A stretch of 55,310 nt of DNA, taken from NCBI GenBank assembly GCA_024681195.1, contig JAILBH010000173.1, positions 1-55,310 of the forward strand, written 5' to 3'. Origin of the DNA: Treponema sp. (GTDB taxonomy: Bacteria; Spirochaetota; Spirochaetia; Treponematales; Treponemataceae). Below the pieces are notes generated by a model. That model was not told the DNA's origin and did not search any database. It worked only from the letters and a program-made list of their open reading frames with translations. The translations under genes and the position numbers were made by a program. Positions 1-55,310 of the stretch are shown here, piece by piece; position 1 is the first letter of the stretch, and every line of letters starts with the position of its first letter.

Positions 1-1524
1 TTCCTGACGGCTTCCTACACAGAGAGTATGCTTACAGTCTTCGTCATCACAACGCCAGATTGGGATCGGGTTACCCCAGTAGCGGTTACGGCTTACAGCC
101 CAGTCGCGTGCACCTGCAAGCCATTTACCAAAGCGGCCTTCTTTAATGTGTGATGGCTGCCAGTTTATTTTACTGTTTGCACGGAGCAATACATCATGGT
201 AATCAGCAACCTTTACAAACCAGCTTCCAATTCCGCGGTAAATAAGTGGAGAACCACAGCGCCAGCAGTGAGGATAAGAGTGAACGATTGAATCGCGCTT
301 TACAAGCTTACCCTCATCCTTAAGGCGCTTCATAATTTCTTTATCTGCATCCTTTACAAAAAGGCCCTGGTAGTCAGAAACTTCTTTTGTAAACTTACAT
401 TCTGCGTCGATTGGTTCTACCTCAGGAACGCCGCTGCCTGCAAAAACCTTGTGGTCTTCTTCACCAAAGGCAGGTGCAATATGGACAATACCTGTACCGT
501 CTTCGGTAGAAACATAAAGGGCATTGAACATGCGGAAAGCACCCTTTTCGCACTTCTGTCCGCTCATTTCTTCGCAAACTTTTGGATCCTTAAGATTAGC
601 AAAATATGGGAAGAGAGGCTCGTATTCGGCCCCTATAAATTCACTACCTTTATGGCGATAGATAATTTCGTAGTCGGCTTCGTTTTTGTAGTAGGCAGAT
701 AAACGTGCTTCGGCAAAAATGTAGTAGTCGCCGCTTTCTTTATCCAGGATTTTTACATAGTCAATGTCCGGTCCCATACACAAACCAAGATTGCTTGGCA
801 AGGTCCATGGAGTTGTTGTCCATGCAAGGAAGTATGTCTTTCCGTTTGCCATGTCAGGGTCATTTATACCGGCAGGAGCCTTTGTAATCTTAAAGCGTAC
901 AGTTACAGTCTGATCCTGAACATCCTTATAGCCCTGTGCCAGCTCGTGTGTAGACAGAACAGTAGAACAGCGTGGACAGTAAGGAAGAATATATTTTCCT
1001 TCGTATATGAGCTTTTTATCCCAAAGAGATTTTGCAACCCACCAGATAGATTCCATATATTCCGGATTCATTGTCTTGTAATCATTGTCAAAATCAACCC
1101 AGCGTCCCATACGGGTAATTGTCTGACGCCATTCTTTTGTATAACGTAAAACCGATGCACGACATGCTTCGTTAAACTTATCTATACCCATTGCTTCAAT
1201 TTCGTGCTTTGAGTTGATGTTAAGTTCTTTTTCGATTAAGTTTTCGATAGGAAGACCATGACAGTCCCAACCAAAACGACGTTCTACACGTTTACCTTTC
1301 ATGGTCTGGTAACGTGGAATAATATCCTTAATTGTTGATGGAATAAAATGTCCAAAATGTGGAAGGCCTGTAGCAAACGGAGGGCCATCATAAAAAACAA
1401 AGTCCTCTGCCCCTTCTCTCTGGCTTACAGATTTTTTGAAAATATCGTTATCCTGCCAGAATTTTAAAACTTCTTCTTCCTGTTTAGGAAAATCAACTTT
1501 TGGATCAACCGGTTTAAAACTCAT
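1..1524 (-). CDS. ileS: Isoleucyl-tRNA synthetase, type 2; 3' end lies outside the window
   Basis: Not in the ORF track. The minus strand from ATG 1524 reads MSFKPVDPKVDFPKQEEEVLKFW...FYDGPPFATGLPHFGH...GWDCHGLP...WTTTPWTLPSN...GTGIVH...DWAVSRNRYWG and stays open to base 1. An AAGGA SD lies upstream. Confidence 0.97.
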   Translation of the reverse strand, partial: MSFKPVDPKVDFPKQEEEVLKFWQDNDIFKKSVSQREGAEDFVFYDGPPFATGLPHFGHFIPSTIKDIIPRYQTMKGKRVERRFGWDCHGLPIENLIEKELNINSKHEIEAMGIDKFNEACRASVLRYTKEWRQTITRMGRWVDFDNDYKTMNPEYMESIWWVAKSLWDKKLIYEGKYILPYCPRCSTVLSTHELAQGYKDVQDQTVTVRFKITKAPAGINDPDMANGKTYFLAWTTTPWTLPSNLGLCMGPDIDYVKILDKESGDYYIFAEARLSAYYKNEADYEIIYRHKGSEFIGAEYEPLFPYFANLKDPKVCEEMSGQKCEKGAFRMFNALYVSTEDGTGIVHIAPAFGEEDHKVFAGSGVPEVEPIDAECKFTKEVSDYQGLFVKDADKEIMKRLKDEGKLVKRDSIVHSYPHCWRCGSPLIYRGIGSWFVKVADYHDVLLRANSKINWQPSHIKEGRFGKWLAGARDWAVSRNRYWGNPIPIWRCDDEDCKHTLCVGSRQE

Positions 1525-1638
1525 GAATGTTTCCTTATTTAATTATATTTATAACCTTGTTATTATGTCACAAAAAGAGATTTTATTCTATATGTATGTT
1601 TATCATGTTTTTATCTAAAATTAGAGGAATTACGAAAA

Positions 1639-1667
1639 TTGACTAATCAAGGGTTATGACTTATAAT
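1639..1667 (+). promoter_or_regulatory. sigma70 promoter of the GT8 cluster
   Basis: TTGACT(1639-44)-N17-TATAAT(1662-67). Confidence 0.8.
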
Positions 1668-1676
1668 ATTAAGATA

Positions 1677-2705
1677 ATGGAAAAGACATTTAAACAACAA
1701 ATCCCAATATGTTTTGCAACTGATGATAACTATGTTCCCTTTTTAACAGTTGCTCTTGCTTCTCTTCTTGACAATGCCTCTAAAGAAAACTTTTACAAGA
1801 TTTATGTTCTAACCTCAAAGCTCAGTCAGGAAAACATGGACAGCATCCTTAAGCAGAAAACAGAAAATTCATCCATTGAATTTATTCAACTGTCTAAGGA
1901 ACTCGATAAAGTCGAAAATCTTTTTCATCTTCGCGATTATTATTCTAAAGAGACTTATTATCGTATTTTTATTGCAAATCTTTTTCCACAGTATGAAAAA
2001 GTACTCTATCTTGACTGCGATATTACCGTTCTTGCCGATATAAGTGAGTTATATAATACACAGATTCATGGTTATTATGTAGCTGCAGCCCAGGAAGAAG
2101 TAATGCAAACCTTTGAGGTATTCGGTAATTACGTAGAAAAGGCAGATGGAATTAACCGCAAAGATTATTTTAATGCCGGAATTCTGCTTATTAACTGTAA
2201 ACGCTGGCGAAACAAGCTTATTGCAGAACGCTTTGTAGATCTTTTAAACCGATATACCTTCCGCGTTGTACAGGATGAAGATTATCTGAATGTTTTGTGT
2301 AAAGATAATGTAAAAAGATTACCTTTGGGCTGGAACAAAACTTCTTATAAAAATGAAAATTTTGATGATAAAAACCTTAAAATCATTCACTGGAAAATAA
2401 ACTGGCGTCCATGGAAGTACAAAGATGTTTTATATGAAGAATATTTTTGGAAATATGCTAAAATGACTGATTTTTATGACAAGCTCATAAATATGCGCGA
2501 TTCCAGAACCGAAGAAGACAAAAAGAAAGATGATATCCTTATGGAAAATCTTTGCAACATGGCTCAGGAAGATGCAGATGATCCTAATAACTATCACAGA
2601 ACCGGTGGTAAAAAAGGTATTTTTGGAAGCCTTTGGGCAACATTTATTCACATTATAAAATTCCGAAAAGTTATAAATGCTAGTATTTTCAGGCGGAAAA
2701 GATGA
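1677..2705 (+). CDS. Glycosyltransferase family 8
   Basis: KVLYLDCD (DxD), YFNAGILLIN, QDEDYLN, IIHW..RPW. Start moved from 1656 to 1677 because 1656 lies inside the promoter. Confidence 0.9.
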   Translation: MEKTFKQQIPICFATDDNYVPFLTVALASLLDNASKENFYKIYVLTSKLSQENMDSILKQKTENSSIEFIQLSKELDKVENLFHLRDYYSKETYYRIFIANLFPQYEKVLYLDCDITVLADISELYNTQIHGYYVAAAQEEVMQTFEVFGNYVEKADGINRKDYFNAGILLINCKRWRNKLIAERFVDLLNRYTFRVVQDEDYLNVLCKDNVKRLPLGWNKTSYKNENFDDKNLKIIHWKINWRPWKYKDVLYEEYFWKYAKMTDFYDKLINMRDSRTEEDKKKDDILMENLCNMAQEDADDPNNYHRTGGKKGIFGSLWATFIHIIKFRKVINASIFRRKR

Positions 2706-3568
2706 TCGAAAAAGATAAAGGAAGACTAGAAGTTTTAGCTCGTATTGAAGAATACGAAAAAAAAGGCTGGTTTACAAAGGATGTTGAAGAAGACCCTCCA
2801 ACAATTCCTCTTACTCCAGATAAAGTAGATTACCTTAATAAAAAGCTTTCTAACAAAATTGCAACACTTTTTGTAAACATAATTGCAATTCACTTTATTA
2901 AAAAACTGGTTAAAACCGGCCAGATGATTATTAAAGACATCCGCGGAATTGAAAATTATCTTGCAATTAAGAATTCCGGAGCAATTCTTACCTGTAATCA
3001 TTTTAATCCTTTTGATAATTTTGCGATTCACTATGCTTTATTTCCCTATATGTATTATAAAAACGGAAAACCCCTTTATAAGGTAATCCGTGAAGGTAAC
3101 TTTACAAATTTTCCGGGACTTTATGGATTTTTCTTCCGCCATTGTAATACACTTCCTTTAAGTGCAAACTTTTCTACTATGAAAAATTTTATGCACGCTA
3201 TAAAGGTTCTTCTTAAGCGTGGAGAAAAAATTCTTGTTTATGCAGAACAGGGAATGTGGTGGAATTATAGAAAGCCTCGTCCGCTTACAGCAGGAGCCTT
3301 TAAATTTTCTGCAGAAAGTAATGTTCCGGTCCTTCCAATTTTTATAACCATGAATGATTCAGACAAAATTGGTGGAGACGGCTTTCCTCTTCAGGAATAT
3401 ACCCTTCACTTTTTGCCTGCTATTTATCCTGATCCGGAAAAATCAGTTAAAGAAAACATGAAAATGATGAGGGATAAAAACTATGCAGCATGGAAAGAGG
3501 TTTACGAATCAGTTTATGGAATTCCACTTACCTATTCCTGCGGCCCAATTGAAAATCTTGATTTATAA
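2702..3568 (+). CDS. PlsC-family (lysophospholipid) acyltransferase
   Basis: NHFNPFD (HX4D) and YAEQG motifs; ATGA overlap with the GT8 gene. Confidence 0.85.
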   Translation: MIEKDKGRLEVLARIEEYEKKGWFTKDVEEDPPTIPLTPDKVDYLNKKLSNKIATLFVNIIAIHFIKKLVKTGQMIIKDIRGIENYLAIKNSGAILTCNHFNPFDNFAIHYALFPYMYYKNGKPLYKVIREGNFTNFPGLYGFFFRHCNTLPLSANFSTMKNFMHAIKVLLKRGEKILVYAEQGMWWNYRKPRPLTAGAFKFSAESNVPVLPIFITMNDSDKIGGDGFPLQEYTLHFLPAIYPDPEKSVKENMKMMRDKNYAAWKEVYESVYGIPLTYSCGPIENLDL

Positions 3569-3592
3569 CTTTTTATAACCTTTGGAGGACTT

Positions 3593-4186
3593 ATGCTTTT
3601 ATACATTCTTGTAATTGGTATTGCCATGGTTTTGGTTTTCTGCGGAAACGTTTTCTGGTCTCCAATCGATATGTCGCTTTTAAAAATCTCTCTTTTAACT
3701 TTAATGCTTCCATTCCTTATGGTTGCCTGGGATGGAATTTTTGCAACACTTATCAGAAGGGCCTTTCCAGAAAAATGGTTTACAAAAGATGTTAAATTCC
3801 ATGATGTTGGTAAAAAGGAATGTAAATTCTATGAGCTTCTTGGAATAAAACTCTGGAAGGATCATGTACTTGAACTTGGTATGTTTACAAGCTTTAGTAA
3901 GAAAAAGGTTTCAAATCCTAATGACCCTGAATATATTTCCAGATTCATAATGGAATGTAATTATGGTGCTCAGATTCATCTTTGGAATTTTATTCTTGGT
4001 TTTGTACCAATCTTTTTCTTCCCGAGAGAAATTGGAATACGCTTTATTCTTCCGGCTGTAATTGCAAATTCAATCCTTAGCATTCTTCCGCTTATGATTT
4101 TGCGCTATAACGTGCCAAGATTAAAAAGATTACTTGCAGTTCTTGAAAAAAAGGCAGCAAGGGCTTCATCGACTTTGACAAAATAA
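3593..4186 (+). CDS. Membrane protein resembling the CrtO-type glycosyl acyltransferase family
   Basis: YELLGIKLWKD, RFIMECNYGAQIHLW, LPLMILRYNVPRL recall CrtO family motifs; several TM helices; GGAGG SD. Confidence 0.6.
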   Translation: MLLYILVIGIAMVLVFCGNVFWSPIDMSLLKISLLTLMLPFLMVAWDGIFATLIRRAFPEKWFTKDVKFHDVGKKECKFYELLGIKLWKDHVLELGMFTSFSKKKVSNPNDPEYISRFIMECNYGAQIHLWNFILGFVPIFFFPREIGIRFILPAVIANSILSILPLMILRYNVPRLKRLLAVLEKKAARASSTLTK

Positions 4187-4192
4187 AAGAAC

Positions 4193-4221
4193 TTGTCAAA
4201 ATAAACTTCTACTGATATAAT
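4193..4221 (+). promoter_or_regulatory. sigma70 promoter of the second GT8, overlapped by an inverted repeat
   Basis: TTGTCA-N17-TATAAT; TTTGACAA(4174-81)...TTGTCAAA(4193-4200). Confidence 0.7.
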
Positions 4222-4241
4222 TAATACAGGTGGTAAGACAT

Positions 4242-5336
4242 ATGTCTATATTCAGTAGAAAAATCGAAGAAATCCCTATTTTCTTTGCGTCGGATAATAA
4301 TTATGCACCCTACCTCGCAGTTGCTTTAAAGTCTCTGCTTTCTAATGCTTCATCAGATTATTTTTATAAAATCCATATACTTACAACTAAACTTGACGAA
4401 GAAATCTGCACAAAGCTGCTTAAGCTTAAAACAGATAATTCTTCGATTCAAATTATAAGCCTTGCAGATGAAATTGAGCACATAAAGAATAGATTCCAGC
4501 TCAGAGATTATTATTCAATTGAAACATATTACAGATTCTTTATTCCTGATCTGTTCCCTCAGTATGATAAGGTTTTATATCTTGACTGTGATATTACAGT
4601 TCTTGGTGATATCTCTAACCTTTACCTTACAAACATTTCTAACTTCTTAGTTGCAGCAGCTCAGGAACAGGTTATGGCTCATTACAAAGTTTTTGGTGAT
4701 TATGTAGAAAAAGCCCTGGACGTAAAAGTAAAGAATTACTTTAATGCCGGAGTTCTTTTGATGAACACAAAGATGTTCCGCGCCTGCAGAATTACACAGA
4801 AATTCTTTAAGATGATGAGCGAATACAAATTCCGTGTAACTCAAGATGAGGACTATCTGAACGTTATCTGTAAAGATAAGGTAAAGAAGCTTAACATTGG
4901 CTGGAATAAAATGCCTTTTGAAGAAACCGGTTTTGATAACCTTGACCTTCAGCTTATTCATTATAATCTTGGCTGGAAACCATGGCATTATGAAGGAGTT
5001 CTTTACGAAGAATACTTCTGGCAGTATGCACAGCAGACAGAGTTTTATGAGCAGATTCATAAAGAGCTCAAAGGCTTTACAGATGAACAGCGTCAAAGAG
5101 ACAAAGACTCTTTTGAAAAGCTAAAGATTATGGCAATTGAAGATATTAACGATCCTGACAATTACCGCAACAGCCAGATTAAAGCAAAGAATTATATTTC
5201 CAGAGGACTCAAGACTTTTGGAGAACTTCCATATATCAAAGGAATCAAAAGAGTTATCAATGCTCAAAGCAGTAAATTTATTTACAAATACTTTACCGGC
5301 TCTGAGAACGAAGAGACTACTGGTTCGAAGGAATAG
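4242..5336 (+). CDS. Glycosyltransferase family 8, paralog of 1677..2705
   Basis: LRDYYSIETYYRFFI, KVLYLDCD, YFNAGVLL, QDEDYLN. AGGTGG SD favours ATG 4242. Confidence 0.9.
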   Translation: MSIFSRKIEEIPIFFASDNNYAPYLAVALKSLLSNASSDYFYKIHILTTKLDEEICTKLLKLKTDNSSIQIISLADEIEHIKNRFQLRDYYSIETYYRFFIPDLFPQYDKVLYLDCDITVLGDISNLYLTNISNFLVAAAQEQVMAHYKVFGDYVEKALDVKVKNYFNAGVLLMNTKMFRACRITQKFFKMMSEYKFRVTQDEDYLNVICKDKVKKLNIGWNKMPFEETGFDNLDLQLIHYNLGWKPWHYEGVLYEEYFWQYAQQTEFYEQIHKELKGFTDEQRQRDKDSFEKLKIMAIEDINDPDNYRNSQIKAKNYISRGLKTFGELPYIKGIKRVINAQSSKFIYKYFTGSENEETTGSKE

Positions 5337-6219
5337 CCGGAAGCTTGACCGGGAAAATAGGTTCCGGATCAGGTTTTCTGCGTGAATTTGCTTCTTTTAT
5401 AATCTGCATTAAATTCTCAAAAGTTGTTTTATCTGTTAGCTTTGTAAGATAGGGCTCCTGGTTTAATATAAGAACATTGTTTTCACTATTAAATATTGCG
5501 TTAGCCTTATCTAATTCAAATGCAGGCATTGTATTACGAACTTTTTTGCTGCGTCCATTTACGCATGAATAATTTGTTCCGTCGGCAAAAAGATGTTTTG
5601 GAACAGAATATTCTTCATTCTTATATTTGAATAAAACAAAAGAAGAGTCATAATCCATATCTGTAAGCCAGTAGCGTACATCATAATATTTATTATCTTT
5701 TAGAATCAAAAGACTAATATTTTGATCTGTTGCCTGTTCATACATCAAAAATCCTAATGATTCCTGAAAGCTTCGCCAGAGTGTATAATCAGCCCTTGTT
5801 TCTTCATCCTGGAGTTCAATTTTTATATATGGATTTAAATAAATTTTATTATCAATAATTGCAAAGCTTGTTATATTTTGATTATGTTTTGAATAATTTA
5901 AATTAATCTGATATGCGTTTGAATTATTACTTTTAGTGATTGTATATGGAATAAGCTCGGGCTCTTTGTGAGTTGCAGCATTTGGTGTACGGGCTTCTTT
6001 TTCTTTATAATCTAAAGGTTCAGCTGCCCTGTCATAATACCAGCCGTAATAGGTTTTTAGAATAATTACAAGTTCAGGATTTTCATCGTCTGCTGCATTT
6101 TCAAAGAAAACAAATCTATCCTTTCCTTCCCAGATTCCATCTAATTCCTTGGGAATTATCTGAGAGAATACAGGACTGATTAATGCTATTAACAGAACGA
6201 CTAAAAATCCTTTTTTCAT
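5317..6219 (-). CDS. Hypothetical exported protein
   Basis: 300-aa ORF with signal peptide MKKGFLVVLLIALISPVFS; its 3' end overlaps the convergent GT8 by 20 nt. Confidence 0.75.
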   Translation of the reverse strand: MKKGFLVVLLIALISPVFSQIIPKELDGIWEGKDRFVFFENAADDENPELVIILKTYYGWYYDRAAEPLDYKEKEARTPNAATHKEPELIPYTITKSNNSNAYQINLNYSKHNQNITSFAIIDNKIYLNPYIKIELQDEETRADYTLWRSFQESLGFLMYEQATDQNISLLILKDNKYYDVRYWLTDMDYDSSFVLFKYKNEEYSVPKHLFADGTNYSCVNGRSKKVRNTMPAFELDKANAIFNSENNVLILNQEPYLTKLTDKTTFENLMQIIKEANSRRKPDPEPIFPVKLPAIPSNQ

Positions 6220-6260
6220 GTATATAGATTATCGGAGAGTTTTAGTTTATACTTAATGAT

Positions 6261-7433
6261 ATGACTTATCTTGCAAAACTTGGAGAGCTTACTTTAAAAG
6301 GCTCAAATATTCAGGAATTTGAAAACCTGTTAAAACACAATACAGCAAAATGCCTTGAAGGAACTAAAAGCCGCATTACTTTACGTGCCGGCCGACTTTA
6401 TATAGATACTCCGGATGAAAATTCACAAAAGGTTGAATTTCTTCTTAACCACCTTATCGGAATTACAGGCTGGGCCAAATGCGAGATTACCGAAAAAGAT
6501 ATTGAAGCAATTAAAAAAACCGTTTATGAGCTTGCAAAGAAGCAGGCAGATAAAGGCTGCAAAACCTTTAAGATTGATTCACGCCGCGCAGATAAAGCTT
6601 TTCCTTTAAATTCCTACCAGATTAACTGTGAAGCAGCCGGACCCGTAGAAAGCCTTATGAAAGTTGATGTTCATAATCCTGACTGCATTATTTATGTAGA
6701 AGTCCGTGAACAGGTTTATGTTTATACAGATTCCGAAACAGGCTGCAGGGGTCTTCCTGTTGGTTCAAGTGGAAAAGGTCTTTTACTTTTGTCAGGCGGA
6801 TTAGATTCTCCGGTTGCAGGTTATAGAATGCTTAGACGCGGCATGAAGATAGAATGCTGTTATTTTCATTCCTATCCTTATACTTCAGAAGAAGCTAAGC
6901 AAAAAGTTGTTACACTGGGACAAAAGCTTGCTTATTACGGAATTCAGACATATTTGAACATAATTCCATTTACTGATGTACAGATGCGCATTAAAGAAAA
7001 GGCACCGGAAGCGTGGTCTACTTTAATACTACGGGTTTGTATGATGAAGGTTGCAAATCTGCTTGCAAAACGCTGCAACGCAAAATGTATTATTACGGGA
7101 GAAAGCGTTGGTCAGGTTGCGAGTCAGACTATCGAAAACATGACTGTTACAGAACATTTTTCTGGATATCCTATGATGAGACCCTGCTGTGGCCTTGATA
7201 AAGAAGAAATTATAAGAACGGCAGAAGACATAGATACATACGAAACTTCAATCTTACCTTATGAAGACTGTTGTGTTTTGTTCAGTCCACGCCATCCTGT
7301 TTTAAGAGGCCGTGTAGAAGAAGCAGAAGAAATTTACAAAAGTCTTGAAGTTGACCAGCTGATTAAAAAGGCTTATGAAGAACGCGAAATTGTTAAACTG
7401 ACTTTTGCAGGTGAACCTGAATGGAAGTGCTGA
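6261..7433 (+). CDS. thiI: tRNA 4-thiouridine synthase (THUMP + PP-loop, no rhodanese domain)
   Basis: GELTLKG, LLSGGLDSPVA, TGESVGQVASQT, EDCC. Confidence 0.95.
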   Translation: MTYLAKLGELTLKGSNIQEFENLLKHNTAKCLEGTKSRITLRAGRLYIDTPDENSQKVEFLLNHLIGITGWAKCEITEKDIEAIKKTVYELAKKQADKGCKTFKIDSRRADKAFPLNSYQINCEAAGPVESLMKVDVHNPDCIIYVEVREQVYVYTDSETGCRGLPVGSSGKGLLLLSGGLDSPVAGYRMLRRGMKIECCYFHSYPYTSEEAKQKVVTLGQKLAYYGIQTYLNIIPFTDVQMRIKEKAPEAWSTLILRVCMMKVANLLAKRCNAKCIITGESVGQVASQTIENMTVTEHFSGYPMMRPCCGLDKEEIIRTAEDIDTYETSILPYEDCCVLFSPRHPVLRGRVEEAEEIYKSLEVDQLIKKAYEEREIVKLTFAGEPEWKC

Positions 7434-7434
7434 T

Positions 7435-8211
7435 ATGAAAAAAGAAGATAAAGAACTTATTTTTGACCTTTTAAAAAAAGCAGACTCTTACGTTCAAGGT
7501 TATACAGGCAATTCATTTCTTAATAAGCCGGTATTCGAAGATGATATTGAGGTTAAAGCTGTGGCGGCAGTTGAAGCTGTGACACAAGCTGCAGCTGTAC
7601 CGCCAGTTGAAGCTGTGACCCCGGCTGCAACCTCATCCCCTGCCCCTGGCCTTACCCTTGATGAGCTTAATGCAAAGATTCTTCGCTGTACAAAGTGTCC
7701 GCTTGCCCGAACAAGAAACAATGTAGTTCCGGGAGAAGGTGTTTCTAATCCGGAGGTTCTTGTTATTGGCGAAGGACCAGGTTATGAAGAGGATATGTCT
7801 GGCCGCCCATTTGTGGGAAAAGCCGGAGTTCTTTTAGACAAGATGCTTAATGCAATTGAACTGGACAGAAAGACAAATTGTTTTATTGCAAATGTTGTAA
7901 AATGTCGTCCGCCAGAAAATCGGGATCCTGAACCTTCAGAACAATCTGCATGCGAAGGCTTTTTACAGGCTCAGATTCATATCTTAAAACCAAAAATGAT
8001 TTTATGTATGGGCCGTATAGCAGGTCATAAAATGCTTGATACAACTGTACCGCTTTCTGAAATGAGAGGAAGCTTTCATGATTATAACGGCATTCCTCTT
8101 ATGGTAACATATCATCCAAGTGCACTTTTAAGGGATGAAAGCCTTAAGAAACCCGCCTGGGAAGATCTTAAAGCCTTCAAAAAAAAGCTTAATGAACTTA
8201 CAGGTAAATAA
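7435..8211 (+). CDS. udg: Uracil-DNA glycosylase family 4
   Basis: CTKCPL Fe-S ligands, GEGPG, GRPFVG, VKCRPPENR, YHPSALLR. ATG 7435 follows the thiI stop. Confidence 0.92.
   Translation: MKKEDKELIFDLLKKADSYVQGYTGNSFLNKPVFEDDIEVKAVAAVEAVTQAAAVPPVEAVTPAATSSPAPGLTLDELNAKILRCTKCPLARTRNNVVPGEGVSNPEVLVIGEGPGYEEDMSGRPFVGKAGVLLDKMLNAIELDRKTNCFIANVVKCRPPENRDPEPSEQSACEGFLQAQIHILKPKMILCMGRIAGHKMLDTTVPLSEMRGSFHDYNGIPLMVTYHPSALLRDESLKKPAWEDLKAFKKKLNELTGK
7568..7619 (+). repeat. In-frame direct repeat (CAGTTGAAGCTGTGAC x2) in the Ala/Val/Pro linker of UDG
   Basis: 16-mer at 7568 and 7604 encoding VEAVT twice. Confidence 0.75.
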
Positions 8212-10202
8212 TGTATCTGGAAATAATCTTAAATCTTCCAATAAATCAAGGATTTACATACTCTTATTTTCCACCAGAAAATGAAAAACCTGAGCTTGTT
8301 CCTCAGATTGGAAAACGTGCCGAAATCATGTTCGGAAATAAAAAAACAGAAGGTTTTATAATCGGGATTTCTGACAAGCTTCCTCAAAATCTTGGATTTG
8401 ATCCTGCAAAAATAAAACCAATAAAACGCATAATAGATAAGGAACCACTTTTTGGAGATGAACTCATAGAAATTGCAAGATGGCTTAGCCGTTATTATTT
8501 ATGTACTTTGGGCGAAGCTGTGTTTTCAATGATTCCAAGTGGAAGACGCGAAACCAGTGCCGGTGGTTTTGGTTTTGAGGAAGATATATCTGAATCCAAA
8601 AAAAATGTACTTTCCCAAGAGCAACAAAAATGTGTTAGTGAAATATTAAATTCTACTTCAACAAATCTTTATCATTATATTTATGGTCCAACCGGTTCCG
8701 GCAAAACAGAAGTTTTTCTTTCGCTTGCAGAAAAGATTCTGGAACAGGGAAAAGGTGTTATTTATCTTGTTCCCGAAATTGGTTTAACCGGGCAGGTTGT
8801 ACGTTCTGTTACAAACCGTTTTGGAAAAACAGCTGCAGTTCTTCATTCAGGACTTACCCCTTCCCAGCGCTTAAAGGAATGGAACCGCATTATGCATAAG
8901 GAAGCAAGAGTTGTTATTGGAGCTCGTTCAGCTGTCTTTGCTCCCCTTCCAGACCTGGGACTCATAATAATTGATGAAGAACATGACGGTTCTTATAAAT
9001 CAGGAAACAATCCCCGTTATCATGCAAGACAGGTTGCAATGCACCGCTGCTCGAATTTAAAGATTCCTTTGATTATGGGAAGCGCAACTCCAAGTGTAGA
9101 AGCCTGGTACGGAATGCAGAACAATTCCATTATTAAGCATACACTTAGCAAAAGACTTGCCGGTGGAGAAATGCCTCATATTTCCTGTATAGATTTAAAA
9201 CTATATCATACCGAAGGTGCAATTTCTTCTCCGCTTGAACAGCAGATAAAAGCAGTTCTTGCAAAAAAGCATCAGGTAATTTTATTTTTAAATAGACGCG
9301 GCTTTACACACTTTTTTAACTGTAATATGTGTGGTTATGAGCTTAAGTGCAAAAACTGTTCAGTTCCTTTAACATATCATAAATCCGAAAACAGGCTTAA
9401 ATGTCATTACTGCGGCTGGTCAACAGTTCCACCATCAAGCTGTCCTTCCTGTGGATCTATAGAAATCGGGTCTTCCGGTTTTGGAACAGAATACATAGAA
9501 GCCGAAACCAAAGCAAAATTTCCAAATGCTAAAATTGTCAGAATGGATACGGACATTCTTAAAAACAAGGATGAACTTCTTACGACTCTTGAAGATTTTA
9601 GAAACGGCAAATACGATATTATGCTTGGAACTCAGATGGTTGCAAAGGGATTGAACTTCCCTAACCTGGAGCTTGTTGGTGTAATTCTTGCAGATGCCGG
9701 ACTTCATATGCCCGATTTTCGTGCAGGTGAACGAACCTTCTCTTTAATTACACAGGTAGCCGGAAGAGCCGGCCGATACTTTCCAGATGGAAAAGTTATT
9801 GTGCAAACCTACAGTCCCGGACAAGAGCCGGTTTATTTTGCCTGTACAAATAAGCTTCCTGATTTTTATAATTGGGAACTTGAACAAAGACGGCTTATGG
9901 AGTTTCCTCCTTTTTCAAGATTATTGCGACTTGTATTCAGAAGTTATGATAAAGCAAATGCACGCGAAACTGCCCTTCAGGCTTTTAAAATTCTGTCAGA
10001 AAAATCTTCAAAGGGAGTAGAAATTATAGGCCCTGCAGAATGCCCTATAGAAAAAATTAATTCTTCCTGGAGATATCAGATTCTTTTAAAAGCTTCTTCA
10101 ATTGTTCCGCTTCAGGCAATGGCGAGGAGCTTACTTTCTGACTATACACACAATCAGAATGTTTATATTGAATATGATGTTGATCCTGTAAGTTTATTAT
10201 AA
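8211..10202 (+). CDS. priA: Primosomal protein N' (replication restart helicase)
   Basis: GPTGSGKTEV, DEEHD, SATPS, four CxxC motifs, QVAGRAGR. Confidence 0.97.
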   Translation: MYLEIILNLPINQGFTYSYFPPENEKPELVPQIGKRAEIMFGNKKTEGFIIGISDKLPQNLGFDPAKIKPIKRIIDKEPLFGDELIEIARWLSRYYLCTLGEAVFSMIPSGRRETSAGGFGFEEDISESKKNVLSQEQQKCVSEILNSTSTNLYHYIYGPTGSGKTEVFLSLAEKILEQGKGVIYLVPEIGLTGQVVRSVTNRFGKTAAVLHSGLTPSQRLKEWNRIMHKEARVVIGARSAVFAPLPDLGLIIIDEEHDGSYKSGNNPRYHARQVAMHRCSNLKIPLIMGSATPSVEAWYGMQNNSIIKHTLSKRLAGGEMPHISCIDLKLYHTEGAISSPLEQQIKAVLAKKHQVILFLNRRGFTHFFNCNMCGYELKCKNCSVPLTYHKSENRLKCHYCGWSTVPPSSCPSCGSIEIGSSGFGTEYIEAETKAKFPNAKIVRMDTDILKNKDELLTTLEDFRNGKYDIMLGTQMVAKGLNFPNLELVGVILADAGLHMPDFRAGERTFSLITQVAGRAGRYFPDGKVIVQTYSPGQEPVYFACTNKLPDFYNWELEQRRLMEFPPFSRLLRLVFRSYDKANARETALQAFKILSEKSSKGVEIIGPAECPIEKINSSWRYQILLKASSIVPLQAMARSLLSDYTHNQNVYIEYDVDPVSLL

Positions 10203-10997
10203 TTATATGTGACGTCTAGTTCCGTCAAAATTTATTTTGTATAAAAATAATCCTGTAGGAGGCGCCGTTACGCCTGCTTTTGTTCTGTCGCGTGACTCAA
10301 GGATTTTTTGCATTGCATCTGGTGGCGCAGCGTTTTTATCAAGATTAACAAGAGTACCGGTAAGAGTTCTTACCATTTTCCATAAAAATGCATTTGCTTC
10401 AATTTCAAAAACCAGCTGGTCTTTTCCCCATCTGTCTTTTTGAATAAAAAAATGTGCGTTATCAATATAGCGGTTTGTAGAAAGACTTTCGTCTCCACTG
10501 GCAGCAAAAGCCGCACAATCAAGTTCACCACGAAGGCATTGGGTATATTGATTTAATCGTTTAAGATCCGGAGTATAGTTTGGTACATACCATGAAAATC
10601 TTGCGTTATCTGCCGAAACAAAATCTCCAAACGAAATAAAATATCTGTAAGTCCTGCTCGTTGCTGATTTACGTGAACTAAAATCTTCTGCAACGGCCTG
10701 TGCATCAACAATCCTTACATCATCGGGTAAAAAGGAATTAAGCGCACGCACATAATTTTGTGCAGGCATTGAATCAAGCGGAGAATAAAAATTTGCCGCC
10801 TGAGCTAAAGCATGTACACCACTGTCTGTGCGGCCTGATCCATATAAAGTTAGTTTTTCCTTACAAAGTTTTTCTAAAGCGGCTTCAATCTCTGCCTGTA
10901 CAGTTCTGTTAGCCTGACCGCCATCTTTATCATCCTGACGCTGCCAGCCGCAAAAATCTGTGCCATCGTAAGATACAGTAAGTAAAATATTCTGCAT
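10203..10997 (-). CDS. truA: tRNA pseudouridine(38-40) synthase
   Basis: SYDGTDFCGWQRQ, SGRTDSGVHA, FLWKMVR, TAPPTGL. Confidence 0.96.
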   Translation of the reverse strand: MQNILLTVSYDGTDFCGWQRQDDKDGGQANRTVQAEIEAALEKLCKEKLTLYGSGRTDSGVHALAQAANFYSPLDSMPAQNYVRALNSFLPDDVRIVDAQAVAEDFSSRKSATSRTYRYFISFGDFVSADNARFSWYVPNYTPDLKRLNQYTQCLRGELDCAAFAASGDESLSTNRYIDNAHFFIQKDRWGKDQLVFEIEANAFLWKMVRTLTGTLVNLDKNAAPPDAMQKILESRDRTKAGVTAPPTGLFLYKINFDGTRRHI

Positions 10998-11896
10998 TAT
11001 AAATCGTCGTCTTTAAGTTCTTTTGTAAGGTTATCGTATAATTCCCTTGCATGTTCAAGCAATGGACCAGGTTTGTTTTTTGAAGATTTACCAAGTCCAA
11101 AAATACGGGCTATGGCAGTTTTTGATTCACTAAGCTTTTTAAGGCGAAGTTGAATATCTTCTGTCTGACCATATTTATATTCAAGAAGTCCATTCAAGTA
11201 TACAACACCATCCCAGCCATAATTCTTATCCATATCCGGACCAAAATTATTTAAGGTTGAACATTTTTCGGTACGAGCCTGTTCATTCTGTAAAGCCTGC
11301 TGATAAAAGAAAAGTGCTTTTCTATAAAAAACCTGAGAAACGTAATCATAGTTATGATCTGCACAGGCATCATCTATTTCTTTTGTAAGCCATGCAAGTC
11401 TTAAACAGATTATTGCCTTTTTAAGTGTCGGGAGCATTTCTGCATCACAAACATCATAAGTCTGTAAAGCCATATAATACATTGCAGCTCCATCATAAAG
11501 AGTGCGCTCTTTTTTTAAATTAAAATATGGGAATATTACTTCTGTTGCCTTCTTACGTTTTTCATAATTATCATAAATTCTGTCTGCAACTTCCTGATTT
11601 TTTATAGTTGTAAAGTCACTCCAGAGAAATGCTGCATAACAGTTTGGACAGCAGCCAACTTCATAAATAAGAGGATAAACTTTTCCATATTTAGCGGATG
11701 GAATATAATCACGATGAAGCTCATCCGAAAGATTACCTGCATTCATACGACCATTACCGCTACGCATGATTTCTCTATCAAATGCTTTTTTACAAACCGG
11801 ACAATTACATTTATCTTTAGACCAGTAAGATATAGATGCTTTTTTTTCTGTTCCAGCTGCTGCACTTTTACTCTTTGATGAAGATGAATACGCCAT
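10997..11896 (-). CDS. DUF2225-like zinc-ribbon/TPR protein
   Basis: CPVC...CPNCYAA followed by LRLAWL helical repeats; GGAG SD. Confidence 0.75.
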   Translation of the reverse strand: MAYSSSSKSKSAAAGTEKKASISYWSKDKCNCPVCKKAFDREIMRSGNGRMNAGNLSDELHRDYIPSAKYGKVYPLIYEVGCCPNCYAAFLWSDFTTIKNQEVADRIYDNYEKRKKATEVIFPYFNLKKERTLYDGAAMYYMALQTYDVCDAEMLPTLKKAIICLRLAWLTKEIDDACADHNYDYVSQVFYRKALFFYQQALQNEQARTEKCSTLNNFGPDMDKNYGWDGVVYLNGLLEYKYGQTEDIQLRLKKLSESKTAIARIFGLGKSSKNKPGPLLEHARELYDNLTKELKDDDL

Positions 11897-11923
11897 AAAA
11901 CACTCCGCACTTTATACTATAAA

Positions 11924-12295
11924 CTATTTTTCTATAATTACAACTGCAACTGCATTATTTCTTTCATGACTTAAAGAAACATGCAGCTTACAGTCACCAA
12001 ATATTTCTTTTAATTTTTTCTGGGCAGAGCCCATAACCTTAAGTATAGGTTTTCCGTTAGCTTCACTTTTTATATAAACATCACTTAAATTAAAACCTGT
12101 GATTCCGGTTCCCAAAGCTTTTCCAAAAGCTTCTTTTGCAGCAAAACGTGCCGCATAGTGTTCTTTCTGGAAAATTATATTTGGATTAGAACATTGTTCT
12201 TCTTTATTAAAAAACCTGTCAATCATTTCTGGTTTTTCTATCCAGGTAAGAAAGCGCTCAACAGTTGTCATATCAATTCCTATTCCACAGATCAT
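11924..12295 (-). CDS. acpS: Holo-ACP synthase
   Basis: GIGID, AARFAAKEAFGKALGTG, SLSHE. Confidence 0.96.
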   Translation of the reverse strand: MICGIGIDMTTVERFLTWIEKPEMIDRFFNKEEQCSNPNIIFQKEHYAARFAAKEAFGKALGTGITGFNLSDVYIKSEANGKPILKVMGSAQKKLKEIFGDCKLHVSLSHERNNAVAVVIIEK

Positions 12296-13263
12296 TCTAC
12301 CGCCTCACTTTGAATTTCATTTTTTAATTCTACTATTTTTACATGAACAGATTCATCGGCTCCATCCTGCAGTGTCAAATAAGATGGAACACTATAACTT
12401 ACAGGAATCTCATATTCTCCTTCTTCGTTTATACCTCTTAAATCAACAACTGCAAAACGCTGTGTTGGAGTATAATTTTCGAGAACAGGGACGGTTCCAG
12501 AAAGTGTAAAGTTAATTACAGGGGTTCCTTCTTCAAGATAGAATTTTTCATTAAGGCCTGTAACATTTACTTCATAATTTTCAAACTCCCGTTCCATCTG
12601 CATTGGTTCAATAATGCAGGTAACTTCAACAGGAGTATTTTTTGTAATTGTAAGAATTTTGTTCAAAGGTCGTAAATTTACAGTAAAGCTTTCTTTCTTT
12701 GCTGTATCTGTAATATCAACTATTTCGGTGTAAACTTTTTGTGTACTCTTTATAATTGATTCTGGTCCAGTTACTTCTACAAATTGAGGATTAACTATAA
12801 CTGAAGTAAGTTCATAACCATGTTCAGGAGTTCCGTTTACAACAGGTTCAATAGGAATACTCTTTAAGTCTTTATTTTCTACACGAATTTTTATGTACTC
12901 CGGTTTTACTTTTATTTCAAAAGGATCAAATACACGTATTTCATCTGCAACATTAACTCTTACCGGAAGTGTGTATTCTCCGCTTTTTGCAATACCGTCT
13001 AAACTTACATATGCATTAAGCTGGCTAGAATGAACAGAGGAAATCTGCTCTGTGTTTGCACGAACAGTTACAGTTACATTGTTTGTATAATCTCCAATAT
13101 GGATTACACCACCCTCTTCTTCGAGCTGAACAGGAATTACAAAGGATCTTTTATCTGTAAGTGAAGCCTGATGAAACAGGTATAAACAGATAGCTATAAT
13201 GAGACAGCAAACCTTTACAGGCCATTTATTGAGGATTTTATTAAAGAACTGGTTTACTTTCAT
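12292..13263 (-). CDS. cdaR: CdaR/YbbR-domain regulator of diadenylate cyclase
   Basis: N-terminal TM helix plus repeated YbbR-like domains (V.V.GPES); directly downstream of cdaA. Confidence 0.85.
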   Translation of the reverse strand: MKVNQFFNKILNKWPVKVCCLIIAICLYLFHQASLTDKRSFVIPVQLEEEGGVIHIGDYTNNVTVTVRANTEQISSVHSSQLNAYVSLDGIAKSGEYTLPVRVNVADEIRVFDPFEIKVKPEYIKIRVENKDLKSIPIEPVVNGTPEHGYELTSVIVNPQFVEVTGPESIIKSTQKVYTEIVDITDTAKKESFTVNLRPLNKILTITKNTPVEVTCIIEPMQMEREFENYEVNVTGLNEKFYLEEGTPVINFTLSGTVPVLENYTPTQRFAVVDLRGINEEGEYEIPVSYSVPSYLTLQDGADESVHVKIVELKNEIQSEAVE

Positions 13264-14056
13264 CGATCGTATCCTCTATATTTTTGGCTTCTGGTGGTAA
13301 TTCAAGAAGCTTTTCCAGAATTTTGGTAAGCTCACTCATATCCAGGTCGTAATTCAATTTGGAATCGTAAGCCAGACTTATTGCTCCAGTTTCTTCTGAT
13401 ACAACAAGAACAACGGCATCAGAAGCTTCTGAAAGTCCAAGAGCGGCTCTATGGCGGGTTCCAAAGGTTTTTTTGATATTATAATCTTCACTTAAAGGAA
13501 GAAAACATCCTGCGGCTAAAAGCTTTCCACCCTGAATAAAACAGGCTCCATCATGCAGCGGAGTATCTTTACCAAAAATTGTTACTAAAAGACTTGAAGA
13601 AAGATCTGCATTTAATTTTGTTCCCGACTGCATAAAATTATCGAGTTTTGTGTGACGAAGGAACACTGCAAGCATACCTCGTCTTTCTTTGGAAAGCATT
13701 TCGGCGGCTGTAAGGACAGCATCAACATAAGTATGCTTTGATCTTGAACCAAATGCAAACCATCTGCTCTGTCCGATTTTAAGAAAGAGCTTTCTGATTT
13801 CCGGCTGGAAAATAACTGCAAATGCAATAATAAGTCCCGGAGCAAGAACGCGAAGAATCCATAAAATAGTGTTGAGCTTTAAGAATTCTGCAATACCGTA
13901 GGCAATAAAAACAATAACCGCAGATTTTAAAAGCTGAATACTGTTTGATTTTGTAATAAAATCGTATGCCTTATACAATAAAAAAGTGAGGACGGCAATA
14001 TCTATAACAGGGCGAATAAAATCGTAAATGTAAAGTAACTTATTAAAAACTTCCAT
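13241..14056 (-). CDS. cdaA: Diadenylate cyclase
   Basis: Three TM helices, FQPEIR, TPLHDGA, GTRHRAALG, VSEETG. Confidence 0.96.
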   Translation of the reverse strand: MEVFNKLLYIYDFIRPVIDIAVLTFLLYKAYDFITKSNSIQLLKSAVIVFIAYGIAEFLKLNTILWILRVLAPGLIIAFAVIFQPEIRKLFLKIGQSRWFAFGSRSKHTYVDAVLTAAEMLSKERRGMLAVFLRHTKLDNFMQSGTKLNADLSSSLLVTIFGKDTPLHDGACFIQGGKLLAAGCFLPLSEDYNIKKTFGTRHRAALGLSEASDAVVLVVSEETGAISLAYDSKLNYDLDMSELTKILEKLLELPPEAKNIEDTIDESKPVL

Positions 14057-14091
14057 TTGAGTCTAACACTTATTAAAAGTATTATAACACA

Positions 14092-14871
14092 TTAGTTTAG
14101 AAATTTCATTACATTTAACGAATCAATTGCATCTAAAACGTCATGAACACGTATTATTTTTGCACCTTTTTGAACAGAAATAATATCTGCTGTCACTGTT
14201 CCGGTAAGCCGCTGCTCTACAGGTCTTCCTGTCATCATACCAATGCTTGATTTGCGGGAAAGTGCCATCAAAACCGGATAGCCCAGGGAACAAAGCTTAT
14301 CTGTATATTTAATGGCTTCTACATTCTGTTCAAAGCTTTTTCCAAAGCCAATTCCAGGATCCAGAATAATTTTATTGTGTGAAATACCTTTTTTTTGGCA
14401 GAATTCTGCTTTTTTCTTAAGATAGCTGCAGATTCCGTCTATTCCCTCTCCTTCATGATGCATAAGAATTACACTTGCATCTGCATCTGCAATTTCCATA
14501 AGTGTAGAATCATCATTATCAAAAGACAAAACATTATTGATTATATCAACGCCGCATTCCAAAGCTTCTGAAATTACAGCAGGTTTTGTAGTATCTATAG
14601 AAAGTACAACATCTGTATTTTTTCTAAGTTTTTCTATAAGCGGAATTACCCTGTCAAGTTCTTCCTGTTCATCCACCGGAGTAAAACCTGGACGTGTAGA
14701 TTCTCCGCCAATATCTATGATATCTGCTCCATCTTCTACAAGCTTCATGGCAAGATCAAAATCACCCCTGCTGTTTTCATAAAACGAATCTGGAGTTGCA
14801 TTTACAATTCCCATAACAAACGCAGGACGTTCTGTAGAAATTGTTTTTTTCCCAAAGGTCATACTAAACAT
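14092..14871 (-). CDS. folP: Dihydropteroate synthase
   Basis: MGIVNATPDSF, DIGGESTRPG, DPGIGFGK, SRKS, RVHDV. Confidence 0.96.
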   Translation of the reverse strand: MFSMTFGKKTISTERPAFVMGIVNATPDSFYENSRGDFDLAMKLVEDGADIIDIGGESTRPGFTPVDEQEELDRVIPLIEKLRKNTDVVLSIDTTKPAVISEALECGVDIINNVLSFDNDDSTLMEIADADASVILMHHEGEGIDGICSYLKKKAEFCQKKGISHNKIILDPGIGFGKSFEQNVEAIKYTDKLCSLGYPVLMALSRKSSIGMMTGRPVEQRLTGTVTADIISVQKGAKIIRVHDVLDAIDSLNVMKFLN

Positions 14872-16744
14872 TTGAAAATTCCTTTATTGCTTTTGCAATA
14901 CACGCAGGACAAAGCCCTGCTTCTTCCAGGATCTGATTGCGAGTTCCGTGAGGATAATACTTATCGTCAAAGGCCAGAATCTTTGTTTTAAGATACTTAT
15001 TCAAGGCAAGACAGCCTCTTAAATGCTCACTTATTCCACCGGTTAAAACTCCATCTTCTACAAAAAGAACACCCTTATATTGAGTTGCAAGGTCAATAAA
15101 ATATTCTTCATCAAAAGGCTTTATAAATCGTAAAAGATAAATGTCTGCTTTAAATTTCTGTGCTTCAGGCAATTTAAGAGCTGCTTCTACCTCGGCATAC
15201 ATGCTTCCGGTTGCAACAATAAGATATTTATTGCGTACAGATTTTCCTTCACAGGTAATAAGGATTCCACGACCACTGCGTACCTTTTGAGCAAACTCCG
15301 GTCGTTCAGGAGGACAAACAGTTTTTGGAAGGCGGATTACAACAGGAGAAGCAACATCAACCGCATAATCAAAACAAAGACTCAGATCTTTAGAACTTGA
15401 AGGGCTTAAAATCTGCAGTTCCGGAATTGGTCTGAATAATGCAATATCAAACAAGCCTTGATGTGTAACACCGTCATTTGGTACAACACCGGCTCTATCC
15501 AGAATAAAAATACAATGTGATTTTTGAAGTGAAACATCATGAATCATCTGATCCACAGCACGCTGTATAAAAGTGGAATATATACAGACTACAGGTATAA
15601 GTCCGCCCCGAGCCTGACCGCCTGCAAAGGTTACGGCATGTTCTTCTGCAATTCCTGTATCAAAAAAGCGTGATTTGAATCTATGACTGAATTCTGTTAG
15701 TCCTGTACCCTGAGCCATTGCAGCTGTTATTGCAGTAAGCTTTTCATTTTTTTCGGCAGCCTCAACAATTATTGAACTAAAGGCTTGTGTAAAGCTTACA
15801 GAATTATCCGGCTGGGTTGAACCATCAGAAATATTAAATGGGCCAACTCCATGAAAATTCTCCGGATTTGTTTCTGCTGGTGCGTATCCTTTTCCTTTTT
15901 TTGTTACAACATGAACAACAACCGGTCGACTAAGATTCCGAACCTTTTTTAATACATTTTCAAGGACTAATTCATTATGACCATTTAATGGACCAACATA
16001 TTCAAAACCAAGATCTGTAAAAAGATTGTTTGCAAGTAAAAGACCTTTAAGGGAACGCTTAAAACGGAAAATTAATTTATCCAGAGGGCGACCAAAGCTT
16101 GGCATCTTTTCTACCATCTTTTCTACAACCTTATCCACCCTGTATCTGAACGACTGATATCCATGTGACATTGTAAGACGGCTTAAATAGCGCGAAACTG
16201 CACCTGTATTATGGTCTATGGACATCTGGTTATCATTAAGAATTACAATAAGATTTTTTCTCATCTGGCCTGCGTTTGATAGTCCTTCAAAAGCCATTCC
16301 GCCGGTTAATGCTCCATCACCAATTACTGCAATAACCTTTCCGTCTTTTTTTTCGAGATTCCAGGAAGTCAATAGTCCCAGTGCAGAAGAAATTGAAGTT
16401 GAAGAATGTCCTTCAATAAAATAATCGTGTTCACTTTCATCTGAATTTGTAAAGCCCGAAATTCCATCCTTCTGGCGGAGAGTATCAAAATCCTTATATC
16501 TGCCGGTTAAAAGCTTATGAGTATAGCACTGATGACTTACATCAAAAATAATAGCGTCATTTGGAGAATCAAAAACTCTGTGAAGTGCAATTGTAAGTTC
16601 TACAACACCAAGATTACTTGCAAGGTGTCCACCGTTTTTTGAAACAGTTTTTATTATTTTTTGTCGGATTTCTGAAGCAAGCTCTTTTATCTGATTACGA
16701 GAAAGCTCTTTTATATCTTTTGGCGAATGAATTTCTTCAAGCAT
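14864..16744 (-). CDS. dxs: 1-deoxy-D-xylulose-5-phosphate synthase
   Basis: GGHLASNLGVVEL, GDGALTGGMAFE, LNDN, GIAEEHAV, DRAG...THQG. Confidence 0.97.
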   Translation of the reverse strand: MLEEIHSPKDIKELSRNQIKELASEIRQKIIKTVSKNGGHLASNLGVVELTIALHRVFDSPNDAIIFDVSHQCYTHKLLTGRYKDFDTLRQKDGISGFTNSDESEHDYFIEGHSSTSISSALGLLTSWNLEKKDGKVIAVIGDGALTGGMAFEGLSNAGQMRKNLIVILNDNQMSIDHNTGAVSRYLSRLTMSHGYQSFRYRVDKVVEKMVEKMPSFGRPLDKLIFRFKRSLKGLLLANNLFTDLGFEYVGPLNGHNELVLENVLKKVRNLSRPVVVHVVTKKGKGYAPAETNPENFHGVGPFNISDGSTQPDNSVSFTQAFSSIIVEAAEKNEKLTAITAAMAQGTGLTEFSHRFKSRFFDTGIAEEHAVTFAGGQARGGLIPVVCIYSTFIQRAVDQMIHDVSLQKSHCIFILDRAGVVPNDGVTHQGLFDIALFRPIPELQILSPSSSKDLSLCFDYAVDVASPVVIRLPKTVCPPERPEFAQKVRSGRGILITCEGKSVRNKYLIVATGSMYAEVEAALKLPEAQKFKADIYLLRFIKPFDEEYFIDLATQYKGVLFVEDGVLTGGISEHLRGCLALNKYLKTKILAFDDKYYPHGTRNQILEEAGLCPACIAKAIKEFSNV

Positions 16745-16750
16745 ATAATT

Positions 16751-16786
16751 AAAAAAAAAGGGGTTGTCATATAGAACAAACCCCTT
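16751..16786 (-). terminator. Intrinsic terminator after the bS22 gene
   Basis: Minus strand AAGGGGTTTGT-TCTATATG-ACAACCCC followed by T9. Confidence 0.8.
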
Positions 16787-16814
16787 ATCTGAAACACAAG
16801 CTATCGACTAGCAA

Positions 16815-16904
16815 CTACTTGCTCTTATGTCGATTTCTTCTAAGCATCTTCTTTCGCTTATGTGTCGCCATCTTCTGGCGCTTTCTTTTCTTACCACAAG
16901 GCAC
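16815..16904 (-). CDS. 30S ribosomal protein bS22 (AURKAIP1/COX24-type basic peptide)
   Basis: GTG start, MPCGKKRKRQKMATHKRKKMLRRNRHKSK (29 aa), AGGAG SD, TTGACT upstream, terminator downstream. Below the ORF-track cutoff. Confidence 0.85.
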   Translation of the reverse strand: MPCGKKRKRQKMATHKRKKMLRRNRHKSK

Positions 16905-16977
16905 GATGGCACTCCTACTTTATAAAGTGTTATTATTATTACAAAAAAATAAGTTTTAGTCAAGTATTTGCAAGCTT

Positions 16978-17913
16978 TTAGACTTTGGCCTTAATCCATA
17001 AATAGATTTCTTCTATATTTTGTTCATAATCAAAATGTTTGCCAAAATCAATATCGCGTACATATGTAAATTGTTTTTTTGCATATTTTCTGCTGTTGTG
17101 TTTTATAGCTTCAATTATTTGTCCCCGTTCAGGATATTCAAACCATTCATGATAACCTATTGCCTTAAGTCCAGGCATATCTTTTGTATAACCGGCTTTT
17201 ATGAGTGAGTGAACTTCTTCTTCAAGGCCCTGCTCCAGCATAAGATCTACCCGTTTATTTATGCGTTCATACAAAAGCTTACGGGGTGGCTCCAGAACAA
17301 TAAAAATAAAATCGTATTGGGAGCGGAGCTTTGGTTCTATTGCAAAATCTGTTCGCGTTTTTCCACTTAGATAATAAATTTCTAATGCACGACAGATTCT
17401 GTAAGAATCGTTTTGATGGATTTTGGAAGCACTAACCGGGTCAATTGATTTTAGTTCATTGTATAATGCGGCATTACCTTCTGATGCAAGTCTTGTTTTT
17501 AATTTTTCACGTAATTGAGGATCGCTTACAGGAGTTGGTGCAACGCCATACAAAAAGTTACGTATATAAAAACCGGTTCCTCCGCATACAACAGGAGTTT
17601 TTCCACGCCCAGCAATATCAAGACAGGCCTTGTCTGCAGCTTTAACAAAATCACTTACATTATACTGCTGGTCGGGATTTAATATATCAATAAGATGATG
17701 TGGAATAAGTTTTCTTAGTTCGGGTTCTGGTTTTGCGGTTCCAATGTTCATTCCACGATAAACAGCCTGGCTATCTGCACTGATTATTTCTGCGTTTAAA
17801 ATAAAATGACTGCCCGACTCAGAAAATAATTCTTTTGTAAGGGCAGTCTTTCCAGAAGCTGTTGGCGCAAAAATGACTATTACAGGAATCTTTTGAACCT
17901 GTGATTCATTCAT
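16978..17913 (-). CDS. miaA: tRNA dimethylallyltransferase
   Basis: APTASGKT, SADSQAVYRGMNIGTAKP, GGTGFY, AIGYHE. Confidence 0.96.
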   Translation of the reverse strand: MNESQVQKIPVIVIFAPTASGKTALTKELFSESGSHFILNAEIISADSQAVYRGMNIGTAKPEPELRKLIPHHLIDILNPDQQYNVSDFVKAADKACLDIAGRGKTPVVCGGTGFYIRNFLYGVAPTPVSDPQLREKLKTRLASEGNAALYNELKSIDPVSASKIHQNDSYRICRALEIYYLSGKTRTDFAIEPKLRSQYDFIFIVLEPPRKLLYERINKRVDLMLEQGLEEEVHSLIKAGYTKDMPGLKAIGYHEWFEYPERGQIIEAIKHNSRKYAKKQFTYVRDIDFGKHFDYEQNIEEIYLWIKAKV

Positions 17914-17915
17914 TT

Positions 17916-18113
17916 TTACTGCTTTTCTTCTATACGATAATTAACGATGTGATTAAAAAGCTGACGTGCAGCAACACATACAACTTTGTCTGAGTTTGCA
18001 GCAATTTCAGGGTCGTTTACTTTTGCCATCTGATAAGCACGACGGCTTGCAGCAACTGTGATTTCGTAAATATTATCATTGAATTGAACGAGTTGTTCCA
18101 AAGGAAAAATCAT
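17916..18113 (-). CDS. rpoZ: RNA polymerase omega subunit
   Basis: MIFPLEQLV...NIYEITVAASRRAYQ; GAGG SD before ATG 18113. Confidence 0.85.
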   Translation of the reverse strand: MIFPLEQLVQFNDNIYEITVAASRRAYQMAKVNDPEIAANSDKVVCVAARQLFNHIVNYRIEEKQ

Positions 18114-18139
18114 TATTATACCTCTTATAAGAATATAAT

Positions 18140-18168
18140 ATTTTAACAATATATGATTATATGGTCAA
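18140..18168 (-). promoter_or_regulatory. sigma70 promoter for rpoZ-miaA
   Basis: Minus strand TTGACC-N17-TAAAAT with an extended TG. Confidence 0.75.
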
Positions 18169-18186
18169 TAGAAGATTATATTATAA

Positions 18187-18333
18187 AAAAACTGGCTTCC
18201 AGTCGAGTTCGTATTTCAAAACCGCAGGCTCGCCTGCTACACGCTGAAGTGCCTTGTAATTATATACATGGCCGCCTTGCGGCCGCACTTCAGAGTGTTT
18301 TTGAAATACGCCCTCTCCTTCGCGCCAGTTTTT
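18187..18333 (-). repeat. Structured intergenic element, copy A (homolog of 49961..50110)
   Basis: Terminal IR AAAAACTGGC/GCCAGTTTTT with nested stems; 59-nt core 57/59 identical to 50000..50058 in the opposite orientation. Confidence 0.9.
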
Positions 18334-18354
18334 AATATCTATATATTAAGAATA

Positions 18355-19578
18355 TTACTCTTTTATTGCGCTATATATTATATTCTTCACGCAGCGCGTG
18401 AGCTCCCAGGTGCCGGCGTCTACTTTTTGCATGGTTATTACTAAGACTATATTGTTGGCTGGGTCTATGCCAAGGTATGGGCCAAGCCAGCCGTCCCAGC
18501 CGTATTCGCCTTTGGTGGTCAGGGCTTTGCATTTTCCAGGCTCTTTTGCTATGCGTAAAAGGTTGCAATAGGTATAGCCGCTCAGGTGTTCCATTTTCTG
18601 GTTGAATTTCTGCTGTATGTTATCACGGAGTTCTGCGCCTGACATAAAGTCTACTGTAGCACCCTGCAAAAGCTGTTTTCCGTTAAAGTTGCCGCGGTTT
18701 ACAAGCATAAGTCCAAACTTCATAAAATCATCAATTGTAGAACAAAGCCCTGCTCCACCGCTTTCAAAAGAAGGCGCATGATCCATTTTATACTGAATAC
18801 CAAGATTACAGCCCTCAAAAGGAAGATTTGCAAACTTTCCATTATGATTTGGATCTTGAACTGTTTTGTAAATTTTAGAAAGACGCGGCTGTTTAGCTTT
18901 AGGAACATAAAAAGCTGTATCATCCATTCCAAGCGGATCAAATATATTTTCTTTTAAAAACTCACTGAATTTCTTGCCGCTGACTTTTTCAATTACGGCA
19001 CCAAGTATATCTGCAGAAAAACCATACTGATAATCTGTTCCAGGTTCAAAGTTCAAAGGAATCTGAGCAATTTTTTTAGCAAATTCCTGAGTAATAATTT
19101 TACAAGGCCCCGCTGCATCATCATTAAGTTCTTCAATTAAATCGGAAGTCAAAAATTCACCATAAGTAGAGCCTTCCCAATAAGCCCCATAACCATAACC
19201 ACTTGTCATATTAAGAAGGTCCTGAATAAGAATAGGCCTTTCTGCAGGATGAGGCTTTCCATTACGCCCTGTATCAGTACAAACCTTTACTTCCCAGAAT
19301 TCCGGAAGAATATCTCTGACAGGCTTTCCCAGATCCAGCTTACCCTGCTCGATCAACTTATAAGCCGCTACCGCAGTAACAGTCTTTGTCATTGAATACA
19401 TACGGCAGATAGTATCCCGTTCAAAAGCCTTTTTACTCATAATATCAGCAAGTCCCGCCTGCCAATATCCGATTTCTTTATTATCCTTATATAAAAGTAC
19501 ATTCACCCCAGCTACATGATTCTCTTTAACATATTGCTCCAATGTCTCTTGTATTCGCGCCAGATTTTTCATTTCCAT
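18355..19578 (-). CDS. Serine hydrolase (beta-lactamase-like / family VIII esterase)
   Basis: SMTK (SxxK), LLNMTSG, FEPGTDYQY, GGAGL, YGWDGWLG; no signal peptide. Confidence 0.9.
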   Translation of the reverse strand: MEMKNLARIQETLEQYVKENHVAGVNVLLYKDNKEIGYWQAGLADIMSKKAFERDTICRMYSMTKTVTAVAAYKLIEQGKLDLGKPVRDILPEFWEVKVCTDTGRNGKPHPAERPILIQDLLNMTSGYGYGAYWEGSTYGEFLTSDLIEELNDDAAGPCKIITQEFAKKIAQIPLNFEPGTDYQYGFSADILGAVIEKVSGKKFSEFLKENIFDPLGMDDTAFYVPKAKQPRLSKIYKTVQDPNHNGKFANLPFEGCNLGIQYKMDHAPSFESGGAGLCSTIDDFMKFGLMLVNRGNFNGKQLLQGATVDFMSGAELRDNIQQKFNQKMEHLSGYTYCNLLRIAKEPGKCKALTTKGEYGWDGWLGPYLGIDPANNIVLVITMQKVDAGTWELTRCVKNIIYSAIKE

Positions 19579-19658
19579 TTTTCTAATCCTTTCTCTTATT
19601 ATGAACCATATTTTAAGAAATAAAAAGAAAAAGATTTAGGAAAGAATAAAATTTCAAT

Positions 19659-19760
19659 GAAAAGTATGGGTACGTAGTGCAAAATACCGGGAGACTGCAT
19701 CATAATAGCCGCGAAGCGCGCAGTCTTCCGGGATTTTGCACGGGAGTACCCATACTTTTC
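19659..19760 (+). repeat. Long intergenic hairpin element B
   Basis: 15-bp IR GAAAAGTATGGGTAC/GTACCCATACTTTTC, inner stems GTGCAAAAT/ATTTTGCAC and CCGGGAGACTGC/GCAGTCTTCCGG, loop containing GCGAAGC. Confidence 0.85.
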
Positions 19761-19813
19761 CTTAAAAATTAGTCCTTTGTTCATTAAAAATATTTCTTTT
19801 GTTCATTAAAAAT
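19754..19813 (+). promoter_or_regulatory. Direct repeats at a 22-bp period upstream of the araB promoter (candidate operator)
   Basis: TTTGTTCATTAAAAAT at 19776 and 19798, a 12/16 copy at 19754, TATAAT at 19863-68. Confidence 0.55.
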
Positions 19814-19888
19814 TTCATACTTTTTAAATAATTTTTTCTATTTATTTTCTTCATTTTTCGTTTATAATATTGTAAAAGGATTAACAAA

Positions 19889-21490
19889 ATGGAAAATAAA
19901 GAACTTATTGAGGCTGGAAAGGCCGTTTTAGGTATTGAATTTGGTTCAACACGCATCAAAGCCGTGCTGATTAACGAAAAATATGAACCTATTGCAGGCG
20001 GTTCATATACCTGGGAAAACACCCTGGACAATGGAATCTGGACCTACCCTTTAAGCCAGATTCACGAAGGTCTTCAGACCTGTTACGCAGACCTTAAAAA
20101 GGACGTTCAGGAAAAATACGGCGTAAAGCTTACAAAGTTCCGTGCCGGCGGTATTTCTGCCATGATGCACGGCTACCTTGCTTTTGGTAAGCATGAAGAT
20201 CTTCTTGTTCCATTCAGAACCTGGCGTAACACTATTACAGGCCAGGCTTCTAAAGAGCTTTCGGACCTTTTTAACTTCCCGGTTCCAGAGCGCTGGTCTG
20301 TTTCTCACCTCTATCAAGCTATTTTGAACAAAGAGCCTCATATCAGATACATTGAAACTGTTTATACACTCGCAGGCTATATTCACTACAAGCTTACAGG
20401 CAAGAAGGTGCTTGGTGTAGGAGACGCCAGCGGTATGTTCCCTGTAAAATACGACGCTGGTAAAGCTAATTATAATCCTGATTTTAAAGCTAAGTTTGAA
20501 GCTTTGGATAGCGTAAAGGCCCTTGGTCTTAAGATTGATAACATATTCCCTAAGGTTTTGATGGCTGGTGAAAAAGCAGGAGAATTGACTGAAGCCGGTG
20601 CTAAGTTCCTTGACCCGACAGGGGACCTCCAGGCTGGTATTCCATTCTGTCCTCCAGAAGGTGATGCAGGAACCGGTATGGTTGCAACTAACTCTGTTAT
20701 CGCAAAGACAGGTAACATTTCTGCCGGAACATCTGTATTCAGCATGGTGGTTCTCGAAAAAGATTTGAAGAAAGCTTACCCTGGAATTATCGATATCGTA
20801 ACTACACCAACCGGACTTCCTGTTGCAATGGTTCACGCTAACAACTGTACAGGCGAACACAATTACTGGATGGATCTTTTCTATGAAGTAGCAACTTTGA
20901 TGTGCGGTGAAGAAAATACTCCAAAGATCGGTAAGTTCTTTGATGATTTGATTTCTAAATCTATGGAAGCTGATAAAGATTGCGGCGGCCTTCTCGCTTA
21001 TAACTACCTTTCCGGTGAAACAATCACTGGCTTTAACAGCGGCCGTCCTTTGTTCGTCCGTGCAGAAAATGCTAAGTTCAATGTTGCAAACTTTATGCGT
21101 ACTCAGATGTTCGCTTCTCTTGGCGCTCTCCGTGCAGGCATGAACATTCTTTATGATGAAGAAAAAGTTCCAGTAGAAAGAATGACAGGTGCCGGCGGAT
21201 ACTTTAAGACTGATGCTGGTTTGGAATATATGGCAGCTGCAATGAAGACTTCTGTAAGTGCAATGGAAACAGCAGGTGAAGGCGGACCTTGGGGTATGGC
21301 ATTGCTGGCTGCATATTCTATTGATCCAAACCTTAAAACATTAAATGAATTCTTAAATATGAATGTATTTACTGGTTGTAAGAAAATTACAGCTACACCA
21401 GAAGACGAATTGATCGAAAGCTTTAATATTTACTTTGAAAGATATATGAAAGGATTGGATATTGAACGTGCAGCTGTAAATACATTGTAA
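19889..21490 (+). CDS. araB: FGGY-family pentulose kinase, probably L-ribulokinase
   Basis: LGIEFGSTRIKA, SAMMHGY, PFRTWRN, PPEGDAGTG, SAGTS; adjacent to araD. Confidence 0.8.
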   Translation: MENKELIEAGKAVLGIEFGSTRIKAVLINEKYEPIAGGSYTWENTLDNGIWTYPLSQIHEGLQTCYADLKKDVQEKYGVKLTKFRAGGISAMMHGYLAFGKHEDLLVPFRTWRNTITGQASKELSDLFNFPVPERWSVSHLYQAILNKEPHIRYIETVYTLAGYIHYKLTGKKVLGVGDASGMFPVKYDAGKANYNPDFKAKFEALDSVKALGLKIDNIFPKVLMAGEKAGELTEAGAKFLDPTGDLQAGIPFCPPEGDAGTGMVATNSVIAKTGNISAGTSVFSMVVLEKDLKKAYPGIIDIVTTPTGLPVAMVHANNCTGEHNYWMDLFYEVATLMCGEENTPKIGKFFDDLISKSMEADKDCGGLLAYNYLSGETITGFNSGRPLFVRAENAKFNVANFMRTQMFASLGALRAGMNILYDEEKVPVERMTGAGGYFKTDAGLEYMAAAMKTSVSAMETAGEGGPWGMALLAAYSIDPNLKTLNEFLNMNVFTGCKKITATPEDELIESFNIYFERYMKGLDIERAAVNTL

Positions 21491-21529
21491 TCTACAAACA
21501 TGGCTCTCAGCGAAAAAGAGGAAAGAAAT

Positions 21530-22246
21530 ATGACTTACGAAACAATACGACAACAGGCTTACGAAGCCAATATGAAAATACCAGAGAACCATCTGGCTCT
21601 CTATACCTGGGGAAACGTTTCTGCTTTTGATAAAGACAAATGCGTTTTTGCAATTAAACCGTCTGGAGTTCCTTATCCCGAACTCACTCCAGAATCTATG
21701 GTAATCATTGACCTTGACGGCAACAAAGTAGACGGCAGCATGAATCCTTCAAGCGACACCCCAACCCATGCAATTCTTTATAAAAAATTTGGCATGGAAA
21801 TGGGAGCCGAAATTGGTGGAATCATTCATACACATTCAACCTTTGCTGTAAGCTGGGCACAGGCAGTACGAAGCGTACCTCTTTTTGGAACTACACATGC
21901 AGACCATATCCAGAAAGCAATACCTTGTACTCCATACTTGAGCAAAGAAGCAGTTGAAAGTGACTATGAAAAAGAAACAGGACTGCTCATAGTAAAACAT
22001 TTTGCAGACCTTGGACTTAATCCAAGCGAAGTAAATATGGTGCTTTGCGGCGGACACGGACCTTTTGCCTGGGGTAAAAATGCAGAAAAAGCTGTATATA
22101 ATGGAACGGTTCTGGAAGAAATCTGCAAGATGGCGCTTAATACTCTTGCGCTTAATCCTGATGCAACTCCTCTTCCAGACTACATCGTAAATAAGCATTA
22201 TATGCGAAAGCATGGTCCTAATGCCTACTATGGCCAGGGAAAATGA
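21530..22246 (+). CDS. araD: L-ribulose-5-phosphate 4-epimerase
   Basis: TWGNVS, IKPSGV, PSSDTPTH, HTHS, GTTHAD, HYMRKHGPNAYYGQ. GAGG SD favours ATG 21530. Confidence 0.96.
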   Translation: MTYETIRQQAYEANMKIPENHLALYTWGNVSAFDKDKCVFAIKPSGVPYPELTPESMVIIDLDGNKVDGSMNPSSDTPTHAILYKKFGMEMGAEIGGIIHTHSTFAVSWAQAVRSVPLFGTTHADHIQKAIPCTPYLSKEAVESDYEKETGLLIVKHFADLGLNPSEVNMVLCGGHGPFAWGKNAEKAVYNGTVLEEICKMALNTLALNPDATPLPDYIVNKHYMRKHGPNAYYGQGK

Positions 22247-22980
22247 ACCGCTCCTATTATACCAATGCCATAATCCTCAACCTAAAACCTGTGGGCGAAA
22301 ATAACAATTCTGTTACTTTACTCACCCCGGACAAAGGCATTATATACGCTACACTTTACGGTGGCCCCAAATCTAAACTCAGGTCGCAGGTAGCGTTATG
22401 GCATTCCGGTATTATCTGGCTTTATGAAGTTCCTGAAAAAAATCAGATTAAAATAAGCGACATGGATGTCAAAAACTTTCATCAAAGCTTTGGTGAAAAT
22501 CTTTTTAAAATGTATGCCGCTTCATTAGCCGCAGAGCTTGCCATTAAAACCCGTTGTGCAGGCAGCGCAGAACAATGCTTTACTCTGTTACTTGGCTTTT
22601 TAGACGGGATGGAACTGTGTGACGAAGAGCAGTCCCGTCTTGGACTCATCCGTTTTTTATGGCGTTATCTGGAACTCATGGGTATAAGGCCAGACACAAG
22701 TGATTCTGAAGCATTTACATCTGACTCAATTTCGTATTATAATATAATTGATAATTGTTTTACGTGGGAGCGGGATGAACAATCAACACATTTAATTCCT
22801 GTAAAAAACCGTTCAGTTCAATATCTGGCTGCAATCTCAAACCTTTCACCGTCTGAAGTACGAAAAATACCTGTAGACAAAGAGGTTTATGAAGAAATAA
22901 AGCAATTTGTTTTTTTTCTGCTGGAAAAAAATCTGGAATCAGAGCTGAATACAATCAAAACAGGAACCGGGATATTATAG
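22243..22980 (+). CDS. recO: DNA repair protein RecO
   Basis: N-terminal OB-fold pattern (AIIL...GENN..VTLLTPDKG), RFLWRYLELMGIRP; precedes recJ. Confidence 0.8.
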   Translation: MNRSYYTNAIILNLKPVGENNNSVTLLTPDKGIIYATLYGGPKSKLRSQVALWHSGIIWLYEVPEKNQIKISDMDVKNFHQSFGENLFKMYAASLAAELAIKTRCAGSAEQCFTLLLGFLDGMELCDEEQSRLGLIRFLWRYLELMGIRPDTSDSEAFTSDSISYYNIIDNCFTWERDEQSTHLIPVKNRSVQYLAAISNLSPSEVRKIPVDKEVYEEIKQFVFFLLEKNLESELNTIKTGTGIL

Positions 22981-23002
22981 ATTGTAATCATGAGGGGAAA
23001 AA

Positions 23003-25138
23003 TTGAATAATTGGGTAAAAAGTCCGGTAACAATACAGCAGATTGCACCTTTATGCGAAAAATTTAACATAGACAAGCTTCTTGCCTCCATCCTTGTACG
23101 CAGAGGAATTACCGAAGGAAAAGACATTCTTTATTTTCTTGAAAGCGATATGCGTTTTACTCATAATCCTTTTCTTTTTAACTCCATGGAAGATGCCGTT
23201 GAACGTATAACTCAGGCCGAAGAAGAAGGAGAAAAAATTCTTATTTTTGGTGACCGTGATGTTGACGGGGTTACAAGCACCACAATTCTTTATGATTATC
23301 TTAAACAAAGAAATATTGATGTAAGATGCCGTCTCCCTTTAGAAAGCGAAGCCTATGGCCTTTCAAAACAGGCTGTTGATGATTTTGCTGCTGAAGATGG
23401 AACTCTCATTATTACAGTAGACTGTGGAATTTCAAATTTTGAAGAGATTGAATATGCAGCCTCTCTTGGAATTGACGTAATTGTAACAGACCATCACAAT
23501 GCTCCGGAAAATTTGCCTCCTGCAATTGTAATTCTGGATCCAAAAGCTCCTGATTCGGGCTACCCTTTTGTTGATATTTCTGGAGCTGCAGTTGCCTTTA
23601 AGCTGGTTTCTGCACTCCGTTTTTCTCATTCTGATTTTTATAATTCTGAACTCTGTCTCATGGATATTACAGAGTTAGAAGATTCATATGAAATTTCCTG
23701 CGTAAAAATCCGTAATCTTGTAAAAGTTAAAGAACTGCATGAAAAAATAATTCCAGGCAAAACAACAATTTATGATCTTAAGCTGCCTTATTTTCTTCAG
23801 GGACAGGTCATTTACGCCTGGAACAGCACAGAAATCAAAAAGCAGCTCAACGAGATTTTTGGCAGTGGAATAGAATTCAGCATTTATGATTTACAGGCAG
23901 AGGTTGTAAAACTCATCCCTGCCTTAAAGGGCAAAACTTCTTCTCAGATTCATGCAAGCTCTACTATTGCAAAATACATGAGTGAACAGATGTCTGTATC
24001 TGTAATAGATTCCCTTTTTAATCTTTATGTTACCTGGTGCAAAAAATTTATTGCAAAGCAGAATGAAGGGGCTTCGCAAAATGAACAGAGGGATTTGCAG
24101 CTGGTGGCTCTTGCTGCAATTGCAGATATAATGCCTCTTAAAAATGAAAACAGAATTTTTATTAAAAGAGGCATTGCTTCTATAAAAGAAAAAGGTCCAC
24201 GGGAAGGACTTTCAGAGCTTTTTGCACAACTTAAAATCAATCCGCAAGCCCTTACATCTACTGATATTGCATGGACTATAACTCCGGCTCTTAACGCAGC
24301 AGGAAGACTAGGACAGGCAGACCTTGCACTTTCACTTTTGATTTCTTCTGATCCTGCAGAACGCAATTCTTTGGCAGCAAGAATCTATTCATTAAACGAA
24401 GAACGCAAACGTCTTGTAAGCATGGCAACCTTTCAGATTAAAGATAACAAAATCCAATATTCAGATGATAATGATGGAAAGCTCTTCGTAATTGTAGATG
24501 AAAATATTCATCCCGGCATAACTGGTAATATTGCAGGCAAGCTCATGCAGGACAAAAACATTCCGGCAATTGTTGTTACTAAATCAGAGGATGTTTACAA
24601 AGGCTCCATGCGAAGCTGCAGAGGCTTTATCTGTACAGAATTTCTTTCACGTTTCGGCGACTTTTTCATAAATTATGGCGGTCACAATGCTGCAGCAGGC
24701 TTTAGCTTTAACGGTGATAAGCTGGAATTATTCCATAAAAAAATCAAAGAAATTGTTCCGTCTATTAACCTTGAGGAAGAAAATCTCGATATTTATATAG
24801 ATGCAGAAATTCCTCCTGAATATCTGACACCCGAAACTTTTAATCTGCTTGATAAAATGGAGCCTTTTGGTTCAGAAAACAGGGAGCTTACTCTTGTATC
24901 AAAAAATGTAAGGATTATTGATGCCATCAAGCAGGGAAAGAAAGAACCTCTATCCCTAAAACTTGTATTCGAGTTTGGCAAATACAAAATTCCTGCAATG
25001 TTTTTTGGACAGGCAGAAAGACTGGGAAAAGACATCTTTACAGGCCAGAGTTATGAAATACTTTATACTATGGTCAAAAATTATTTTAACGGCAATGTAA
25101 CGCCACAGCTTAGATTAAAGGAAGTGAGAAAATCATGA
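23003..25138 (+). CDS. recJ: ssDNA-specific exonuclease RecJ with an internal insertion
   Basis: GDRDVDG, ITVDCG, TDHH, PALNAAGR, GGHNAAAG, EPFG; TTG start with GAGGGG SD. Confidence 0.95.
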   Translation: MNNWVKSPVTIQQIAPLCEKFNIDKLLASILVRRGITEGKDILYFLESDMRFTHNPFLFNSMEDAVERITQAEEEGEKILIFGDRDVDGVTSTTILYDYLKQRNIDVRCRLPLESEAYGLSKQAVDDFAAEDGTLIITVDCGISNFEEIEYAASLGIDVIVTDHHNAPENLPPAIVILDPKAPDSGYPFVDISGAAVAFKLVSALRFSHSDFYNSELCLMDITELEDSYEISCVKIRNLVKVKELHEKIIPGKTTIYDLKLPYFLQGQVIYAWNSTEIKKQLNEIFGSGIEFSIYDLQAEVVKLIPALKGKTSSQIHASSTIAKYMSEQMSVSVIDSLFNLYVTWCKKFIAKQNEGASQNEQRDLQLVALAAIADIMPLKNENRIFIKRGIASIKEKGPREGLSELFAQLKINPQALTSTDIAWTITPALNAAGRLGQADLALSLLISSDPAERNSLAARIYSLNEERKRLVSMATFQIKDNKIQYSDDNDGKLFVIVDENIHPGITGNIAGKLMQDKNIPAIVVTKSEDVYKGSMRSCRGFICTEFLSRFGDFFINYGGHNAAAGFSFNGDKLELFHKKIKEIVPSINLEEENLDIYIDAEIPPEYLTPETFNLLDKMEPFGSENRELTLVSKNVRIIDAIKQGKKEPLSLKLVFEFGKYKIPAMFFGQAERLGKDIFTGQSYEILYTMVKNYFNGNVTPQLRLKEVRKS

Positions 25139-26112
25139 AAAAACTTTTAATTGCTTTGCTTGCTTTTATGCAAATTTGTTTTTGTTTTGCAAAATCAGCA
25201 GTATTTCAATCAGAAAATTACAGCCTTAATGTTGAATATAACGAAAAACTAATCCCGGGAGATGCAGTTTTTGTAAGAATGTCAATCACCTTGCCAAAGA
25301 ATCATAAAAAGGCTAAGAATGATACAGAAAAAAGAGCAGCCCTTATTTTTTATCAGGATAAAAAACAGATTGATAAAGTAAACTTTTATTCTGTAGGAAA
25401 GAAAAAGAATAATCAGACTTATTCAGATCTTCTTTGCGGACTTCCCCTTTCTCCATGGCTCGAAAACGGAAACTATTCTCTTAAGGTAGTTTTTTCTTTT
25501 TCTGAAGATGAAACAAATGAATTCACACTTCCTGTAATTTTTGAAAACCGTAAATTTAATTCAGAAACAATTCAATTAAATGAATCAAACACAGCAATCA
25601 AAACAGATAACAGTCCAGAGCGAACAGCCCAGATTAATAAATTAAATGATATCCTTTTTACAACAATGCCACAGGATGTATTTACACTTAAAAAATTTAT
25701 TTGTCCTACAACTTCTACCCGTTATACCGCCTGGTATGGAGACAGAAGAGTTTATGCTTATTCAAACGGAAAATCTTCTACAAGTCTTCATTATGGAAAT
25801 GATTACGGAATACCTGAAGGTTCAGAAGTCCGTGCCTGTGCAGATGGAAAAGTTGTAATGGCCGAAAACAGAATCTCTACAGGCTGGAGCATTGTTGTAG
25901 AACATCTTCCCGGACTTTACAGCCTTTATTATCATCTTTCAGAAATGCTTGTAAAAGAAGGAGACATGGTTAAACAGGGAGATTTAATTGCAAAATCTGG
26001 TTCAACAGGACTTGCAACTGGTCCTCACCTTCACTGGGAAATGAGATTAAACGGAAGCGCTGTAAGACCAGAATTCTTTATGAAGGATTTTGCTTTCGAA
26101 GAAGAAGATTAA
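25135..26112 (+). CDS. Exported M23-family metallopeptidase
   Basis: Signal peptide; HYGND, YYHL, TGPHLHWE. Confidence 0.92.
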   Translation: MKKLLIALLAFMQICFCFAKSAVFQSENYSLNVEYNEKLIPGDAVFVRMSITLPKNHKKAKNDTEKRAALIFYQDKKQIDKVNFYSVGKKKNNQTYSDLLCGLPLSPWLENGNYSLKVVFSFSEDETNEFTLPVIFENRKFNSETIQLNESNTAIKTDNSPERTAQINKLNDILFTTMPQDVFTLKKFICPTTSTRYTAWYGDRRVYAYSNGKSSTSLHYGNDYGIPEGSEVRACADGKVVMAENRISTGWSIVVEHLPGLYSLYYHLSEMLVKEGDMVKQGDLIAKSGSTGLATGPHLHWEMRLNGSAVRPEFFMKDFAFEEED

Positions 26113-26750
26113 AGTTCAACTACAACAAGATCACCTGAAGCTGTACTTTGAATGGAATAAAAAACATTTGTTTTACAGGCAGATAAATCAAGCGAATAAG
26201 TTGAACAATGACCGAATGATAAGACAGGAATCTTTTTAGTTGCAAAACGGGCAATCTTATAAAGATTCCTTCTTTCTTTTAAAGTGGAACCAAAACCTAA
26301 CAGCAGGCACTGTCCATTATCATCGTAAAATTTTTCCAGAGAAGTTCCCTTTTTCCACTCCGGATGAGTCTGCATGATTCTGTCTTTTCCATAAATGCAG
26401 GTAGGAAACAAAAAACTTTTACCATTAATATTCGCTTCTGCAAATTCTACAGAAAGATAATTTCCCGACCACGAACGTTCTATTGTTGCAATTTCATTTC
26501 CATTAGAATCAACTATTGAAAAAGCAGCACTTATTGTATTTGCATCACTGTTAGAAGAAGAGCCATAAATATTCAGACGAATATATTCTGTCTGTACATC
26601 CGGCGAAAGTTGAATTGCTGCACTCCACACAGAATAAAAGGTATAAAAAGTAAAAAGAATATATATAATACAAAGAAAACTTATGAGACTAAAAATAAAA
26701 TCTCTTATTACAGCTTTTACTGATATCTCACGTCCATTTATTTTTTTCAT
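26109..26750 (-). CDS. Hypothetical membrane-anchored protein
   Basis: N-terminal TM helix; ATG 26750 immediately after the ligA stop. Confidence 0.7.
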   Translation of the reverse strand: MKKINGREISVKAVIRDFIFSLISFLCIIYILFTFYTFYSVWSAAIQLSPDVQTEYIRLNIYGSSSNSDANTISAAFSIVDSNGNEIATIERSWSGNYLSVEFAEANINGKSFLFPTCIYGKDRIMQTHPEWKKGTSLEKFYDDNGQCLLLGFGSTLKERRNLYKIARFATKKIPVLSFGHCSTYSLDLSACKTNVFYSIQSTASGDLVVVEL

Positions 26751-26751
26751 A

Positions 26752-28674
26752 TCAATTTTCCACAAGCTTTAAAAACTCTTCTTCTGTAATAACAGGAATT
26801 CCAAACTGAGCAGCCTTAACATTTTTGCTTGAACCGCTCGAAGTATCATTTGTTACAAGATAAGTAAGATCCTTTGTTACAGAAGTTTTTATCATTCCGC
26901 CATTTGCCTTAACAAGTTGCTGTGCATCATTACGATTCATTGTTATAAGTTCACCGGTAAAACAGAAGGATTTTCCTGCAAGCTTTCCATTCCCGCCCGA
27001 TTCAATTGTAATTATTCCATTATTAACAAGCGAGCGCATTTCATCTGCATTTTCGGCAAGTCCTGTTACAATTGTATGAGCCATAATCTGTGCAAAACCA
27101 TACACATCGGCAATCTGATCCTCTGTAGCAGTTAATAATTTTTCAAGATCATTAAAGCCTGAGTGAACCAGTTTTTCTGCCAGAGTTTCGCCAAAGCCTT
27201 CAATATCAAAGCCTGCAATAAAGACAGGAAGGCTCATCGATTTATGAGCTTGTATACTTTTGTAGACTTTTTCTGCACCAAGAGAACGTTTTTCTGATTC
27301 CATGCTTTCTTCATTTAAGAAATATGGCATCAAATCTTCTACTTGAAGACTGTAAATATCCGAAATACTTTTAAGTCTTCCATCATTAAAAAGTGATGTA
27401 ATGAGTGTTTCGCCAAGATCCCGTATATCTATTACCTGCTGGAACTTTAACAATTGATGAAGTACTCTTTTTGGACATTCCTTATTCGGACAAAATAATC
27501 TGGAACCTTCATCAACAAGCTTTGAACCACAGGTTTCGCATATAAACGGAAAGTCCACGTCCTTAGTTTCAATATTTTTTTCTTCTACAACACTTTCAAT
27601 TTTTGGAATGATTTCTCCCCTTTTTACAACAACAACATGGCTTCCAATTTTAACGCCAAGCTTTCTCATTGTATCTGGGTTTGCAAGACTTGCACGCTGA
27701 ACCTTTGTTCCGTTAAGAGCTACTTCATCAAAGATTCCAACCGGTGTATAAGTTGCACCGCTACGACTCCACTCAACCTCGCGTAATACTGTAACAGCTT
27801 CTTCAAGACTGAATTTAAATGCAATCTGCCGGTCTGGTCGGGCACGGGCTGCATCTTCAAAATTTATAACACTTTCTTTTACAACAAGTCCATCAATATC
27901 GTATTCTAAGCCGGCACGTTCTTCCATTACCTTTGCACGGTAAGCAATAACTCTTTGTGCATCACGGCAGATTACAAGTCGGACAACATTAAATCCGGTA
28001 TCCATAAGCCATTTAATTTTTTCCTGCTCATTAGAAAAATAGCTTATTCCATCTGTACTCAAAGCATCATAAACAATAAGCGTAAGGTATTCGCTTCCCT
28101 TTCCATCCTTGCGTTTCATAAGGCCATTAGCAGCATTACGGCAATTTGCTTTATCCGAAAAATACTGCTTGTGCACCTGATGAGTCATAATAACTTCGCC
28201 GCGAACCCCGCCTGTAAAAGGAAGAAGTTTTCCGTCCTTATAAATTGCTGCATTTACCCCCTGCATCTTTTTTGCATTTGCAGTTATATCGTCGCCTATA
28301 GTTCCATCTCCGCGGGTTACAGCACGAACAAGGTAGCCGTCTTCATATTGAAGCTCAAGAGAAGCTCCATCGAGTTTATATTCAACAAGATATTCATCAT
28401 ACTTATGCTTTTGAGCCCAGGCTAAGAACTGTTCAGGATCCGAGGCTTTTTCCTGACTTCCCATAGGCATTACATGATGAGCCTTTTCAAAGTTTCCTGA
28501 ATCTGCACCAACTTTGTGTAAAATTGCATTTGAAGGATCAAGCTCTTTTAGTTCATCCCATAACGCATCAAATTCTGCGTCACTGATTTCACCTTCACCG
28601 TTGTAATATGAGGCCTGATATTTTGTAATGAGTTTTTCCAGTTCTTCTATCCGCTGCGAATTAAAAAGGTCCAT
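26752..28674 (-). CDS. ligA: NAD-dependent DNA ligase
   Basis: EYKLDG, TRGDG, NCRNAANG, DIDGLVVK, Zn finger, C-terminal BRCT (FCFTG). Confidence 0.97.
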   Translation of the reverse strand: MDLFNSQRIEELEKLITKYQASYYNGEGEISDAEFDALWDELKELDPSNAILHKVGADSGNFEKAHHVMPMGSQEKASDPEQFLAWAQKHKYDEYLVEYKLDGASLELQYEDGYLVRAVTRGDGTIGDDITANAKKMQGVNAAIYKDGKLLPFTGGVRGEVIMTHQVHKQYFSDKANCRNAANGLMKRKDGKGSEYLTLIVYDALSTDGISYFSNEQEKIKWLMDTGFNVVRLVICRDAQRVIAYRAKVMEERAGLEYDIDGLVVKESVINFEDAARARPDRQIAFKFSLEEAVTVLREVEWSRSGATYTPVGIFDEVALNGTKVQRASLANPDTMRKLGVKIGSHVVVVKRGEIIPKIESVVEEKNIETKDVDFPFICETCGSKLVDEGSRLFCPNKECPKRVLHQLLKFQQVIDIRDLGETLITSLFNDGRLKSISDIYSLQVEDLMPYFLNEESMESEKRSLGAEKVYKSIQAHKSMSLPVFIAGFDIEGFGETLAEKLVHSGFNDLEKLLTATEDQIADVYGFAQIMAHTIVTGLAENADEMRSLVNNGIITIESGGNGKLAGKSFCFTGELITMNRNDAQQLVKANGGMIKTSVTKDLTYLVTNDTSSGSSKNVKAAQFGIPVITEEEFLKLVEN

Positions 28675-28683
28675 TCTGGTAAA

Positions 28684-29400
28684 TCAGTTCTCCTTTACAA
28701 AAAAGAGTTCTGTTATTTTTCGGTCGGCTGCCATACCTTTGCGTTCAAATTTTGTCTGAGCACGCCAGCTTTGAGACTCGGCAAAACCGTTGTATTTATT
28801 TTTTAAATGAGGAGTCTGTTCAAGATTCTCAAGCGCAAATTCTGCATATTCAATTATGTCACTTACAAAATAAAGGTAACCGCCCGGAGCAAGCTTTTGA
28901 GCAAATAAATCTGTCTTTGGCCGCTGAACAAGTCTGCGTTTATGATGACGTTTTTTTGGCCATGGATCCGGAAAGAAAATATGAAAGCCATTTACAGAAT
29001 TATCGCCTATCATGCATTCAAGGACATCAAGAGCATCGTATTCAATGATATAAAGATTTTTAAGGTCGCGCTTTTTAATTTCTCCAAGAAGCTTTCCAAC
29101 TCCCGGACGATGAACTTCTATTCCAAGATAGTTTATATCGGGATTAGCCTGTGCAATATTTGCAGTTGCATCTCCCATTCCAAACCCAATTTCAACTATA
29201 ATTGGATTTGTATTTCCAAATACATCTACAAAATTAAGCTTTTTGTTTTCAAAAGGAATACACCAGGCAGGAGCAAGCTCATTATAAGAACGTTCCTGAG
29301 CTGCAGTCATTCTACCTATTCGCATTACATAAGTTTTGACTGTCCGTCTGGCGGGTAAAGGGTCTGTGTCCAAGCTTTGTTGTAAATTATCACTATCCAT
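28684..29400 (-). CDS. trmB: tRNA (guanine-N7)-methyltransferase
   Basis: EIGFGMG, GIEVHRPG, FFPDPWPKKRHHKRRL, TKFERK. Confidence 0.97.
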   Translation of the reverse strand: MDSDNLQQSLDTDPLPARRTVKTYVMRIGRMTAAQERSYNELAPAWCIPFENKKLNFVDVFGNTNPIIVEIGFGMGDATANIAQANPDINYLGIEVHRPGVGKLLGEIKKRDLKNLYIIEYDALDVLECMIGDNSVNGFHIFFPDPWPKKRHHKRRLVQRPKTDLFAQKLAPGGYLYFVSDIIEYAEFALENLEQTPHLKNKYNGFAESQSWRAQTKFERKGMAADRKITELFFVKEN

Positions 29401-29421
29401 ATATTACCTTATTCAGTTTAA

Positions 29422-30081
29422 TTAATTTCCTGGTACAACCTTTTCTACAGGCAGATTACAGATTATATTTCCGCCGGAAGAAATCCAGGTTTCCTGAAAT
29501 TCTACAGCGTCTCTATATTCATTCCAGATTCCACGTGCATCAGAAAACTGAGAAGTTCTTGGTCCATAATAAAGAATCTGTTTATCTTCACCAAAAATTG
29601 TGAGCATTCTGGCACCCATATATTTATTCATTAAGGCAGGAATATCTTTTACTTTTGCTTCATAAAAATCCTGATTGTAAGAAAGAGTTGCCTTCATTTC
29701 TTTCTTTTCCTGATCTGCCTGATAATAAGTAATTGTATAATTTCCTGAAGGGATTTTTTCATCTACAGGCATTACAAGATTTGATAATCCGCAATATTTT
29801 ACAACTTCGGTCTGAGCTCTTATTAACTGATCAGATTCCCAGATGTATTCTTTTTTGTCTGCTTTAACAACTATTGATTCAAGTCGGTTTGGATTAGATA
29901 CTGCTTCTACAAAAACAGAAAAACGGGCTTTAGGAAGAGAGTCTTCCGAATCATAGTCAAAAATAATTGCAAGCTGTGCATGCGAAGTTTGAACAACATT
30001 ATTTGAACAGGAACAGATTCCAAGCAGAGCAAGCATTAAAAAGAGAAAAGAAGCTTTTTTAATTTGCGGGTAAATCTTCAT
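29422..30081 (-). CDS. Hypothetical lipoprotein
   Basis: Basic N-terminus, hydrophobic core, spirochaete-style lipobox ending in SC. Confidence 0.7.
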   Translation of the reverse strand: MKIYPQIKKASFLFLMLALLGICSCSNNVVQTSHAQLAIIFDYDSEDSLPKARFSVFVEAVSNPNRLESIVVKADKKEYIWESDQLIRAQTEVVKYCGLSNLVMPVDEKIPSGNYTITYYQADQEKKEMKATLSYNQDFYEAKVKDIPALMNKYMGARMLTIFGEDKQILYYGPRTSQFSDARGIWNEYRDAVEFQETWISSGGNIICNLPVEKVVPGN

Positions 30082-30084
30082 AGA

Positions 30085-31251
30085 TTAAAAATTGAAGTTA
30101 AGCGTAATAACGGTAAGCTCACTTGCAGAGAACTGATTAACCAGAGATTCAAACTTAACATTAACTTTTTTACAGGCATCATCAAGGTAAGAAAGATAAT
30201 AAAGACCAAGATCAGTACCTTCCTGTCCATCTGGCAATTCCCTGTAAAAGTCAATCAGTGTTCGTTTTGCAGTATTCGAAGACTTTGCGTTATCAATATT
30301 TTCCTTAACTTCCTGAAACTCATCATCCTTGTTATAAAGTGTGATAGAAAGCTTTCCCTGTTTTCCGATTGATGAAGAACCACCACCCAGCTTCCAGGAA
30401 ATAAATACAAGTTCGTGATTTCTCTGAAGCTCAGCTACAATCTTAGCACGAACTTCCGGGTCAAAAATCAGGGCATCAATATCTTCAATATCCTGATACA
30501 TATTTCTTGCTTCTTTACGAATATTTGTATTTTCGTTATTAAGGGCAAGCTCCATAACCATTACAGAAATATATTCAGCTACTTTTGATTTTTCCATGTA
30601 AGAACTGAGCAGGTTACGGATTGCAATAAACATTTCGTTTGCGCCATCTGCCTTATGGAACAATGTAATAATATACCAGTTCATAAGACCAAGTCTGTTC
30701 ATAAACTTTTCTGACATAAGGAGATAAATATTCTTTTCTTCATCAGAGTAATCCGGATTGGTCATAATTGCCTTCCAGATTGGGTCCAGTATGCTGCGTC
30801 TTGTCTGCTGAATTATATTTTCCTTATTCTGAAGAATTGAACGGAGCTGGCGTTCACTCATCTGGGTTTTTTCATCAATAAGGTGAGAAGGATTTGCGCG
30901 GTTATGCTTTCTTACACATTCACACTGAATAAGAGCTGAATAAACATCACGGTCAAACTGTTTGTACAAAAGTGAGTATACAACAACCTTAGAAAGGTCC
31001 ATAACTTCCTGGCGTGAAGATACAAATTCAGACATTGAAATTTCTATCTTTGAAATATAATCCAGGAGTATCATGCTCTGAATAGATTGAGGAGAAAATT
31101 TATTTAAGGAAATACCGTACTCGTCAACATTGTCAGCAAGTCTAAACCTCATGAGTTTTTTATTGTGACTGATAAAATTTGAAGCACCGTCTTCCGTGAG
31201 TATTACTTTTAGAGGTAATTCTATAATAAATTTTTTGTCGGATGCGCTCAT
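30085..31251 (-). CDS. Conserved hypothetical protein with a degenerate HATPase-like C-terminal domain
   Basis: 388 aa; MELALN (N-box-like), GTDLGLYYL (G2-like), terminal beta strand. Confidence 0.65.
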   Translation of the reverse strand: MSASDKKFIIELPLKVILTEDGASNFISHNKKLMRFRLADNVDEYGISLNKFSPQSIQSMILLDYISKIEISMSEFVSSRQEVMDLSKVVVYSLLYKQFDRDVYSALIQCECVRKHNRANPSHLIDEKTQMSERQLRSILQNKENIIQQTRRSILDPIWKAIMTNPDYSDEEKNIYLLMSEKFMNRLGLMNWYIITLFHKADGANEMFIAIRNLLSSYMEKSKVAEYISVMVMELALNNENTNIRKEARNMYQDIEDIDALIFDPEVRAKIVAELQRNHELVFISWKLGGGSSSIGKQGKLSITLYNKDDEFQEVKENIDNAKSSNTAKRTLIDFYRELPDGQEGTDLGLYYLSYLDDACKKVNVKFESLVNQFSASELTVITLNFNF

Positions 31252-31294
31252 GTTCCCTTCTCTAAATACTTTTTGTTATTAAGCCTTTCCTTAT

Positions 31295-31340
31295 ATTATA
31301 CAATAAGGGTCTTGCATTGTAAACACTTAAATAATAAACT
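31295..31340. promoter_or_regulatory. Back-to-back overlapping sigma70 promoters
   Basis: Plus: TTGCAT(31312-17)-N17-TAAACT(31335-40). Minus: TTTACA(31323-18)-N17-TATAAT(31300-31295). Confidence 0.65.
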
Positions 31341-31348
31341 AAATGCGG

Positions 31349-33286
31349 ATGAATTGTCTTAAAAAACCATTTTTCATAATTTTCTTCTCAATCTTCATGA
31401 GTTCTATCTTTTCTCAGACAATTGACCCCAGTCCGGCTCTTACAGGCATAGAACTTTGTGATTCCATGTATAGTTTTGTCCGCAAAAATGGTTTTAATCC
31501 ACAGGTGCAGTCCCTTGCTGCAGGTGGAATCAACAATTTACCATATAATATTATCGTCAGGTTCACTCCAAAAGACATAGAATCAGAGCACAATTTTATC
31601 TTATTTTTTTACATGGAAGATTCCTGGCAGAATAAAGATTTATTGATAACGGTTTTTGACGCACTTAAGGAACAAAAATATAATTCTACTGTGGTTTTAA
31701 GCTTTGGAAACCGCATTCCTTTTCAAAAAGAAAATGTAATTTATGGCTGTGACATATTTGCACAATCGCTGGACTCTAATACTTTAAATTCCGTAGTTTT
31801 ACTGGATCTTTCCGCTTCTAAAAACAGCATTATTACAGGAAGCAATAAAAAACATTCTCCTTCCTGGATGTTAAAAGATATGTTTGATGCCTACAGCAAC
31901 GCAAAAATCACCGAAGGCCTTCCGCTTTTTTTTATAAGCCAGGTTGCAGATTATACCTTTTCTGAAGATAAGGCCTTTTTAACATTTTTGAATGCAGATA
32001 TTCCGTGTATTTCGGCCGGCATTAAAGACGCTTCAAAGGCGCAGGAAGTAATTTTGAGTCTTATTGATTCTTACGAAAACTCCCGAACAAACAGCAACGA
32101 TTCACATACCTTTATGTTCCGTCTTTTTGGAAAAAGATTCTGGTTTTCGGAATTAAGGCTTATTAAAGCTATCATAATTTTCTTCTTTCTTGGGTTTTTA
32201 CTTGTTTTTGCGCTTGGAATTGCAAACAAAAATCTTAAGATTGAATTCTGGAAAGAAATCCGAGCCAACTGGTATGTAATTCCTTCAATTTTTTTGATAA
32301 CTCTTGGCGGCTTTTTTGCAGGAAAAGGACTCTACACTCTTTTTGTTCCATCAGACAGTACAAACTATACAGTTTTTGGATTTATCATTCTTGAAATTAT
32401 GATTTCATTACTGCTTGTTTCGGTCTTTTACATGCTTAATCTTTCACTGCTCAAAAAGTACACTACCCGCTCGCTTGATTTTCTTCTGGTTGTAGATACT
32501 TTTATAAACCTTATTTTATTTACGCTTATTGATATTTCTTTATTTCCTATTATGCTGCTCATCTATATAGTTTCTATAATCTCGCTTATTTTCCGCAGAA
32601 ACTGGATCCATATAATTCTGTTTTTATTTTTGATTATTCCGTTTATTCCATATATCAACGCACTTTTTAATACTTCCGACAGAAGCAGCCTTCATAATAT
32701 GCTTTTGCATAGTATTCTACAGCCTTTTGTTATGTCATTTCTGCTGCTGCCGGTTTACTTAATGCAGTTAAGACTCTTTAACGCACTCAAAAAGTATTAT
32801 ACAAAAAAACGACTTTATGCCACTGCAATTGGAATTGCATATATCTTAATTACCTGTCTTCTTTTACTTACAAACAGGATTTTTTATTCAGACAAAAAAG
32901 ATCGTGATAAGAATACGCAGAATATTTTAGGCTCAAACAATCCAAACATAAACTTTGACTTAAAATGCCGGGACAGAAAAATCTTTTCGGATACAATCAG
33001 AACTATAAACCTTTCCATGTCTGAAGCGCCGGTTTATGTTTCGCTTAGGATTGAATCTTCTCAAGATGATTCAACTCCGGTTTTATATTCCGAAAATGAT
33101 TTTATAATGACAAAACAGAATGTAGTAGATTTCCAGCTGCCGCTTTATCCATCCAAAAAACTTGAATTCAGCTATGGTTCAGACAAATCAGAACAAAAGA
33201 TACTTGCCGAAGCTGTCTTTTATAATCAGTGGCAGAATTATTATTATTCTTTATTCCGTGAACTGATAATTGAAGGTGAAAAATGA
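31349..33286 (+). CDS. Integral membrane protein with a degenerate M28-peptidase-like periplasmic domain
   Basis: Signal sequence, NIIVRF..., D...F....IP pattern without clear Zn ligands, about 8-9 TM helices. Start may be 31343 or 31349. Confidence 0.65.
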   Translation: MNCLKKPFFIIFFSIFMSSIFSQTIDPSPALTGIELCDSMYSFVRKNGFNPQVQSLAAGGINNLPYNIIVRFTPKDIESEHNFILFFYMEDSWQNKDLLITVFDALKEQKYNSTVVLSFGNRIPFQKENVIYGCDIFAQSLDSNTLNSVVLLDLSASKNSIITGSNKKHSPSWMLKDMFDAYSNAKITEGLPLFFISQVADYTFSEDKAFLTFLNADIPCISAGIKDASKAQEVILSLIDSYENSRTNSNDSHTFMFRLFGKRFWFSELRLIKAIIIFFFLGFLLVFALGIANKNLKIEFWKEIRANWYVIPSIFLITLGGFFAGKGLYTLFVPSDSTNYTVFGFIILEIMISLLLVSVFYMLNLSLLKKYTTRSLDFLLVVDTFINLILFTLIDISLFPIMLLIYIVSIISLIFRRNWIHIILFLFLIIPFIPYINALFNTSDRSSLHNMLLHSILQPFVMSFLLLPVYLMQLRLFNALKKYYTKKRLYATAIGIAYILITCLLLLTNRIFYSDKKDRDKNTQNILGSNNPNINFDLKCRDRKIFSDTIRTINLSMSEAPVYVSLRIESSQDDSTPVLYSENDFIMTKQNVVDFQLPLYPSKKLEFSYGSDKSEQKILAEAVFYNQWQNYYYSLFRELIIEGEK

Positions 33287-36200
33287 TTGAAATAAAGCAT
33301 TATTACCTTCATGTAGATTTAGACGCTTTTTTTGCTTCGGTTGAACAGCTTGATAATCCTGAATACAGAGGTAAACCTGTTATTGTAGGCGGTATGCCCG
33401 GAGAAAAACGAAGTGTAGTTTCTACAGCCTCTTATGAAGCAAGAAAGTATGGAGTTCATTCCGCAATGCCGGTTTCAAGAGCATATCAGCTTTGTCCAAA
33501 CGGCATATATGTACATGGCAGGATGAAGCGTTATTCCGAACTTTCCTACCAGATTATGAATATTTTTAAGGAGTTTTCTCCAGACATTCAGCAGATTTCT
33601 ATAGACGAAGCATTTATAGATTTGACAGGTACCGAAAAATTATTCGGACCACCTCAAGAAACTGCAATGAAAATCAAACAGTTAGTTAAAGATAACACAG
33701 GATTAACAGTTTCGGTTGGTCTTGCTCCAACTAAATATCTTGCAAAGATTGCTTCGGATATGAACAAACCGGATGGCTTTTATAAAATAGAAGCAGGTCA
33801 GGAAGAAAATTTTATGCTGAATCTGCCGCTAAAAAAAGTCTGGGGAATCGGAGATAAAACTTATGAAGCATTAAAAAATGCCGGCTTAAGGACAACCAGA
33901 GACATTCACGAAAAAAGTCTTGAAGTACTTACGTTTATGTTTGGAAATAATACTGGAAGCTTTTTATATAATGTTGTAAGAGGAATTGAAGCTGTTGATT
34001 TTGACAAAAAAGCAAAATCTCATTCAATCAGTAATGAAACAACCTTCCCTTATGATGTAACAGACACCTATGCTGCAGAAACAACGATTTTGGAATTGTG
34101 TCATTCAGTTATGTTCAGGCTTCTTAGAGAAAAAGGTTTTTCAAGAACAGTAATGATTAAAATCCGCTACGAAGATTTTACAACAGTTTCCATTCAAAAA
34201 ACTTACCAGAATTATATTATGACACTTGATTCGCTTTACAGCTGTGCACGTGAGCTTTTTCAAACAAAATATGAAAAAGGCCGAGGCATAAGATTGATTG
34301 GCGTTGCTCTTGAAAATATTGATACAGAAGAAAAACCTGTTCAGCAAAGTCTTTTTGATGACGGTTCTGAAAAAAAACAAAAGGTAGAAAGCGCAATCTT
34401 AACGCTGGAAAAAAAGCACCCGGAAATTAAGATTCATAAAGCACGTATGCTCCAGAAACTTAATGAGGTTGTAAAAACTATTGCTGTTTTTATTCTTGGT
34501 TCACTTTTCTTTAATCTTTCTGCTTTTAAGCTTTATGCACAAAAAGCAACAATCAGCGATGAAGAAAGCACATATGAAATCAGCGGATACGTAAAAGAAG
34601 ATATTAAGGGCTATATTAATACAACCTTTGGTTATGGAAACCCTTTTGGTTTTAGTGCAGATCTTCCGGTTTTTAAACAGGAAATAGATCTTTCGGCTTT
34701 AATTCATATTACACCCCAACTTTATTTTGCAATGGAATTTCTGGATGAGTTTAAACATAATTCATTTACGCTCGGTTATAACGGCAAAGGCTATCTTAAG
34801 GAATTTAAATTTTCAAACCGCTCAATAACCTTCCCTTCTACATATTCTTCTAATCTTCTGGGATACGGAATTGAAGGCGGAGATAATCAGGCTCCAGGAC
34901 TTATGTTTCATTTTGAAGATATAAAAAATAATAAGTTTGAAGCAGATATCCTTTTACGCTATGACATGGTAAAAACCAAGACCGCTACATTTTATGGAAA
35001 CAACAGCGTAAATCAAACTACAAAAAACCTGGATACATTTGTTCATTCTTATATGTTTTATATTCCTTCAGAACAAATTGCCAATATCTGTGCAGTTTAT
35101 ATTCAAAGTGATGACGGAAAAAGCATAAGCTTAGACGGTATGAAATTTACAAAGCTTTCTGCAGCCGAATATTCAATAATCATTCAGGATAAACTTTTAA
35201 TTCTTTCAAAGGATGTTAAACAATATTGTCCGGATAATTCAAGTCCTTATATTCTGGTTAGTTTTTCGACTGCTGACGGCGTCTCGCAGGTTTTACAGGA
35301 AACAGGTTCTTATGATGACCCCCAGACTTTTGCAGGAAGTATTCAACAATATTTTTCGGAATCTGTCGCAAATCTGCAGCTTAAAGATTATTCTTCACTT
35401 ACAGAACAAGGCATGATTACAGCAATAGACGGAAAACCGGCTCTTATAATTCAAAGTCCTTTAAGTTTTTCGCCTTATATATGTGCAAATCTTTATGAAA
35501 TAAATCAGCTTTCAAATGCAGATTATGAATTTGCTATAATTAATAAATCAAATCAAAAAGAAGCAGAAGGCTATATAATTACATTCGATGTTTTTGACCA
35601 GTCAAAATCTCATGCTGTTATAAGTAAAACAGATTCAAATGCTGTTTTGCCTTCTTCTCCCAAATACAGATATCCGTTTGCAGACCTTTATCCTTATGTT
35701 TATTTAAGCAATTCTTCTGATATTCCGCTTGTTTTTGTTGAAAAAACTATTAGTCCTGTTAAGAACTACGACATAGGCAAGTTTGTTCAAAAGGGTTCTG
35801 TACGTGTTTACCGTAATGGAATTCTCGAAAATAATGCAATTTATGACAGTGGAACCGGTTTTGTTACGCTTAATCCACCTGCTTCTGAACTTGATAAAAT
35901 ATATATAACCTACAGGGAAGAAAGCAACGAATTATCCAGCGGAGCTTTTTCTACAGGACTTGGTTTTACCTGGAAATTCACACCAGCTCTTGTTTTAGAT
36001 ATAAGCTATACAGGTCTTTATCCGTTTTTACAAAAAAATGAATACGCAACGTCCGAAAAACAAAAACAAAGCTTTACCGCATTAACTACAGGTCTAAATT
36101 ATAAAACAAAACTTTTTAGTCTTAGCGATGCCTTAAGCCTTGCCTATGAAAATCCAAATCTTTCTAATGTTTTAATTGTTAATAAACCGGAAAAATCTAA

Positions 36201-38889
36201 GAATCAGACTTTCTATCTTGGACAAAATGACGGAACAAAAACTCAAAATACGCCAGCTTCCTCTTCTATTCCAGAACTTGAAGCAGACTGCAATTTTACG
36301 GTTAACAACTTTAAAGGCAAGGAAGATAAAAAGATCAGCGGATACAAAATCCCTCTTTCTTATGATTTTACAAAAGCGTCTAAAAACCAGAACTTATGGG
36401 CTTCGGCAGATATTACTCTTTCAAAAGCAGACAGCTTATACAAAGCAAGTGAATTTGAATTTGCATTCCTGCCTGATGCTTCTCTTAAAAATCAGAATTT
36501 AGATGTATATCTAATTCTTGGAATTGGGCCAACGGAAACAAAAGAAGAGCTTCCTTTATGGAAAATTACCTCTCTCAAAGATCAAAATGTAATCTATCCG
36601 TTAGATTTAAATAACAATACCTGGCAAACAGTAAAAATTAAAATTACTCATCAGCAAAGAGCCAGATTAAAAAACAATCACAATGCAAGAATTATCATTG
36701 TTAAACAAAGTTATGATTCAAGCACCGATAAGGCAAAAGGTACCTTGTTTGCAGGGCCTTACAAACTTATCAATTCATTAATGGAAATTGACAGCGGAAA
36801 AAGTCTTACTGCACACTCAGAAATAATTAAAGATGCAACAGATATCAGCTGGTTTATAAATTCAGCAATCAGTCAGGAAAAAGACAAAACTCTTACAGCC
36901 ACCTCTTATTTTACTCAATCAGATTTTACAGATTACAAAACAGTTAATCTTGAATTTGCAATTACAAAACCAGCTTCTTTTGAATTTGAACTTCTTTCTG
37001 CCGACGGGCTGGAGGCTTTGGATTTAAAGCTTTCCCCTTCCCTTGTAGAAAGTCTTGCTTCCCAACAGGTTAGCTATCATACACTGAGTATAAATCTGCA
37101 GGACAAAAAGCTATTTATTGACGACGCTATTGCCAATCCTGAACAATACGAATTAAACATAAACCATGGCGTTGTTCCTTCGGTACAAAAGCTTACTTTA
37201 ATTCCACAAAGCGAAGAAAATACTATTGAACATCTTTATATTTCAAAGCTTTTTTATAAAGATGTTTCTGACCGCTTTATAACCAAAAACCTTTCTACAG
37301 CTCAGATTAATTTTAATTCAGGATATATAAATGCACAAAGTGAACAGGGATTAAGCTTCAAAAAAGGAAAATCAAATCCAGAAAGTCTTTATATAAACTC
37401 TACGATAAAAGCTTCTTATACTCTTGCCGGCATTAATGCAGCAGCAGATGCTGCAACCAATACGAATAACGGACTTTCTAACGCAGGCCACCAGCTTGTT
37501 ACACAAAGTTCTTTATTCAGGCTGTTTGATTTTGGAGAGCTTTACCGCTTTTCAAAAGAAGCTTCTTCTTCCGAAAAAAAGAATTATATTAAGCTTAATA
37601 CAAAAGCTTTTTATTCACCATTTTTTGTAAGCACTTCGGCAACAGCTGCCGCAAAGAAGACAGAATCAACAAAAAGTCAGGAGTATCTGACAGAACTTTG
37701 TTTTAATCTGGATTTAGCCAAAACTAACACAAGTCTTTTATTTAAGCTTAACCTGGATCAAAAGCAGACAGTTTTAAAAACTAAATTCTACAATTATTTT
37801 TCTACCTGGTATGATACATCAAAATTCCAGTTTGACGGTGGAAGCAAAAATGCATTAAGAAACGTATATTTTATGACAAATCTTAATTCATCTATTCTGC
37901 AAGCTCTTATTGCTCCACAAATAACATTTTCAATAACAGGAAACTTAAAGACTTATAACAGCAATGATTATTCTACAGCAGACCTGCTTTCTTTTGTGCT
38001 TCCGTTTACTGGCAAAAATAACGCGGTGTCATTTGAAGCAATTCACAAAGCATCTCTTTTGCAAAAAACTAATGCTTCAAATTATGCCAAAGACCTTGCA
38101 TATATTTTCAAAACCCAAAATGATTTTGATTTCTTCTTCAAATTATATCCACTCTTACAAGGCATTCCACAAATAAACGCACAAACTTCCTCACTGACAG
38201 CATCAAATGAATATAACCTTATCTGGAAACGTAAGCTTTTTAATAATATAACTGACTTTTATATTCCGCTTTCTGCACAGGCTGGCTTCATAAAAGATAT
38301 AAACAAAACTCATCAGACAGCAAGCCAAAGTTATGTAATCAAAACAGGAATTACAAACAGCTTTATTAATCTATTTGGGGATTCGGGTGATTATACAATC
38401 TTTGAATGGTATAAGCAGGAAGAATTTACAAATACCCTGAATATGACATTACGTTTTAATTCTGGAAAAAAGAAACCGGACTATCAGATTTCAGACAACT
38501 CGCAGATAACTTTATTCCTAAAAGATTCCGATAACCTGAGCATTAATTCTTCGTTCAGCTTAGACAACAGAAATTCCTTAAAACTTAAAACCGGTGCATT
38601 GTGGACTCATGGTGTGAACAAAAGCCTTCTTCTTTCACTTACAAAACTTGTATGGCCGGGAGCTTCAAAGACAACAATCGTAAACACAATGAGTGAAAGT
38701 TTGAGTCTTTCTTTATCTAAAGATAAAAAAACATTTTCTCAAGCCTATGAATTTTCTCATAACTGTGAATTGCGTTTCTTAAAAAATTGTACAATTAATT
38801 CTGGAGCCGGAATAATTTTTGCAGACGAAAAAAACAAGACCTTTAAGCTTTCTCTTGAATATATGCTCGGCGCAAAAATTGTATTCTAA
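33283..38889 (+). CDS. dinB: DNA polymerase IV fused to a large putative outer-membrane protein
   Basis: aa 1-390 carry HVDLDAFFASVEQ, STASYEAR, SIDEAF, AKIASD..KPDG, VWGIG and the QQSLF clamp motif. A hydrophobic segment follows, then ~1450 aa of beta-rich sequence ending GAKIVF. Confidence 0.85.
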   Translation: MIEIKHYYLHVDLDAFFASVEQLDNPEYRGKPVIVGGMPGEKRSVVSTASYEARKYGVHSAMPVSRAYQLCPNGIYVHGRMKRYSELSYQIMNIFKEFSPDIQQISIDEAFIDLTGTEKLFGPPQETAMKIKQLVKDNTGLTVSVGLAPTKYLAKIASDMNKPDGFYKIEAGQEENFMLNLPLKKVWGIGDKTYEALKNAGLRTTRDIHEKSLEVLTFMFGNNTGSFLYNVVRGIEAVDFDKKAKSHSISNETTFPYDVTDTYAAETTILELCHSVMFRLLREKGFSRTVMIKIRYEDFTTVSIQKTYQNYIMTLDSLYSCARELFQTKYEKGRGIRLIGVALENIDTEEKPVQQSLFDDGSEKKQKVESAILTLEKKHPEIKIHKARMLQKLNEVVKTIAVFILGSLFFNLSAFKLYAQKATISDEESTYEISGYVKEDIKGYINTTFGYGNPFGFSADLPVFKQEIDLSALIHITPQLYFAMEFLDEFKHNSFTLGYNGKGYLKEFKFSNRSITFPSTYSSNLLGYGIEGGDNQAPGLMFHFEDIKNNKFEADILLRYDMVKTKTATFYGNNSVNQTTKNLDTFVHSYMFYIPSEQIANICAVYIQSDDGKSISLDGMKFTKLSAAEYSIIIQDKLLILSKDVKQYCPDNSSPYILVSFSTADGVSQVLQETGSYDDPQTFAGSIQQYFSESVANLQLKDYSSLTEQGMITAIDGKPALIIQSPLSFSPYICANLYEINQLSNADYEFAIINKSNQKEAEGYIITFDVFDQSKSHAVISKTDSNAVLPSSPKYRYPFADLYPYVYLSNSSDIPLVFVEKTISPVKNYDIGKFVQKGSVRVYRNGILENNAIYDSGTGFVTLNPPASELDKIYITYREESNELSSGAFSTGLGFTWKFTPALVLDISYTGLYPFLQKNEYATSEKQKQSFTALTTGLNYKTKLFSLSDALSLAYENPNLSNVLIVNKPEKSKNQTFYLGQNDGTKTQNTPASSSIPELEADCNFTVNNFKGKEDKKISGYKIPLSYDFTKASKNQNLWASADITLSKADSLYKASEFEFAFLPDASLKNQNLDVYLILGIGPTETKEELPLWKITSLKDQNVIYPLDLNNNTWQTVKIKITHQQRARLKNNHNARIIIVKQSYDSSTDKAKGTLFAGPYKLINSLMEIDSGKSLTAHSEIIKDATDISWFINSAISQEKDKTLTATSYFTQSDFTDYKTVNLEFAITKPASFEFELLSADGLEALDLKLSPSLVESLASQQVSYHTLSINLQDKKLFIDDAIANPEQYELNINHGVVPSVQKLTLIPQSEENTIEHLYISKLFYKDVSDRFITKNLSTAQINFNSGYINAQSEQGLSFKKGKSNPESLYINSTIKASYTLAGINAAADAATNTNNGLSNAGHQLVTQSSLFRLFDFGELYRFSKEASSSEKKNYIKLNTKAFYSPFFVSTSATAAAKKTESTKSQEYLTELCFNLDLAKTNTSLLFKLNLDQKQTVLKTKFYNYFSTWYDTSKFQFDGGSKNALRNVYFMTNLNSSILQALIAPQITFSITGNLKTYNSNDYSTADLLSFVLPFTGKNNAVSFEAIHKASLLQKTNASNYAKDLAYIFKTQNDFDFFFKLYPLLQGIPQINAQTSSLTASNEYNLIWKRKLFNNITDFYIPLSAQAGFIKDINKTHQTASQSYVIKTGITNSFINLFGDSGDYTIFEWYKQEEFTNTLNMTLRFNSGKKKPDYQISDNSQITLFLKDSDNLSINSSFSLDNRNSLKLKTGALWTHGVNKSLLLSLTKLVWPGASKTTIVNTMSESLSLSLSKDKKTFSQAYEFSHNCELRFLKNCTINSGAGIIFADEKNKTFKLSLEYMLGAKIVF

Positions 38890-38895
38890 AAACGA

Positions 38896-40962
38896 CTATT
38901 CCAGAGGAGCAAAATATCCGCTTTCATCACGACCGCTTCGGTTCATAAGATAAACTTCTGCTTCTACCGGCAGATACTTTTCTCCAAAATTTGTCTGCAG
39001 AGCCGAAACATATCTTAACTGATAAGTTCCCTGTGGCAATGCAATAATATCATTAACAATTGAACCAAGACCTTCCGGACGGAAAACATAATAACTTTCG
39101 CCTGAAGAATTATTGATTATATAATCATATTCTGCATCAGGAGCTTTTTGTGAAACCTGAATCAGTGAAAAATCAATTGCGTTATTTGCAAGATATGCAG
39201 TAAGTTCAGACAGCGTATACTTTTCAAAAGAAGCAGAGCTTACTGTGCCATCCGAAATCATAATGATTGCACGTTTTTTTGCTGCATTAATCAAATCATT
39301 AGCGGCTAAACGAATTGCAAGATCAACAGGAACTTCAGAAGCATAAGCTGTCTTAAGAGAGCCGATTGTAAAGTTTGAAACACCATCCGAAGAACCAGTA
39401 TATTCTGTAACCGGCATTCCACCTGCACAGATTATTCTTAAGGTTCCGCGCCCATTCATAGAAGCTGCAATTTCTTTAACGGCAGTTTCAACTTCTGCGG
39501 AATAACCTTTCATAATAGTTGAACGGTCAATTATTAAAGTAATATCTGCATAAGTATTATTTGCGGCACTTCCCATAAATTGAAGATTTGAAACAGCACG
39601 TTTGTTTTCTGTAAAATAAAAGTTTTCAAGTTCAAGACCCGCAACCGGCTGACGATGGCGGTTCTCAACTTTAAGTTCTACATAAACTTCCGGGAATTTA
39701 GAAGCGTCAACCTGTTCTATCTGAACAAAAAGACCTCCAACCAGTTCCTGAACCTTTGACATAATGTAAATTTCATCAGCAGTCATATCTGCAACAATTA
39801 CATTATTATTAATATCTGGAACAGCTGTGGTAACACGACTTGGTGCGTTTCCTGTGCTTGCATATTCAAACACAGAGCCCGTAGAAATATCAACAGATAC
39901 AATTTTATTCTTATCACATACAATCAGTTCACCCTGCCACAGCTTAAGAGATTCAGGCTTTTTAAAAGTCTTTTGTTCTACAAGCTCGCGGATAAAGTTT
40001 CCTGATCTGTCAAATTCATAAATGCAACCAGAGTTTTCGTCAGCAACAAAAACACTGTCTCCTACTACGGCAATTCCTGTAGGAGCCTTAAGGCCTTTAA
40101 AGCCTCCGGATTTTCCGCCAAAATAAAACAAACCGTTTCCTTCGGCATCAAAAACATCTACACGTCTATTACCAAAATCGGTAACATAAATTCTTCCAAA
40201 ACTATCCTGGGCAATATACTGTGGTCCTACAAGATTTCCAACACCTCTTCCCTTTGAACCAATATACTTTATAAACTTACCGTTTTCATTAAGCAGTGCA
40301 AGTCTGTCACCGGCACTTTCGCTCACAAGCAGTTTTCCATCAAGAAGCCTGATAATATCCATTGGTCTGTCAAAACCGATCAAAGGTCCTGTCACTCTGT
40401 CTAAAACTTTTCCATTCTGAGAAATTCGTAATATTTCGTTTGAAGTATAAGCGGTAACCCAAAAGCTTCCGTCATAATTTGGAAGGACAGATACAGGCCC
40501 CGAAAAAATCATATTTCCGTTTACAGTTCCTTCAAAGCTGCCGGATTCAGAAAGTCTCATCAGCTTATCAACAGAATCTCCCGTAACACGGCGTTCCTTT
40601 ACTACTTCAATTTTATTTTCAAGTAAGAGACCGCCATATCCGTTATCAAGGGCAGTCTGCCAGTATGAAAGAGCAGTACCTTCCATACCGGCTTTATAAT
40701 AAGCTTTTCCGAGCCATTCCAGTATAAGATTATCATCAGGCATATAAGCCAGAGCTTTTTCAAACTGAACTATGGAATCGTTATAGGCACCCTTATAAAA
40801 AGCCTGAACACCTCTGCGGAATTCCTCTGCAGCAAAGCCTTCTTCACCAGTTCGTATTCTGTCTTCAGAAACATAAAGTCCCGCATTAGCAGTTGTCTGC
40901 TGCGCATAAAGACAAAAAGCTAAAAGAATCAATGTAAAAAAGCTTATTATTTGTTTTTTCAT
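38896..40962 (-). CDS. Exported TPR + NHL-repeat propeller + vWA-like protein
   Basis: Signal peptide, TPR (GVQAFYKG...LGKAYY), NHL repeats (PQYIAQD.FGRIYVTD), IIDRS...ISDG MIDAS-like motif. Confidence 0.8.
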   Translation of the reverse strand: MKKQIISFFTLILLAFCLYAQQTTANAGLYVSEDRIRTGEEGFAAEEFRRGVQAFYKGAYNDSIVQFEKALAYMPDDNLILEWLGKAYYKAGMEGTALSYWQTALDNGYGGLLLENKIEVVKERRVTGDSVDKLMRLSESGSFEGTVNGNMIFSGPVSVLPNYDGSFWVTAYTSNEILRISQNGKVLDRVTGPLIGFDRPMDIIRLLDGKLLVSESAGDRLALLNENGKFIKYIGSKGRGVGNLVGPQYIAQDSFGRIYVTDFGNRRVDVFDAEGNGLFYFGGKSGGFKGLKAPTGIAVVGDSVFVADENSGCIYEFDRSGNFIRELVEQKTFKKPESLKLWQGELIVCDKNKIVSVDISTGSVFEYASTGNAPSRVTTAVPDINNNVIVADMTADEIYIMSKVQELVGGLFVQIEQVDASKFPEVYVELKVENRHRQPVAGLELENFYFTENKRAVSNLQFMGSAANNTYADITLIIDRSTIMKGYSAEVETAVKEIAASMNGRGTLRIICAGGMPVTEYTGSSDGVSNFTIGSLKTAYASEVPVDLAIRLAANDLINAAKKRAIIMISDGTVSSASFEKYTLSELTAYLANNAIDFSLIQVSQKAPDAEYDYIINNSSGESYYVFRPEGLGSIVNDIIALPQGTYQLRYVSALQTNFGEKYLPVEAEVYLMNRSGRDESGYFAPLE

Positions 40963-41639
40963 CAGCGCCCTGCCTTATTCAGTATTCTGATATGTTCTGT
41001 AATTATCTCATTCTCGCGATCCAGCATTTCGGCTTGTTCAAGATATTTTCTGGAATCATCGTATAAACCAAGCTTATAGTATACCCATCCAAGAGAATCC
41101 AGACAGGCTGCAGAATCTGGTGCGGAATTAACAGCCTGCTTACAAAGCGAAAGTGCTCGTGTTAAATCTTTATCTTCACAGGCAAGGACATAACCAAGTC
41201 CATTAAGCGAGGTAAGATTTGAAGGGTTTTCTTCCAGAGATTTTTCATAAAAAGAAAGACATTTTTCTGTATCATGCTGTTCCCATGCAACATAAGCAAT
41301 TGCAGCATATACGGACGGCATCATATAACCGGTTTCGAGCAATTTATTCAATTCAAAATCTGCAAGACGTCGTCTTCCCGAAAGAGCATATATAACTGCC
41401 AGAAGAAAGCGGCATTGTAAAGTTCGTTCAATATGTGTTCCCGAAGTAACTACCTGTTCAAGATAAAGCAAAGCATCGTCGTAGCGTTCTATCTTTGCAT
41501 AACACAGTCCAAGGTAATAGGCAATTTCATTTTTATCTGCCCCGCAATCTGTCGGCAATGACAAGAAAAAAGACAAAGCCCCTGTATATGCTTTTTGATT
41601 ATAAAGAGATATTCCCTGTGATAAGATATTATCTGCCAT
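40962..41639 (-). CDS. TPR protein
   Basis: YYLGLCY, LNGLGY, DSLGWVYYKLG. Confidence 0.88.
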   Translation of the reverse strand: MADNILSQGISLYNQKAYTGALSFFLSLPTDCGADKNEIAYYLGLCYAKIERYDDALLYLEQVVTSGTHIERTLQCRFLLAVIYALSGRRRLADFELNKLLETGYMMPSVYAAIAYVAWEQHDTEKCLSFYEKSLEENPSNLTSLNGLGYVLACEDKDLTRALSLCKQAVNSAPDSAACLDSLGWVYYKLGLYDDSRKYLEQAEMLDRENEIITEHIRILNKAGR

Positions 41640-41658
41640 TTTCCACCCGCCTTATATT

Positions 41659-42423
41659 TTACAACGAAAAATCCATATCGTCTACTGATTCTAAACCAAC
41701 AGGATCTGCACAAACAAGAGATACCGCGATATATCCCTCTTTTACGACTGTTAAATCAGTACCCGGTAAACATGGAGTATTTCCGTTCCCCATAACATAA
41801 TCAGCGTGATAACGGTCATCTTTATCATGCACCGCAGCAACGCTGTCTCCATAATTACGTATACATAAATCCTTACAGATTTTTGCTCCCTTATAAGAAT
41901 CTAAAGAAAGCGCATTAATATTTACAAAAGCCCGTGGCGGCTCTGTTTTTGCAAGAGTAAACAGTTTTTTAAGATTTTTTGCAACAAAATCTGCAACAGC
42001 ATCGTATTTAAGCTTTTCGTTCTTCCTGTTTTTAGGATTTATAAACTCTACGCTTACGGCTATTGATGGAATCCCGTTCAAAACACTCTGTCTTGCAGCG
42101 GCACAAGTTCCCGAATAAAGGATATCCGTACCCATATTGGCGCCGCAGTTTATTCCAGAAACAATTCCATCAATTTTTACACCCAGAAGCGAGCTTTGAA
42201 TACCTACCGTAACACAATCTACAGGATAACCGGAACAGGAATAAATATTATCAGCAACTCTAATAAGATTAAGCGGCTGCGTTAATGTAATGTGTTGAGA
42301 TACAGCCGAGCGGTTTGAATCAGGTGCTATAATATATACATTATTGTCCACAGCTAACCTTCGGGCAAGAATATTTATGCCTTCAGCAGTGAATCCATCG
42401 TCATTTGTAAGCAGCAGATTCAT
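41659..42423 (-). CDS. surE: 5'/3'-nucleotidase SurE
   Basis: LLTNDDG, SGINCGANMG..ILYSGT; canonical start MNLLLTNDDG at 42423. Confidence 0.95.
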   Translation of the reverse strand: MNLLLTNDDGFTAEGINILARRLAVDNNVYIIAPDSNRSAVSQHITLTQPLNLIRVADNIYSCSGYPVDCVTVGIQSSLLGVKIDGIVSGINCGANMGTDILYSGTCAAARQSVLNGIPSIAVSVEFINPKNRKNEKLKYDAVADFVAKNLKKLFTLAKTEPPRAFVNINALSLDSYKGAKICKDLCIRNYGDSVAAVHDKDDRYHADYVMGNGNTPCLPGTDLTVVKEGYIAVSLVCADPVGLESVDDMDFSL

Positions 42424-42425
42424 AT

Positions 42426-43607
42426 TTAATCCCTTACTACACAAGCACCTTCCGACGGCGTTACTTCGTAGCATTCTGTATGGTACTGGAAGATTTTTTC
42501 AAACTCAACGAGCTTAGCCTTGAATTTTTCTACATCACTTTCGCGGATAATTGCATAAAGACAGCGGCCAAAACCTTTTCCCGTAATTCGTCCACAGGAA
42601 ACCTGATTGGTTATCATCTCCAGATTAGGCTCCAGTTCTCCGACTCTTTTAAGGATCCAGTCAATTTCCGGACACGAAATCTCATACATATCACGCATAC
42701 TTTCATGACTATGGTTTACGGCACGTGCAAACTTAAAGAAATCAGTTTTTTCCAGGCCTTCACGGGCTTCTATCACGTCATTATGTTCACGCATAATACA
42801 CAAAAGCTTTCTTCGTATATCTTCACTTACAACAGAAAGCTCTTCATTTATGTCTGTTACATTACTGATATACTGCCAGCCGCCATAAACATTGTTTCTG
42901 CGTTCACGAAGGTCTCCCAAAAGCAATGCATTCTGCGGTTCAAACAAGGTTTCTTCATCCCAAACTGTAATACGCGGAACTTTTGCATCTATAAGGAATA
43001 TTTTTTTATCTTCAAAGTTGTAAGGAACATAATCCCAGGTAGTTTTATTATGATCTGTTATGATAAGAGTTCCCTGCTTGGCAAACAAAGCTGCGTAGTT
43101 ATCTGCAATATAGTTATTAATCTGAAGGAAGCGTCTGTTTGCTTTTTCAAGAATCATCAACAGCTGATTTTCATTGCATTCAAAACCAAATAATTCCTTT
43201 ACGGCAAGAGCCACAGCACATTTTATTGCAGTTGTAATTCCAAAGCCTGCAGAAGGAAGGATTTCGCTGTATATGGTTATATTCATACCACTAAGTTCAT
43301 AGCCGCTGGTATTAAATCCATATATAACAGCCTTTACAGCATTTGCCCATCTGTCTTCTTTTTTGAATTTTAAAAGTTGAACAGAGGCCTTTTTTCTTTC
43401 ATTAAGCTGATGAAAATAAAATTTAAGCGAAGTATCTTTTCTTTTAGAAATTGCTACATATACAGGCAGGTTTACTGCCATAGAAAGGGTTTTATCTTTA
43501 AAGAACCAGGAATGCTCGCCAATAAGATGAAATCTGCCGGGCGCTTTTACAACTATATCTGGCTTAGCTTCATACTCGTTATAATGAGCGTCGTTTAATG
43601 CTTTCAC
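42426..43607 (-). CDS. Galactokinase-like GHMP protein with degenerate motifs
   Basis: APGRFHLIGEH, SHESMRDMYEISCPEID, RITGKGFGRC; GTG start. Confidence 0.8.
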   Translation of the reverse strand: MKALNDAHYNEYEAKPDIVVKAPGRFHLIGEHSWFFKDKTLSMAVNLPVYVAISKRKDTSLKFYFHQLNERKKASVQLLKFKKEDRWANAVKAVIYGFNTSGYELSGMNITIYSEILPSAGFGITTAIKCAVALAVKELFGFECNENQLLMILEKANRRFLQINNYIADNYAALFAKQGTLIITDHNKTTWDYVPYNFEDKKIFLIDAKVPRITVWDEETLFEPQNALLLGDLRERRNNVYGGWQYISNVTDINEELSVVSEDIRRKLLCIMREHNDVIEAREGLEKTDFFKFARAVNHSHESMRDMYEISCPEIDWILKRVGELEPNLEMITNQVSCGRITGKGFGRCLYAIIRESDVEKFKAKLVEFEKIFQYHTECYEVTPSEGACVVRD

Positions 43608-43710
43608 TTTTTAATTCCCCCACACCTTTTTATTCTTTATTTGTTGCATTTTTTAAATAAGCACGTTATATTCAAAATGACTATAAAAAAACTTATACAA
43701 TTATAAAATA

Positions 43711-45546
43711 ATGACATTGATTTTACAAGTTTTTTATTCAGTTTTTTCCGGACTCCTGCTTACATTAGGCATTCCAAACGAGCTTTTTCTGCTCGGGAAC
43801 CCTTTTTATGCCTTTATATCCATAATACCATATTATTTTGCCATAAAAAATTCAAAAAATTATAAACAGGCCTTCTGGATGGGCTTTATTCAGACAATTA
43901 CCACCCATCTTTGTTCAAGCTTCTGGCTTGCTTACTTTAAGGATTTTGCAATCTTTACACTTGGAGCTTCTGCTCTTGGAACAGCCTGTATCGGCGGAAT
44001 AATGGCTCTATTCCTTTATGTGCCTTTTTCCCGAAAAGAACGCAGTGAATTAAGCTTAAGATCTATCATAAAGCCTTTTTATGAAGATTCTGCCTTCCGA
44101 ATCCTTTATTTTTCTGCACTTTACACCCTTTACGAATGGGTAAAATCTTCAGGATTTTTAGGATATCCGTGGGGAACAATCTCTTCTGCAATGTACAGAT
44201 GGCATTCTTTTACACAGTTAGCAGCAATAACAGGAACCTACGGTCTTACTTTTTTAACGGTAATGTTTGATTGTATTGTTGCACAGGCCGCACTTGATTT
44301 TTACCTTTGCTTAAAACTGCCCAAAAGACAACGCTTAGACTGCTTTTTTAATACAATTAATGCAGCAAAAGTCTTTATAATTCTGTTTGTAATAACACTT
44401 TTCTGGGGAAATTATGAATATACAAAACAAAGAATCCCCGATAAGGTGCTTACTACCGTAATGGTTCAGCAGAATTCAAATCCATGGGATGCAGGAGTTG
44501 AAGAAGAAACTATAGAAACTTCTCAAAAACTTACGCAGAAAAAGCTTGACGAACTTAGAAAACTGGACAAAAAACCTCAGCTCATTGTCTGGAGTGAAGG
44601 CTCGCTTCTTTCACATTTTCCTGAAGCCTATGATTATTACAGCTGGGTACCTTACAATGAACCATTTATTGACTTTGTAAACAGGAATAATACTCCGCTT
44701 TTAACCGGGGGAATCTATAATGAATTCATATATGATGAAAATGATCCGGATAAAGAACCAATAAAAAAGTATTATAATATAACCGCAATGTTTGATGGAG
44801 ATGCAAATTTCCGCGGATATTACGGTAAACTTCACCTTGTACCGTTTGCAGAATCAATTCCAGGCATTGATAATCCTGTTATAAGAAAGATCTTCAAAAA
44901 AGTTGTGGGAATTTCTGCAGGCTGGACACAGGGAAATCAGCTTACATATTTTGAAATTCCATGCTCATATTATGATAAAGAGACTACTCCAAGGGTAAAT
45001 AATATAAATATTTCTATCCCTTATGAAATTGCTCAAAGATATGAACAGCCACTTGTCAGAATAGCCACTCCTATATGCTTTGATGATTCTTTTACAGATG
45101 TAATAAGACCTCTTTTCTTAAACGGAGCCGAACTTTTTATAAATTTAACTGATGATTCATGGTCTTTAAAGAAATCAAGCGAATTCCAGCACTTCTTTAT
45201 TGCTTCTTACAGGGCAATTGAATACAGGACTACCTTAGTCCGCTCTGCAAATGCGGGTTATTCTGTTGTAATTTCTCCTAATGGAGATGTTCTGGCTGAT
45301 CAGCCTTTATTTGAAGAATCTTCTCTGGCCTATGATGTGCCTGTTTATAAGCGTGTAATTACACCATATGCACGTTTTGGAAACTGGCTGCCATATTCCT
45401 GTCTTGTAATCTTTGTAGTTGTCTGTATTATGATGGTTTGTACGTTTGTTACGGATGATTACATACGTTCTGAGCGTAAAAAACCGATTGTGCTCAAAAA
45501 AAGGAAAAAAGACAAAAAAATAAGAAATAAAAACCTAAAAAAATGA
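43711..45546 (+). CDS. lnt: Apolipoprotein N-acyltransferase
   Basis: GYPWG, VWSEG, KLHLVPFAE, ICFD, NLTDDSW, RAIE...RSANAG. Confidence 0.94.
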   Translation: MTLILQVFYSVFSGLLLTLGIPNELFLLGNPFYAFISIIPYYFAIKNSKNYKQAFWMGFIQTITTHLCSSFWLAYFKDFAIFTLGASALGTACIGGIMALFLYVPFSRKERSELSLRSIIKPFYEDSAFRILYFSALYTLYEWVKSSGFLGYPWGTISSAMYRWHSFTQLAAITGTYGLTFLTVMFDCIVAQAALDFYLCLKLPKRQRLDCFFNTINAAKVFIILFVITLFWGNYEYTKQRIPDKVLTTVMVQQNSNPWDAGVEEETIETSQKLTQKKLDELRKLDKKPQLIVWSEGSLLSHFPEAYDYYSWVPYNEPFIDFVNRNNTPLLTGGIYNEFIYDENDPDKEPIKKYYNITAMFDGDANFRGYYGKLHLVPFAESIPGIDNPVIRKIFKKVVGISAGWTQGNQLTYFEIPCSYYDKETTPRVNNINISIPYEIAQRYEQPLVRIATPICFDDSFTDVIRPLFLNGAELFINLTDDSWSLKKSSEFQHFFIASYRAIEYRTTLVRSANAGYSVVISPNGDVLADQPLFEESSLAYDVPVYKRVITPYARFGNWLPYSCLVIFVVVCIMMVCTFVTDDYIRSERKKPIVLKKRKKDKKIRNKNLKK

Positions 45547-45555
45547 AATCATGGG

Positions 45556-45693
45556 GAAAAATCGTTATGCTCCCGCTGTAACGCGTCTGTCAAACTGTCA
45601 GCTATGCTTGCTGGGAAAGGATTATTCTCGCTTCGCTCGGCAAGCATAGAAACAGTTTGCAGCCGCGTTTTCGCTCGCGCATAACGATTTTTC
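45556..45693 (-). repeat. Long intergenic hairpin element C
   Basis: 15-bp IR GAAAAATCGTTATGC/GCATAACGATTTTTC with nested stems; on the minus strand a GCGA/GGGA internal loop and GCGAAGC in the apical region. Confidence 0.85.
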
Positions 45694-45807
45694 AGATAAA
45701 TTTATTTAAAGTTGGTTTTTCTTTCTTTTTTTTGGCATAAGCATAGAATACCTGATTTGTCAAGGAAAAAAGTTTTAAAAAAAATGTCGAAATTTTGTAA
45801 AATTCAC

Positions 45808-45861
45808 TTGTTTTATCATATCTAGTGTTATATTATGTTAAAACAACACTATATATAAAAC
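45808..45861 (+). promoter_or_regulatory. nrdR-nrdD promoter with two NrdR boxes
   Basis: TTGTTT-N17-TATTAT (45808-36). Boxes TTATCATATCTAGTGT (45813-28) and ACACTATATATAAAAC (45846-61) resemble acaCwAtATaTwGtgt. Confidence 0.75.
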
Positions 45862-45883
45862 TAATTCAAAAAAGGATATTTTA

Positions 45884-46372
45884 ATGCGTTGTCCATATTG
45901 TGGGAGTTTAGAAGACAAGGTTCTTGAATCAAGAACCATGATGCACGGGGAAAGCATCCGCCGCAGGAGAGAGTGTCTCGACTGTGGTTATCGTTTCACA
46001 AGTTATGAACGCATAGACGAAAAGCCTTTTATGGTCGTAAAAAGAGACGGCCGCAGACAACCCTTTGACATGGTAAAACTTGAAAAAGGAATTGACCGCG
46101 CCCTCGAAAAACGTCCTATTCCGACAGCAATGGTAGAACAGATATCTAATGATATTGAAGACCAGGCTATTAAAATCGGAAAAGAAGCCCGCGAAATCTC
46201 CACAGCTGAATTAGGTGAACTCGTGCTGGAAAAGCTTTACAGCATCGATAAAGTTGCATACATCAGGTTTGCATCTGTGTACCGTCACTTTGAAAACCTT
46301 GATGAATTTATTACAGAAGTCAAAAATATAGATAAACGGGGTGCCCAGACAGGCACAAGAGGGGAAAAGTAA
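45884..46372 (+). CDS. nrdR: Transcriptional repressor NrdR
   Basis: MRCPYC...SR...IRRRREC..CGYRFTSYE, ATP cone, VAYIRFASVY. Confidence 0.98.
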   Translation: MRCPYCGSLEDKVLESRTMMHGESIRRRRECLDCGYRFTSYERIDEKPFMVVKRDGRRQPFDMVKLEKGIDRALEKRPIPTAMVEQISNDIEDQAIKIGKEAREISTAELGELVLEKLYSIDKVAYIRFASVYRHFENLDEFITEVKNIDKRGAQTGTRGEK

Positions 46373-48487
46373 ATGAGTGAACAGTCAATCTTTCCGGAAT
46401 GGAGAAATTTCTTAGGATCCAGTTCCGACTCAGAGACTAAGGGCTTTATTAAATCGGTAGTAAAGCGTTCAGGCGAGATAGCTGATTACGACAGATCTAA
46501 GATCGAAACAGCTATTAACAAGGCAATTGAAGCAGTAGAAAAACGTAAGGATCCGGATAGAGCTTCTGCTCTTACCGACAACGTTGAAGAAAAACTTCGT
46601 CTTCAGCTTGCAGGAGCACGTGCACACTCCATTCCTGCAATCGAAGAAATCCAGGATATCGTAGAAAGCGTACTCATCGAAGCAAACGAAGTAGAAGTAG
46701 CTAAGGCTTACATTCTTTATCGTGCCCGCCACGAAGCAGTACGTGATGCTAAAAACCTCATGGTAGACATCAACAAGACAATGGACGGATACCTTGGACA
46801 GAGCGACTGGCGCGTAAACGAAAACGCAAACGTAAACTTTTCGCTTGGAGGACTCATTCTCCACAACTCAGGTACAATCACAGCCAACTACTGGCTCAAC
46901 AATATTTATTCCAAGGAAATTGCAGAAGCTCACAAAACAGCAGCCTTCCACATTCATGACCTTTCAATGTTCTCTGGCTACTGTGCAGGTTGGTCTCTTC
47001 GCCAGCTTATTGCAGAAGGACTTGGTGGTGTTCCAGATAAAATTACTTCAACACCGGCAACTCACCTTTCTACACTTGTTAATCAGATTGTAAACTTCCT
47101 TGGAATCATGCAGAACGAATGGGCAGGTGCTCAGGCTTTCTCTTCATTCGACACATACCTTGCACCATTTATCCGTGCAGACCATCTTACCGAAAAACAG
47201 GTTCGCCAGTGCATCCAGAGCTACATTTACGGTGTAAACACACCAAGCCGCTGGGGTTCACAGGCTCCATTTACAAACATCACTCTTGACTGGGTATGTC
47301 CCGATGACCTTAAAGATAAAAAAGCTATCGTAGGTGGAAAGGAACAGGATTATACTTACGGCGACTGTCAGAAAGAAATGGATATGATCAACAAAGTATT
47401 CATTGAACTTATGATCGAAGGTGATGCAGAAGGCCGCGGTTTTGCCTACCCTATTCCAACTTACAACATCACACGCGACTTTGACTGGAATTCAGAAAAC
47501 GCAAAGCTTCTGTTTACAATGACAGCTCAGTACGGTACTCCAAACTTCCAGAACTTTGTAAACTCTGATCTTAACCCAAGCGATGTTCGTTCTATGTGCT
47601 GCCGTCTCCAGCTCGACAAGCGTGAACTCCGCCGTCGTGGTGGTGGTCTTTTTGGTGCAGACGAATTCACAGGTTCAATCGGTGTAGTAACTATCAACCT
47701 GCCGCAGATTGCATACCTTGCTAAGAACGAGGAAGAATTCTTTAAGAGACTTGATTATCTTATGGATCTTGCAAAAGAAAGCCTTTGTATCAAACGCAAG
47801 GTTATTCAGAAGCTTTATGATGGCGGACTTTTCCCTTATACCCGTCGCTATCTTAAGACACTCACAAACCACTTTAATACAATCGGTCTTTGCGGTATGA
47901 ATGAATGCTGCTTAAACTTCCTTGGCGTAGATATTTCTGATGCAAAAGGAAAGGCCTTTGCCGAAAAGGTACTTACACATATGCGCGAAAAGATGCAGGA
48001 TTATCAGGAGCAGACAGGAGACCTCTTTAACCTGGAAGCAACACCTGCAGAGTCAACTTCATATAGACTTGCACGCCATGACAAGGAACAGTTCCCTGAT
48101 ATCATTACAAGCGGAACTAATGAACCATTCTATACCAACTCTTCACAACTCCCTGTTGATTACACAGCAGATGTATTCGAAGCACTGGATCACCAGGAAG
48201 CACTGCAGACAAAGTATACCGGCGGTACAATGTTCCACGTATACATGGGCGAAGCACTCAAGGACTGGAAGAGTTGTGCAGATTTAGTACGCACTATTTC
48301 TCACAAATATAGAATTCCATTCTTTACAATTTCGCCAACATATTCAATCTGTAAGGTACACGGTTACTTGACCGGCCAGCAGTTTGAATGTCCTAAGTGT
48401 AAGGCAGAAAAAGAAAAGGCTCTTAAAGAAAAGCTTAAGGCACTGGAATTGGAAAAGGAGAAGATCCTTGCAGCATCTGCAAAATAA
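46373..48487 (+). CDS. nrdD: Class III ribonucleotide reductase, large fragment lacking the glycyl-radical loop
   Basis: ATP cone, HIHDL, YCAGWS, QNEWAGAQ, SMCCRL, EATPAES, YTGGT, CKVH...CPKC, then a coiled-coil tail; no R-x-x-G-Y motif. Confidence 0.93.
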   Translation: MSEQSIFPEWRNFLGSSSDSETKGFIKSVVKRSGEIADYDRSKIETAINKAIEAVEKRKDPDRASALTDNVEEKLRLQLAGARAHSIPAIEEIQDIVESVLIEANEVEVAKAYILYRARHEAVRDAKNLMVDINKTMDGYLGQSDWRVNENANVNFSLGGLILHNSGTITANYWLNNIYSKEIAEAHKTAAFHIHDLSMFSGYCAGWSLRQLIAEGLGGVPDKITSTPATHLSTLVNQIVNFLGIMQNEWAGAQAFSSFDTYLAPFIRADHLTEKQVRQCIQSYIYGVNTPSRWGSQAPFTNITLDWVCPDDLKDKKAIVGGKEQDYTYGDCQKEMDMINKVFIELMIEGDAEGRGFAYPIPTYNITRDFDWNSENAKLLFTMTAQYGTPNFQNFVNSDLNPSDVRSMCCRLQLDKRELRRRGGGLFGADEFTGSIGVVTINLPQIAYLAKNEEEFFKRLDYLMDLAKESLCIKRKVIQKLYDGGLFPYTRRYLKTLTNHFNTIGLCGMNECCLNFLGVDISDAKGKAFAEKVLTHMREKMQDYQEQTGDLFNLEATPAESTSYRLARHDKEQFPDIITSGTNEPFYTNSSQLPVDYTADVFEALDHQEALQTKYTGGTMFHVYMGEALKDWKSCADLVRTISHKYRIPFFTISPTYSICKVHGYLTGQQFECPKCKAEKEKALKEKLKALELEKEKILAASAK

Positions 48488-48534
48488 TTTAATTATATAT
48501 TAAAGAATTTTGCAGCTTGTTCCGAGAATTTTAG

Positions 48535-48582
48535 TGTCAAACATGTTGACAATATGGTAAAACTACACTATATTTAGTGTAG
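48535..48582 (+). promoter_or_regulatory. Internal promoter with an NrdR box for the small RNR subunit and nrdG
   Basis: TTGACA(48546-51)-N17-TATATT(48569-74); near-perfect palindrome ACACTATATTTAGTGT (48565-80) over the -10. Confidence 0.85.
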
Positions 48583-48652
48583 GTGGAATAAATATAAAGT
48601 TGTAATAATTACAAAATAAAACTTTATATGAAAATTGGGAGGAGATAAAAGT

Positions 48653-49192
48653 ATGGAAGCAAGAACTATCGAACAGATTGAAAAAGAAATTGCAGAAACA
48701 AAGGCCGAACTTAAAGACGTACACGGAAGCGAAACAGAAGTATACGCCCGCATCGTTGGTTACTACCGAGCAGTAAAGCACTGGAACAAAGGTAAGCGCG
48801 ATGAGTTTGACCAGAGAAAGATGTTCACCCTTGAAGCAAGCAAGGAATACGATATAACAGCTGCAGACGAACCATGTGTTAGAACTGCACCTGCAAAAAT
48901 GAATAAAACCGAAGAGCACCCTGTAATGAATACAGAAGCCGCTACTTATGAAATGTATACAAGAAAGACATGTCCAAACTGTCCTCCTGTAAAAGCATTC
49001 ATGGCAAATGTAGAAATTCCTGGACGCAACATTGATGTAGATTCAGAAGAAGGACTTGCAGAAGCCGGAAACAAAGGAGTATTTGCAGCTCCAACTGTAA
49101 TTTTCTATAACAATGCCGGTGTAGAAACCGCACGCTGCCACAACGTTGAAGAACTTGAGGCAGTATTCAACAAGGTAGCAGTTACAGCATAA
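48653..49192 (+). CDS. NrdD C-terminal glycyl-radical module fused to a thioredoxin/glutaredoxin-like domain
   Basis: EVYARIVGYYRAVKHWNKGKRDEFDQRK, then YTRKTCPNCPPVK...VDSEEG...APTVIF; GGAGG SD before ATG 48653. Confidence 0.9.
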   Translation: MEARTIEQIEKEIAETKAELKDVHGSETEVYARIVGYYRAVKHWNKGKRDEFDQRKMFTLEASKEYDITAADEPCVRTAPAKMNKTEEHPVMNTEAATYEMYTRKTCPNCPPVKAFMANVEIPGRNIDVDSEEGLAEAGNKGVFAAPTVIFYNNAGVETARCHNVEELEAVFNKVAVTA

Positions 49193-49195
49193 ATC

Positions 49196-49948
49196 ATGTC
49201 AACACTACCCTTAGACAAACCTGCCGGAGTTCTGGTAAAGACAACTTGTGTTGATTACCCGGGCCTACTGGCAGGTTCTTTTTTTCTAAAAGGATGCAAT
49301 CTCCGCTGCCCCTACTGCTACAATGTAGGTCTTGTCCTTGGTAAAGATGACGGCACTCAGCCGCTGAATACAGTGCAGGAACTTTTTGATCACCTTGAAA
49401 AACGACAGGGCATCCTTAAAGGTCTTACAATAAGCGGCGGAGAACCATTGATTAATCCTTACACACCTCTTATTATTCGTAAAGCCCGCGAACTTGGTTA
49501 CCAGATAAAACTGGACACCAACGGCACACTTCCCGACGAACTGGAAGCCTTTTTGGATAACCCCGAACTGCGTCCCGACTTTATAGCCATGGACATAAAG
49601 ACCACACCTTCCAGATACGCACAAATTATTTGCCCCGCCTTCAGTAACTTTTACGGAAACAAAGAACACTTTGAACATGTAGTATCAAGAACCGCAAAAT
49701 TAGTAGCCTCCTACCCCGCCGACAAACGTGAATGGCGAACAGTCCTGGTCCCACCGCTTGTCCAGAAAGAAGACATCGATGCCATGGCCGCAGTTTTGCC
49801 CAAAGACGCCAGCTGGCAGTTTGCCCAGTTTATGAACAAAAACTGCATCGACCCATCCTATAATGAAATCTACCCCTACACCGACCAGGAAGCCAGCGAC
49901 TTAATAGAATATGCAAAAAAATTAATCCCCGGTGCCAATTTACGCTAA
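49196..49948 (+). CDS. nrdG: Anaerobic RNR activating radical-SAM enzyme
   Basis: VDYPG, GCNLRCPYCYN, SGGEP, KLDTNG, AMDIK. Confidence 0.93.
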   Translation: MSTLPLDKPAGVLVKTTCVDYPGLLAGSFFLKGCNLRCPYCYNVGLVLGKDDGTQPLNTVQELFDHLEKRQGILKGLTISGGEPLINPYTPLIIRKARELGYQIKLDTNGTLPDELEAFLDNPELRPDFIAMDIKTTPSRYAQIICPAFSNFYGNKEHFEHVVSRTAKLVASYPADKREWRTVLVPPLVQKEDIDAMAAVLPKDASWQFAQFMNKNCIDPSYNEIYPYTDQEASDLIEYAKKLIPGANLR

Positions 49949-49960
49949 TAAAATTCATCT

Positions 49961-50110
49961 AAAAAAATGCGCGAAGGCGACTTGTGGATTTCGAAAACGC
50001 TCTGAAGTGCGGCCGCAAAGCGGCCATGTATATAATTACAAGGCACTTCAGCGCGTAGGCGGTGAACCGCCGGTTTCGCAAATACACAAGGCGCCTGGGA
50101 GCATTTTTTT
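49961..50110 (+). repeat. Structured intergenic element, copy D (homolog of 18187..18333)
   Basis: Terminal IR AAAAAAATGC/GCATTTTTTT; same core and fold as copy A. Confidence 0.9.
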
Positions 50111-50137
50111 CAAATAAATTTATTTTATATGTGCATA

Positions 50138-50166
50138 TTGACACATATTTTTTTTTCATATACTAT
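50138..50166 (+). promoter_or_regulatory. sigma70 promoter of the tRNA
   Basis: TTGACA-N17-TACTAT. Confidence 0.75.
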
Positions 50167-50179
50167 TCAAACATTGCAT

Positions 50180-50252
50180 GGGGATATAGCTCAGTTGGTA
50201 GAGCACACGGCTCATATCCGTGCGGTCATAGGTCCGAGTCCTATTGTCCCTA
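50180..50252 (+). tRNA. tRNA with CAU anticodon, probably elongator Met; CCA not encoded
   Basis: Acceptor GGGGATA/TGTCCCT, D arm GCTC-AGTTGGTA-GAGC, anticodon arm CACGG-CTCATAT-CCGTG, T arm ATAGG-TCCGAGT-CCTAT. No C1:A72 mismatch or GGG/CCC stem, so not initiator; Ile2 not excluded. Confidence 0.92.
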
Positions 50253-50255
50253 TAT

Positions 50256-50284
50256 AGTCTGTTCCTTCTGGAGCAGACTTTTTT
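50256..50284 (+). terminator. Intrinsic terminator after the tRNA
   Basis: AGTCTGTTCC-TTCT-GGAGCAGACT followed by a T tract. Confidence 0.85.
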
Positions 50285-50299
50285 ATTTTAAAAATATAG

Positions 50300-50328
50300 T
50301 TGTTAAAATAAAAAAAACGGTTTATAAT
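50300..50328 (+). promoter_or_regulatory. sigma70 promoter
   Basis: TTGTTA-N17-TATAAT upstream of 50356. Confidence 0.65.
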
Positions 50329-50355
50329 TGAAGGACAATTAAAGGAGTCTTTTTT

Positions 50356-50793
50356 ATGAAGAAAATATTCTTAATCGCCGTTCTGGCAAGTATCTTTACA
50401 TGTGCTGCATTTGCACAAAATCAGGATCTTTCACATCCAAAGGATGAATCAAAATGGAGTGACATTTCTTACGTAACAGCTCCTGTACTTAAGGTTTTGG
50501 AAGCCAAAGAATATTATGTAGTTATCTATCAGAAAAAATATGCAGGAACAGCTTCTGTTGTAATTCCTAAATCATGGACAACCTTCTCAAAGGAACAGCC
50601 AAGAAAGCTTAAATTCCGCAACATCACTAACCCTGATGCATCTTTTATAACTGTTGTTAAGAAAGCAGATAATTTCCATCGCGTAATCCTTACTATCCCT
50701 ATGAAAAAGAATAATAAGCTCTGGGGTGTTGTAACCAGCGATAAAAAGATTGACAACATTGACAAAGACACTCTCGAAGAATTAGACATCTAA
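50356..50793 (+). CDS. Hypothetical exported protein
   Basis: Signal peptide ending AFA-Q; AAGGAG SD. Confidence 0.8.
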   Translation: MKKIFLIAVLASIFTCAAFAQNQDLSHPKDESKWSDISYVTAPVLKVLEAKEYYVVIYQKKYAGTASVVIPKSWTTFSKEQPRKLKFRNITNPDASFITVVKKADNFHRVILTIPMKKNNKLWGVVTSDKKIDNIDKDTLEELDI

Positions 50794-50796
50794 AAT

Positions 50797-51789
50797 ATGA
50801 GTATTCTTACACAAAAAGACTCAGACGAACTTAAGGATTTTATTGAAAAACATAAATTCTTTTTGATTATAGGGCATAAGGAACCTGATGGGGATTGTAT
50901 TGCCTCCTGTCTGGGTCTTTCTGCTATTATAGACCATTTTAATAAACCATATCAGCTTATCTCTGCAGGTCCGTTCAAAAGAAACGAAATTATTAAATAT
51001 CAGAAAAAATTTACAGATAAAATTGACTTTCTGGATGAAGCTGAACGCAAATCAACAGGTCTTTTTATAACCGACTGTTCAGAAATTAAACGTCTTGGTG
51101 ACCTTGATTTTGACTTTAAAGATATTGATACCTTTATTATTGATCACCACAAAACTTCAGATCTTCCGCCAAATGCAAAAGGATATATAAACGCAAATGC
51201 TCCGGCAGCAGCCTATCTGATTCAGCTTTTTTACGAAAGCATTATAGGACCAGTTCCAAAAGCTCTTGCCGAAATTCTATTTTTTGGAATCTGTACAGAT
51301 ACTGGTTTCTTCCGTTTTTTGAATTCCTCACAAACCACAAGTGACGTTTTCCTTGCTGTTTCAAGACTAACAGCTGACGGTGCTGATCCACGCAAAATCT
51401 ACAACGAAATAAACAATGGTAAACCATGGTCTACAAGAAAGCTTTTAGGAGTTCTTTTAAACCGCGCAGAACGTTATCTGAACGGCAAATTAATCATTAC
51501 TTACGAAACTCTTGAAGACACACACAAGCTTGGTTCCGAAGGCCGCGATTCAGATGCACTATATCAGCTTTTACTTTCTTCAAAAGAAACAAAAGCTGCA
51601 GTTTTCATAAGACAGGATTCCCCTACAACATGTACCGGAGGGTTCCGTTCTTTGGATGACATAGATGTTTCTGTTGTTGCATCCAAATTTGGCGGCGGCG
51701 GACATAAAAACGCATCGGGAATGAGCACAGAAGGCCGGATTGATACCCTGATTCCTGCAATTGTAAAAGAATTTGCACGTATTATGTAG
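50797..51789 (+). CDS. nrnA: DHH/DHHA1 phosphoesterase (NrnA-like oligoribonuclease/pAp phosphatase)
   Basis: HKEPDGDC, TDCS, IDHH, TDTGFF, GGGGHKNASG. Confidence 0.88.
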   Translation: MSILTQKDSDELKDFIEKHKFFLIIGHKEPDGDCIASCLGLSAIIDHFNKPYQLISAGPFKRNEIIKYQKKFTDKIDFLDEAERKSTGLFITDCSEIKRLGDLDFDFKDIDTFIIDHHKTSDLPPNAKGYINANAPAAAYLIQLFYESIIGPVPKALAEILFFGICTDTGFFRFLNSSQTTSDVFLAVSRLTADGADPRKIYNEINNGKPWSTRKLLGVLLNRAERYLNGKLIITYETLEDTHKLGSEGRDSDALYQLLLSSKETKAAVFIRQDSPTTCTGGFRSLDDIDVSVVASKFGGGGHKNASGMSTEGRIDTLIPAIVKEFARIM

Positions 51790-51884
51790 CAAATTTCATC
51801 TAATCTTCTATATCAAGCCTTGCGGCATTGGTCTCTTTTAATAAATAATTAAATATCTCACATAAATTCAATCAGGAGGTATTT

Positions 51885-52877
51885 ATGACAAGAGAACAAA
51901 TCGAAAAAATTCCTGAACAAATTAATTCGGGAAGGTTGTCACGTACAGAGGCTGTAAAAAAGCTTGCTGTTTTTATTGCTCAAAACAAGTCTTTGTATGG
52001 TTTGCAAAAATACGATGAAGATCTTCAAAGTGAATTCTTTATTGCATTTTTAGAACGTGCAGAACGGTCGCTTGATTCCTTTGATGTAAATCAGGGAACC
52101 TTCTTTTCGTACTCCTTTTGTCTTATAAGGAATATCTGCAGCTCGCTTGTGAAGAAAAAAACTATAAGCAATGCTATTGAACATCATAATATGTGCGAAA
52201 GTATAACAAGTTACGAAGAAAGAATGCAGGCTTACCAGCAGATTAAATTTGAAGAATTTGAAAAGCCCAAAATACCTTACAGATTTACACCAATTTCATA
52301 CAAGGATTTTCAAATTGCCTGTAAAACAGATACTTATCATATTAAAGAAGTACAAAACAAAAATCTGATTAATATTCCACCCGAAATACAGGAAAAGCTT
52401 AAAGCTTATTCTCCAAGAGTAGTACAAAATATGGTAATGGTGCTGGCCTTAAAATCTGCCTTTTATATTACGGAAGAACAGATAAACACAATTTCTATAT
52501 GGTTTAATATAGATAAAGTAAAACTTGAGACAATTATTCAGGAGATAAAAGATGGAATGGCCGAACGCATAGCACACAAAGAAATTATTGAGCAGAGACG
52601 GAACAGAGCTTATTTTCAGCACAAAAAATTAAAAAGTCAGATTGACTGGAACAAAGATAATAAGATGAATCCGGAATACATTAATGATTCACTAAACAAA
52701 AAATATGTTAAAAACACCAAAACCTGGCATATTTTAAATTATCAAATGGCTAAAGGTAAGATTCACATTCGTCCCACTACAAAACTTATTGCACAGGTAC
52801 TTGGAATCAGTGCAAGACAGGTTACTTATTATCAGACATTAGCAAGAAAAATTGGTTTAGACCTGTCAAAAGTTTGA
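51885..52877 (+). CDS. Hypothetical protein with sigma-factor-like ends
   Basis: DEDLQSEFFIAFLE...FD...GTFFSYSF..IRN (region-2-like) and TTKLIAQVLGISARQV (HTH); AGGAGG SD. Confidence 0.6.
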   Translation: MTREQIEKIPEQINSGRLSRTEAVKKLAVFIAQNKSLYGLQKYDEDLQSEFFIAFLERAERSLDSFDVNQGTFFSYSFCLIRNICSSLVKKKTISNAIEHHNMCESITSYEERMQAYQQIKFEEFEKPKIPYRFTPISYKDFQIACKTDTYHIKEVQNKNLINIPPEIQEKLKAYSPRVVQNMVMVLALKSAFYITEEQINTISIWFNIDKVKLETIIQEIKDGMAERIAHKEIIEQRRNRAYFQHKKLKSQIDWNKDNKMNPEYINDSLNKKYVKNTKTWHILNYQMAKGKIHIRPTTKLIAQVLGISARQVTYYQTLARKIGLDLSKV

Positions 52878-52902
52878 TTTTTATTCTACTTCTCTGTATT
52901 AT
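52874..52902 (+). promoter_or_regulatory. sigma70 promoter for rdgB, apparently leaderless
   Basis: TTGATT-N17-TATTAT, 6 nt before ATG 52909, no SD. Confidence 0.65.
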
Positions 52903-52908
52903 GTCACT

Positions 52909-53562
52909 ATGAAGATTTATTTAGCTACAAATAACAAGAATAAGAAAAAAGAAATGGTTGAACTTTTGCCAAACCATTTAATTGTAATTCCATCTGATGA
53001 AGGAATTGAATTTAATCCAGAAGAAACTGGAACTACATTCTACGAAAACAGCTTGATTAAAGCTAAGGCTTTATATGATATAGTACACTATCCGGTGATT
53101 GCGGATGACTCAGGTATCTGTGTTGACGCGCTGGGAGGATCACCTGGTATTTATTCTTCACGCTACGCAGGTCCAAAATATCCGCGCGGCAAGAAAAATG
53201 GAACTAAAATATCCCAGGAAGAACAAAACATTTTCCTTATCCAGGAACTTAATGATGCAATTAAAAAAGGAAACCTTCCTAAAGCTCCATATCTTAACGG
53301 TCACCGCTCCTGCCATTACACCTGTGCTATGGTATTATATGCCGGACCAGACAGAATTTTTATAGCTCAGGAAACCTTTGAAGGAACTCTCATAGACGAT
53401 ATCAAAAATCAAGCCGGAACAGGTGGTTTTGGCTATGATCCTATAGTTTTTCTCCCACAAAACGGCAAAACTGTCGCTCAGATAAGTGCAGTCGAAAAAA
53501 ATGCCATATCACATCGTGGTAAAGCTGTAAGGGCAATAAAAGGGATAATAGATAAACTATAA
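52909..53562 (+). CDS. rdgB: Non-canonical purine NTP pyrophosphatase
   Basis: LATNNKNK, EETG.TF.EN..IKA, ADDSG, GFGYDP, KNAISHRG. Confidence 0.96.
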   Translation: MKIYLATNNKNKKKEMVELLPNHLIVIPSDEGIEFNPEETGTTFYENSLIKAKALYDIVHYPVIADDSGICVDALGGSPGIYSSRYAGPKYPRGKKNGTKISQEEQNIFLIQELNDAIKKGNLPKAPYLNGHRSCHYTCAMVLYAGPDRIFIAQETFEGTLIDDIKNQAGTGGFGYDPIVFLPQNGKTVAQISAVEKNAISHRGKAVRAIKGIIDKL

Positions 53563-53601
53563 TAATTCTTTAAAATTTTTAATTTTTTTTAAAATTTTCT
53601 C

Positions 53602-53629
53602 TAAAGTTTTTTTCTAATGCTGACGAAAA
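53602..53629 (+). promoter_or_regulatory. sigma28 (FliA)-like promoter of flaB
   Basis: TAAAG-N15-GACGAAAA versus consensus TAAA-N15-GCCGATAA. Confidence 0.6.
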
Positions 53630-53745
53630 TTTATATGAACCGCCATGGGTGTTTCGACTTCGTAGAAGCAGCATTCAGGTCGGTTTAAGCAAAGATGTGT
53701 AGATGTAGCCTTGTAAACATTTGCACATTTTTGCATCTTTTCTAC

Positions 53746-53787
53746 CAGAAGAAAGGATTCTTCTGCTACATATTCCAAGGAGGAATA
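53746..53787 (+). promoter_or_regulatory. Two GGA-loop hairpins (CsrA-type sites), the second containing the SD
   Basis: CAGAAGAA-AGGA-TTCTTCTG and TATTCC-AAGGA-GGAATA. Confidence 0.7.
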
Positions 53788-53789
53788 CT

Positions 53790-54650
53790 ATGGTTATTAA
53801 TCACAACATGTCGGCAATGTTTGCCAATCGTCAGCTTGGTGTAACCGGGCTCAGTCTCAACAAGGATATGGAGAAATTATCTTCAGGTTTACGTATTAAC
53901 CGTGCCGGTGATGATGCTTCAGGCCTTGCAGTATCAGAAAAAATGCGCAGCCAGATTAGAGGCTTGAATCAGGCTTCTCAGAACGCACAGAATGGTATCA
54001 GCTTTATCCAGACAACAGAGGGTTACCTCCAGGAAACAACTGACCTTATGCAGCGTATCCGTGAACTTGCTGTTCAGTCATCTAACGGAATTTATTCCGA
54101 TGAAGACCGCATGCAGATCCAGGTAGAAGTTTCTGCTCTTGTTTCTGAAGTAGACCGCATTGCAAGTTCAGCTCAGTTCAATGGTATGAACATGCTTACT
54201 GGACGTTTCGCTAGACCTACCGGTGAGAATGTTGTAACTGCATCTATGTGGTTCCATATTGGTGCTAACATGGATCAGAGAACTCAGGTATTTATCGGTA
54301 CTATGTCTGCTATGGCTCTTGGCATCCGCGAAATCGGAACAGAAGCTAAGCTTTCTATTGCTACACCTGAGGAAGCCAACCGTGCAATCGGTACAATCGA
54401 TGAAGCACTCAAGAAGATCAACAAACAGCGTGCAGACCTTGGTGCATACCAGAACCGTCTTGACCTTACAGTAAAGGGTCTTGATATTTCTGCTGAGAAC
54501 CTCCAGGCTTCAGAATCACGTATCCGTGATGCTGACATGGCTTCTCAGATGGTAGAATTCACAAAGAATTCAGTACTGCAGCAGGCTGGAACTGCTATGC
54601 TCGCTCAGGCTAACACCCAGAGCCAGACTGTTCTTAGTCTCTTGCGCTAA
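53790..54650 (+). CDS. flaB: Flagellar filament core protein FlaB (286 aa)
   Basis: [45 protein letters not shown]-like C-terminus. True start is ATG 53790 (AAGGAGG SD). Confidence 0.98.
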
Positions 54651-54672
54651 TTGTTGTGATAGAGGATATATA

Positions 54673-54770
54673 GCAGCGGTTTCTTAATGGGGCCGCTGCC
54701 CTCCCCTATGGTTCTTAGTGTACAATGCCTGAATCTGTTATGGGTTATCCCAAACAGACCAGGTTGCACG
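54673..54770 (+). other. Tandem 3'-UTR hairpins after flaB
   Basis: GCAGCGGT...GCCGCTGC and GCCTG..TCTGTT.TGGG-TTAT-CCCA.AACAGA.CAGGT; no U tract directly after the first. Confidence 0.55.
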
Positions 54771-54796
54771 GTGTTTAATTTTCTTTATTATTTTTC

Positions 54797-54859
54797 TTAA
54801 CAAAACACCAATAATATTGTACAATATATGTAAATTCAGTGCATATAGTTCTTTGAAAA
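54797..54859 (+). promoter_or_regulatory. sigma70 promoter followed by a BoxA-like motif
   Basis: TTAACA-N17-TACAAT (54797-825); GTTCTTTGAAAA (54848-59). Confidence 0.6.
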
Positions 54860-55035
54860 TAGTGCTGTCATGTCGGCAAGGTGACAGCAGAAACAGAAGG
54901 TTCTAAAACATAAAGGGCCTGCTGTTCCTGCTGAACAGGTCTGAAACTAAGCTGGGGGCGCAGAACCAGATTAGCCTTCACCTGCAGGATAAAAACAAGA
55001 CGTTTTTATTTTAAGTAAACATGGAGGGCACAACT

Positions 55036-55310
55036 ATGATTATTAATCACAATATGAGTTCGCTCTATACTGATCGTGTATTGAACATTTCTAATGATTC
55101 AATCATGAAGAATATGGAGAAACTCTCATCTGGTGAACGCATCAATCGCGCCGGAGACGATGCATCAGGACTTGCTGTATCAGAAAAGATGCGCAGCCAA
55201 ATCCGCGGACTTAACCAGGCTAGTAAGAACATCACTAATGCTGTTTCTTTCATTCAGACAACAGAAGGTTATCTTGGTGAAACAACAGACATTCTTCAGC
55301 GTGTTCGTGA
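55036..55310 (+). CDS. flaB: Second flagellin FlaB, truncated by the window end
   Basis: [14 protein letters not shown]...[34 protein letters not shown]; GGAGG SD. Not in the ORF track. Confidence 0.97.

Follow-up and report, generated by a model that had tools for sequence, protein, structure and literature searches.

The analysed window, a 55,310-nucleotide contig from a Treponema sp. genome, carries on its forward strand a cluster of genes for class III ribonucleotide reductase (RNR), in which the catalytic protein NrdD is encoded by two genes. The elements of the locus are as follows.

45884..46372, + strand: nrdR, RNR transcriptional repressor, abutting nrdD (TIGR00244, 173 bits; cut-off 125).
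46373..48487, + strand: NrdD large chain, 704 aa, with ATP cone, catalytic barrel, Zn site and predicted docking helix, and without a glycyl loop (Pfam NRDD 1-531/562; ATP-cone 28-121; PRK08270, 1087 bits).
46982..46984, + strand: C204, conserved redox cysteine, aligning with T. maritima C125.
47594..47602, + strand: M408-C409-C410, finger-loop motif (MCCR) of the large chain.
48035..48037, + strand: E555, proposed proton-donor Glu, aligning with T. maritima E495.
48350..48400, + strand: Zn site C660-H663...C673-C676, which stays on the large chain.
48401..48481, + strand: predicted docking helix A (677-703), core L684, L688, L691, K695 and I698; assigned from an AF2 helix at 674-703, conservation and its place in the interface of the complex model.
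48546..48574, + strand: sigma-70-like promoter in the gap between nrdD and the small gene, TTGACA-17-TATATT, 11/12 (consensus match only).
48565..48580, + strand: NrdR-box-like palindrome overlapping the -10 element, 15/16 to an NrdR-box consensus.
48653..49192, + strand: small chain, 179 aa from ATG, with predicted docking helix, strand, glycyl loop, tail, variable tether and redoxin.
48668..48721, + strand: predicted docking helix B (6-23), core I6, I9, I13, T16, L20 and V23; AF2 helix 6-21.
48758..48760, + strand: G36 (GGT), radical glycine of RIVGY, invariant in 57/57 aligned small chains.
48944..49186, + strand: thioredoxin-fold domain (98-178) with CPNC at 107-110 and P147-T148; pLDDT 94-98 over 101-170.
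49196..49948, + strand: nrdG, radical-SAM activase, 3 bp past the small gene (TIGR02495 NrdG2, 126 bits; cut-off 131).

The Pfam NRDD model is divided over two ORFs, with positions 1-531 of 562 on the large chain and 531-562 on the small chain. This agrees with an earlier, sequence-only reading of the locus, which held that NrdD ends past its Zn site and that its radical glycine lies on a separate 179-aa ORF; the GGT codon at 48758-60, the 165-bp gap and the CPNC motif were likewise all where that reading had placed them. The two ORFs are in the same frame, with four in-frame stops including that of nrdD, and a GGAGGAG ribosome site lies upstream of the small-ORF ATG. Assembled RNA contigs, which carry no start, level or strand, cover both ORFs, and no other NRDD match was found in the genome of origin (77% complete). 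As a member of the NrdD barrel family the large chain scores above the cut-off for both PRK08270 and TIGR02487 (480 bits), its four Zn ligands are invariant in 57/57 sequences and nrdG is adjacent, but the RxxGY loop is on the 179-aa chain, and the enzyme is complete only as a complex. Source records wrongly label such split nrdD genes as truncated or hypothetical.

The sequence-only reading had proposed looking for a continuous nrdD in reads and orthologues, and surveying genomes for truncated nrdD genes accompanied by a small radical-loop ORF. The pair proved widespread: both pieces, with a conserved cut site, were found in 93/151 sampled genomes of the order, while 8/151 carry this subfamily as a single chain (split to fused about 12 to 1), so that the two-chain form dominates this order of spirochaetes, whose members live in the gut, the mouth and the environment. 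The frame offsets between the ORFs are spread across all three frames (31/19/35 of 85 and 45/43/48 of 136), gaps in relatives run from -22 to 319 bp, and a contig of another public run (X1 record 5, 48419-48730) bridges the stop and gap. Given this distribution, the spread offsets and the bridging contig, the split is neither chance nor an assembly error. An artefact, a pseudogene or a single product joined by read-through, frameshift or splicing is extremely improbable: the ORFs do share a frame in this genome, but the four in-frame stops, the random offsets and variable gaps of relatives, the unlinked genes described below and the lack of an Rfam intron match all oppose it, and the invariant catalytic residues speak against decay.

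In complete genomes of one genus (g15), the small gene and nrdG lie ~550 kb from nrdD, and at 8 further loci the small gene keeps nrdG with no nrdD upstream; the small piece must therefore act in trans. The split enzyme was the only RNR found in five genomes that are 98-100% complete (G062, G143, G164, G173 and G176), where the class II search by PF02867 may miss divergent enzymes. The suggestion that this is an obligate two-part enzyme is supported. The small gene is single-copy in 100/102 genomes having a match; some sets exclude G168 and G104, which are short or cut by a contig end, and the small gene of G005 contains Ns. A second split type occurs in the same phylum, cut at the same site with another appendage and without the helices, so helices are not required for every split, and MGCR-type NrdD was also found split. 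A phage search gave two records. Neither encodes a small chain with both helix and redoxin, and one of them, an unverified record, carries a single-chain fusion.

NrdD is described as one chain throughout the literature searched, and we found no split class III RNR there; RNRdb and Table S1 of PMC6187632 may contain examples of such fusions or splits. Single-chain NrdD2 enzymes (T. maritima 4COI/4U3E; N. bacilliformis; PMC4493059, PMC9669993) share the barrel, double-Cys finger loop, Glu, Zn site, RxxGY loop and NrdG activase, whereas here the Gly loop is on a second gene, a clasp and a tethered redoxin are added, and the finger-loop Met is kept. In the available text of PMC5704485, the split class II RNR NrdJa/NrdJb of P. 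aeruginosa likewise encodes its redox-active C-terminal part separately, but is a B12 enzyme whose separate part is a Cys-rich shuttle and not the radical site. Phage nrdD and nrdA genes split by introns, inteins or endonucleases are also in pieces, and are presented in the available text of PMC3653736 as sporadic products of mobile elements or decay; here, in contrast, the cut site is conserved, docking helices have evolved and no mobile element is present.

We consider it likely (probability roughly 0.72) that this class III RNR is made of two chains, the break falling within the glycyl-radical domain just past the Zn site, and that an antiparallel coiled-coil clasp probably holds them together. 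Heptads are found on both sides of the cut: across 193 pairs, core positions A8/A12/A15 are large hydrophobic residues in 99-100% and B9/B13/B20/B23 in 95-100%. When all 360 inter-helix pairs were ranked by phylogenetic contrasts over 116 rows, the top three anti-correlated charge pairs were E692-K17 (-0.65), K687-E12 (-0.49) and K695-E10 (-0.47). All three fit a single antiparallel coiled-coil register, for which e-e', g-g' and a-e' pairs are expected. For the swaps, independent-pairs sign tests had 1 and 2, then 2 and 3 pairs, numbers at which significance is unreachable, and only 2 of the 6-7 K687-E12 reversals coincide on one branch. The sequence-only reading had also proposed docking by complementary net charge, here +3 (677-704) and -3 (2-23). 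The conserved helices and position-specific swaps uphold part of this idea, but net-charge complementarity failed as a general rule, a positive large chain facing a negative small one in only 28/87 taxonomically spread pairs and in 93/193 pairs of the larger set.

Modelling the two chains as a complex, as had been suggested, gave a score of 0.84 against 0.00 for the best of 3 controls; the mark applied is reached by 116/157 solved pairs and 2/215 mismatched pairs. Runs agreed in at least 70% of contacts, with a partner pLDDT of 70-72, and the heptad faces of helices A and B both lie within the interface. The strongest contacts are those of the strand pair 656-659/28-32, and the 25 best include one inter-helix core pair (684-16), compatible with the register without fixing it. 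This pass may stem from resemblance to solved single-chain NrdD and so cannot count as independent proof of the helix pairing. According to the model, small-chain residues 27-33 would pair with large-chain 654-660, G36 would enter the barrel, and the tail (43-63) would lie over the active-site flap. Helices 677-703 and 6-23 are predicted to zip through L684-L20, L688-T16, L691-I13 and K695-I9, flanked by predicted salt bridges K687-E12, E692-K17 and K695-E10, and the coiled coil would replace the lost peptide bond.

By analogy with known NrdD chemistry, NrdG, presumably co-transcribed with the small gene, would install the radical on G36 once the domain flips out, the clasp holding the glycyl loop attached meanwhile. 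The radical would then pass to a finger-loop cysteine, and turnover would leave a C204-C409/410 disulfide, to be re-reduced by the tethered CPNC domain, itself fed by thioredoxin reductase. The split offers a way to ask if the free small chain can receive a glycyl radical, which would make a tractable NrdG-substrate complex.

The main consequence of the split may be separate control of the radical-bearing half and its activase. Among 13 sites in 4.8 kb the gap promoter scores best, and a similar TTGACA and box lie ahead of the unlinked small gene in relatives. The palindrome, scored against an NrdR-box consensus, is the best site in the genome, was matched in 0/100 shuffles at 1 mismatch, and recurs in 43/60 related gaps of at least 70 bp; outside family f1 it is absent (0/21 long gaps). 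In the window, the region before nrdR has no strong NrdR box, and 2/41 related upstream regions have one at the same threshold. Because NrdR senses ATP/dATP (PMC9110341), the gap box points to nucleotide rather than oxygen control.

Single-chain relatives bear both on the clasp and on how the split arose. In 104/106 parsed single chains the junction is a plain 8 residues, but P0279 and P0408 carry both helices as a covalent hairpin with a 7-residue loop closing A22-B6, and the P0280 cluster has a shortened hairpin with a 5-residue loop closing A12-B16. These natural hairpins support docking through the paired helices. Re-fusion is well indicated in P0276 and P0396; at the deep forks, on which the root and the first origin of the split depend, SH-aLRT is mostly 81-91. 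The coiled-coil hairpin may have been inserted at a tolerant surface site, where repeated breakage and re-joining left a permanent heterodimer of no selective benefit, a reading that we hold to be a serious minority possibility. It draws on the non-monophyly of the coiled-coil split forms (p-AU 0.002, 61 rows), with single chains nested among them, on the co-occurrence of hairpin, shortened hairpin, remnant and no hairpin within one clade, and on an 885-aa fused lineage ~95% identical to 704-705-aa split chains, in which the first three helix-A residues are joined to the TEVY strand. Set against it are the 12-to-1 excess of split over fused forms and the conserved promoter box of the small gene in one family. 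Our preferred explanation, too, holds the split to be reversible. Hairpin and re-fused relatives provide ready-made controls.

The docking model can be extended, without being replaced, by the proposal that the small chain is an exchangeable part: oxygen would cut at G36, 179 residues rather than ~880 would be discarded, and the intact barrel would be reloaded with a fresh, NrdG-activated chain. This is a doubtful addition. Oxygen cleavage of glycyl-radical enzymes and rescue of pyruvate formate-lyase (PFL) by YfiD/GrcA provide the precedent in the available text of PMC13450708 and PMC8683613. The promoter and NrdR-like box before the small gene and nrdG, retained when the pair moves, fit the proposal, as do the persistence of the split (93 versus 8 of 151) despite easy re-fusion, the second split type at the same site and the split MGCR-type NrdD. 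However, a cut at G36 would leave residues 1-35, with the helix, the strand and most of the best contacts, on the barrel, a stump that must leave for repair. The small gene's near-universal single copy, a box that suggests nucleotide control and is missing outside f1, and the viability of re-fused lineages (P0396 is on 123 contigs) also weigh against it. YfiD/GrcA and T4 Y06I are likewise small, free-standing proteins with a radical glycine, but PFL is made whole and YfiD/GrcA is its backup, whereas the large chain here is made without a Gly loop and needs the small chain from the outset. A 2026 review (PMC13450708), in its available text, limits known spare-part proteins to the formate lyases; if the proposal is true, the small chain would be the first example beyond that group of a replaceable glycyl-radical subunit built into the enzyme. 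With the split, the cell could produce the fragile part separately and perhaps renew it. The two-chain form also offers a way to ask if radical modules exchange between barrels and if class III RNR is repaired in anaerobes after exposure to oxygen.

The C-terminal domain bears out the prediction of a thioredoxin/glutaredoxin-like fold. It has the thioredoxin fold, CxxC and conserved Pro motif, and all Foldseek hits listed are thioredoxin-fold. Its family scores lie under every NrdH/Grx/Trx cut-off (best PF00462, 21.8 versus 22.9). CxxC is present in 85/94 small chains, including all 85 that have the domain. The sequence-only reading had made conservation of both helices and CPNC domain a touchstone; the heptads hold across the 193 pairs, and the domain is lost in 8 small chains, among them that of G164, one of the five genomes with no other RNR found. 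The redoxin did not arise with the split. Single-chain fusions of the PRK08270 subfamily, common in Firmicutes and Fusobacterium, have the CPNC domain behind the Gly loop on one chain, with the 8-residue junction and no helices; among those listed, CxxC is present in 120/120, Glu in 120 and MCCRL in 119. These forms were recovered with a fused query, and a search for longer forms that used only the redoxin as query gave no match. One grx::nrdD fusion, from Lachnospiraceae TWA4, is in print according to the available text of PMC6187632. The redoxin would have been inherited, since the subfamily already carried it on the C-terminal side of the cut.

Whether this domain reduces the RNR is the weakest step of our preferred explanation. 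The assignment to thioredoxin-using NrdD2 enzymes holds in that C409-C410 and E555 (the Glu position named as residue 495 in T. maritima; PMC9669993) are invariant in 57/57, giving the third cysteine and Glu of NrdD2. It fails in that the thioredoxin-only type has Glu without Met, and M408 is invariant in 57/57 aligned large chains; a Met-retaining motif leaves formate or thioredoxin use open (PMC9669993). The CPNC domain could instead serve NrdG, protect cysteines or be a passenger, with formate or free thioredoxin as reductant. The retained Met, the 8 losses and a free thioredoxin in the same genome favour this, but we think it unlikely, since CxxC is kept in every domain-bearing small chain and in all 120 fused relatives, and since Grx fused to NrdB is described as an efficient RNR reductant in the available text of PMC6187632. 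In the complex model the redoxin (95-179) makes no confident contact, which is uninformative either way on binding. The split enzyme offers a way to ask if MCCR-type enzymes are reduced by a tethered redoxin. No trxB was found beside any split locus (347 loci, limited flank; matches only at L076 and L347). TrxB is encoded in the genome of origin, and at L347 a thioredoxin-reductase-like gene comes immediately after the single-chain fusion.

The nrdD locus of the window is a cluster of four genes in one direction:

45884-46372, forward strand, nrdR
46373-48487, forward strand, nrdD (large chain, 704 aa)
48653-49192, forward strand, small chain (179 aa, carrying radical G36)
49196-49948, forward strand, nrdG

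A tRNA-Met(CAT) lies behind nrdG (50179-50253). Profile matching assigned Pfam NRDD positions 1-531 to the large chain and 531-562 to the small chain. The 165-bp gap between the two keeps the frame but contains four stops, NrdD's own included, and the ATG of the small ORF is preceded by a ribosome site. Recomputation confirmed the coordinates and charges of the sequence-only reading. In the source genome (77% complete), neither a further NRDD match nor a class I/II RNR barrel was found. Close relatives carry Treponema as source name, and the stretch is present in ruminant gut runs.

That nrdD is naturally split, and not one continuous gene, held true in relatives. Excluding MGCR-type genes (another NrdD sort) and contig-cut fragments, 151 genomes drawn from the order yielded a truncated large chain in 94, a small chain in 94 and both in 93, with a single-chain NrdD of this subfamily in 8. 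A search with the small-chain alignment, a query biased toward split forms, returned 160 further loci: both ORFs in 136, the small ORF alone in 24 (mostly near contig ends), and none fused. Frame offsets between the two ORFs are random, and gaps among relatives range from -22 to 319 bp. The pieces are unlinked in genus g15, where ~550 kb separates nrdD from the small gene and nrdG; at eight further loci nrdG sits behind the small gene with no nrdD upstream. Five genomes that are 98-100% complete (G062, G143, G164, G173 and G176) yielded no RNR other than this split pair, and helix-loop-redoxin small chains also occur elsewhere in the phylum, in further orders. Within the genus, several genomes have an additional, intact NrdD from a different subfamily as well as the split one (e.g. 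G078, G086, G090, G106, G122, G130, G137, G140, G170). G104 has, 4 kb away from its small gene, a degenerate second copy (L146:4368-4847) whose helix is short and whose CxxC is gone. In the openly accessible literature searched, a class III RNR conserved as two chains did not turn up. That literature describes split class II enzymes, also in pieces but of another class, phage genes split by mobile elements, whereas the split here is conserved, and PFL spare parts. We conclude that the two-chain class III RNR is a real and new form.

Large-chain residues C204, C409, C410 and E555 align to T. maritima C125, the SCCR cysteines and E495, the last being the proton-donor column of PMC9669993, and this set fits the NrdD2 definition of PMC4493059. 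The cysteine pair and Glu of the proposed thioredoxin-using type are thus present, but exclusive thioredoxin use is not upheld, since the Met of the MCCR finger-loop motif is invariant among aligned large chains and such Met-bearing enzymes are equipped for formate or thioredoxin alike (PMC9669993). The cut falls within the glycyl-radical domain. In P. copri this domain is mobile and is made up of the Zn site, the Gly loop and the tail (PMC11226230); the domain has to flip out for NrdG (PMC12662201). We therefore infer that a separate Gly loop requires a new tether.

AF2 models place a helix, gained at the cut, on both chains (large 674-703, small 6-21). Across 193 distinct pairs, positions L684, L688 and L691 and I9, I13, L20 and V23 are 95-100% large hydrophobic. 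The charge complementarity first proposed does not hold as a rule of net charge (large-positive/small-negative in 28/87 spread pairs and 93/193 pairs), but specific residue pairs are anti-correlated: on a tree of 116 large chains, the top three negative charge contrasts among 360 pairs were E692-K17 (r = -0.65), K687-E12 (-0.49) and K695-E10 (-0.47). In coiled-coil geometry, these are flanking pairs of one antiparallel register. At 692/17, E/K to K/E swaps occur in 8 rows, three times on the same branch; independent-pairs sign tests on charge swaps were not significant, with too few pairs. Single-chain relatives serve as a natural control: P0279 keeps both helices, with a 7-residue loop exactly at the register end and salt-bridge pairs intact, and in cluster P0280 the hairpin is symmetrically shortened; helices are wholly absent from 104/106 parsed single chains. 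Modelled as a complex, the pair scored 0.84, whereas none of three controls scored above 0.00, consistent with the docking envisaged earlier; the mark used is reached by 116/157 solved and 2/215 mismatched pairs, and split-gene halves can pass it by likeness to solved NrdD. Runs shared at least 70% of contacts (partner pLDDT 70-72), with the heptad faces of both helices within the modelled interface. Docking of the two chains by their helices is well supported.

Predicted structure and structure search identify small-chain residues 98-178 as a thioredoxin fold, lying 45-121 residues behind the radical glycine (n = 244). CxxC is present in 85/94 small chains; the domain is missing from seven of genus g15 and from G164, and is broken by Ns in G005. 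The redoxin noted on the Gly-loop chain is genuine but not special to the split: because 188 single-chain NrdD-redoxin relatives were found (names including Butyrivibrio, Eubacterium, Lachnospiraceae, Clostridia and Fusobacterium), with CxxC and Glu in 120/120 among the matches listed, the split cannot be what produced the fusion. PMC6187632 mentions one grx::nrdD fusion and reports that a fused Grx reduces a class I RNR. TrxB is present in the source genome, and the redoxin is likely a reductant, its likeliest role being a tethered one fed by TrxB (probability roughly 0.65). In one single-chain record, L347 (1036-4356), the NrdD-CPNC gene is immediately followed by a gene resembling thioredoxin reductase. 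This unverified record, filed as phage but bacterial in appearance, also has an activase-like ORF, and an integrase-like ORF adjoins these genes.

The split forms with a coiled coil do not group as a single clade (p-AU 0.002). A fused 885-aa lineage on 123 contigs shares ~95% identity with split chains of 704-705 aa and no longer has either helix; fused and split chains share one 90% cluster (P0276/P0396), best read as a recent re-fusion in which both helices were deleted. Other families of the phylum have, at 14 loci (L327-L333, L335-L340, L346), a second kind of split at this site that lacks helices. Here the Zn site ends CPxxH and the large chain ends ELxxYG..; the small chain, of 50-65 aa, has neither helix nor redoxin and may dock through a strand. 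The single chain L345 belongs to this clade and carries a long insert at the junction. In a third version, present in three treponeme genomes (L049, L050, L063), an MGCR-type NrdD is split from its Gly loop, which lies on an ORF of 55-60 aa.

Such repeated splitting at one site, the strong retention of the split and a separate predicted promoter shared with the activase would suit a small chain that repairs oxygen damage as a spare part. We consider this role possible but less likely than not: oxygen cleavage would leave a stump of helix plus strand attached to the barrel, the small gene is single-copy in 100/102 genomes, no oxygen-linked signal was seen, and re-fused forms are viable. Spare-part proteins are known for formate lyases only, according to PMC13450708.

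The gap between nrdD and the small gene contains a sigma-70 consensus match (11/12), overlapped by a palindrome matching an NrdR consensus at 15/16, a score reached by 0/100 shuffles and the best such site in the genome. NrdR-like boxes recur in 43/60 related gaps of at least 70 bp and in 0/18 shorter ones; by family, they occur in 15/21 long gaps in f1 and 0/21 elsewhere. The predicted promoter and recurring box suggest that the small gene and nrdG can form their own transcription unit, likely under nucleotide control. Upstream of nrdR (45820-45865), two degenerate NrdR-box half-matches, weaker than the gap box, were seen by eye.
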